A stretch of 55,557 nt of DNA from Phoronis australis (lineage: Eukaryota; Animalia; Phoronida). Shown here piece by piece: positions 1 through 55,557 of the stretch; within the stretch, counting starts at the first letter, position 1, and each line of letters begins with the position of its first letter. The DNA is taken from contig NMRA01000628.1 of NCBI GenBank assembly GCA_002633005.1, forward strand, positions 108,611 through 164,167, written 5' to 3'. The notes under the pieces were generated by a model. The model ran no database searches, had not been told where the DNA came from, and saw only the letters and a program-made list of their open reading frames with translations. The translations under genes and the position numbers were made by a program.

Positions 1-259
1 AAGCGTAAAAAACTAAAATTGCCACTAGGGGGCACACCGGTAGTTGGATCCGTCCGAAAGTTCGCACATGCCGTCCTATTCATGAATGGAACATATGTGC
101 CAAATTTCATGAACGTATGTCAAAGGGTTTTGGAGATAGAGCAGCGGACGCCAGACGCCGGACGCCGGACGGACGCTGCCCGGACGGACGGATGGACGGA
201 CGGACGGACAGAGATGACGGCATAATGCGTCCACATATAAATATGTGGGCGCATAAAAA
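1..259 (-). mobile_element. Non-autonomous Helentron (HINE/DINE-1-like), 5' end, truncated by window
   Basis: Reverse complement starts TTTTTATGCGCCCACATATTTATATGTGG, then a (GTCC)n-type microsatellite (about 145-210); homologous to the copies at 5085 and 8185. Confidence 0.75.
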
Positions 260-694
260 TCATCGTTTCATGCACTGATGTAACTGTCTATTACAGCTAC
301 CGTATTCGCCCTAATAAGTGCCCAGGGGGTTGCTTTTTGTGGCCCACAGCGGTTACAACCCGGTCTCCGAAACCATGAAATCGGAAGCTAGTGACGTATA
401 TGAAACATGACAGACTTTCTACCAAACTGTGACTGAAAGCCTGGGAATATCCCTGACTTCCACACTTTTCCAAACCACGAAGGAATGGCTGAGGAGAGTA
501 AAAGTCTAGTTGCCGTGCGCATTGGTATGTTTTTTGGAGATCGATTCAACATCAGAAAACTCGATTTTTGGTAACGTTGATAAGTCTTGTGACCACACCA
601 CCCTACAGGACAATGCCATGTTTGTCAAGGCGCCTGGTTTTCGATCAACATGACAGCAGCGCCCCGCATTCGTGAAATAAGTGAATACTGTGAA

Positions 695-1177
695 CACAGG
701 TGTCCTCAGCTTCTGATCGTCCCCAATACACCACATACTACAAGGTATGACACTCCCCACTAGAAATTCAATGACGGTACGGAAATTGCCGGTGAGTTAC
801 GGAAGTACTCAATAGTTTTTCTACTGGCGGCCAAGTGTAGAGTTATCGACATCGTGACTTTACGCGACAAACCGGTCCGTACCGTCCTTGACCTCGAGCG
901 GCCCACGATGAAAGTGTGTGGTTTTTTTTGTGAACGTTTTTGTTCTTTGACTACGAATTTCTTACGAAGTCGCCAGAACAGGACACCGTGAATGGTATTG
1001 GGAGAAAGAACAATTCTTTATGGTTTGTTGAACCTCTGTTTTGTGTAAATTTGTGAGTTCTATATTTGCTATGGACGGCTGAAGTGAAGCACCTGTGGAA
1101 TTTCTAGTCGGGAGTGTCATACCTTGTAGTATTATATGTAGTGTATTGGGAACGATCAGAAGCTGAGGACGCCTGTG
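695..1177. mobile_element. MITE with ~80-bp TIRs, CA...TG ends and 8-bp TSD (P-element-like)
   Basis: CACAGGTGTCCTCAGCTTCTGATCG... / ...CGATCAGAAGCTGAGGACGCCTGTG; perfect TSD ACTGTGAA at 687-694 and 1178-1185. One-armed relatives at ~28795..29058 and ~52590..52871. Confidence 0.8.
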
Positions 1178-1501
1178 ACTGTGAATAGCTTTAGTATAGG
1201 AGTTATACCGTCTCTACACTCTACCGAGCCAGCTAGACTGAGATAGTGGCCACTGTCTACCAAGTACGCTTTTAGTTCATATTTTTCTTTATTGAATAGA
1301 TAGATTTTACTAGCTTTTTTTGTATCAGGATTTACTTCGTTTTCTGTATTTGTAAACACAAGAATCGTGGTCAGGGATGACCTGTCCTCGGCTCACTCCT
1401 TATACTCAATTTTAACTATAGTATGCTACCGTCACATTAATTTTAATCACTAAGAACACGCTCGTCCGCCATATTGGATGGCTCTTGTAATACCTTCTGT
1501 A

Positions 1502-3650
1502 TACTATAGGTGGCACTGAATAGTTAGGCTGCGGCCGCGGCCAATTTGCACTCCCAAAATATAGAAATTTTGGGGTAGGCCAAGTTTGGGGGCATTTTGT
1601 AGGTGGGCAATGCACGTAGGCTCAGTGAATGTGGTTTGTTTGTATTTGTGAACATGCTGTGAATAAAAAAGGCCACTTTCTTGGATGTAGCTGCACTCTT
1701 CTTCAAGATGGCGGCCCCCGGAGACAATTGTGCATTGTTGGGTAGCGACCGAGAAATTGGCTGTGATTTTAGGTAGCCCTCAAACAAGCAAGAATTGCCA
1801 AAAAACTAGTTGGTTGACAGTACTTTTGGACCACATTTTCTGAATCGCTAGGAAATTTGCTTTCAGACTCTAATTAGGGAGGACAATCAAAAAGTAGGTC
1901 ACGGTGCTCCATATCTGCCTCCGTGTAAAACCCACGTCGGTAAATTACCCGATTTCAGACTTCAAAGTTAACTATAAGACATTTTTGTGTTATAAATCCT
2001 TACCTTAGTCTTTATTTGTAAGTTTGTAATCTTTTTGTATCAAATTAGCGCTGATAAATCATTTTTTGTAAGCTTTTTTTAGCGCACGATTTTCCGCCAT
2101 GCGATCAACTTTCGAAAAAGTACCTCTTGTTCCTCCTATCCAAAAGAGCACTATATACTCTCAAATACAAACATGAAATTTGACAGGATGTAGTTTAGAT
2201 GCGTGCGCATCTCCTCAAGTTGTTTTCTTGAAGTCAAGGCCATGTTTTCATGGCGAGTTTTTGATCGTCCGGAAGGCCTAATTTTGGTCGGTCGGGAGAT
2301 TGATGTTTTTCCAGTTGCGCAATATGCCCCCCCGATTTTTAGATGAGGAATTTATCACTCTTTTAATTGGTAATTATATAAATTTCAGAAATTCTGTCAA
2401 ACTGATGCGCATTGGCACTTTTCAAACAGCAGTCGTTAGTTCACTAAGTCGCCGCATGTCAGCGCCACCATCGGCTACGTTGAAGTTCAATGGCATCGCA
2501 ACTTCAATGTTCGAAATAAAGTTGTTACAAAGTTTTTGTTGCGTAAATGATGAAATCCTTTATGTTAAGAGTGATTTGTTTTCCCAAATGGTCTTTTGTC
2601 TACTTTCTGATGTTTTTTGCCATGATACGATCTAATAGTATACATGGGTGGCACCCAGCACTGAAAAAAGTGGGGGAGCTAGGCTCCCCCAGCCCACTGT
2701 CAGGCAATGATGTGTTGCCCATGTAGTAGTATTCAGGGGCAGATCTAGGATTTTTAGATAGGAGGGGGGGCAGGGCAGAGTATTACGCAGGATTTTATCC
2801 GTAAGATATTTGCACCCTCAAACTGCCAAATGAGTGAAATATGGGAGTTTTAGGGGGGCCACGGGCCAGGCCCCTTTGCCCCCCCAAATCCACCAATGTG
2901 ATCTTGTGATTTGATGTGATATTTCCTCCTAGCTCAGATGTATTTATTTCTGAGCTGATGTGGTGTCTTTGCTCTTTACCTTTTAAGCTGTGTAATCCAT
3001 TGTTTTCATTTAACATGATGAGCCTGTTCTAACAACACACTTAAACAGCAATATCTCTGTAGAAATCGATCCAAATTTCATATAATACACACCACCATGT
3101 TTGTCTCAATTAGACGAATCTTTTTATATGCAGCATATGTAAATTCTTTTATTTTTTACGAAATTATGTAAAAAGGCAGATATTTTACGCATAATCGTCG
3201 CGTTTCAACAGCCATTTTCTCGTCAACCGCTCATCGAATTTTTCTGATTTTTGCACCATTTCATTTCTCACACCAAGGGCTTTTCAAAAATGTATGACAC
3301 ATGGATATTGTAAAAAAAATTAAAAAAACGTTGTCCTCCCTACTCTAATGTTGGTTTTAGTCGTGCATCGGCAGGGAAGTGGTGTTTTTCAGGTGAAAAG
3401 TGCCGATTTTGCATTTTTTCCCTTATTTTTCTTAGTCTAGCTTGGTTTTCAGTGGGAATGAAATGGTCAAAAATACAAGAAAGAATAAAGTTTCTGTGCT
3501 CATCTGCTGGGCTTTTTATGACGTGAAATAATTGAAAACATGCCATTCTTTGCATCCTGTTTTTGACAGAGTGAAGAAAAGGTTACAAATCAAGTGATGT
3601 GTGTTTTGCTAGGCAAAACCCAGTGAGAACTGTTCTGTGCCTCAATAGTA
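1502..3650. mobile_element. Unclassified ~2.1-kb non-autonomous DNA transposon directly upstream of SUGP1
   Basis: Imperfect TIR TACTATAGGTGGCACTGAATAGTT / AACTGTTCTGTGCCTCAATAGTA; both arms recur, joined, in the copy at ~53209..53852. Confidence 0.65.
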
Positions 3651-3896
3651 CATTACGGCAAATTCAAATAAATTAAAATAATTACCTCTCCTCTCGTGTA
3701 AAGAGGGTCTTTGACGTGTTCGGCCATGTTTTGTATCTGCATTTGTTACGAACCATGCTATTGGAAGTTGAATGTTTGGTACTTGACTAACCAATCAAAA
3801 CCGATTATCCAAGTAACATTGTAATCACGTCGCCACATCAATCTTGAGTATTTTGAGAGCTCTAAGGTTATCCAATTTGTCCTGTTTTTGGCTGAC
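3651..3896 (+). promoter_or_regulatory. Probable compact SUGP1 promoter/5'UTR
   Basis: Unique sequence between a transposon end (~3650) and the ATG; CCAAT box at 3791..3795 (taaCCAATca); no TATA seen. An upstream non-coding exon cannot be excluded. Confidence 0.35.
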
Positions 3897-4004
3897 ATGG
3901 CTTGGAGACAAGCCCGACTCGACCAAGAAAGCATGAATGATCGATTCAAGCAAATGAGCCAACAAGAGATGCTCATTGCTAAGAAAAAAGAAGAAATAGA
4001 AAAG
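3897..4004 (+). CDS. SUGP1: SUGP1 coding exon 1 ([36 protein letters not shown])
   Basis: ATG at 3897; donor AAG|GTTTGT at 4005; resembles the SUGP1 N-terminal QEELIAQKKREIE block. A second in-frame ATG exists downstream. Confidence 0.8.
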
Positions 4005-7000
4005 GTTTGTAATCTGTTATGCTGTCATCTGTGTCCGACTGGACAGTGACCTCAGTCTCTACAGGTACAGTCCAGAGAGACAATTCTCACTGGTTCCCAG
4101 AGTGTAGAGATCACACGCAGGTACCATTCAGTAGTATGCGCTTTATCACTGGTTGATGTAACCTCGGTCGTCATTTGTTAGCTTTACATCAAAGTGAGAA
4201 AATGGCGGACTATGACCGGTTTTTTGCCGTGTCATGCAAGTGGCAATGTTGTTCTTTAAAAAGCTGTGGGAGAAGTGTTTCACATTCTGCATTCAGACAG
4301 TTCATTCTTCAGTGTAATAGTATTCACTTTTACACTAAAACTTTGTGTAACTTTTATATTTCTCAACCAAAGTGAATAAAAGTAACACCGCTGGAAAGCT
4401 CGCGCTCTGCTTTGTGCCTTGTTCACGCAAGAAGAAATGGCACATAGTTTGCACCTGCGGAATAAAAATCGGGATACCTAATTGAAGAACCGACAAGCTG
4501 GACAAACATTCGGTGAGGAACCTGACATTTGTCTTGGGGATGAGTTTAGTTGGAAGTGGGAAATGGTATGTATTGTTAGTTCAATAACTCCCCAATAAGC
4601 CCTATAACACAATAGTCCACGCACAAGCCTCTTGCCTAGTTCTGTAAGATCTTGACATTGAAAGTAAGTGGCAGTATTAACAATTTACAGAAATTGATAA
4701 CCGAGAGACAAAAACAACAGGAGAGCGCTGTGAAGAAATATCAGGCGGGCAATATGCTAGCAGGTTCTGGAGGCAAGCCTGACTTGAAGAGAGGTTTAAT
4801 GTGAGTCATCTTTTTCAACTTCTCTCTGGGAGCAAAGTTCAGCTAATTGTTTATTTGGCTTTGCTTGTAAAGAGGTACATTACTCAAAACTGTTGTGAAA
4901 TTGAATCAGATGTCATTATATCTTAAAAAATAACATGACAAATACCTTCTCTGTGAAATTTCTTTGAATATAAACTATATAGATAATTTTCAAAGCCTTT
5001 GTTGTTTTTCCTTTGGTTTGCTTCCAAGCTTCGCATAGCGAATTTCAATAAAATTCATCAACTCCTACTGCCACAGGTGGCTTATTTTTATGCGCCCACA
5101 TAGTTGTATGTGGACTCATTGTGCTGTTATTCCTGTTTGTTGGTCTGTCCAGCATCATGAAATTTTGCAACTGTTCCTTTCATGAATGGGATGACAGTAG
5201 CGAACGTTCGGACAGATTCTAGTACTAACTGGTGTGCCCCCTAGTGGCAATTTTAGATTTTTTTATGTTTAACTCTATCTTCAAAGGTCCTCAACGGATT
5301 TTCATAAATTAGTGAATTGACGCTACCTTCCCATTTTGGGATGCATCCGAGGTATTTTGCACCACCTAGTGGCACCACCTAGTGGCCTTTTTTACTGTTT
5401 TCAAGTATTTTTTGGCATTCGCATCCGCACCTCTATCAACCAAACCACTCTAAGTATGCTTGTGAAAATTGGCGTTCATCTTCTTGCATTTAAGAGGACG
5501 GCTGACCATGATTTTTCGACGACTCTGACTGCTGTGGCACCTCCTAGTGGTAGTTTTTTTTCCACCTGTGGCTGTATTTCCTAAACACTCTGCAAGATCT
5601 TTACTAAATGTAGCAAGTGTATTGATATGAAGTTGACAATAGACAGCGATGACTTTCACATGGAGCTGACTGCTGATGTGGCAATTTTAGTTTTTAACAT
5701 TTACCGCAATATCTTCAAAGGTTCACAACGGTTTTCATAAAATTTGAAATATAGACACCTATTGGTGAGATGATGCTATCACTCCATTTTAGCAGATGGA
5801 TTCGAGGTATTTTGCATCACCTAGTGGCCATTTTTGCTGTTTCAAACCATTCTATAGATGAGTGAAAATTGGCATATACATGACATTGTATATATTGTTT
5901 GTGTAAACAGGATGGTTGATGATGATTTTTCGACGACTTTGACTGCTGCGACGCCTCTTAGTGACAGTTTTGTTTTTTATTTGTGCCTGTAGCTGTATCA
6001 CCTAAACACACTGCAGGATCTTTATTAAATTTACCAAGTTTATTTATATGAAGTTGACAACGGATGACGAATGCGGTGCCCCGTATTGTCAATTGCATTT
6101 TTTTCGGTTTTCCTTGCTCACATGTTCCTTAACAGAAATTGGTATATTGCTTTCTAGGCATGTCTCCATTTTCGGATGGATTCACCTTCTTTGCGCCATC
6201 TAGTGACCATTTTTATGACACGCCCCTAGAAGAACGCTGTTTGCGGTGAATTCGTGGGCCCATTTCAACGCTGTGCGTTGCTCTTGTTTCAACAGACGAG
6301 TCCAGAAAATAAAAAAACAAACTTGACGCCCAATTCTGGTTTTCAAATATTTTTGTGGAAGTAAATGTGAATTATTATATCAACTAACTGCATTTTTTCA
6401 TTCGCTATAATTTGTCAGGTTCGGAAAACGTCCAGGATTTAAAAAGGATTCATCAGCTCCAGAGGCCAAAAAATCCAAGGAAGACTCACAGGTGAAGAGT
6501 AGTCTTTTTGAAAATGACGGCAGTTTTATGGACAAGTTCAAACAAATGACCAGGATGAAAGGTAATGCTCAAGATTTTCCCTGTATTTCTTGCTGAGTTG
6601 GTGTTATGTTTGGAGAACGGAATGTGTTCCTCTTTGCAGTCAGGTGCCGTGCCAAGCCTGTTTACATTCTTCTTTACATAAACAGATTGGAGACTAAAAG
6701 TAGTGTCAATTGTATGCACGCTTTTAGACTAGTGAGTGAAAATAAAATTGAAAAGAACTTGACAAAACAGCATCAAGTTCTATGGAATGATAGTATCATG
6801 TTTAACAAACAAATAGCAGATTCTAGAACAAGTTCAAGGGTATGTAGGACCTTATTGACAAGCCTACATTCAGCCTCACATCTGGAAAGTAACTCGACGG
6901 AAGTATGTATCTTATCTGAAATTTCTTTAATTAAGGTGTTTGACTTCATACAAATCTGCCACAATTGGGTCGCTTCACCATGTCTTACGTGCCCGCATGT

Positions 7001-10000
7001 ATGTGCGTGCGTACAAGCGCGTTATGCCGTCATTTCCAACCGCCCATCATCCATTGCTGTATTTTCAAAATCCCAGGATGTATGTTATAAATTTTGCAGC
7101 TGCAATATCATGGACCAGGATGGGATCATCATGGTGTAAGCAAATTTTTGGACCGTTGCAATTACCGGTGTGCCTCTAGTGGCAATTTTATTTTTTACCT
7201 TTGCATTATTTTGCATCTTCATAGTTCTTCGACGGATTTTCATGAAATGTGGCAAACAGGTACTAATTATGGGTGTAACGCCATCCTCTTGTTTTTGGAT
7301 AGGTTTGATTCAGTCTGTGCCTAGTAGTGGCCATTTGTACTTAGTTTGAGTTTTGTCAGCCCACCTCTTTTTTGGCCAAATTACTGTGGGGATCAGTATG
7401 AAAATTAACACTTTTTTCCTACAGAGAAGAACAGAGCTGAAGATTATTTTTTGACAGCTGCGACTACTGTGGCTTCCCCTAGTTGTAGTTTTTTTGCATC
7501 TGGAACTAAATCTCTAATTCCTGAGGATTTTAGTTAACTTTGATAAGGGTAATTCTATGGACAGTGCAACCTATAGTGACAACTTTGGGATTGATCTGAC
7601 CACCGCAGTGCCCCCTATTGGCAATGCTATTTGTGCCCCGTTTTCCTTCCTTAATGTATTGTGAAATTGGGCAAAAACGCCTGAATTTTCATGGCATAAT
7701 GTGCGCCACCTACTGAACATTTCAATTTGTTTTTCAAGTCTGTTTTTTGGCATCTGCCAAACATTTCTTAAGGATTGTTATGAAAGTTGACGTAATTATA
7801 TGCTTTTTTCAAGAAATTGCAGAAATTGCATGGCTGATGATGATTTTGGACAGGTTCAACTGCGGCACAGTAGCATCCCCTAGTTTGTGGCAGTTATGTT
7901 TTTATGTGACTAAACATGTATTGTATAGAGTTGTATATCCTGGTCAAATCTTACTACTGCAGGGTGACCCCAGAGGCTATTTTGTCTTTCTTTGCATTTA
8001 TTCGAAGTTCATGGAATTTGGCTAATAAGTGTACAGCAACTTGCACGGCAACCCAAGCCCTGTTTCAGATAGATTTCACCTTTCGTTGCACCCCCAGGTA
8101 CCCTTTGTATTATTTTTTGTGTCTACTCTTCGCTTCCCGCCTCCGTATCCTCATTTAATATTGAACAAGAACCCTCAGAATCCCTTTTTATGAGCCCACA
8201 TATTTATATGTGGTCACATATTGCCGTCATCTCTGTCTGGGCGTCCGACGTCCGATGGCTGTATCTCCTAAACGCCTTGCAGGATCTTATTGAAATTTGG
8301 CAGGTGTTTTCCTATGGAGTTGACGACAGAGGGCGACGAGTTTCGGACCGACCCGACTACCGGTGTGCCCCCTAGTGGCAATTTAAATTTTTTTCGTTTA
8401 CCTCTGTATTTTCCAAGGCCCTTAACCGATTTTCGTGAAATTTGGCACATTGGCTTCTATTAATAATTTGACGCTACCCTCCGGTTTTCGGATGGGTCTG
8501 AGGCATTTTGCGCCATCTAGTGGCCATTTTTACTATTTTCGAGTCATTTTTTTTGGCGTCTGCCCCTCTAACAACCAAACCACTCAAAGGATGATTGTGA
8601 AAATTGGCATTATATATAATTATGTTCTTACTATGAAGAAGACAGTTGACGATGATTTTCTGACGACTTCGACTACTGTGGCACCTCCTAGTGGCAGTTT
8701 TGTTTGTTTTTGCGCCCGTGGCTGTATCTCCTAAATGCTCTACAGAATCTTTATTAAATTTAACAAATGTACTTATATGAAGTTGACAACCGACAACAGC
8801 GACTTTCGGACAGATCGGTCTACCGGTGTGCCTCTTAGTGGCAATTATAGTTTTTTATGTTTACCTCCGTATCTTCAAAGGTCCTCAAGGGATTTCCATA
8901 AAATTTAGCACATAGACATATTAGTGAGATGACGCTAGCCATTCATCTTCGAATTGATTCAAGGTATTTTGCGCCACCTAGTAGCCATTTTTGTTGTTTT
9001 CGAGTCTGTTTTTTGGCGTCCCTCCCTCTGTCAACCAAACCACTCTAAGGACGATTGTGTAAGTTCGCATGTATGTTCTTTCTATGAAGGGGACGGTTGA
9101 CGAGTAATTTGCGACAACTTTGACTACTAGTGGCACCTCCTAGTGGTGGTTTTGTTTTTTTTGCACCCATACTTGTATCTTCTAAGCCCTCTAAAGGATA
9201 TTTATTAAAGTTAGCTCGTGTATTTGTATGAAGTTAAAAAGAGAAGACAATAACTTTTAGACGGATCCCACAAACACTGTGCCCCTAGTGGCAATTTCTT
9301 TTTTTTTTTTCATTTTCCTCTGTTTCTCTGAAGTTCCTTGATGAATTTTAATGAACTTTGGTAAATGGCTTTCTTTTAACGAAACGATGACATTTTTTGG
9401 TTTTCAGACAGATTTGACGGATTTTGCGCCATCTAGTGGCCATTTTGATGATACAAATAAACAACTCTAAAAGCACACTATTTGCGATGCATTCGTGGGC
9501 GCACTTCAACGCTCCGCGTTGGTCTTGTTTAAATTATAATTCCTTGACCTGTTAAGCAACTTTCAAATATTTGTTGATGAATATAAAACATACTGCTTTT
9601 GCTAGCCCCTCTTTCAAAAAATGGGTCATTTTATAAACAATTAATTATTAACCGAATTTTAGAGAACCTTGCATCTAGCACTTTACACCTTCATGCTTCA
9701 TCAATTTTATTCTGATCAGTCATCTCTGAGATATGTTGTGAAGTTGGCCAAATTTGGATATTTGTCTGTGGTCCTACTGGTTATACATTTGACAGGTGAC
9801 TCCAGGTTCATGTTTCACCCACTGCTGCTGCTGGTGGTGTGATGCAGCAAAACTGAACGTGCGTTGATTGATTATGTTGTACAGAGTACGTGATAACTGT
9901 CAATCTCAATTTTAAGCTGTCACCTGTGACATTTCAAGCAAATTTAAAAGAAATGGTCACAGATTATCAACGAAAGTCACAAAATATTCCCATTTGCTGC

Positions 10001-13000
10001 TTCACTTTGCTGTCTTTGAGATGTCAGAAAAGCAAGCTGACTTTAGGTGATGGAATAATATATGCTGTGCTGGTCGCAGGTTAACTGGTATTTTGTTTTA
10101 CAGCTTCTAAGTCGTCCGGCGATGGCAACTCTAGAATATCAGAGTCACAACAGAGGGCGCATTCTAATCAACCATCATACGCAGGAACCTCAGCGCCATC
10201 AGTAAAGCCTGTCAAACTGATTCTTCCTCCTGCACAACAGGAGAAGAAGTTACCTAAAACTCGATTTCACTCTCGCTGGAACGATGATTACAGTGATGAA
10301 GAGGCATCTTCTGTACCAAACGAAGCATCCAGAAGGGAGCCCACTGGGTCCCAGTTATCCCGCACCAATCCTGGCGTGCCACCTCAAGTTACCACGGCCA
10401 ACTACCGGCCTCCCCCTCCAGCAGTTCCTCCAGATTTTGTCTCCAGGCCTCCACCCCCACTTATTCCAATGTCCCAGCCTCCAATGGTTCCGGTGTCGAT
10501 TGCCGCCGTACAACCTCCTGTGGTCTTGACTGGACAGCCGCCGAATGTTTTGCCGCCTAATAATGGCATGCCAAATCCAGGGCGTATTTTATCAAACCCT
10601 GCGCAGTTGGCATTGAATGCGACTCCCCTGACCCAGCCAGGTGCCACTTTACCACCGGGTATGCCATTGGCACACCCCACCGCCCCTCCCCTTCCCTTGT
10701 CTACAATCCCCTCAGTGACCAGTCACCTTGGTAACCTTAATTCCATGGCTTCACTACTACCGGTAGCCAACTCCTCCCTTGGACCAGCACCGTTCAACGT
10801 GCCTCTCCACCAGCCACCTCCACTCACAACAAACCCCCCTCCGTCTATGCTGGTTCCAACACAGGCTGCCTTGATGCCACCCTCCCAGCCAGTTGCATTC
10901 AATGTTCCTCCCCCGTCAGTTCTGCCTAGTGTTCCTGCTCTGCCAACAGTAGCAAGCCAACCACCGTATGGCGGTACTCGCTACCATCCAGTCTTGTTAC
11001 AACAGCCACCAGCACCACGAGCTCCGCTTCAACTAGATGTTACCACTACGGAAAAGAAAGACGTATATGACCCATTCAGTCCAACGACGGATGTACAATC
11101 AAAGTTAGTGTTGTAATTTACATTATTCCAACTTTCTGTAGTGTAATGTTATGTGTATTTTGAATTTCACTGTGATATATATTTATTGAAGGATACACAG
11201 AACATACAAAGAAATAATAACAAACCCAGAAATTTAACATTACACATTTTGTGGTAAACTGTTCTAACTACTAGACAAGAGTAGAGACCTATTTTTGATT
11301 TTCATTGGAGATATTTGTGGACACTGTCTGAGCATACCATCAGTATAACGGAAATATAGTGTGCCAAATTACCAGAGGGTGAAGGCAAGAATTGGACATC
11401 AATGTCATCTTCAGTCCTTGCCTCTTAACTAACATAGGTTCAACTGAAAACTTATAGAAGATTGCTTGAACCACATCTGCAGTATTTTATTATTTTGTTA
11501 TATGCAGTCTTTGTCATTTCTTTCTTAGTTTGCTTTTCTTACTGGTGCTATTACTTTCTTCTGTACTTTTCAGCATCAGTACAACAATAAAATCAAAAAG
11601 CAGGCTTCCTCTTCAGCGAAATGTGTTTGATGAAGCGGAGCTAAAAATAGGTAAGAACAAGTCGTGCTCTTAATAGTGTATTTTGTGTAGTTATTCGTAC
11701 ACTTTGTTTTGAAGTAAAGGGAAGCTGGGCTTATCGTTTTGTCTCTGCGTAACACCTTGTATTTGTCGAGGCATGAATCATAGATTAAATTTATGTAGGA
11801 CCTTAGAAAAACGTCGAAATTTGGATGACTATGGAGCATCAAATCTGTCAAATGGCTGGTGAGGTTCATTATGTATCTTCCGTATACTATGCTCAATGCA
11901 CTGTTCCACAGTGTGAACTGTTTTAAAAATGCTTCACTGTTGCAGGAGTGGCTATCAATAATTGTCTTTGATTATTCGCATGAGAAAAGTCAAAAGTTGC
12001 GTAAAATGATACTTTGCAAAACCGTAACAGCATTTCTTGATTTCATCTTGAACCCTTTTTTTCAAACAAAGTTTGATCACGTTATTGATACTGTTGTGTT
12101 GCTATAAGTGTATCTTTCTTTTTGCTAAATTTTAACATCAGGTTTTCTGCTTTCGGAAAATATATTTTCTCCAAGTTAAAATTCAGTATTTAGTTGTGGA
12201 GGTATGTTGCTAAATACACAGTCAGACGTGTTGATAAGGTCCTACATACGTTTTTAAACGGTAGCAAACTCGGTTTGGCCTATTTACAGGTACTTAAAAT
12301 GACTTTCCCAAAACATTGGTTTGTAACCCAATATAACCCTAAAAGGTTTGGAGCAAAATTTGAAAAGTTCATACAATTTCTGCTAAACGGGCAAGCGTGA
12401 CTTACGCTTTAGGTAGTTTATACGATAACTGAGGGGAGACAACCTATATGTGACACACTGAGCATGAGTTTTTAGTTGAATCCTGCTTTCATCATTCAAG
12501 TGGGATACCCCTGGTGCATTAGGACATGACAGAGTCAGGGAAACAAGATTTAGTACCCTTTTAACTTAATTTAATTAGGAATAACATTTACTGGATTATT
12601 TCCGTACACTTCATTTCTGCTGTTTCATATTAGTAGCTGGTAACTCTGAACTGCAGTTCATCACTTTGGAAAGTCGTGCACACATTCCAAGTCCTGTAGT
12701 TTTTTGTTAGTAAGTACCATTTGTCTCGCCTGTAAATACAACACAACCGTGCTCGAATCTGAATTCTAAAACGCCTGGCTTCCCATCTTATATCCGCGTC
12801 AGAGTACTTTGCTATGATTGGTTGGGACTAGTGTACTGAGAGGCCTGCTTCTAGTCTCTCCCCCAGCGGATGTCCGCATGAGACTCGCCATTGACGCCAT
12901 GGCAAGGAACGTCGTCGACAGAGGGCCGGAGTTTGAGCAGAGCACTATGGAGAAAGTGGGGATGGAGGACCCCAACTACAGGTGAGGAACTCGAGAACTG

Positions 13001-16000
13001 GAGTTTACTGGAAGACTGGCAAAGCAATGTCAAGTTAGCTTGATAATAACATGTCTATGTTGTCCATTGTTAAATATTGACCAAGACTCCAGTTGCTCAC
13101 TTAAAGCTTTTGCAGCATTGTTCTTAGATCCTTTCAAGAATATAAACATGATGATTTTGGTAATTAGGTTGATGCAAAATGGAAAAAAATTCTCTAATTG
13201 TCTGTGCTTCTGTTATTTTAGCTGTAAAGATTGAGCAAATTTCTCTCACCAGATGGCTCAATTTCAGGTTTTTGTTTGATGAAAGCTCTAAAGAACACAG
13301 ATACTACCAACAGAAAGTTCGAGAGCTGCAGAGAGAATCAAAATTCAAGCCAGCCTGGAAAGCAACCAAGGGCAGCTCTAGTGGAGGTGGTAATGAGGCC
13401 GATACAGAGGAGGCAGACGGCAGTGAATGGGACTGGGCTAAAGGTACACGGCAAAAGAAGAAAAAGCGGAAGAGTCGTTGGGGTCCACAAGACTCTGCTT
13501 CTCCTCAGATACCGCCACCAGATGTCGCCAGTCTTGGGGCCCCTGGTGTAGTGATCGCTCCGCAGTTGGGAGTAAGAGGTAAGATGGAAAATAAGGCAAG
13601 CTTGCTCCAGTTTTGTGTAAGCCCCATGTCTGTTTTGTCTTGACACCCTATGCAGTAATAGTTGCTTAAAAGGTCTCCAGATTTTGAGAACCAGCTTCCT
13701 CTACTGAATAACGAGCATCAAAGGGGTTCTCAAAATGCGACTCCTGTAAGTAACTAGTGCTATGTATGCGATAGTATAACTGTCCAATCATAATACAATA
13801 ACGGATTTGTGTTAATCGCGGTTCTGGTTTATGTATTTCATTTTCAATCTGTGTAATGATTTACCTTTCCACCAATGACTAGTTTGTTTATACACGTGCC
13901 TGTCATTTCATAGTTCCGTTATTGCAGACTCTGATGAAATTGATACACCACCAAATCCTAATTTACACACTACACGTTTGTGTAGAGCCCCTCCCCCATG
14001 TAGTCAATGATCTGGTTTAGCCGTCCCTTCTCTTTGCTACCATGTGCCAGTAAAGTTGTGAGGTTAAAAAGTGGTATGAGATTGTTGGCGTGTTGGATGC
14101 AAATACTGTAACAGTTGTTGTGAACGGCTGATATTGAATCAAGCCATTTTATTTCCTGGAACGATTACTAGCGAGAGAGGAAAAGATGGTTTATGACTGT
14201 ACATGTAGCAGTAATTCAGACTGATGTCAGGGTTTTGAAGCAATCTGTTCTCCATCTGGTACTTATAATACTAAGCTATGCACTTTGCATGAAGGCCAGC
14301 TTATTGAATGTAGTCAACAGCATAAGAATTTGACCATTCTTCCCAAGCCCACTTACCATATTCGCCCTAATAACCGCCCAAGGCACTTAAATATTTTGTT
14401 TCGGGGGGCCATTGTAACCCAATGCAGTTGAAATCCGGTCTCCGAAACAGGTGAAATCGGAAGATAAAATTCATCATGTTTACATTGAATTATTTCTGTA
14501 ATGTATCTGTAACCTATGAAAGACTTTCTACAAAATCGTGGTGCATTGCTATCAAACTTTGTGCTGTTAAATTACGATCATTTTACAGAAAATTGTGCTG
14601 AACTCCCAGGGCCAAAACTCGCCGACTGACTGCCTCACAATCGTCGATATGGCGACTTGAATGATTGAATAAAAATACAGTTTCGACTCAACAAACTACC
14701 TGAAATTCTCCTTAAGTTTTCCAAATAGCGTCCCTAAGATTTTTAAGTTCCCGTGGATGCAGGATTAACGGCAGGTTTAAGTTCAAATCTGTGCTACATC
14801 GTGCAGCGCTGATAACCCACATTTCTGAAGTAGTATAAAGCTAACTGCAGTACAATTGTTGAAGCGTATCAAAAATCATGATGTAACAGCGAAAAATCTC
14901 CCGTCAAAATTTTTTCAATTTTCTACAACATACTATGTGTTAATTAGCTTAACTCTTAGACCTGCTGTTTACCGTTCATTTGCCTAGTACCAACAATGCC
15001 TAGTGGCCAGACGCTGGCCAAACAAGTGACTGGCGGTAGTAGCCTGGATACGGAGCAGATGAAACAGCTTCAGCAACAGAAAGAGGTAACGTGGCCCGTA
15101 GTATTGTTTATGTTTACTCTCATCTTACCATCCTCACTCTTAGATGTATACCGGGTAGGAAAGTAAAGCTTATTCGTTTATTTTCGTGTGATGCCTAATA
15201 GCTTTGTGCGAGTAGGTATAGGCAACTGTATAAATCGATGAAAGGATGTAAATTAAATTTTCTTATTTCTTCAGTCAAACGCTCTTGTTTTTGTACCAAA
15301 AATGTTCTGCTAAAAACTAAATCCTGTTGGCAGACTTTCAGTTTTTAACAAAATTTTGTCTGAAGCAAAGATGAGACCATTTTCCCAGTTTCGTCAGGTT
15401 AAAATTAAAAATGCTTTGAGTTGTGCATATAAATACGGTCAGTCTCTGATGCAGAAGCAACTTAGATATTCACTTGTCAGTCATTGTGATTGATACACTG
15501 TCGAACGTTTCATTGTTTGTCCTTATGTCACTACTCACTGCACCATATTCCCACAATGCCACTCTAACTGTTAGTGTGCAGTTTTTTTAAAATTTCTTCA
15601 ATTTCAGACATACAAAATCGCTAAAATTTCTATGTTTGTATTTTTCAAAAGCTTACCACCTTGTTAGAATTGGTAAAAATTTCACCACGTTGTTTAATAA
15701 TGGCAACGTCATACAAACCATGCTTAAAGCAAAGTAAATTTTCCTGAAAAGTTAAATGTTGTTGAGAATTTTGACAAAATTGAATTTAAACTGCCCCCAA
15801 TTGAAGAATTTTCATTGTACCCACAATTCTACGCACAAATCATAGATCTAGACTCACTATTGTCCATTGCTGCCTGTGAAGTTTTTTGGTTGCATACCAA
15901 GGTGCATTGGAGACAATAAGAACTGAATGCAGTAATTGTCCTCAAAGGTTGCACTTTGCACCTCTAACTCTGTTCAATGTCTATTATTTTGGAAACTAGG

Positions 16001-19000
16001 ACTCAGTCACTTACAGCACTATGGGTTATTCCGCCTAATTAGGTCAGTCATTTTACCTGTTTACGTCAGCCATGCCGTGGGTTTTTCTGCTTAACCAGGT
16101 CAGTCATACCATAAGTTTCTCTACCTAAAATTCATGACGAAAACACTGAAGGAAACCGGGCACTTAAAAACCCTTTGAAAGTTATCCATCTTGTTGGTGA
16201 CACCGATGTATGTAGCGGACGTGTGCTTGTGGTTTGAGGCAACTGATACTCGAGCCTTTTGTTCTAATTGACCATTCTGGTCCTTCAGATGTGCTGGTAC
16301 TGCCTTGTTGTCGTACATTTGACAAAAGATCTGTGGCTTGTAAAAAAGTGTCCAGTTCACGTCGCTGCCACCACCTCACTCTGCTTCTGGGGATAGATCC
16401 CGTTGGGACACTTTAAGTCCTTTGTGGATAGGGTTTCACATGTTTACTCCTTACATTAATTTTGTTTCTTATTGGATGACCGGGATACTTGACCTTCCAC
16501 AGTTGCAACAAATGTATGACATGATCATGTCGAAGAAGCGTGCTGCTGAGCAGGCGGCCATGGCCAACATAGCTGGTCGAAAGGTCAAGGCCAAATATGA
16601 GTACGACTCCGATGAAGAGACAGAGGGAGGAACGTGGGAACACAAGAACAGAGTAGCTGAGATGGAGGCTACGAGGGGTGAGGCAGTTTAGTACTTTTAA
16701 TAGAAGCTGGACAATGTCAAAATATTGTAGTGCAAAAAAGTGACAAAAAACAGTTCATTACTACAAAAACTAGTTTCGAAGTGTTCCAGTCTGTCTAGTC
16801 TAAATAAAGCAATTGACCTATCACTAAGATTTCGAGTGATGACTTAACCCTTATCCTGCGCTAGGCGAGGTCAGCCGACAAGCCAATTATCCTATTAAAA
16901 TGCGTTGGGTGTACTCAATCGCCTATAATAAGCTACGGCTAGACTGCGCAAGGAGGGTGTACTCACCCCAGGACACTGGTGTTTTTCATTCAGAAATTGT
17001 GAAAGCCCCGTATGCTGTTTATATATGTGAGCATGCGCATTCCACAGTTCATAGTTTCCTGTACATTTTTCTGATTTACAACATATGGCTGTGGTGAGTT
17101 GTTGCCGAGATATTTGAAAGTTTACGCAAGTTTTATCTTGGCTGGTGCCAAACGTGGTAAGATGACTGTTGACCAGTTTCTTGAGGAAGTGTTCATGGAC
17201 TCAGATAGTGAAAACAAGCTGGAATTGGCACTCAAAGTGACGGTGACAGTGACTGGGAAACTAATACAACAGTCACAAGTAATGCAGATTCTATCGATTC
17301 GGATCTCAGTGCNTATTGAGTTGAGAAACTGTAACCCCTGACAACGGAGTGAGTGGACAATATCAGTACATCAGAGCAGGTAAGAAAAAGGCTAATCATT
17401 CGTTATATCTTAGGAACGAAACATCAATGATCTTGTAGTGGAACCAATTTAGCCTGATCCTTTGGAACGTATGATATCATATGGACCTCGGGAGAACTTT
17501 TTTCCTCAGTTCACACCATCTCGTATCACTGTCAGAATCAGTACATCCTCACTGCCACGTTGTGGGCTTCTTAGCCTCGCAACATCCTTTGGTTATATTT
17601 TGAAGCTTTACAATGATGCACAACTTAATGTTTTTTTAGTCTAGTACGTAAACAACAGCAGATGGCTTGACTGTTTGCTAACCTCCATGACACCGCGGGC
17701 ACTGTCCCTTGCTGTTTTCCAGAATTCAAGTTTACCTTTATGACATCTGTCAACGCATTATTTGTGAATTGCACTGGCGAAGAAGCCACAAATATTGCAG
17801 GAGGTGACTGAAGTTCTCATAAACGTTTTGATTGAACTTTGTTTTAATTGCTTTTTGTCTTTATAGACTGGGCTCAGGAGCTAACAGACATGGGCCGTGG
17901 TAAACACCACATTGGCGACTTTCTGCCTCCAGATGAACTGGAAAGATTCATGGAGACGTTCCAGGTCAGTATTTATCTTTGTCAATGAGGGGCCCTTCAA
18001 AGGTTGTGTGCCTGGGCACTCATCTGATAGGCAATAGGTGTAGGAGTTTTGTTGAACTTTTTAGAACCATGTTATGATGTCATCCAAAGTTACCTTCCAA
18101 GTGAAGTCTGTCATTTGACACCATTATGACATTTTGGACCCAGTGTGACAGCATGTCTATTCAATTTTCCGGGTCCAAATTGCATGGTCTACTGACACAT
18201 CATCACTAAACATTCGAATAAAGAGCCCATAACAACAAGATTGAAAGCAGGGCTCGGTGCTCAGCATATTGTCAACTCACCGAATGCAACTTGGCGAAAT
18301 TCCAATATTGCAAAGTGGAAAATGAGCTTGCCAAAAAGAATGCCTCCATGTGCAGCAGTGGAACGGTCCTGGCCTTCACAAGTGACAGTCAAATTTAAAA
18401 CGAGGATGTTTGGTGTGATGGCTGAAAGGAGATGGTGGCCGATTTCCCGTTCAGCTCTTAGTTCAGGTGGAGGTAGAGAATCAGAAAGCATTTACGCATC
18501 CGTCATGGTCGCTGCAAGGGCTGATTTACTTTGACGCAAGAATGTTGCAAGTAATTCTAGCGTATTTATGTGTGCAGCTTTGCTTGTAGTGCCTGACAAT
18601 ACACTGCCAAGACTTGCGTGATCTTGCGTTTTTACGAGTGTTCTTCATCCATGGAATGGCACTGGTTATTGCAGAACACTTCTGTTTACTTCCTGCTGTA
18701 ATTTGACTGCTTAGGGTGACAGATTTACTGATTTTAAGAAATAATTTTATTTGGGAGAATGTTATTAAATAATTTCAATGTTTGGAAGTCTCTAAAAATT
18801 GAAAACAAACTGCAGTTGGTTACGTAATTTTTTAGTGACCTGTTATCAACTTGCAAAAATCCAACACCTTTGTGATGATGTATGATTTTTCCGTGTCGCC
18901 AAACAAAATCTGATGTCAAACTGGCAAGCTGCAGGATGTCTAATGAAGTCCCAACCTTATTCTATAGAAACCAATGGAGGCGTCCGTTCAAACATGCGTT

Positions 19001-22000
19001 GTTTTTATTGTAGGTGACTGCAAACTATAAATCTTGGACGCTAGTAATATCAGTAATGTGCGAGAATAGTTCATTGTAATATGCCGGACATTTTCTGAGG
19101 TCCTATTTTACCTAACCTCAATTCTCCTTATCTTATAACTTCTTGTGTTATTGTCAAGACCCACAATTGAAAACCACGTGACCCACATCAATTGGGGACC
19201 CATCTTGTGCTGCACAATGTCAGCAAACCGGTGTCTTGTCGGTGTCTTGTTTATGTCTTGTCTTTTTTTCCAAGTGCTACCCTTGTACATGTAAGTCACA
19301 GCCGAAGTGGTTTCTTATTTTCCTTTAGGCGCTGAAAGAAGGTCGTGAACCAGACCTGTCTGACTATAAACAATTCAAGATCACGTGTGAGAATGTGGGA
19401 TACCAGATGCTACAGAAGATGGGATGGCAAGAGGGGTCAGGCCTTGGGTCCGAGGGGCAGGGCATCACTGCTCCCGTCAACAAGTGAGTTCTGTTGGGGA
19501 TGCACAGACGGCAGTTCTGTTAGTTGCATAGAGATGAAGTTTACTTTCTGAACAATTGCATAAAATTGGGATAATCGCCAGGTTTAGGGGAAACCCTGGG
19601 AAATTTCAGTTGAGAAGTGGCTTAGGATTAGTTGGATATTCGTTGAAATCGTGCTAAATTGTGAATTCCGTGAAAAACATTTAACCTTACAGGGCTCGAC
19701 ATAATGAGCTGCAGGTCGCATTTGCAACCTGAAATTTGGAAATGCTAGCTGAGATTTTTGATAGCTCGTATCAAGTCGCAAAATGCATCCTGGTATTTCC
19801 GAAGTCTGTGAGCTGAATTTTTACACTTGGCAGATAACTGACAAAATATAAAGCAACTCGTTTGAATCCAACTGTGATTTGGTTGTTGCCAAATCAAGTT
19901 CAAAAGAACACTAACCGAGAGCAGCCCTCCCGATGACTTGTAAGCATGTCGTGTGAATATGAGATAATGCAGAATCGATCTTTGATGCATTTCATTGGCT
20001 AACACTTTCGGCTACTTTTGCAAGTTTCTGGATGCGCCAAAGAAAGTTTATCACCACGTGATAAAACGTCAAAAAACAGCGCTCTTTTACTAATTCTTAA
20101 ACAATCAACTTGCCAAACTTTGTGGTAGAAAAACGTATTTATTTTTCACGCAAGGTGTGATGTTATTATCAAATATCCCCGACAGTATATCACTGATATT
20201 GGACTACGGCACTGGTCGGTCCCATTGTTAGCGCGCAAGTGTTGGCAGACTATCGTGACGTAGAAATGTGCATCTCGTTTTCTATCGCAAGACAGGAAAC
20301 GTGAAAATGGCAGCCTTATTAATTGCCAAAACATGGCCACGTGTCCACTTTCAGCAAAGTTGTTTTTGAGTCACCAAGAAATTTTCAAACCCTTTACTTG
20401 TTGCTGGGGCTACGTTCGCGGAATATGAGTAGTCAGTCACATGTTGTTGCCAATGGAAAATGTAGGCGATTCAAGTGCCTGAACTCACAAGTGCGCACTA
20501 CTCCAAAGCTGCAAATCAAAAGATAACGGCGACAGTCCAAAATGAAAGAGTATAACGGCTTGGCTCTGTTAAGCACCCGGGACAATGAACCTAACAGATT
20601 CCTGGCGGTTATAAAAGACCCGATACTTTACGATATTCCCCGTGACTGATGTAACCCAGTACTGATGTTTTCCTGTTCCGATGTTTCAGCGGGTCGATGT
20701 TCCCTAGACTCAATGTTCTATGCCCGTAGCCAGTTTTTGCAACAAAATGGGTAGATGCGAAATTGTGGTTAGCGAACTTTTTATTCTTCTCTTCGTACAC
20801 CCCGCCAATTTTTTGCTCCCCGGACCACAGCGTAAAGTTTTCCTACTCCAATAGAAAGAAAAGTTCCGTCTGAAGCGGGCAAATAAAAATATTATTCCGG
20901 GTGATTAAAAAAGGTGCAGTGTAGGTGGTGACGATAGCCAGAAAAGCAACACTACTAGATGGAGTTTGCCTCGAAAATTCCTATTATAATAACATTTCTT
21001 ACAAGTTACTATGGCAGTCTTTCAATCTCTTATTGCCGCAAAACACTCAGATTACCGTTAACGATTATGCTCACGCATGCACCTACTAACTGCCTTTGAA
21101 GTGTTTCTTAATAAGCACTCATTGCTCTTCTAAGCGTTCCCCTCAATTTTTGAGAATTTCAAATTAAGCGCCCACAGTTCAGGCTAGCGCCCATCATTTC
21201 GCACTAAAACAACACTAGTGGCAGATTTAGAGGGGGCCAAGATGGCCATGCCCCCCCCTAAAATTCTCCCAGATTCAATTTGGTAATTCGGGGTGTAAGT
21301 GTCTGATTGGCAAAATCCTGGCTAATACTCTGCACGCCCCCCCCCCCCCAACTCAACATCCTGGATCCGCTCTGGTCAAGGTTTTGCAGCACTAGCTGGA
21401 GCATAGAACAGACATTAGGTAGTAGGTTTTGTTTGAGTAGACTTGAGTACCTGCGCTGAAATTAATAAAGTGATTAACTCGAACCAGTCTTCACTCTTAT
21501 CATCACACTGAAAGCTCCTAAACACCGGTCAGGGATAACCTGTGTCCGCCCATCCGCTGAGTAAATCGTGACATGTTCATTATAAAATTTGCAAACAGAT
21601 GCCTACCGACTAAGTATAAAACACATAAAAAGACGAATATTGGAAATATTGCCTGAAAATTCTGAGGATAACGGGGTCAAAGAAGCAAAAACACAGAAAA
21701 CTTACCCAATTTGAGCGTGCAAATCTCAGCTGAAGCCAAATTTTAGACTAGTTGTAAGTTTGACTTAATAGTAGAATATATAGTTTTATGATGGACATAT
21801 GTCGCCAAAACTACCCTCCAACTTATGTCTACATGCAGCAATGACCCAATGTTTACAGCCACCTCAGACAAAGGGAGCACTTGCAGCAGGCACAACTTAT
21901 CAGTGAAAATCATCTTGATATCTAAAGTGCTCAAAATTGTTTTTCAAAGATTTGGTTCGCACATAGAATGTAATAAAATTAAAATATTTGGTTTTCCTGT

Positions 22001-25000
22001 GAATAACCTTTTTCTTAAGAAGTCCTGCAGTTACTACTGTTGTCACCAAAGGAAAAATGGCTGCCGAGGAAGATGAAGCAGTGAGTGTTCATTGGAGTCT
22101 TTATGTTAATCTGGTTAGTGGGACTTCAATGGAGTACCCAAACTAGCGAGCAGTTGAAACATTAGCTAAATCTAATAAGTGGATAACAGGTCTTCTGAAA
22201 CATTTTAACTTGGGCCTCGTCCCCTTCGGTGTTCAATGTTGATGAATAACATAAAGCCTCCTCTTATTGTCTGTACAATCCTGTCAGCTATGAAGCAGCA
22301 CGCGGAAGTTCGCGTGGTACGACCCGATGATTACATGAAGCGCGTTGAACGGGAAGCAAATTCAGAATGATTACTAAATTAGTTATCCTTGTAGTTAGCA
22401 ATGGTACCAGTAGCTGCGGTTGTCCACCTATATCCTGTCCTTAACGGAGAGGCTGGGGCTGGACATTTTCGGCGTTGGATCGAACCCCTACGATTTTTAC
22501 AATTAGAAGCTAAACTTGTAAGAATTGATGATGTTTCAGTGAATTTAATTGCAGCCTTATATAATAAAATTAAACTCATTGCTTGGAAAAGTTGTCTTTG
22601 CACTTCCTTGGTGTTTTTAGTTTCCAGTAGTATTAAGCAATGAATTTTTGGTCTTCAAAACTGAATTGATTGCTTGTCCTTATTCGCATGCACTTCATGA
22701 CTGACGTACTAACGTTAAAAATAAAATGGAACAATTCAGTTGGCCCGCGCAGAATCTCGGTGATCCACTGGAACTGAATTTGAACTCCACGCGTTCAGGA
22801 AGTGTACATTTTCGGGACACGCTATCGACCGTTTCCCCAGCCAATAGAAACTGGACAAAGAATGACTATAATAATATAAAGTTTTCCCGAAACTGGATCA
22901 CAACAAAACGAATCTTGACCTTAAAGCCAGTGCAGACCACCGGCACGAGCTGTTTCAAGTGAATCATAGCTGAGCTGACCAGTAACTACATGTAGCTTTA
23001 GTTCATCGGGAATTTCGTATCTACTCTGGACCTGCAAGCGCAGAGTACTGTTGTTATGGTTTCACACTGCTATATCTCAGCTACATGAGGCAGCTTCTCG
23101 CTACCGGCCCGTGTACTGGTCCTAGGCCCATTCTTACCTCTCCTTGTTGGTTCACGGTTACTCAACTCGTTCTTGGTTCATCGGTTACTCAACTCTTGAT
23201 GGCTTCATCCCCAGGATTGTCCCTGGGCGGATCCAGGATTTTAAGTTGGGGAGGGGGCAGGGCAGAGTATTAACCAGAGTTTTACCCGTCAGAAATTCGC
23301 ACCCCCGATTTGCCACAATGGNCCCCCCCGCCTCCCCCAATATTTTTCCTTCCTACGGGCCTGCTAGAGAAAACTTGTATCCTAACGCGCAAGTACGTTC
23401 ATATAGGATGTGAGCCGCCTCGTGAACAGTCTAAGTGAAGTGTTTGAAAAATCCGGAGAAAAAGTGAAAGAAACTTAGGAATTTGATGCGTATGGGATAA
23501 ATACAAATCGTACCTCCGTTGGCGTAGATGAAGTAATATCCATCCATACCCGGAATAATGTCTCTTGGGATATTACTTGAGCAACGCCACTCTTGGAACG
23601 TTTTGTGTATGTCGGTTCAATTGAATGCAGTCAACGTTGCGTAGTACAAGAGAACGTCTGTGTACATATGTATTTATTTGATAACGATTTTCTTACCCTG
23701 CACAGTTTTCATGCATTTTTAAAGGCGATTCTTGGAAAGAGTATAATCTGAAACGCGACTGTTGTGATGTCGGTTGAATTAAATGTAACCAACCGTGCAT
23801 GTATTTATCTCATTTATTTGTGATAACGATTCTTTACTTAGCATTGAGAACAACAATGTCGAGGCATAGTTTTCCAAGCATTTTTCCATGACGATTCATG
23901 GAAAGAACGCTACTGACAGCCTGCACTTGTCAGATATTGTCACTCAACAGGAGATGTTTGTATGCATTTATAGAAAACTTTTATTAACCGTATGGAGATA
24001 AGAAAGTGCGTGATCTAGTTTTTGAAATCAGGCACATTTTCATGTCTCATTAATATCGGGAAGGCAAAGAATTTCAGATCAAGCATCCACGGGTATTTGT
24101 CCAGTTTATAAAACGTTTTGACGCCGGTGTTGCAGCCCACAGCACAACACATAATACTTCGTTAGCATAGGAAGAACGAATAGAGTAATGCAACCGAGAA
24201 ACACTTGTTTGTTAAGAATCAGACTGCAACAAATAAGATGTGGAACCCCAGTGACTCGAAAACGAGGCAGCAAATGTTTACGGCATTGTGAGTAAATACA
24301 GCTAGATTCGAGTGCCGCTGTGTAATCCGCGACGGCCCTATCGCCATGAACCGCAAGTACATGTACATGTATATAGTACTAACTGTATGTTTTTAATTCT
24401 ACTAGTTATGTGTGCTTCGACCGTACAGTTAATAGTGGAAAGTGATCGAGAAACAATGCTATAAACTTCAGCACGTGCTTTATACTCAAGAAAATAACCC
24501 GGTTATAAATCCTGATGGTTAACGGAGTGATACAGTGACTTATTCAGTTCTGACATTGGCGTTATGTTGAACTCGGGAGACAATTTGTGTGCGTTAAAAT
24601 GTTACTCTTCGTTATCCGTAGGATTCACAAAGGATTGTAGGTGATACTTAAACTAAGACCGTGAATTATTTTTAGAAATGCCGTTGCTTGAGAGAACGCT
24701 TGTCGGCAGTCCCGCCGGTTTCCGGCTGTAGCGCAGCTTAGAAAACTCTAAAAAAGGTTACTCAGCTACTTGGAAATTTGAACACGCATCTTAGCCGAGT
24801 ACAGAGATTTCATCGCTTACTTGTCTCCGAGCCAGTTCTAACTGTCGTGTTGTCTTTTACGCTGGCATTTTCCTCCGCGATAATTCTACGTTTCAGGCAC
24901 TCACTGACGCCTTGTTATGCGAGGCGACCTAGTAATTTTATAAGCACATCCTCGTGATGGTCACGTGACGCGACAACTCATCTCTGATTCCGGCAAGTGT

Positions 25001-27976
25001 GCAAAAAACCCATTAATTAGTCCAGTCTCATTGACTCTTCGTAAGCGGTGGCGTATTTAGGGGGGAGGGGCAAGTGGGCCACGGCCCCCCTAAAAGTCTC
25101 CCAGATTCCATTTGGCAGCTCGGGGGTACGAATGTCTGCTTTGCCCCCCCAACTCAAAATCCTGTATCCGCCCCTGGACACCCCTGTGGTTTGAAATTGA
25201 CAGGCAGCCTATTTCATTTGTCACTTTCATTTCATACAACAACAAATTCAGCTTTCAAAAAAGTCTTTCCTCAGTAGGTAAAAACCAAACCCCGGCTTTG
25301 CTTTATACCTCTGAAAGAAAGTTAACTATAGTGACTTGCGTATCGTTTTGTGACTGACCTATTTTTCCCATACACGGAAGGTATGGAGGAGCAAACTCGA
25401 ATTACCCGATGGAAACGGCACGGAGTCAGGAATTATTCCGAGGCTTTTGGTTTTATGGAAAGTTGCACATATTGTTGTGAAATTTCCACTGAATTGTTCT
25501 CGCGCATCCGAATACGTTATTCGGCTAGTGCAACGTTTAACGATTTTTTTTCGACAGGATATATCAACCGTTAAGTTGCAAGATCACTACATGTAAGTTT
25601 AGGATGCAAAACAAAAGTGGAGGCAGTTTGCGTTCTGTGTTATCTTTAACGACTTTAATGACAGTCATCAAATCAGGTCAGACCGGGCAAAATCGCGGAT
25701 GTTTTTTCAACTAGTATTTTTCCCTTTTCACTTTGCAAACTTAGCTACTCGAATGCTCATGTCGGTTAGAGAGCACTGATTCAGCTTTCACGTCGGCAAC
25801 TAGCCTTGCGCACTAGAGCCTTTCAATGGCGGTCGTGAAGAACCGTAATGCCGTACCTTCACGTAAGATCCCAGTTTTGCGACCTGAAATTTGTGAGTAC
25901 TTAACGCCGCAGGTAAGAGCATACTCTAAACATTTTCTCGATGATCTAAAAATCAGATTTGGCGCGTAAAATGGCGGGAAATTTTTGCGACCTGACATTT
26001 ATGAATGCGAGCTGGATTTTGAGAATGCGACCTGAGATTTTGTCTTGGTCGCAAAATGCGATTTTCATAACGTCGAGCCCTGCCTTACGATCAACCTAAG
26101 CAGAGTGTATTCAAAGTTTTAAGAGCATTTTTGGCCATGGTTTCATTTTGTGTCAATGGTGCAGTTTGCAGTGCATTATTGAAAAAACCTGACACTATTT
26201 CTTGAGATCAGATATCAATGCATAAGTTTCCAGGTAATTTTCAGACGATTTAATGTTCCTACAGTTCTGTTGAAGTTTACCTACTTTATTGAAAGCCAAC
26301 TGAGTGTACACTAGTGATTATCGTGTGCACTCTCCTCAATGCATTTCTTCACTTTACCTGATGCTGTTTCCAGAATTTTATATTAGGGTCTCATATTGTG
26401 CAGTCGTTGAAGACCTTGTGGGCATGATTTTCTCTAGTGACTGGAGTCTGGGTCTGTACCCTGCTACTGTAATTACTTGGAAAATCAGCTGCATTCTTTT
26501 TATGCGCCCTCATATTTTTGTGGGTGCATATTGCCGTCATCTCTGTCTGTGTGTCCAGGTGTTCACTGCTGTATCTCCTAAACCCCTTGTTGGATCTTAA
26601 TGAGATGTAGCAGATGTGTTCCTATGAAGCTGACAAAATGATGACAGTGAATTTTGAATCGATCTGACTACGCCTGTGCCACCTGTTGGCCATTTTAGAT
26701 TTTACGTTTTCCTCTGTATCTTCTGAGTTCTTTGATGTATTTTCGTGAAATTTAGCAATTATATTTCTATTAATGAGATGACAAATCTTCCTATTTGCGG
26801 ATGGATTTGACATATTCTGCACCATATACTGGGAATTTTAGTTTTGAAATGCTCCTGACTGCTACAAGAATCGTGAAAATTGGTAGGTGTGTTATTGGTG
26901 AGAAGACCACGGCCAGCGCTTCAGCAAATAAATGTGCTGGTCCGCCGGGCCAGTTACTTGAATATGAGACCACATCTACATAGAGCCTATATGTGAAAGT
27001 TTACTGGCCCGGCCGCAAATCCACTGGCCCAGGGCCAGTGTGTTTTTCGAGCGCTGACCACGTTGTTTTTCGGAGGGAGTTGGCTACTTTTGCGCCTGCT
27101 AGTGGCTTTTTTTACATCTGTTGATCTGTCTCCTTAAACCTGTTTAAGATCTTCCTGAAAGTCATTACTTATGTTCCTGTGGAGTTGGCAACGAATGGCG
27201 ATGGCTCTGTTTTTTAACTTCTTTAACTTCATGGAAATGATGTAGTTAAATTACACAGTGATCTGTTTGATTCTTTAGGGGCCAGACAGCAGTTAATGGA
27301 GGTGGTCTGGGGATAGAGAAACCACAGAATCTTTCAAAGGAAGACGATGAGTTTGATGCATACAGGAAACGAATGATGCTTGCTTATAGGTTCAGGCCCA
27401 ACCCACTGGTAGGTATTTACTGGCTGAAAAGCTTGCGTCTTCACTACCACACTCTCTGCCAGCAAATTGCCAGTTGTATGGTTACAAGGTCACTTTTGCT
27501 GGCGATTTGGTAGAAGTTTGAGTTATTAAAAAATACTGGCATTTTTGCTAGCTCTTGCTAACCAGACTGCTTACTACAAAGGACGCAGGTGCAGCCAGCA
27601 CAGGGTTAAGAGGCCTGTCCTATTGTCAGGTCAACCACAGATGAAGGTAAAGAGTAAAGGTGTTTTGACGTCAATTTTCTTTTAAAAGCGTTTTCGGTGG
27701 TAAGGAAACAAATTAATTGCTGGCGGAAACTACCCTTCGCAGACGTACAGCTGGTGTGTTTGGCTAAAACGCTATCTTTTTCGATAGTGTATCAGCCTTT
27801 TAAACTGCTAGCGTTTTCGCCACTCATGTAAACATAGTATTAAACATAATCTATTTCACAAAATAATTAATTTGCACATCTTCTGGATTAGTACAGTTTT
27901 GGAAACTGGTCTCTAACACTGCTGTTCATCTGGTGTCTTATGTTTTCAGAACAATCCCCGGAGACCCTACTACTGA
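3897..27976 (+). CDS. SUGP1: SURP and G-patch domain-containing protein 1 (SF4), 13 coding exons, 852 aa: join(3897..4004,4691..4800,6419..6561,10104..11103,11574..11650,12855..12981,13268..13578,14988..15085,16503..16677,17867..17964,19329..19483,27279..27408,27950..27976)
   Basis: Hand-spliced. All introns are GT-AG, phases chain without frameshift, total 2559 nt. Recognisable SUGP1 blocks: [29 protein letters not shown] (VSPP...[17 protein letters not shown]), [19 protein letters not shown]...[29 protein letters not shown]-patch ([29 protein letters not shown]), [23 protein letters not shown]. Confidence 0.95.
4691..4800 (+). CDS. SUGP1: SUGP1 coding exon 2
   Basis: tttacag| acceptor, |gtgagt donor, open frame, phase 0 to 2 fits both neighbours. 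Confidence 0.8.
5085..6289 (+). mobile_element. Non-autonomous Helentron (HINE), full length, SUGP1 intron 2
   Basis: 5' TTTTTATGCGCCCAC, 3' inverted GTGGGCCCA, terminal hairpin CAACGC-tgt-GCGTTG and CTTGTTT end; internal ~150-bp tandem monomers; no TSD, T-rich ends. Confidence 0.78.
6419..6561 (+). CDS. SUGP1: SUGP1 coding exon 3 ([14 protein letters not shown])
   Basis: ttgtcag| ... G|gtaatg; contains the conserved NDGSF motif. Confidence 0.9.
6984..8130 (+). mobile_element. Older degenerate HINE-family copy, SUGP1 intron 3
   Basis: Diverged monomers with the same CCTAGTGGCAATTTT and GGATTTTCATGAAAT blocks; boundaries approximate. Confidence 0.55.
8185..9530 (+). mobile_element. Non-autonomous Helentron (HINE), full length, SUGP1 intron 3
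   Basis: 5' subTIR TGAGCCCAC (8191-99), 3' subTIR GTGGGCGCA (9495-9503), hairpin CAACGC-tcc-GCGTTG (9507-21), CTTGTTT end; eight ~150-bp monomers. Confidence 0.82.
10104..11103 (+). CDS. SUGP1: SUGP1 coding exon 4, 1000 nt, proline-rich
   Basis: ttttacag| acceptor, open for 333 codons (includes ORF 10376..11116), donor AA|gttagt at 11104; phase 1 to 2 is exactly what joins exons 3 and 5. Confidence 0.8.
11574..11650 (+). CDS. SUGP1: SUGP1 coding exon 5
   Basis: Long pyrimidine tract + cag|, donor G|gtaaga; ends ...EAELKI leading into VSPP as in SUGP1. Confidence 0.85.
12855..12981 (+). CDS. SUGP1: SUGP1 coding exon 6 (SURP domain, N-half)
   Basis: [42 protein letters not shown]; ttctag| ... 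AG|gtgagg. Confidence 0.92.
13268..13578 (+). CDS. SUGP1: SUGP1 coding exon 7 (SURP C-half, KRKSRW ULM)
   Basis: [18 protein letters not shown]...[11 protein letters not shown]; tttcag| ... G|gtaaga. Confidence 0.92.
14988..15085 (+). CDS. SUGP1: SUGP1 coding exon 8
   Basis: ...[14 protein letters not shown]; gcctag| ... GAG|gtaacg; phase 1 to 0. Confidence 0.88.
16503..16677 (+). CDS. SUGP1: SUGP1 coding exon 9
   Basis: [14 protein letters not shown]...[17 protein letters not shown]; ccacag| ... G|gtgagg. Confidence 0.95.
16848..17400 (+). mobile_element. Decayed piggyBac-like element, left part
   Basis: TTAA|CCCTT left terminus at 16844-52 followed by a frameshifted acidic N-terminal stretch ([17 protein letters not shown]...SDGDSDWE). 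No matching right end found; right boundary approximate. Confidence 0.45.
17867..17964 (+). CDS. SUGP1: SUGP1 coding exon 10
   Basis: [33 protein letters not shown]; ttatag| ... CAG|gtcagt. Confidence 0.96.
19329..19483 (+). CDS. SUGP1: SUGP1 coding exon 11 (G-patch)
   Basis: [51 protein letters not shown]; ctttag| ... AA|gtgagt. Confidence 0.96.
19690..26082. mobile_element. 6.4-kb hAT-like element with 5-bp TSD in SUGP1 intron 11, heavily nested
   Basis: TIR CAGGGCTCGACATAATGA / TCATAACGTCGAGCCCTG (16 of 18 match); TSD CCTTA at 19685-89 and 26083-87; subterminal GCGACCTGA repeats near the right end and related motifs near the left; no intact transposase ORF. Confidence 0.78.
26496..27230 (+). 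mobile_element. HINE-family copy (3'-truncated) with a nested MITE
   Basis: TTTTATGCGCCCTCATATTTTTGTGGGTGCATATTGCCGTCATCTCTGTC start matches the 8185 copy; right boundary approximate. Confidence 0.65.
26914..27056. mobile_element. Small hAT-like MITE nested in a HINE
   Basis: CAGCGCT...AGCGCTG ends; flanks ACCACGGC/ACCACGTT (6 of 8 match); internal CTGGCCC repeats. Confidence 0.5.
27279..27408 (+). CDS. SUGP1: SUGP1 coding exon 12
   Basis: [43 protein letters not shown]; ctttag| ... CTG|gtaggt. Confidence 0.96.
27950..27976 (+). CDS. SUGP1: SUGP1 last coding exon (NNPRRPYY*)
   Basis: ttttcag|AACAATCCCCGGAGACCCTACTACTGA; characteristic SUGP1 C-terminus. Confidence 0.95.
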   Translation, partial: NNPRRPYY

Positions 27977-28055
27977 TGGGAGACATGAAATACAGAGTCG
28001 TATGTTATTCCCGGAAATACCTTCATTGTGTTTGTTAGTGGTAAACATTCAGTTG

Positions 28056-28061
28056 AATAAA
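28056..28061 (+). terminator. Candidate polyadenylation signal of SUGP1
   Basis: AATAAA 80 nt after the stop, followed by T/GT-rich sequence. Confidence 0.55.
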
Positions 28062-28147
28062 AATATAAGACATAAAGTCTAAGCTCATTATTCTTTTATT
28101 CTCTGTCTTCATGGTATGACTGGTGATGGCTCTGTTTGTATTCCCAG

Positions 28148-28385
28148 CAGCGCTGGACATAACCAGCTGCAGGTGCATTTACGACCCGAAATTTGGAAAT
28201 GCGAACTGAGATCCAAGCTTTAATTGGTTGTTGCCAAATCAAGTTCAGAGGAACACTAACAGAAAACAAGACTTCTCGATGATTTCTCAACATGTCGCCT
28301 GAACACGGACAATGTAGAATTGATCTTGGACCCATTTCATGGTTTAGTATTTTGGACTTCTTTTGCTATGTTTCACCGGGATGCT
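28148..28385. mobile_element. Left-arm fragment of the 19690..26082 family
   Basis: CAGCGCTGGACATAACCAGCTGCAGGTGCATTT...GGTTGTTGCCAAATCAAGTTCA aligns with 19690-20040. Confidence 0.65.
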
Positions 28386-28660
28386 CGGGTCATCTGTCAA
28401 TCACTGACAATGTGACGTGCACTCTAGCGATTCAAGTGTCGGAAATTACGCATGGGCGCTGCTCCAACGCTGCAAGTCAAAAAAAAAAGAAGAGCGATAG
28501 TCCTACATACATTTTTGTACCGGTTCGGCTCTTTTAAGTGCTCCGGTGTTTATTTGACAAGCGGAACGTAGGCCCATGGCGGTTATAAAAGATCCGGTGC
28601 TTTACGATATTCAAATAAGCGCCCACAGCTCGGGGTAGCTCCCACCTGTCATTTAATGCA

Positions 28661-28791
28661 CTGTGTCGGTTCGAGGTCAAGGACGGTACGGAAATTGCCG
28701 GTTTGTCGCGTAAAGTCACGATGTCGATAACGCCGTCCATCCGTAATTCATCTGTAATTTTTGTACCGTCCTTGACCTCGAACCGACACAG
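28661..28791. mobile_element. 131-bp MITE with 29-bp perfect TIRs
   Basis: CTGTGTCGGTTCGAGGTCAAGGACGGTAC ... GTACCGTCCTTGACCTCGAACCGACACAG; a related sequence lies at ~772..898. Confidence 0.65.
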
Positions 28792-31780
28792 TTAGAAGTG
28801 TGGGCTTTTGGGGATTATTTTTGTGCTTTGACAGCAAATTTCTTGCGAACTCACTGGAGCAGGTCATCGTGAATGGTATTATAAGAAAGAACAATTTCTC
28901 ATGATTTGTTGAACCCTTGTTTTGTGTAAATTTATTTAGTTATGTGTTTGATATGGACGGCTGAATCGACGCACCCGTAGAATTTCTAGTCCCGAGTGTC
29001 ATACCTTGTAGTATTATATAGTGTATATGGGGACGATCAGAAGCTGAGGACGCCTGTGTTCAGTACGTCCTTTGTAACCAAGCTAATGTACAGGAAAGGC
29101 AATCGCCAACACTGTTTCCTCAACAGTGGTGATTGATAGTACGCCGAAATGTCTCTCTGATATAATGCTTTGAAACAATCGTCAGATCTCAAACGCTTGG
29201 AACGAGGTTGGCAACTCCTTACAAATTCTGCCTATTGGTTCATAGGCGGATTTAGGGGGGGGCAGGGGGCCCGGGCCCCCCTCCCTTAGCTGCCGTAAAA
29301 AATAAAACGGCAAGAGCGTAGTGAAATGTTGAGTTTATTAATTAACCCCGGTAATTAACATTATACGGCGGCAACAAGATTTAAATGTGTGCACTTTTAG
29401 TGTGTTTGGGGGGCTCAGATCCAATTTCAAGTGTCAAATTCGGAACACGGCTAAATCGTAACGAAACTAATGGCTCTCCCGCGATATCCCAGGCGACCGG
29501 CAGTGGCGCTGCGCACTACGACTCCGTTTCCGTTGTCTGCTTCACTGTGCAATGGAGAAAATTACTTCATTTTTTTAAAGAAAATGGAATCAGAGTGACA
29601 ATGAAAAAACAAGCTGCTGGTAAGATGTGAATTTTAATCGAAGCCTTAGTGAATCACTCAGAAACTTATGTCATAATTCTCTCTTTGTCAAACCTTAACT
29701 TAAGACGATTTCCAAAGCAATCGCGTCATTAATGCCAACACAAAAAAAAAACGGATTTGGTCTTTTGGGCAATTGAAGACTATTTTAAATACAATTTGTT
29801 ACGAACTGATTGCACAAAATATAAAAAGTGTAATAAGCATTACAAAAAGAAGTAGGTTGCGCGTGCAACGCTGTGGACCATAAACAAGTATTTCTCTTAT
29901 TAATAAATTATGAGTGAAATCGTGGTGGTGCATTGGTAAAGCAGGCGCGCTCTGTCCGCCAGGTCGTGAGTTCGAGTCTGTGTTAATTGCAGTATTTCAT
30001 GTTTGACACGTTCTCCGTGTTTTATTTTTCCTTTTCCTTTTCTTTGCCTTTCATGGACAATACTTCAGGAATCAAGGAAAATGCTTGATTTTTAGAGGAA
30101 AAAACAGAAAAATTTTCCTGAGCGATAACTGTGAGGAGGGACCACATAACCTGTCTTATGATGCGGAGAGTCTTTTAGTTGAATAATGCTTTATTTGTTG
30201 ATGCGAGACTCTCAGAGTGCACTACCAGAGCAGAGAGGGGACGATGTGTGGGCGATATCACCTAAACAGGGTTCGGTGTTCCTTTAACGTTCTGATCTCA
30301 AAGTGTTAATCTAGTTCAAAAGCTTGAATATATACAATGTATACCAAATTAAGTAATATGTAGCATGGTACTATGATGTTTGCTTCTTTTCTGTTACCAG
30401 ATTAAAATCCTTTCTGAGCACAATTTTGTACCTCATCGGCCGAGGTAAAAAAATCATCGACTATTACCGTGTATTACAGTGACCCGAGTTCCTCATTAAG
30501 GAACAGAGAATGACGGCATGTTGTCCTTGAAATCGTACTGATGTCACCCTGAACGTATCAGCGTTGTTATTTTTTGTTGTTTTTGATTCCCATGTTGGTT
30601 CTTTTGAATACAAATTTGATTATCAGTTGCCAAATGTTATCTGTTCGTTGCATATGGTGAGTGGTATTTAATGCAATCATAAGTTTAAATTGTGCAGGAT
30701 ACATGTACGTCGCATCTTAGTAAGCCTACTGTGGGTGGCTTCACTGACCACGAGCGTACGTCAAATCTCAGCCACAGTACCCGTTCTGAATTACAGTAGC
30801 TGAAAGCCCTCTCCAGATCGGCAGATTTCTTTATCGCCATATCGTGAAACTGATGCAAAGAATCAGAAATTGCCGTGTGACTACCCGGCTACAGCGCATT
30901 TAGTAACTTGACAGCAAATCGGCACCGACTTTACTGGCAGTGTTTCAACAAACATTTTTTTTATTTTTAAACGGTGCGCTCCTCACCTGAATTGCAAGAA
31001 CGCGCATCTGTGCTTGCTTGATTTTGACTGCCCGGACACGACAACCCGCGAAGCTTCCCCGCAGATGTATGTCACTTCGCCGCCGGGAAAATACTAACGT
31101 TGCTCAATTGACATTATTTTTCCATATTTAGGGAAAACGTGTTTCAAGTGACAGAAATTTGCAATCGATACCCCGTTGTGTTAATATAAAGATTCAGTGA
31201 TTGAAAACACAAATGGGGGAATGTACATGTAGTGAATCGTAGTCTATCTGAATGTTGGCCCAGACCCGCGGAGCTAATTAATGTGTTCATCCTGCGCCGA
31301 AGAGCAGTGATAGCGTTTGGGAAACCTTGTTCCTAGGGCTCACACTCTGACTATGAATGCGCCAGCCTTTCATTATGTAAAATGCGATAATTTGTAAAAT
31401 TTGATTTTGCACGTTTCACCTGTCAGTCAATGATCGGCACACTCAAGGGGGACACGGTATAGTGGGTGGGCACTGAGCTGTAAGTTAGAACATTTCGTGA
31501 GTAGGCTTACTTTCAGCTGGCAATTAACTTTCTATGACTAAGTATTTCTTATTCATCATTTGAAACATTCTCGCCTTTAATTTGCACGTGCTGCAAAGAA
31601 AAAATGTATGGAAGTCAAATTTTACATATGTTGAGCATTAGAGGACGCTGTGAACATCAGGAATGAGTTGCATAAAACTTCAAAATTATCCGCTGGATAA
31701 GTTTGATTGTTGTATGAGGTCAGGAGCATTGTTCAACTATAAGAACGTGGCGCGTGATAATGCGACGTCATTGTTGCTAT

Positions 31781-32102
31781 CAGGGGCGGATCCAGGATTT
31801 GAGTTGGGGGGGGGGGCTAGGCACATGAATAACCAGAATTTCGCCACATGCACACGCCCAGCCTACAATGTAGGCATGCAGCAGTTTCGATTTTTTTGGG
31901 TTTGTGAACCGTATTACTAAAGAAAAAACAACAAAAACGGTAAACGGGGTTTGTTCAAGGCGTATGCATCGTGCATTCGCCTCCCGAGCCCCCCTGCGTT
32001 CGCGCATATGCTAGTCAGCAATTTGCATCCCGAACTGCCAAATGGTATCTGGGAGAATTTTAAGGGGGGCATGGCCCCCTTGCCCCCCTAATTCCGCCAC
32101 TG
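31781..32102. mobile_element. G-run MITE (CAGGGGCGGAT...TCCGCCACTG) with 5-bp TSD; relatives at 2734..2898, 21216..21374, ~23223..23340, 25046..25176, ~32936..32962, 47552..47702
   Basis: TSD GCTAT at 31776-80 and 32103-07; the 47552 copy has AGAAC/GGAAC; copies share poly-G/poly-C tracts and the TCTGGGAGAAT block. Confidence 0.72.
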
Positions 32103-32252
32103 GCTATACGGCGTATAACTTTTATGCAACTAGGCCCTGTAGTGTATCACAAACTTAAAAAATCTCGGTTAACCGTGGTAGATGAAGATTATACACCTAT
32201 CGCGGGTACTAAAGTAACAATCCTGGGCTGAAGGACACAAGATCAAAATTAA

Positions 32253-34215
32253 AGGAGAATGCCACCCGATTTAATTAGTCTTTTACCGTCATAATCGGTC
32301 TATATCCACATCACCTCGTTCACGGCCGATCTTACCTCACCGAGAGGTGTAGCGTTAACCTGTGAGGAAGGTGAGAAACGACGCAGCGACGTCAGTGGTT
32401 CTTCTGCAGATTGAGTGCCGCTATGGTGTGATGTATCGTTCCCCGCTTGTGCGAATTATGAAGCTGCGAGGAAAGCGGGTACCCGGTATATCATTTTTCC
32501 GATTTCTTCGAAAGCCGATAATGCTTCGGAAGTGGCTCGCGGTAGTGAAGAATGAAAAGTATTCCGTTAATAATACCAAGTATAGGGAGACCATGAAACT
32601 TCGCCGTGTCTGTCAGCGGCCTGCATTTCGTCGGATCGATTATTGACCAATTTTGGATTATGGAGAATTGTAGTTGGCCATCAAAACGTAAACAATTACA
32701 ATTAATTCAAGGCGTGAGAACATAACGTTTTATATAACCTGTTTGATGACTGAGTCGTTCGTGAGGCTTCTGTTTGGTACTCTGGGTGAAGGATGTATTC
32801 GCCAGTTCTTTTTCTCAGCCCTCTGAAAAAACTTCGTAAGCACACTTCTGTTTAGATGCGGTGCCAAAATCAGGATGGTCCGTGAGACATCTGCGCTTCT
32901 CCAAGAAGGCGTTTCACCTGCGGAATTTCGTGGCAGCAACTCAAAATCCTGGATCCGCCCCTGGGAACCATGTATCCATGTGCTCCGTTGTCTGTGCACG
33001 TTCACAGAGCCTCTCTATTATTTATTGATCAGTGTATTCCGGTTCGAACTGACAGTATGTGAAACCTACTAACGATCGACTTGTGAAGTCTTCGTGAGGT
33101 GAGCACTCGTCGGGATTGCGAGTTGCCACGTTGACATTTAGTGCGTTCTGTTTCAAAACGAATTATTCTCACCCTAACCAATGCTTATATAAAACTTAAA
33201 AAAGTCTGTCTCATTAGACACAATTTGTAATGCCTTGGCGTGTTCGTGAGCACAATTTTTTGAGAAGCCAGCAATGAATAAATCACTGCGTCACCAGCTT
33301 TAGATGCAATAAACTAATTGACCGGGCACTGAGGCCGTGAAAGCGCATGCTAATTCAGTGTTTGCTGACAGAAAGCTGTTGTGAAACAATAACTATATCC
33401 TATGGTCAGATTTTAGGGGAATCTTTATTTAGATATTCATATACATTATTCGAATCTTTGTTGCTATACAACTTTTGCCTTGACGGTTCTGTGGAAGAGT
33501 AACCTGACTTCGCCGCCCCCGACGATCGAGCTAGTAAGTAGACTTAGAGGTTCGCGACTAATTCACCAAAATGATGACGTGCACATTTTTTATTTGGCTC
33601 ACTAGTATAGTCTTTTCGTGACTGGAAGTTTAGTTTCCAACTTTGGCTGGTTTATGTTTATGATGTCTTCAGTCCGGCCGCGATTGGCCTGATCGGGTTC
33701 CGAGCCACCAGCGGAGAGTAACAAGTGTTTTGTGTGTTTAAAACCGAAAAAATCGCAAGTCTAAAAGTACAACACGCAGCTTTGTTCTCCTGTGTGTATT
33801 TCACGGACGAATAATTTGAATTTATCACCGAACAGACCCCAAAATTCCGAGACCGACCATGGTAATTTGGCCTACCGAACTTTGTACGCTACGGTACGTT
33901 CAAATACCGAAAAATCCGTAACAGCAAAAGAAAATAAAACGTGTGTTCAATAACTCGATGTATTTGTAAGGGTTTTACATCGAATTTTGATGATTTATTG
34001 TTGTAAAACGATGAATTCAAGCGATAAGCTGACACCTGTAATCATGTTGTGAACTGCTGAACAGACTGCATTCGAACCTCTGACGTCATTGGTTAATTTC
34101 AACACCTCTGCCTGCCGTATGGTGTCAGGTAAAAGAGCTGTACTTGCTGTTGTCGAGTGGAACTACTCGATCTAAATTGATGCAAACTAGGTTGTTTTTT
34201 GGGTGGCATTCTCCT
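32253..34215 (+). mobile_element. Kolobok-type DNA transposon, non-autonomous, 1963 bp, with decayed THAP domain
   Basis: Perfect 15-bp TIR AGGAGAATGCCACCC / GGGTGGCATTCTCCT, TTAA on both sides (32249-52, 34216-19); purine-purine termini plus TTAA TSD are the Kolobok signature. Confidence 0.82.
32423..32646 (+). pseudogene. THAP zinc-finger remnant of the Kolobok transposase
   Basis: With a stop and frameshifts reads MV*CIVP/ACAN...PGISFFRF.RKP..LRKWLAVVK...VC/GLHFV, matching the C2CH THAP pattern. Confidence 0.65.
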
Positions 34216-36893
34216 TTAAAGGATTCAGCCGAAATAAATACCGCTGTTGTAAATGTGCTTTCGTGCATAGCATGCCTTTGTTGCAGAACCTTTCTAGAAA
34301 TAACTATGTTGTTGAGGATTTAATCAAGTGTAGCTGATAATTACGACATTACAACTAATCCCTGTTTAGTCCGGCCCTATTGCAGACCATACCAGTTTTC
34401 AAAGGCCTGATATCAATCATTAGTCGACAGGCTCACCTGGTCCGATGTCTCCACACGAACGCCAATATTATCAACCTCGCTGAATGAATACATCAGCGAA
34501 GACAAGAATCAACTAAAGCGTGCTCTGTTTTACTGAAAGGACACGTACCATTTGATGATTCATTTTAATAAGGAGGGTTTGCGTTAAAGTTGACTGATTT
34601 TAATGAAGGTGTAGCCGCCGACAGATCTGAGTATTATAACAGTTGTGTCAATGCCAGTAGCATGACTATAGTTTCGTTATAGTCTGAGTAATAACTGTAC
34701 AACATTTAACGTTAAAAGCTGAATGTCATGAAGTACTGGGAGAATGTATACAACGTAGAAAAGAGCACTGCGATTGGCTTATATGTTGTTTTCCAGAACA
34801 ATTCCGATCATTTCAGCACACAAAATATGGTAATATTCAGAGCATGCGTACAACGTAAAAAATTTTGGTTGTTTGATATGACCTTTATAAAGGGCATGAT
34901 AAGCATGACGGACGCTTCATAATGGAGACTGTACATCGATATTCAAGTTGAGTGAACCACAAACAGCTTCGTTCGTTTTACCCATGCAGACACGTATAAA
35001 AAACACCATTCGTTATCAAAACAACTGTTGTAAGAAATTAATGTCACTGAAAACATTTTTGCGGTGAACAATACACATCGTATGAATAATAAAAGGTGTC
35101 GAATAATGCATTAACTTTTCAGTCGATTTTAATTACATCTTTGTATAATTATGAAATATTGGATTTCACAATAAACATGAGCAATTTAGTGTTGCAAAGT
35201 AGTACTCCATTTAATTGGTAAATGTTCACCAATATACTCGTCTCTCGGGCCTGTTGCATTGCTCAGTGAACATGGTGTAACACAACTTTGGGTTGCATGT
35301 TATATTTTCACGAGACTCACTCAAATTGTTTCCACAGCTGATGATTTCCAGTGTGGTTGCAAAATGCTACCTCAATGGAGGCCAGGGAATGGACTTTGTT
35401 GGCCAGTGGGCCAGAGTTTGACGAAGATCTATTTGTCTGTTGAATTGGTAGCCTTCTGTGGCCTTGGGGGTTGTTTGGTGACGACAGATAATCTAGAGTT
35501 TTGGTGCATGTTCGAAGAAACAGACTGAAGTTCCTTTTTGACACAAGTCTAAGATTTGTCTTAACTTACAAGCTTTGAAACTTCCACATCCGATAAGTAG
35601 AGAAAACTTATGTCAAACACCTAAGTCAAGCTTACGACCTCTTTTTTGATATGGTTTTGAGACAAATTTAAGTTTTATTTTAAAATTTACTAAAGTTTAA
35701 GATTTGTCTTAGCTAAGCCAGTTTTGTTGGAACAGGCCCATGGTCTGCTTTTGTCTTAAAATTTCATTCTGTATTGGCTATGTGCTCTGACAAAACCAAT
35801 CGCATGACATTCCTTGCCTCATAGTATTCTAGAACATCGAAATCATTCTGGTGACCAAAGAAAATTCTTCTGAGGGACTATTCTAAAATTACGAACCCAA
35901 CAGTAGTGCTTGTACGCATTGTGTGTCACTTGTTGGCTCATTCGGCTGCAATTCATAGCTGAACAGTGACGAAATGCCGCTTTAGCTTCGCAGCATATCT
36001 TAACAAGGACATTTCAGGCAGTTATTCGGACTATGTTAGTTTTCATACATGTATTTCGGTCATGCCTTATCCCTTACGCTTTATCGAGTCTGCGGCCATT
36101 TTAGGAAACCACTGAAGTATACGTGTCAAACGAAAGGTTAATGTCGCTTAAATTGTCGTATTTATGTTGTTGTTCCTAGCACTTGTCACATAAACAATCT
36201 TTTATGGTTATGTTAGAAGATGGGGTAAATCCGGTGGTTTACATGTATCGTGCATCTAAACCAACCAGATTTTGTGGAGTCAGAGTGAATCGTAAAGAAT
36301 ACTTCGTTGTGTTTGCTGTTTTCAAGGATACGTATGTTGTTTGTGAGAAGCGTGCACTTTCAAGCTGCAAAATGTTCATATCGTCTTTGTATTGGCTCAG
36401 TAGCCATCTACTATGTTCTATTTTTAGAGTGGTGATACTTTTTGTATACTTCGAGGGGTCGTACTTGTTATAACTGCGGATTTTTGTTTTGTGATCTGCT
36501 TAATTTCGGAACTTTATCGAAATGTTATTTTGTTCCACTGAATCTGTCATCAGTGGGTGTGCTTGTGCCACCAATGGAATGATCATTCTGACATCGTGGG
36601 TGACTAGAATATGTTAGTGTGACACAGACTAGGAGTCGCTATCGTATAGACTAATTTTCTTGCGAGATCGCGCTAGTGATCACGAGACCGCGCTTGAAAT
36701 CACACAAGCAGCAAATTCCTTCGTCTACGGAACGCAGCTTAGGACTCGTGACCATCAAACTGTAGTCGAGACTAGACTCGAAAACCGACATAATCTGGTC
36801 AATGTTCTAGTGTAGGTCTCGACTAAAGTATAGTCACGTGGTCTCGTGCACAAGGCATTTGAATATTCAAACAAATTTTGAAATGTCTCAATC

Positions 36894-36899
36894 TTTATT
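36894..36899 (-). terminator. Candidate polyadenylation signal of the secreted-precursor gene
   Basis: AATAAA on the minus strand about 270 nt after the stop codon. Confidence 0.5.
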
Positions 36900-37167
36900 G
36901 CATAGGCAAAGGAGTTGAAGTCGGTTGTTTCTTTTGCATACAAGTCCTTTTTTTCTTTCTACGAAACGCTGCAAAAATCTCAATAAAAATTGACGTAGCC
37001 CCTAGGCATCGAACCTACGTTCAAAGTATTGCCGATGTCCCTATCGCTTTTTACGTTTTGCCGAATAAGTTGTTTTAAACAATCCCATCACCAGACTTTA
37101 GTTGCTGTTAAAGCATTATGGTGGTATATTTCTATTTATGGTAGATTTCCAGAACGCCTTATTCCTC

Positions 37168-37524
37168 TCAGTTAAGTTTGACCTTTTCGAGCTCCTTCAA
37201 GATGCTGCTTAGTTTTTGCTTCAGTACCTTCTTTTCTTCTTCCTCGCTTGCCTCTTTTGTTGGAGCCTCTTCTTTCTCTTGAACCTTCTCCTCCGTAACT
37301 GGAGCCGCCTCCTTTTCTTCAACACTACTCTTCGAAGCCGTGGATCCTTCTTCCGCCTCTTCTTTCTCTTTCTTCTCAGCGGGCTCCTTTTCTTCCGTTC
37401 CCTGCGCTTCTACTGAGCCTTCTTCCTCATTTTCTTTCTTGTCAGCCTCCTGTGTCTTCTCGTCAGTTTTCGCCAAATCTTGAAGTGAAGACTCCTCAAT
37501 GCTGTCTTCTTCCTGGCTTTGCTC
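37168..37524 (-). CDS. Secreted precursor last coding exon (Glu/Lys-rich, amphipathic C-terminal helix)
   Basis: atattccag| acceptor, in ORF 37168..37695, TGA at 37170..37168. Confidence 0.88.
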   Translation of the reverse strand, partial: EQSQEEDSIEESSLQDLAKTDEKTQEADKKENEEEGSVEAQGTEEKEPAEKKEKEEAEEGSTASKSSVEEKEAAPVTEEKVQEKEEAPTKEASEEEEKKVLKQKLSSILKELEKVKLN

Positions 37525-40500
37525 CTGGAATATATTGCAAGTCGATAAGTTTATGGTCACAACCAAAGGGAATATGCTCACACTACGTTTCAGCTGTCCG
37601 AAGTACGGTTGTCCGTCGAATTTTTCACAACTTGGAAAGCTGCTTTCGCCGTCACAACAAAAATGTATTTGCCAAACTTCATTCAAAACCGTCAAAGTAG
37701 CATGAAGGTACAGTGGAAAACCTAAAACCTAAAACTGTATTACGGATCTGAAATTGGTTGTCATCACCTTCATCGGAACACATTTAAGTCTCACTATGCT
37801 CTGCAAGGGGTAAAGGAGACACAGCCGCGGACGCCAGACGCCCAGACAGAGATGACGGCAATATGCACATAATACAAACGCAGGGTGTTAACAGTTTGTG
37901 TTAGCAAAATGATACATGTATCCACAGGCTGCTCCATACACAGGCACGTGTCGCTACAAGGTAAGGATGAATATTCTGGACATACCTTTTCTATAGGCTG
38001 TGGCTGTTCCTCCATATTTTCCGCTTCTGTAAAAGGCAGGCCAAGATAAAGTGTGTTGATTCTACCAGCGAGTTTACGCTTAGCATTTTACTATCTAAAA
38101 ACTGACAATATTTTCAAATGCAATCTTGGTTAACTGGGTTAAATAAATTGGGCGCGTAGTCTTGCCTTTTTGGGTCCAGAATCGAAAGCTATAAACCGCC
38201 AAAAACAGCAGACACCTATAGATGTAGCAAGAATATCCTTTAGAACTGAATACGCTACAGTGTATCTCACTCTGCATGCTCCATGTGCGTCCCCGGCTTG
38301 CAATCATAAATTTCCAAATTTACGTCAACTGAATGGTTCTATTTTTAAAGAAAATGATAAATTGCTATACCGAGTCGTCTCGGGACAACAACATCTGGGC
38401 TGCCTCTTGCCAAGCCCAAGAAAATTGTCACGCATAAACGATTCGTTGATTTGATACCAACAAGAGTTTGAGTACAAATTCTAAACTGGGACATTATACA
38501 GTAGGAATTCGTAGTTAAAATTCTCTTTCGTAGTTAAAATTCTCTCAACCGTGCAATTATTGTTTCGCATAGAGTTCACGTTTCGTGCATTGTGCATGTT
38601 GACAGTCTACGAAATAGGATTATGTCTAAACGTTCCGTGCAGAGGAGAAACGGGGGTTGGTGAATAGTCCGAATAGTCGCAAGTACGAACTCAAATGTTG
38701 CACATTCTATTCCAATGCTGACTCTATAGTCCAAATAATCTATAGTCTGAAGTGATAATAGCTGGAAGGGTCTGTAGTCGGAATGGTCTACAAGCAAAAC
38801 CGCATTTACTTCGGATTAACAAAACCTTCAGGTCATAGAAATTTTGGTATGGATAACTTTACAGCCCAATGAGCTCGTGTATTGGATCCATAGTACGAGA
38901 GATCCAAGCGTCAAGAGTTGTTCAAAAATACCTTTCGGACTAACAACTCCCCAGATTAACAAACCAGGCTGTAAATTTTGACCAAGCAAATTTGTGTAGG
39001 TTTGAGAAAATATTCTTCCTACACCTAAGACCACGGATGCTTGTCTGTCTAATCTTAACCAAAGCTCCAGTCGGTTTTTGACAATTTTCCAGTAATGAGG
39101 CCTACAAATTCCTTAGCCACTCGAACGGTCGCTTCTTTGTCCAAACTACCCTCTGATTTGCCATGCAAATTATCTGACGAAACCAACGATTCGTCCTACT
39201 TCCACATTATGAGTTATCGTTCCTCCCAATCCCTGTACGTTTCCAACAGTTAACCTGGCGCCTTCACTAGTGTCTCTACTTCACCGTTCTATACTTACCC
39301 TCAATGGACTCCTTCTTGCTGAACTCTTTTTCTTCAGGTTGATCTTCACCCGTCATCTCTTTGTATATCATGTCAGCCAAAAAGTTGCTCTCTTCCTCTT
39401 CCCGCTCCTGCATGTCTGTGCCATCTTCAGGAGTGTCGCTAATTAAATCCTCATCGTAGACCCTTTCCTCCTCATCAACGTTCTCATCGTTCATAGATTG
39501 GTCCTCGAAGCTTCTATCATCTGCATTTAAATACCCGTCGTCCATGTTCTCGTCTTCTTCTTCTTCACTCATCTCCTTCTCGTTCTCATCCAAGGGTTCC
39601 TCATCCTCTTCGTCAAAATCGTTTTCGTCATATTCGCCTCGTTCTTGAAGGACTTCTCCTTCTTCGTCGCTCCAGTCTTTGTCAACATCTTGTTCACGCT
39701 GGTTCAGTAACTGAAAACGCCACAAGACAGTTACCTGTTATTACAAATCCGTCGTTGACGCTATTAATGACCAGAACGTGATGCATTTTAAGACTTTATT
39801 GGGAGACAGGTGCTTGTTGAGGTAATGATCTGGAAATTCAGCAAGCTAACGTCTCTAGTCGTTGTCAACATTTTGTGTGTTGTTATCTATACATGTACGT
39901 CTAAACTTGGGCATGTGGGTCCTACTGCCAATCCTTGCCGACTCCGTACCTTTCAGTTTCGACGAAACTGCACCCCCCACACCTCGTGTTCCTGGCATAA
40001 TCGCGTGTAACTACATAAACCTCTTTAATTCAATTGCAAAGTAAGCATCGATCACGCTTTTTTAATAAAAGTATTTGCACGAGTTAGTAAAGGATAAGAC
40101 CTTTTTCCTGATAGTACACATTGCTGGAATTTTGGGATGCAGCCTATATTTCGAAAGGATAGTACAGTATGTAATTAATCTTTGGCTTGAATTATGAACA
40201 CAGGCAGATCAAATTCTGTTGAATCAAAGGTCTAAATTGGTTAGCAGTGAAAAGGGTGATGGGCCATGCTACAGTTTTTACCCCTTCATTGTCTGTCTAA
40301 TTTGCTATGAAATTGACCGTTTATGGTCAGATATTTGTGGAATATCTCCAATTGATACTGGAACATAGACAGAATGAAACCAACCAATGCCGACGTCCAG
40401 AAAACTTAAAACCATCACTTTCAGCCGAGGAACATCTATATCCCACAATTCTCTATCCGTAAAAAGTCCAAACCACATGTCTTTGTTTTGGCAGCGTTTC

Positions 40501-43500
40501 GTGTATTTTTGTCTGCAACTGATGGAACAACTGTGGAAACGCCCAAGTAAACATGAAACAAGAATGAATAGTTAGGTTTCTGGTATAATAGCTGCTGATA
40601 TAACTTTGTGACATCCTCACCTGATCCTCGGATTTCTCGATGGCTGTTTCTTTTGCCGCTTCTGCAAGCAACAGTGAACATGATGGAGAAGTATATTATT
40701 GCAATCTGATGAACAGAATTTGGAAAAAGTAAATCTCGCTTATTGTCCCGGACGCCCATCTGTCAGGCATTCAATTACACGTGACGGTGTCATGTGAAGC
40801 GACAGTGGTCCTCCCTCTACACTAGTAAGGTCCTTTGTATCTCAATGGATAGTGGACAAGGAATAACTATTTCAAACAGTGTTATATATCGATAAATTAG
40901 TTGCAGGCGGTACACGTTGTACCAGACGTGCGCAGGCCGCTTAGTTGGGCCCATTGCGCTGATCACATGAAACTATTTTAAGCTTTATTGGTATGTATTT
41001 AAAACCGAGCTGAGGAGCTAGAGGCCCGATTCAAGGGTCTAGTAGTGTGCCCCAGGGGGACTCGAATCCCCGACTTCAGTAAATGAACAGGACACTTATT
41101 CCAGTAGACCACTCTTCCTGCGCTTGAAAAACAGTGTTACAACTCGAACAATCATTTTTGACACACTTCTATGTACTACGAATGAAACTCGCTTCAAATT
41201 TGAAAAAAAAAATGTAACACTGAGCAGTGGCTTTCTTTATGCTCTTTGGTTGTGCTCGACTGGATCCCCACTTTAAGGAATCGACGATTCGGATTGTCAT
41301 TTCTACAATCATTTTCTACATTAATTGTATTTTTTTTATTAATTTTCTACATTATTTTTATTTCTACATTCATTTTCTACATTAATTGTAATTTTTTTAT
41401 TAATTTTCTACATTATTTTTATTTCTACAATCATTTTCTACATTACTTGTAATTTTTTTATTAATTTTCTACATAATTTTTATTTCTACATTCATTTTCT
41501 ACATTAATTGTAATTTTTTATTAATTTTCTACATTATTTTTATTTCTACAATCATTTTCTACATTACTTGTATTTTTTTTATTAATTTTCTACATAATTT
41601 TTATTTCTACAATCATTTTCTACATTTCTTGTAATTTTTTATTAATTTTCTACATTATTTTTATTTCTACAATCATTTCCAACATTAATTGTATTTTTTT
41701 ATTAATTTTCTACTTTATTTTTATTTCTACATTCATTTTCTACATTACTTGTATTTGTATATTTATATTCTTTTTCTACAACATTCACATTCTGTACAAT
41801 CATTTATTACATCATTTTTCATTGCATTTCTGAATTCATTTTCTTCATTATTTGTAGTTGTACATTCATTTTCTACAGTACTTGCATTTGTACATTCCTT
41901 TTCTACATTATTTGTATTTCTAAGGTTATTTTCTCTTTTTGTATCTCCGTTCATTTTCTTCAATAGTTTCATTTCTAAGCTTATTCTCTGCATTTTCATT
42001 GTTTACATTTTTGTATCTCTCCACTAGTTTTCTATCTTATTTGTATTTCTACGTTCATTTTTCCCATTATTTTCTCCTTCTTATATTTTTACTTTCACTT
42101 CCTACATTATTGATATTTCGACATCCATTTTCTACGTTATTTGTATTAGTTCCAGCCTATTGCATTCCCTTTGGTCCTTCCGGGGCCATTGTAAAAAGGA
42201 CATATACATGCTTTCTTAACTCTCAAAACGAAAGAATTCCCAACAGTAGCTGTCTGATCAGTAAAACAGTCCTGAGTGTTTTCACAGATTAGTGACTGTT
42301 GGAGTAGCGCAATGTCTTTAGTGCAGGTGTTTAATTATGGGTGTAACTGTTAACATGAAACTTTAGTCAGGGTTATAGTCGTGCAATCGTTTTGTAATGA
42401 ATAATTAACCATATGTTCCAGCGGACGCTTTTAAAAAATCATACTTTCATAGATCGAACTGTTGAATCGATATGAATATGGCGCCCACCGTATATGCCAC
42501 CATTTTGTCTTCTTATTTGCAGTCATGAAGCTCGGGGACAATCCAAGAATGTCCGTGGGATTACAGCGATTCCCAGTCCACGCGAATCTATCCCATTTTT
42601 GTTTGAATGACAAAAATACTTGCATTTTATAAAATTGAACTGCTGCCTTTTGAAAGTAAAAATTTTGATGGTTCCTCTTCAATCGCTTGTTGTCTATGGA
42701 GACATGAAAGGGAGACCGTCACGATTCAAAATTTATTTGTTCACCATCGCGATGACTGCACCTTTTTGATCTTTGAACCCCCGAAGCAATATTTGTTCTC
42801 AAATGTGCATCAATTTATGCCGACTACAAAAAAGAATATTTATAAAAAAGAATATTTATGCAGTCTAGTCACGCCAAAATCTTGGCCGTGCCAACAGAAT
42901 ATGTCGTGACTTCCCTAAGGCAGTGTTCAGGTACTTATGAATATGGCAATTTGACGACTTGAAAAGACATAGTGTCTACGTTAATCAGAAACAAGTGACA
43001 TAAATCAAAGCTTTCAGGTCGCCGGTCTATATAGTTAATGCAAACACTGCACTTACACACGCGCCGACAAATGCAACCCAGTCAAGTGCACGTAGATGTA
43101 CTTCGAAATGTTTTCAATTTTGGTTAAAGATAACCTTTCCGCTTCAGCCCAAATACATGTATTGCCTATTCAATACATTTTAAATATTTTCAAGCTCAAA
43201 TGAATTTGATATTATTTTTTGTTTAATTTTTACTTCTAGTGCTGCACCACCACATAAAATGGCCGCCGTAGTGAGTGACAGCTGACCCATGTATTGGGAG
43301 TTCTTTCTCAACTGCCGCCATAATGTAATGAGGTTTCCACGGAAATCCCGCCTACTTAAAAGAACATTAAATCCCTAAAACTTTATCTAAAGATAATTGT
43401 TGCACGGTGCTTAAAAATGTGTTAACTCAGCTTAATGATCATAAAACGTTTATTTGAAGCTACTTATCTTTTATGAAAAAAATAAAACACCAGACTGTAT

Positions 43501-43893
43501 CCAAATTGTCGAGCTTTAGTTGTGCAGTGTATTAATGAATTTACATATTGTCAAATTCGAAGGATTTTTAATACGAGATTGCCGGTCTGCAAAAGGTTAG
43601 GGAATCATACTACATCTACTTCTGTTGCTATTTTGGTTTGTTCCAACAAACTACTATTACCTGATATTTTTAATTCTATAATAATGATGATGATGATAAT
43701 AAAAACGCTATTGATAAGATAATTATATGGCATCATTATCACTATTATATTAATATTACTTTGAGCCTCACCACGAGATGGCAGTGGCAACCTTGATGTT
43801 TTCGCTGTTGTTGCTATACTTACGGGATATGTCTGATGGTCGTGCAGCGACAAGGGCAAAGCACACCAGAGCTAGTAAGGCAAAAGTCTTCAT
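37168..43893 (-). CDS. Uncharacterised secreted precursor protein, 389 aa: complement(join(37168..37524,37986..38026,39299..39710,40621..40661,42445..42693,43824..43893))
   Basis: Six GT-AG-bounded exons with matching phases (1,1,0,1,0), 1170 nt with no internal stop; N-terminal signal peptide MKTFALLALVCFALVAA, RLKR site, Glu/Asp-rich tail, ends LKQKLSSILKELEKVKLN*. Confidence 0.8.
37986..38026 (-). CDS. Secreted precursor coding exon 5 (41-nt microexon, EAENMEEQPQPIEK)
   Basis: ccttttacag| ... AAG|gtatgt; phase 1 to 0 joins exons 4 and 6. Confidence 0.8.
39299..39710 (-). CDS. Secreted precursor coding exon 4 (Asp/Glu-rich)
   Basis: gttttcag| ... G|gtaagt; lies in ORF 39276..39725. Confidence 0.88.
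40621..40661 (-). CDS. Secreted precursor coding exon 3 (41-nt microexon, KAAKETAIEKSEDQ)
   Basis: gcttgcag| ... CAG|gtgagg; phase 1 to 0. Confidence 0.75.
41301..42140. repeat. AT-rich minisatellite, ~30-bp unit arranged as ~59-60-bp dimers
   Basis: TTTTCTACATTATTTTTATTTCTACAATCA alternating with TTTTCTACATTACTTGTAATTTTTTATTAA; homogeneous to ~41760 and degenerate beyond; intronic in the secreted-precursor gene. Confidence 0.9.
42445..42693 (-). CDS. Secreted precursor coding exon 2 (HNKRLKR + cationic aromatic domain)
   Basis: tctccatag| ... A|gtatga, 249 nt open, phase 1 to 1; overlaps ORF 42431..42682. Confidence 0.7.
43824..43893 (-). CDS. Secreted precursor coding exon 1 (signal peptide MKTFALLALVCFALVAARPSDIS)
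   Basis: Acceptor ttactttggcag|A immediately before the ATG (implies an upstream non-coding exon); donor C|gtaagt; classic n/h/c signal peptide. Confidence 0.82.
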
Positions 43894-44339
43894 TCTGCCA
43901 AAGTAAAGAAAATAAAACTAAATTTGTACCAAGGGCGCACGAATCAAACAACAGTGAATTGGTGCACACTGAATAACCCCACGCCATTGCCGTTGAAAAG
44001 TTTCCTTGATTGGAAGGGGTGTCACAGAACAAATGTGAAATTAAAGCCACTGGGTCGACCACATTAGACGGCCTCCAAGCGGTGGGGCCACATTTTTACC
44101 TCTCTCCCTATCCCTTCACATTCGTGCAGTATCCACCCCTCCCCCGTACGTGCATTTAAAGCCTCTAAACTACTGTAACTCGCAGTGACAGTCAATTGAA
44201 TGTACTTGGTTTTAAGCAACAATGACTTGTCGTTTTTTTTCAATACCAGACATCACTTCAAACTCTTCGTGTGAGACTTCATGCACGATTTTGGGAATTC
44301 TTTGAGATTGCTTCTTGAGAACATTTACCTATGACAAAT

Positions 44340-44666
44340 AGATTACTGCAAATGGCAATTAGATGACGCTGACTGCGTCTAATCCGTCTGAAAATATAAC
44401 AAATGTCGAGATAACCAACATGTATTTGTCAATGTCATGAAAATCTGTCAAAGAACTCTGGTAAAAGTAAACTACTAAAATCGCAAATAGGGGCACTGGT
44501 GTAGTAGGGTCCATTCGAAAGTCTGCGTCCTCCGTCGTCATCTTCGTAGGAACACATCTGCCTACTTACATAAAGATCGTTTAAAGGTTTTTGATGATGA
44601 GCATCGGACGTCCCGACATAGATGACGGCAATTTGAAAACACACATGTGGATATGGGCGCATAAAA
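44340..44666 (-). mobile_element. HINE-family 5' fragment (a shorter fragment also at ~37795..37872, minus strand)
   Basis: GATGACGGCA...ATGGGCGCATAAAA matches window positions 213-259. Confidence 0.6.
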
Positions 44667-45171
44667 CATTGGAGTGTGCATGGCAATTTGCTTTAAAGAA
44701 CAAGAAGAGACTAATTTCATTAGCACTGAGTTGCCGAAGTAAACAGTTCGTGTACGTTGGCAGCATATTTTCTTCAACTTGACATTATACGTTTTAGGGA
44801 TTAGTGTTGTTGGGTGGGATTGACCAGAACTTTGAAACAAAAAATCTGTTTTTGATATATTATGAATTGCTGATTCTAACCAACACCACTTTCTAACAAA
44901 CATTTGATGAAATCTAGACCGACGACTTTGCAATTAAATACGCATAAAATTCCCTGCCATTTATTGCATTGTGTTTAGTTTATCCAGCGGAGCGTTAGAC
45001 TGTAACATCGATGGTTGCATGCTTGTTTACGCGCTGGGGCTAACCTCAGAAACCGATAAATGCCAATTGCCAGCCTCTGTAAGTATGCGAATCTACACAA
45101 TACCTCGTTTTCCCTCCCTTTTCTTTTGGTGAGTCCCTGCGGATGGACACGAGCTGTCTTCAACATCTCTC

Positions 45172-45919
45172 TTGGCGCTTTTTATTGCCCATCTTTCCAG
45201 AGATTATTATTTTATCTTTATGTTATTTGTACACTCATATTTCTGTACCTTATCAGTCATAATAAATGACCTTATATCGCTTATACACGGTCTCCTTTGT
45301 ATCTCTGGAAACGGAGCTTGCGACGCACCTATTATTTTCGGGACATATTCCGAACATAAATGATATTTCACTCGTTAAATATATTTATGTGAGAATATGG
45401 ACTTGTCCCACTTATACCCCCTTCTTTCGGAATGGTCCATTAATCCTTTGTGTAGATTCGCATGCGGTCCTCCTGCACTCGAGGCACTAGGACATTCCAT
45501 TTCCAGCCTCACTATTGGTTCGTTTGTGTTGCTGCCACGAGTTTGGTCAGCTCCTGGCTCCCATAGGCTGATGATTGTCACGTGTCATAGGGCTCCTTTG
45601 TTCTCAGTAAAGTTATATATCCTGCCATCAGTACTTCGCTTAAGCAGCACTTAGGTTCGAGTCTAATCTCTCTTCATTTTTTCCACCCTCCACCATTCTC
45701 TCCTTTGGGTGGTTCCTCTAACCTGAGTGCTGGCACTTTTTATTGCCCATCTTTCTAGAGATTATTATTTTATCTTTATGTTATTTGTACACTCATATTT
45801 GTGTACCTTATCAGTCATAATAAATGACCTTATATCGCCTATACACGGTCTCCTTTGTATCTCTGGAAACGGAGCTTGCGACGCACCTATTATATCTGGG
45901 ACATATTCCAAACATAAAT
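45172..45919 (+). repeat. Near-identical ~190-bp direct repeats (45172..45361 and 45731..45920) around a ~370-bp spacer; probable retroelement terminus
   Basis: TGGC(G/A)CTTTTTATTGCCCATCTTTC...AACATAAAT occurs twice with few mismatches; each copy contains AATAAA. Confidence 0.8.
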
Positions 45920-48900
45920 ACCAATTCACGAAACACTCGCTTCTGCCGATGTTATCTCTACCTCTCAAACTGGTGTCTATAATGGCGGTGTCAACTGGCT
46001 TTGCGTCAGTCGTGTTTACACATACACTTGCGCTCGATCAATTGTTCCGTGTTACACAAAGTTGCTCCGTAACATGCGTAGGATGTTCACGACACGTTAG
46101 ACCGAAAAATCGTGCCCAAAACACCTGTCGTTCATATGAATTTCTATCAGGCTGATGATAAAAGATCATTATTCATGGAAAAATTTCTTGCTCATTTGAT
46201 TGATAGTTGCTCAGTGATGGGAAATCATAGTATCACGATTAATGATAACGTGCATCAAAATTTTCATCAACCGTTTACTATGACAAAATTCATTTGAATT
46301 CATATGCATGATAAATATTAATTTATGTAAACATATTTTATGATAATTTATGATAAAAAGTTGTCTGTGTGTGCGACAGTCGTATACGAAAAGCCGGATT
46401 GTGTGGAGATCGAGGGTCTCATAGCCTGTAGTGGTTTACATTTGAGTAGCTGCCTTACACCGGTATTAAATGCAGAGCACGTTCTTCTGTAATCCGCTGA
46501 CATGGCGACTCGTCGTATGGCCACCGAGATATCGAAAGTTGTCGCGAGGCAGAAGTTTACACAGTATTTACAGATTAGTAAATTATGCGAAGAATTAAAA
46601 CTACTTATACACTGTTGTCTTGAACAATTACGATAACGAGGCTGTTGTTGTCGGATGGTGGGATTCAATTCGAGGCCATTTTCCTTAGTTGTTAGAATTC
46701 CACATATAACGTAAAGACGTTACCTAAATCAAATCGCCCAAACAAACTCGAAGACCAAGTTCCTTTTTCGTGCTCTACCGAAGTACGAACTCAAGATAAT
46801 TGTGTGCACTTTTTTCTGATTATGCAGTTAGCAGTGCTGACTTAAAACGCATTTAGGCACAAAAATATCAACGAAAACTTTGTTTTGAGTTAGTAGAACG
46901 TCGCTAAATATTTTGGATTAATATTCATGTATAAAGTTGAAAGGCTGTTTATCGAAGTGCTGTATAAAGACGACACGTATGTCATTTACGCCATTTAGCT
47001 TGAATTAAATTTGGGGCAGCCTATTGTTATATTTATTGGGCTCTTCTTGTCAAGTCTGCTGTGCACAATGCATCACCGTGCGTGTTCATGTGAGGTCAAC
47101 TTTTCGTTAACCTCATGCCCCACGGCCCACGATCGTGTTTTATATATGTCGGAATCTCTACCTGGCAGGGACTGTTTTAAATTGTATTTTTTTATAAAAG
47201 TCCGTATTTAATTTGTACATATCATATCTTAAGCATAAAGCTATGATCACTTTTGTAATATCGCAAGGGGCAACGTTTCTTTCTAGAAATGTGCGTTTAT
47301 TAGAGTGTTTTTTTACTCCTTTTTGCGTGTTGTTTTTCTCGGAAGCCGACAGTAACATTACAAAAGAAACGAACGAGTAATTTTATGACGCATGAAGCGC
47401 GATTAAACGAATACCTTAGCTACACGTCAGCATTTGTATAAAAAAATCACCGACCTGGAACGCATGTGCGACACCTGTGTAGTTCACCTTCGTTGTGAAA
47501 TTGTCATTAGGGATATCAGTGATTTCTTGTCTTCCAACTACTTGAAAGAACCAGGGGCAGATGGAGGATTTTGAGTTTGGGGGGAGCAGGGCAGAGAATT
47601 AGCCAGGATTTTGCACGTCATACATTCGCACCCCAATCGGCTAATTGGAATCTGGGAGAATATTAAGGGGAAGCTTCGCCCCCTTGCCCAAATCCGCCAC
47701 TGGGAACAGAAAGAATATCGATCGGAGAAATTTGTACACCATGTTTACTGTCTAGATATTCGGTTTACAGGGTTACACATAATAACGTAGTTTTAAAAAG
47801 TTTTATGATTTCTGCGAGCTTATGACAAAAACCTGAAAGGAAAGGCGGATAAAATGAAACATACATTGAACACTAGCTCAACTTTTACATGTAATTCCCT
47901 AGGCCTCCCAATTCTAGACGTGTAGATATTTCACTTACGGATTTTAAAAACTACGTTTCTGTACGTATATCTCTGGTTCATAAACGAGTGTTATAAATTC
48001 CACTTTATGCGAAAAAGCCAAGTCGGCACCCAATAAACAAACAATCGTGTCAATGCACACCAGTGTTGTCAAAGACAACGCACAGATTTGTAAAGCGCCA
48101 ACAACTGCACCGCCAAGGGTACGCATACCAGAGTGTTTATTAGAATAATGAATCTGGTCCCTGGGTGGCGCAGAATATACGGATCCTCTCCTAACAGGAA
48201 GGCCTCACTGTCTCCCTGATAGAGTCCAATTTGCAAATTTTACTATTGTTACTACGAGGCACACTGAAAGTAGGATCCCGATTTGTTGTCACGTTTATAG
48301 GAATGCACTTGCCGAATTATACAAGAAAAAGACAAGGGGTTGGTATTTACGGTATTCAGTCGTATATGCAAAATGACATTAGGGGGCACTACTGTTTAGA
48401 CCAAAAAGTGTCTATGTTTAGTTGATGCCTACATTTGTGACTAGCTTGCTAATGTTAAACGGGCATAGTTCGTAAGATGTCCCTAACATAAAGCGTCTTA
48501 CGCAAACGCGTTAAATGTCTGCTCTGAAACATGAATTTGGCCCGTTTTCTACTACAAGACAAAAGCTTACCGCGGCAATCTGGTCCTGCCGATTTCCATC
48601 TTACTCATAGCAAAGTTACCACTGCTAAATTTCTAATATTCTAAGCGCTCCCTTGTGAAACGAAGATCAATAAAATTATTTAGTCTTACAATAAATCACC
48701 GGCTTGTTAATTGTGTAAATATTGGTTAACATGATTAGGAGACAGGTTCCTAACTTGGCGCCAGCCTTACAAGTAGGTCCCTTGCGTTCTTGAATTGATT
48801 CGTTTTGGGAAATATGGAGACCTTCTCTATATCTATCAACGTCTTAAAATGGCATATTCGGCGACAATGAAGCATAACTAAAATACTCAAACTTGAAGAG

Positions 48901-49120
48901 AATTACAAGCAACACTTCTAACAGTGGTTCAAAGACTTTTCGATAAATACTTCTACATTTTTACATGGATGTGTCAACTTCTTCTTCTGTTGTATCTTCG
49001 CACAAATTTACAAGGCGGTAAACACACGATCTTCTGCTACCGCCTTGCTTGTAAGCTCACGTTGCTCGGAACGTGATTTTAAGTTCAGGCATGGTGTTCA
49101 ACAACGAAGCAGTGTGGCAT

Positions 49121-49400
49121 TAAGTAAGTAAGTAAGTAATTTTTTATTATAGTGACATGTGTTCAAATGAATTTAAACAATGAATACGTTACAAAGACTA
49201 GGAACACCCAGGTAAACATGAATGTCAAGATATTTCCGGAAGACGAGAGGAGAATACAAACCCACAAGCCGTTCCTGAAAATGTTAAACTCATGTCGCAT
49301 GACAATCCAGAGATTCATTTCGTTTACAAAGGGTTTTTTTAAAGGTTCGTCGCCATTGACGAGCTTAGCCCTTAGCACTTTTCACCGCGACGACTGATCA
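49121..49400 (-). mobile_element. Possible 3' end of a LINE/SINE
   Basis: Minus strand ends AATAAAAAA followed by a (TTAC)4 tail; upstream boundary unknown. Confidence 0.35.
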
Positions 49401-52400
49401 GCACAACAAACGCACGCTTCGCCATTAACAGCTGGGGAAGTTACCTCGACTTCAGTAAACTTTGACAGAAGACTTTTGTTAGGATACGGTGATCTATGAT
49501 GAAACCTCAAAACACACCCGATTTTGCCGTTTTATAGCTCTGATCAAGTGTTATCACCCAAATTGATCTTAAAACTTCGTTTTTGTTGTAATAAAACGGA
49601 TTATATCCCTGTAAATATAATTATCGAGTTGCCACTCCAAACGTTTGCGTTGCACGCTTAGACGTCATTGGATTTAACTTGGCTAATAGGACAAAACGTA
49701 ACGAAATTATCTACTGAAAGTCATTGTGAATGTATGTATTTCGTGCTTGTAAGAAAAGCGAAAATGAGAACTCGAACAATCTAAATGTTGAATTTTCGTC
49801 AATAAAATTTCCATTTCCTTCTCTTCCTGCACATGAAACCATTTGCTTGTCTTCCTGCACATGAATAATAACGGTCTTTCAGGAGCTTATTGATTGGCCA
49901 TTTCACTGAATAAAGTTCAAGCAGGGAAACAAATTGTTTGAAATTGCTAAGAGAAGGCTGTATGAGAAAGGCATGCGCTAAGCACAGGGTATTTAATGGT
50001 ATAATGGGGAGGCAGCTAGACGGAAAGAGAAGCAAAAATTGCCGTCCAGTTTACTTACAGTATAATGACCAATGCGGTTATTTCCCGCCGTTCACTAGAT
50101 CTCCAGCTGTAGTTGCGAATGAAACATTTTAACTGTTCTGGTTGACTTTTGAGACAGCGTAGGTAGCCCTTTAAAAAATCCTGTCGTCATTCCATATGGT
50201 ATCAAGTACGTGGGCCTACACTTGTTAAGAAATCGTTAAAATTCTAATTCAGCAGCAAGTTGGTAATTACAGATGTACAAAGTTGACAACCAATTACTCC
50301 CTAACACCAGCATCGTTAGCGGAAATTGCCAATAGTTGTTAAGAGTACTTGAGCTTTTATTCAAGAATATAGTAATCGAAAATAAACAAATATGCAAATC
50401 CTTGAATATCTATAAACCCTCAACGCTCTCGACATTACGGACCTTGAAAATCACCACCTACCTATACACTGCGTAAACGCACATACACAGCCTTCGATCA
50501 GCTCCGCCATTGTGTCTCACCGAACAAGTCGTCATCAACGACTGGTCTTTTCAAAACGTGCATGGCATAAAATTTACACATAGACAGATAGACAGTTGAA
50601 TCATTTACGAAAACTGTCGTCTTCTTAGTATGATCAATGTAACACACTTTCAAATCTTACCTGAAATTATTCTCTCGTGAAGTAAACAGGGATGTACGAC
50701 CGGACACGTCCGTCTTGTTGTAACTACCGAAAGAAAGTTACTTTAGCTCGTCGGTCGTGATGAATCAATCACGACTTTGTCAAAGGTGTAGACCGCACTG
50801 ACACAAACGATCCAGTGATGCGTTAACAAAGGGACTGATATAATAGGGTTTATTGAATCCAGGTCGACACGCAGAAACACGCAAAAGGATGTAACGTGAT
50901 AGTGTTGGATCTCCCGGGGATACTCTACTAGATTTCGCGAGGTTATCAGGCATGAAAATACACCCATCTATTTAGAAGGTGGACTCAAAAGGGAGAGGGG
51001 GTCAGTTGTTACGAGCTTTTAATTTTGGAGATTAATTCCTGCAATGTACCACGTTTTTGAGAGGTTAACTTCACCTCGTTGTATCTTTATGTTTTCTCAA
51101 AAGTCATTGTTTACCCTTTAATACGAGTAATGTGCGTCATGGTTGATTGCACATTTCAACAGACACATTTAACAGTGTTGGTCACATTAAACGAGCTAAA
51201 TGGATCAACATAACGGTCGGAAAAAAGTTTTCTAAAATCACATCGCCCTCCGAAAACTGAAGTAGAGATATACATTACCACAAATGCCACTGAACCAAAT
51301 ACAAATGCATAGGCAATAGCAATATTAAGCACTGGCTGAATGTCACAGGAATCACAACTTTTCTGCACACAAAACGGGCATGAAATACAGGTTTGCATCA
51401 CCTGTGATCATGGGATTAATGGGGATACTAGAACCAGAAATACTGTACATAATTCGTACCTGAATCCGAGAAAACGGCATTTTAACAAGAAATTTTCTCG
51501 TCTTCTATATCATTCAAGTAACACATACAATGTAAGACAGAGAGTCGCAGGGTAAATTAACATGTCTACCCAGTTCGATCGCTAATAAGACTCGAACACC
51601 TAATATTCGCTAAAAATTTTTGTGGACCTGTATATCAAGTAATGAATTGTACTCTTAAAAATCTAGAGACTATCCTTAACTAATTTGTAAGACTCCCAGT
51701 CGACGAGCCGAGTCTAAGGCTCACAGAGGAACCTGAAGAAAAAAGCGCGCTCTGGTATACTCTACTCTCTATGGGGCTGTCATCCTGGAAAATTAGTCTA
51801 CCCACCTATTTATAAGGCGGACTCGAAAAAGGGGCCTCATTCTTGTTGCAAACTTCCATCAAAAGTTCCAGAAATGGGCCACCATTTTAAGAGGCTAACT
51901 TTTACTAGATGTGAATTCCTTAGTGCTGTTTGTGTTACCCATCTAAGCCCTGAAGTGTAAAGAGATGCTACACTGTCACAGTTCATTGTCTAATGTGTGT
52001 ACATGTAGATCTGAGTTCAACCAAAGCCTTAGACTTACGTTAAAGAAAAGTTTGAAAACCATTCTGTGAAATTTCCTATTGGAGAAAGGAACCTTTTGTA
52101 GACTTTCGAATTCTGGAAATGGTAGAACGCTAGCCAAAGGGAATTTTTGGACGGAAAAGACACCGCCGCCGTCGTCACAAGAGCATTTGCGGTGAAAGTC
52201 ACTGGTTTTCGTAGGGAAACGCCGGCGTAGTCAAAGTCCTTCATATTTGCACCAGGTTCTACGGGACTATCCCGTGCGTAAAGTGTACTTGTCTAGTTAG
52301 ATCCTCACAACAACCCAATGGTTTTTGGCAGAGTGACTTTTAAGTTCTTTTTTAAACTAGTTGACATATACTAGGCCTACAATAACTGGACACCCTGAGC

Positions 52401-53208
52401 TCAGTTATTCCCTTCACGTTTACTTTCACGTTCACATAAATAGACCGCAAATTGAGTTAATTTTACCACAGATACTGGTTAAGTCTGTGATATCACGATC
52501 AACTGAATTATATGTACATATATATATAGCCATAACAAGATTGTGTGACAAGACCCCCGCATATAGGAGAAACCGTGCTCAGCGGCGGTGATGGGCCCGT
52601 CTGATGCGTGGGCTTTTTGGGAACATTGATTTTTGTGCTTTGACCGCAATTTTGTTGAGATCTCGCTGGAGCAGGACACCGTGAATGGTATTAGAAGAAA
52701 GAACGATTACAAATGGTTTGTTGAAACCCTATTTTGTGTCAATTTATTGAGTTTTGTATTTGATATGGATGGCTGAAGTGAAGCACGCGTGGAGTTCCTT
52801 GACCCGAGTTTCATAACTTGTAGTATTATATATAGTGTATTGGGGCCGATCAGAAGCTGAGGACGCCTGTGGTTAGCACTGAATCGAATAAGATCAGCAC
52901 AGCGATAGCCTGTGACGACGGACTTCGAATAGTATGAGTATTCATGCCACTCGCAATCTGCCCTACACCCATTCGCCATCAATTCTGCAACCCTCCCCGT
53001 CGCCAAAGCCACACCTGATTTAATCCCTCTCCCGAAAATTCTTGCTTTCGATGTAATTGAATAACATTCGACATAAAAATCACAACATTGACAAAAACAT
53101 GCTGGAAAGTCGAGGCTTGAGTGCTGGTTCAGTGATAGTATACACAGGAGTAGCCTAACTCCCGGACACTAAACACCTCAATGACCGTATATCCAAGTCC
53201 ATCCTGTC

Positions 53209-53852
53209 CACTGAATAGTAGGGCTGCGGTCGCGGCCAATTTGCACTCCCAAAATATTAAAATCCAAGGGTACGCTAAGCTTGGGGGACATTTTTAGATA
53301 AGTATTGCATGTAGGACAAGTGAATATGGTTTGTTTGTATTTGTGAACATGTTGAGAATGAAAAAAGACCATTTGCTCGGCTGTAGCTGCACTCTTCAAC
53401 TGAATATGGCGGCCGTTTGTTGCAATTGTACATTGTTTCGTAGGAACTGAGAAATTTCAGGTAGCCCTCAAAGAACCAGATTTGCAAAAAAATAAGTTGG
53501 TGGACAGTAATTTTGGACCACATTTTCGGAATCGGAAGGAAATTTGCTTTCGGAACGTAGGCCGAATGTTGGCTTTAGTCGAGCATCGGCAGGAAAGTGG
53601 TGGTTTTGGGGTGAAAAGTGCCGATTTTGCGGGGTTTTTTTGCCTCTATTTTTCTTAGTCTGGCTTGGTTTTCAGTGGGAGTGACGGGGCCACTAAAAGA
53701 GAGAAGAACGTTCCTGTGCTCATCTGTATGACTTAACTTGTGATGTGAAATGACTCAAAACTTTTCTTTCTTTCATACAGTTTTTGACAGAGTGAAGAAA
53801 AGGTGACGAGTCCATTGACGTGTGTTCTGATATGCAAACTGTTCTGTGCCCA
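53209..53852. mobile_element. Internally deleted copy of the 1502..3650 family
   Basis: 53220-53550 aligns by eye with 1525-1865, and 53565-53850 with 3347-3641. Confidence 0.7.
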
Positions 53853-54877
53853 ATTAGTTGAGTCTTAAGCCAATCGAGTTCAGAGCGCGTCCAGACGAAG
53901 CTTTGCCTCATTAAGGATTATCCGCAGTCTAACTGAGCCTCAAGCGCTTTCAACGTTAAGCTACTTTCGACCAGTGCTGTATTAAAGTTGAAGCACTGAA
54001 GCATTCAATTATACCAAAAGTCGAACATTTCCTGAACAGTGAGTTGTGCAACAGCCTTGTGGTCCGGCGTTTTAGCTTCGATGAATTTCTTCATTTTTTC
54101 GTGGCGTCGTCTATTTTCGTGTCTTAGCTATTGGAATGCAAAAATAATATGGAGATTTCCTCCGTGTTAATCACAGCATTGGAAAATAAATTTGGAAACT
54201 GCTGATTTGTTGAATGGAGACTTGAACGCTGCGAGCAGACGATCGTCTCAGGGAAAAAACACATACCCAATAACAGATCGCAATTTCCTGTAAAGAATTT
54301 AGCCCTCAGTGTACATATATACTGTTTGCATCCATAAAAAACGTTTTCGTTGGATTTGAATTCGATTTTTGGCTGATTTTGTGGGCCGGGGACGCTATTT
54401 AGCTTAACCTATTTATGATGATCCCGATTGACACTTCAGCGTGGCCCAACGCGCCTGATCACCGTGCGTCGTAATTTTCATCGGTAAACCTTTTCTGTTT
54501 TTAGAGCAGTAAAACCCGGCTTTTTCAGGAACGATGTCTTGGACTAAGGATTTAAGGAAGCCAAATGCCCGAGCTCAATCAAGTTTAGCGTTGCACTCGC
54601 GCGAATTTACACCCCCGGGAGACCATTCGATCACTAACCGTGAAATACGGCTTTTATTGCTGTATACGGCTTCTAGCGTTGTATACGGATTGACTCTACT
54701 TTCCCGTAATTGACAGTTAATAACGTGACGTATACAACATCCATATTTTCACATACAAGGGATAAGTCATTTAATATTCATTTATTATACCACAATATTA
54801 GCGTCAAATGGCAGATACAACCGTGTAATAACCCATAAAGTTATCTCACTAGTGAGATAACGATTTGGCGGGAAACC

Positions 54878-54947
54878 GAGGACGGGGTCGAACCCGGGAA
54901 CCTAATATTGCTGGTCGCCGACTTTACCACTACACCACACAGCGACT
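54878..54947 (-). repeat. tRNA-derived (SINE-head-like) sequence; similar remnants at 41045..41120 (-) and 29921..29985 (+)
   Basis: A box TGGTGTAGTGG and B box GGTTCGACCCC at tRNA spacing, but no acceptor stem. Confidence 0.5.
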
Positions 54948-55176
54948 GACGTCATTAAGAGTGAAAATAGAATACTTAAATGAGCACGCGCAATAATCGC
55001 ACGTTCAACAAACCACATTGTACTGTACTTATACGCTACGAAAAATAAGACACATAATTTCCATAAAAATGATATCTTAATTCGGTGAAATTTTTCTCTC
55101 ATGTCCTCTTACTTGTAAATCACCGATCTCTACTTTGAATGCGGGTATCGTGTCGTCAGGATCTTTGACTTGTGGT

Positions 55177-55414
55177 GTGGTGTCTTCGACACAGGGTTAG
55201 ATGTGTAGTTAGTGTAGCTTAGTATAGTTAGTGCTTGCACTTTCTAGCTTTCAGCTTCTACGACCACCTAGTCCTCTGAGACGAATTAGGAAGGCATGTG
55301 TAAGACCCGCCTTGGTGGCCTTTAACTACCTCTAATCAAGACTCTTGCAGTACCTCCTCGTGGTACACCATGGTAACTGGGCACCCTGCGGCCCCAGGCT
55401 AAATTTTGCAAGGG
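55177..55414 (+). ncRNA. HDV-like self-cleaving ribozyme with large J1/2 insertion
   Basis: P1 GUGGUGU (55177-83)/ACACCAU (55365-71) with G.U first pair; P2 CUCUUGCAGU (55342-51)/AUUUUGCAAGGG (55403-14); P3 ACC/GGU closing L3 UCCUCGU (55355-61); P1.1 CC/GG (55372-73); P4 CUGGG/CCCAG; J4/2 GCUAA with candidate catalytic C55399. Confidence 0.78.
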
Positions 55415-55557
55415 ATCTCGGAAGAGGTTAGGCTCTTAAAGGTGCAACGTGCATGACCCATCGGTGTATGGATATGCTCTGGCGTTCACCAACCTAACTC
55501 CCAGCTATGGGCAAATAGCACCCTTCATTGGTTGGGCTCAAGACTTACTACCTTGTC
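55177..55557 (+). mobile_element. Probable 5' end of a non-LTR retrotransposon (RTE-like), running off the window
   Basis: Begins with the HDV-like ribozyme and is more GC-rich than its flank. No RT/endonuclease coding sequence is visible in the window, so the clade is inferred only. Confidence 0.45.

What the first reader, a model, noticed from the sequence alone, without database searches (positions are those of the whole stretch)
55177..55414. HDV-like self-cleaving ribozyme with a ~160-nt J1/2 domain
Seen: all elements of the nested double pseudoknot occur in the right order: 7-bp P1 with a G.U first pair (GUGGUGU/ACACCAU), P3 ACC/GGU with L3 UCCUCGU, P1.1 CC/GG, P4 CUGGG/CCCAG, J4/2 GCUAA (C55399) and P2 with a 2-nt bulge. 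J1/2 (55184-55341) can close with CUU.GA/UCAAG. GUGGUGU also occurs 5 nt upstream (55172), giving an alternative P1 register and cleavage site. Known: HDV-like ribozymes process the 5' ends of R2, RTE and other non-LTR retrotransposons, some with large J1/2 insertions. Inference: a new instance marking a 5'-complete retroelement start, with predicted cleavage 5' of G55177.
Basis: partly seen in the sequence, partly recalled or inferred. Interest (0 to 1): 0.75.

Follow-up and report, generated by a model that had tools for sequence, protein, structure and literature searches.

The report
Self-cutting RNA heading an RTE retrotransposon

Summary
The HDV-like core is real. All helices lie in order, only 4 of 1000 shuffled windows gave a descriptor hit, and three metagenome relatives keep the fold with 3 compensated pairs. 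In those relatives the core sits 0.4-0.7 kb upstream of APE+RT coding sequence with short-repeat tails, i.e. RTE-like. (1) The 5' end is G55172, not G55177: all 5 of 10 contigs that reach the start join unrelated flanks at 55169-55173, and folding prefers P1 at 55172 because a hairpin hides the inner copy. (2) The proposed CUU.GA/UCAAG closure is not favoured; J1/2 (163 nt) folds as a hairpin plus a long stem, and P2 extends by 3 pairs. A 2-nt insertion at the foot of P2 may slow this subfamily. The copy is inserted into a high-copy repeat. Cleavage is untested and this element's ORF lies beyond the window. It is a new member of a known kind; this scan already holds 155 notes with these keywords in at least 35 genomes. 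The duplicated P1 echoes a published R2 model.

The parts
54785..55172 (.). Host high-copy interspersed repeat into which the element is inserted; its usual continuation beyond 55163/55172 is different from the window
   Evidence: Summed contig depth of about 1,000-8,800 against about 27 on the element in run X1; loose ends with 0.89-0.97 agreement behind 55163 and 55172, sharp left edge at 54785
55172..55178 (+). P1 5' strand, preferred register; predicted cleavage 5' of G55172 = element 5' end (G55172 may also be 1-nt microhomology with the target)
   Evidence: 5 contigs join unrelated flanks at 55169, 55170, 55171, 55172, 55173; pair probabilities 0.6-1.0 with P2/P3 blocked
55177..55183 (+).
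   Evidence: Pair probability 0.00 when the RNA starts at 55140 or 55172, 0.6-0.76 only when it starts at 55177
55180..55192 (+). 5-bp hairpin at the start of J1/2 that sequesters 4 of the 7 bases of the inner P1 copy
   Evidence: Pair probabilities 0.98-1.0, about 5 kcal/mol gain; most sister copies have A at loop position 55187, which leaves the stem unchanged
55195..55337 (+). Long J1/2 (P1.2-type) branched domain closed by a 7-bp and a 7-bp stem
   Evidence: Closing pairs 0.90-1.0; parts conserved in L055/L057 (5' and middle) and L056 (3' end); overall stability not above shuffles
55339..55351 (+). P2 5' strand including a 3-bp extension (55339-41 with 55416-18, across bulged A55415)
   Evidence: Extension pairs in 4 of 4 aligned sequences, one as G-U; probabilities 0.70-0.75
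55352..55364 (+). P3 and L3 (C55356, C55357 form P1.1; U55355 and G55360 are the conserved L3 pair)
   Evidence: A-U in the window, G-C in 3 of 3 relatives at the first P3 pair; L3 identical in 4 of 4
55365..55373 (+). P1 3' strand (55365-71) and GG of P1.1 (55372-73)
   Evidence: Sequence; the P1 3' strand is the most variable part among relatives
55377..55397 (+). P4
   Evidence: 5 invariant outer pairs (fixed by the search pattern on the 5' side), inner pairs partly kept
55398..55402 (+). J4/2 with the predicted catalytic C55399
   Evidence: Identical in 4 of 4, not part of the pattern used
55403..55418 (+). P2 3' strand with a 2-nt insertion in the U run 55404-07
   Evidence: Absent in L055-L057 and in one paralog contig (X3 record 10), present in X1 record 5, X3 record 8 and X5 record 16
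55419..55557 (+). Rest of the element's 5' UTR up to the window end; no RT or endonuclease coding sequence in the window
   Evidence: Similar to L055-L057 up to about 55522; tblastn of their proteins against the window gave nothing

Best explanation
The stretch from G55172 is the 5' end of a low-copy non-LTR retrotransposon, likely of the RTE clade, inserted into a high-copy repeat, and its first ~247 bases hold every element of an HDV-like nested double pseudoknot that is predicted to cut the RNA just 5' of G55172. Mechanism (inferred from known HDV-like ribozymes): a host read-through transcript runs into the element; J1/2 folds first into a small hairpin and a long branched stem that hold P1 next to an extended P2; C55399 and Mg2+ catalyse cleavage; the released RNA begins at G55172 and is the template for target-primed reverse transcription, so new full-length copies begin there. 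P1's 5' strand is present twice, 5 nt apart; the inner copy (55177) is predicted to be hidden in the hairpin, which would explain why the duplication is passed on. Shown: motif order, shared start of sister copies, APE+RT downstream in relatives. Inferred: cleavage, its site, RTE membership of this copy, autonomy.
For: Motif and shuffle control. Relatives L055-L057 keep the core: 97.1% of 104 cells paired, 3 pairs with changes on both sides, 7 of 500 shuffles as high for % paired and for covariation score. Their ORFs carry Exo_endo_phos and RVT_1, start 378-683 nt after P3 and end in short-repeat tails, matching the RTE description in PMC2887409; nearest Atlas cluster is named 'craniofacial development protein 2', a label I recall as typical of RTE proteins. 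Of 10 contigs laid, the 5 that extend 5' of 55188 begin at 55169-55173; flanks are printed for 4 of the 5 and differ from each other and from the window; none begins at 55174-55183. Folding picks the 55172 register independently. In RTE, R4, L1 and Drosophila R2 elements cleavage coincides with the element's 5' end (PMC3774820 Discussion). A structured J1/2 plus extended P2 speeds cleavage in drz-Agam-2-1 (PMC4908430).
Against: No cleavage assay. The two pairs at the foot of P2 are predicted weak in this subfamily (probability 0.01 for U55351-A55403; 2.4-3.4 kcal/mol worse than leaving them open or partly open; pseudoknot energy not modelled), so the ribozyme may be slow. Only 4 sequences support covariation; 30 of 500 shuffles match the count of doubly changed pairs, and P3, P1.1 and part of P4 were constrained by my search pattern. 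P1 covariation is barely tested: L056 has no P1 partner within 450 nt, L055 only one 346 nt upstream, and L057's partner lies in a TG repeat with 9 candidate registers. This copy's ORF, 3' tail and target-site duplication are outside the window. The two relative types are only 26% identical in protein, so the subclade is open. No contig or read bridging this copy's own 5' junction was seen in 4 runs. All 6 RNA reads over G55360 in run X14 carry G-to-A, a change that abolished cleavage in a Nasonia R2 ribozyme, so some expressed copies are probably dead.
Confidence: 0.75

Rival explanations
1. The 5' end at 55172 is set by an internal promoter in the same sequence (as Pr77 of L1Tc), and the ribozyme of this subfamily is slow or vestigial because of the 2-nt insertion at the foot of P2.
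For: P2 foot predicted open; the insertion is shared by the multiplied copies; a J1/2 motif at 55189-55223 is kept in a related family with another 5' part, as a promoter or protein-binding element might be; the dual promoter/ribozyme precedent is in PMC3383444 (search listing) and PMC8256844 (passage).
Against: L3, P1.1, J4/2 and a perfect 7-bp P1 with a G-U first pair are intact, and the element starts exactly at a P1 first G. PMC6765202 states that RTE elements with these ribozymes carry no promoter of their own (passage).
Confidence: 0.13
2. Cleavage is 5' of G55177, and the upstream GUGGU is re-created at each insertion by slippage or comes from a preferred target sequence.
For: Identical 7-bp P1 is possible; in L057 the P1 strand is followed directly by a UUAGAC-like motif, as the 55177 register is here, suggesting it was the ancestral register.
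Against: All 5 informative contigs and the window contain 55173-76; a chance match of 4 bases has probability about 0.005 per copy; the host repeat's usual continuation is not GUGGU; register probability 0.00 when the upstream bases are present.
Confidence: 0.07
3. The ribozyme works as described, but the element is a non-autonomous derivative (the two ends of an RTE joined, or a SINE-like unit) and not a coding retrotransposon. This is compatible with the ribozyme part of the best explanation.
For: No ORF in the 139 nt after the ribozyme; earlier notes of this scan describe many ribozyme-headed bipartite RTE derivatives (untested by me).
Against: Relatives' ORFs start 380-690 nt after P3, beyond the 205 nt available here; the collapsed contig X1 record 5 runs on for about 1,350 nt past the window end, longer than the 0.4-0.6 kb units in those notes; copy number is low.
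Confidence: 0.2
4. Chance resemblance to an HDV fold.
For: No Rfam match; whole-region folding energy equals shuffles.
Against: position exactly at a shared element start and upstream of RT genes in 3 of 3 relatives.
Confidence: 0.02

Closest known systems
HDV-like ribozymes at the 5' ends of RTE-clade elements (Ruminski et al. 2011, not held; seen only as cited in PMC3774820 and PMC6765202)
   Same: Nested double pseudoknot at the first base of an APE+RT non-LTR element; conserved downstream and variable upstream sequence among copies.
   Different: New family; P1 5' strand duplicated in tandem; 2-nt insertion at the foot of P2; activity untested.
drz-Agam-2-1 type large HDV-like ribozymes (Webb et al. 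2016, PMC4908430; parts 1-2 of 4 read)
   Same: Structured J1/2 (P1.2) with short linkers and an extended P2 (12 bp there; 3+8+2 possible pairs here).
   Different: J1/2 here is a 163-nt branched domain preceded by a small hairpin; no Rfam match to any listed family.
R2 ribozymes with duplicated P1 (Eickbush et al. 2013, PMC3774820; sections 12 and 18 and passages read)
   Same: Two possible P1 strands after a 5' duplication; cleavage at the outer one passes the duplication on and lengthens J1/2 (their Figure 8 model); long J1/2 loops are common.
   Different: There the duplicated bases are 28S rRNA and the inner P1 is lost by substitution; here the duplication is 5 nt of the element itself, both copies are perfect, and the inner one is predicted to be hidden by a hairpin. 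The element is not rDNA-specific.
L1TcRz / Pr77 of trypanosomatid L1Tc (PMC3383444, PMC3185411: search listing only; passages in PMC8256844)
   Same: HDV-like ribozyme at the first bases of an APE-type LINE.
   Different: 77 nt with short J1/2, L1/ingi-type element, proven promoter; promoter activity not tested here.

Membership tests
HDV-like ribozyme | P1, P2, P3, P1.1, P4 in nested double-pseudoknot order | tested here: met
HDV-like ribozyme | Catalytic C in J4/2 | tested here: met
   C55399 in GCUAA, identical in 4 of 4; role of this C from PMC10879173 passages
HDV-like ribozyme | 5' purine opening a 6-7 bp P1; conserved U and G in L3 | tested here: met
   G55172 (or G55177) with U55371; U55355 and G55360; 5' purine need in PMC11331408, L3 G in PMC3774820
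HDV-like ribozyme | P2 continuous up to P3 | tested here: inconclusive
   Perfect in L055-L057 apart from one mismatch in L055; interrupted by 2 nt in the window's subfamily and predicted open at the foot
HDV-like ribozyme | Covariation of helices among relatives | tested here: inconclusive
   3 doubly changed pairs (2 in P2, 1 in P3) in 4 sequences; P1 not alignable, P4 and P1.1 invariant
HDV-like ribozyme | Mg2+-dependent self-cleavage lost on C-to-U change | not testable with these tools
   Needs a bench assay
RTE-clade non-LTR retrotransposon | Single ORF with AP endonuclease and reverse transcriptase | tested here: inconclusive
   Met in relatives L056 (1015 aa) and L057 (1099 aa), frameshifted in L055; this copy's ORF is beyond the window
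RTE-clade non-LTR retrotransposon | Very short 3' UTR ending in short tandem repeats | tested here: inconclusive
   Met in L056 and L057; not visible for this copy
RTE-clade non-LTR retrotransposon | Target-site duplication of 6-12 bp | not testable with these tools
   3' end outside the window and no genome held; ambiguous in L057, none found in L056
RTE-clade non-LTR retrotransposon | RT phylogeny groups with named RTE elements | not tested
   No named RTE reference came from any call; solved-structure hits are L1 and R2 only, E 3e-34 and weaker
Ribozyme-headed retroelement | Full-length copies share one 5' end at the P1 first base, with different flanks | tested here: met
   5 of 10 contigs reach the start and join at 55169-55173; window departs from the host repeat at 55173

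The most novel reading that the evidence does not exclude
A snapshot, outside R2, of how these ribozymes lengthen their J1/2: the ancestral P1 strand (55177) was duplicated by 5 nt at the element's own 5' end, a hairpin now locks away the inner copy although it is still perfect, and cleavage has moved to 55172, so the extension is inherited. The inner register would come back into use only in copies that lose about 5 bases at insertion, giving a two-position ribozyme.
Probability: 0.3. Interest if true: 0.45.

Novelty: new member of a known kind. Interest (0 to 1): 0.27.

Why it matters
Modestly. HDV-like ribozymes at RTE 5' ends are described, and this scan has met them many times. The value here is a clean, cheap test: two identical P1 strands 5 nt apart, with genomic 5' junctions and folding both pointing to the outer one, would test the published R2 model of cleavage-site shift and J1/2 growth in another clade. 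The subfamily also multiplied with a 2-nt insertion next to the active site, which asks how slow such a ribozyme can be.

Tried and rejected
No genome is held for this window, so no genome-wide copy analysis. Rfam gave nothing relevant. The first viral scan returned 54 loci; those I read are short-J1/2 HDV-like motifs with no BLAST match to the window, not this family; a second viral scan found 0. The one prokaryote-genome hit L058 has no ribozyme core and is chance. No RNA holder was listed. RNA reads on the element are few (16 in X13, 15 in X14); no pile-up of starts was reported. From bin depths I infer that two X14 reads begin at 55172-55176 without unmatched letters, which fits a 5' end near 55172, but two reads of unspecified strandedness prove nothing. 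My own idea that the inner P1 rescues copies missing only the first G was not supported: with a start at 55173 the outer register still wins and the inner stays at 0.001. Paralog differences could not be scored for compensation because 7 rows of the table were not shown; X1 record 7 has depth 4.2 and may hold errors. The host taxon was not determined: a search with a SURP-domain exon found nothing; the window is an intron-rich eukaryote. Four paper searches showed no description of this family or of a tandem P1 in an RTE, but Ruminski 2011 is not held and Repbase/Dfam could not be searched. No supplements were read.

Full report
Observation. A descriptor for the HDV fold found this one locus on both strands of the 55.6-kb window, and 4 of 1000 dinucleotide shuffles gave any hit; I wrote the descriptor from recalled features after seeing the sequence, so the figure is optimistic. 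Rfam has no matching family. Whole-region folding energies equal those of shuffles, which is unsurprising for a pseudoknot but gives no support to special stability of J1/2.

Relatives. One metagenome scan with a core pattern returned 3 loci, L055-L057. They resemble the window over about 190-200 nt at 73-77% identity, including sequence outside the pattern. On the 4-sequence core alignment 97.1% of 104 cells pair; 3 pairs change on both sides (two in P2, one in P3); 7 of 500 shuffles reach the % paired and the covariation score, 30 of 500 the number of doubly changed pairs; slid controls fall to 18-55%. P2 extends by three further pairs (55339-41 with 55416-18) in 4 of 4. A model built from the three relatives alone scores the window 86 bits against 11 for the next hit, partly circular because of how they were found. 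Downstream, L056 and L057 have single ORFs of 1015 and 1099 aa and L055 a frameshifted one, with AP-endonuclease and RT domains, starting 378-683 nt after P3 and followed closely by short-repeat tails. This matches the RTE description in PMC2887409 (passages). The nearest Atlas cluster is named after craniofacial development protein 2; that such names mark RTE proteins is my recollection, with only a reference title in PMC4613681 in support. No tree with named RTE references was made. L056 and L057 proteins are 26% identical, so the ribozyme is far better conserved than the protein.

Where the element starts. Reads and contigs show that 54785-55172 is a very high-copy repeat whose usual continuation differs from the window after 55172, while the ribozyme region has low depth. 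The element is therefore inserted into that repeat, with the junction at 55172/55173. In one search, 10 contigs were laid (7 from X1, 3 from X3). Five extend 5' of 55188 and begin at 55169, 55170, 55171, 55172 and 55173; flanks are printed for four and are unrelated to each other and to the window. None begins at 55174-55183. Of the other five, one is a collapsed 1726-nt contig that starts at 55188 with 1 difference, three belong to a related family that joins at 55189 with another 5' part, and one is a diverged low-depth copy from 55211. The flank contigs have depths of 3-9 against 22.5 for the collapsed body, so a few near-identical copies exist. The copy in X3 record 8 differs from the window at 6 of 385 bases. 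No contig or read crossed this copy's own junction, which may mean the insertion is polymorphic, but a hole proves nothing.

Which P1. Both registers give the same 7-bp helix. With P2 and P3 blocked so that P1 can be scored, the 55172 register has probabilities 0.6-1.0 and the 55177 register 0.00 whenever the upstream bases are present, because 55180-84 pairs with 55188-92 in a hairpin worth about 5 kcal/mol. Folding and junction mapping thus agree on G55172, and J1/2 is 163 nt (55179-55341). In this fold P1, the hairpin, the long stem and the extended P2 are joined by linkers of 1, 2 and 1 nt, the arrangement that speeds drz-Agam-2-1 (PMC4908430, parts 1-2 of 4); the 55177 register would leave an 11-nt linker.

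Weak point. The window's subfamily has two extra U at the foot of P2. They are absent in L055-L057 and in one paralog contig, present in three other contigs, so they are inherited and not a sequencing error. The foot pairs are predicted mostly open (no pseudoknot term). All 6 reads over G55360 in X14 carry A, a change that stopped a Nasonia R2 ribozyme (PMC3774820 section 12); X13 and the DNA contigs keep G. RNA reads are too few to map an end.

Mechanism. Shown: fold elements, shared start, insertion into a repeat, APE+RT in relatives. Inferred from known cases: read-through transcription, cleavage 5' of G55172 by C55399, use of the released RNA for target-primed reverse transcription, and possibly translation initiation (PMC6765202, passages; PMC3774820 Discussion). 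Rivals are an internal promoter with a slow ribozyme, cleavage at 55177 with the extra bases re-made at each insertion, and a non-autonomous element; each is weighed in its own entry.

Novelty. HDV-like ribozymes heading RTE elements are published, they are known from sea urchin, lancelet, lamprey, nematodes and insects (PMC8256844, passage), and P1-to-partner distances of 23 to over 700 nt are known in R2. Earlier notes of this scan hold 155 findings with these keywords in at least 35 genomes; none matched this sequence, its neighbourhood or the words for a duplicated P1. A duplicated P1 that shifts the cleavage site and lengthens J1/2 is the Figure 8 model of PMC3774820 for R2; my four paper searches showed no RTE case, but the key RTE paper is not held. 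In L057 the P1 strand is followed at once by the motif that here follows the inner register, which hints that 55177 was ancestral; this rests on one distant relative. Verdict: real, a new member of a known kind, with a corrected cleavage site and a small testable twist. Interest 0.27.

Noticed in passing
window 54785-55172: Very high-copy repeat, abundant in RNA on both strands, with a sharp left edge at 54785, a 22-nt palindrome at 54840-54861 and a tRNA-like stretch on the minus strand at about 54870-54945 that ARAGORN and Rfam do not call. Likely a tRNA-related SINE or a MITE carrying one.
   Followed up: partly
L057:4328-4368 and 3' tail; L055 3' tail: Both elements end against TG microsatellites, and L057's P1 3' strand pairs with TG-repeat sequence in several registers, so the target microsatellite could supply the P1 5' strand, as 28S rRNA does for many R2 elements.
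   Followed up: partly
L026:2617-3580 (giant-virus MAG contig, minus strand): Five short HDV-like motifs within 1 kb, each apparently following a tRNA-like sequence in a tRNA array; resembles the theta ribozymes described for gut phages (PMC10879173). tRNAs judged by eye, not called by a tool.
   Followed up: partly
window 55189-55223: A second, related family in the same species label shares this 35-nt J1/2 motif but has another 5' part; one copy has the canonical P2 and a different P1 3' strand.
   Followed up: partly
flanks of X1 records 1 and 4 at window 55169-55172: Two of four printed flanks carry a 6-base inverted copy of 55179-55184 within 3 bases of the junction; could be short snap-back synthesis at insertion or chance.
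   Followed up: no
window 41271-42147: Tandem array of 30/61-nt units on the minus strand of a region with long acidic reading frames (37168-37728, 39276-39737); possibly a coding repeat of 10 codons.
   Followed up: no
window 10085-13643: Plus-strand exons of a proline-rich protein with a weak SURP module hit.
   Followed up: partly
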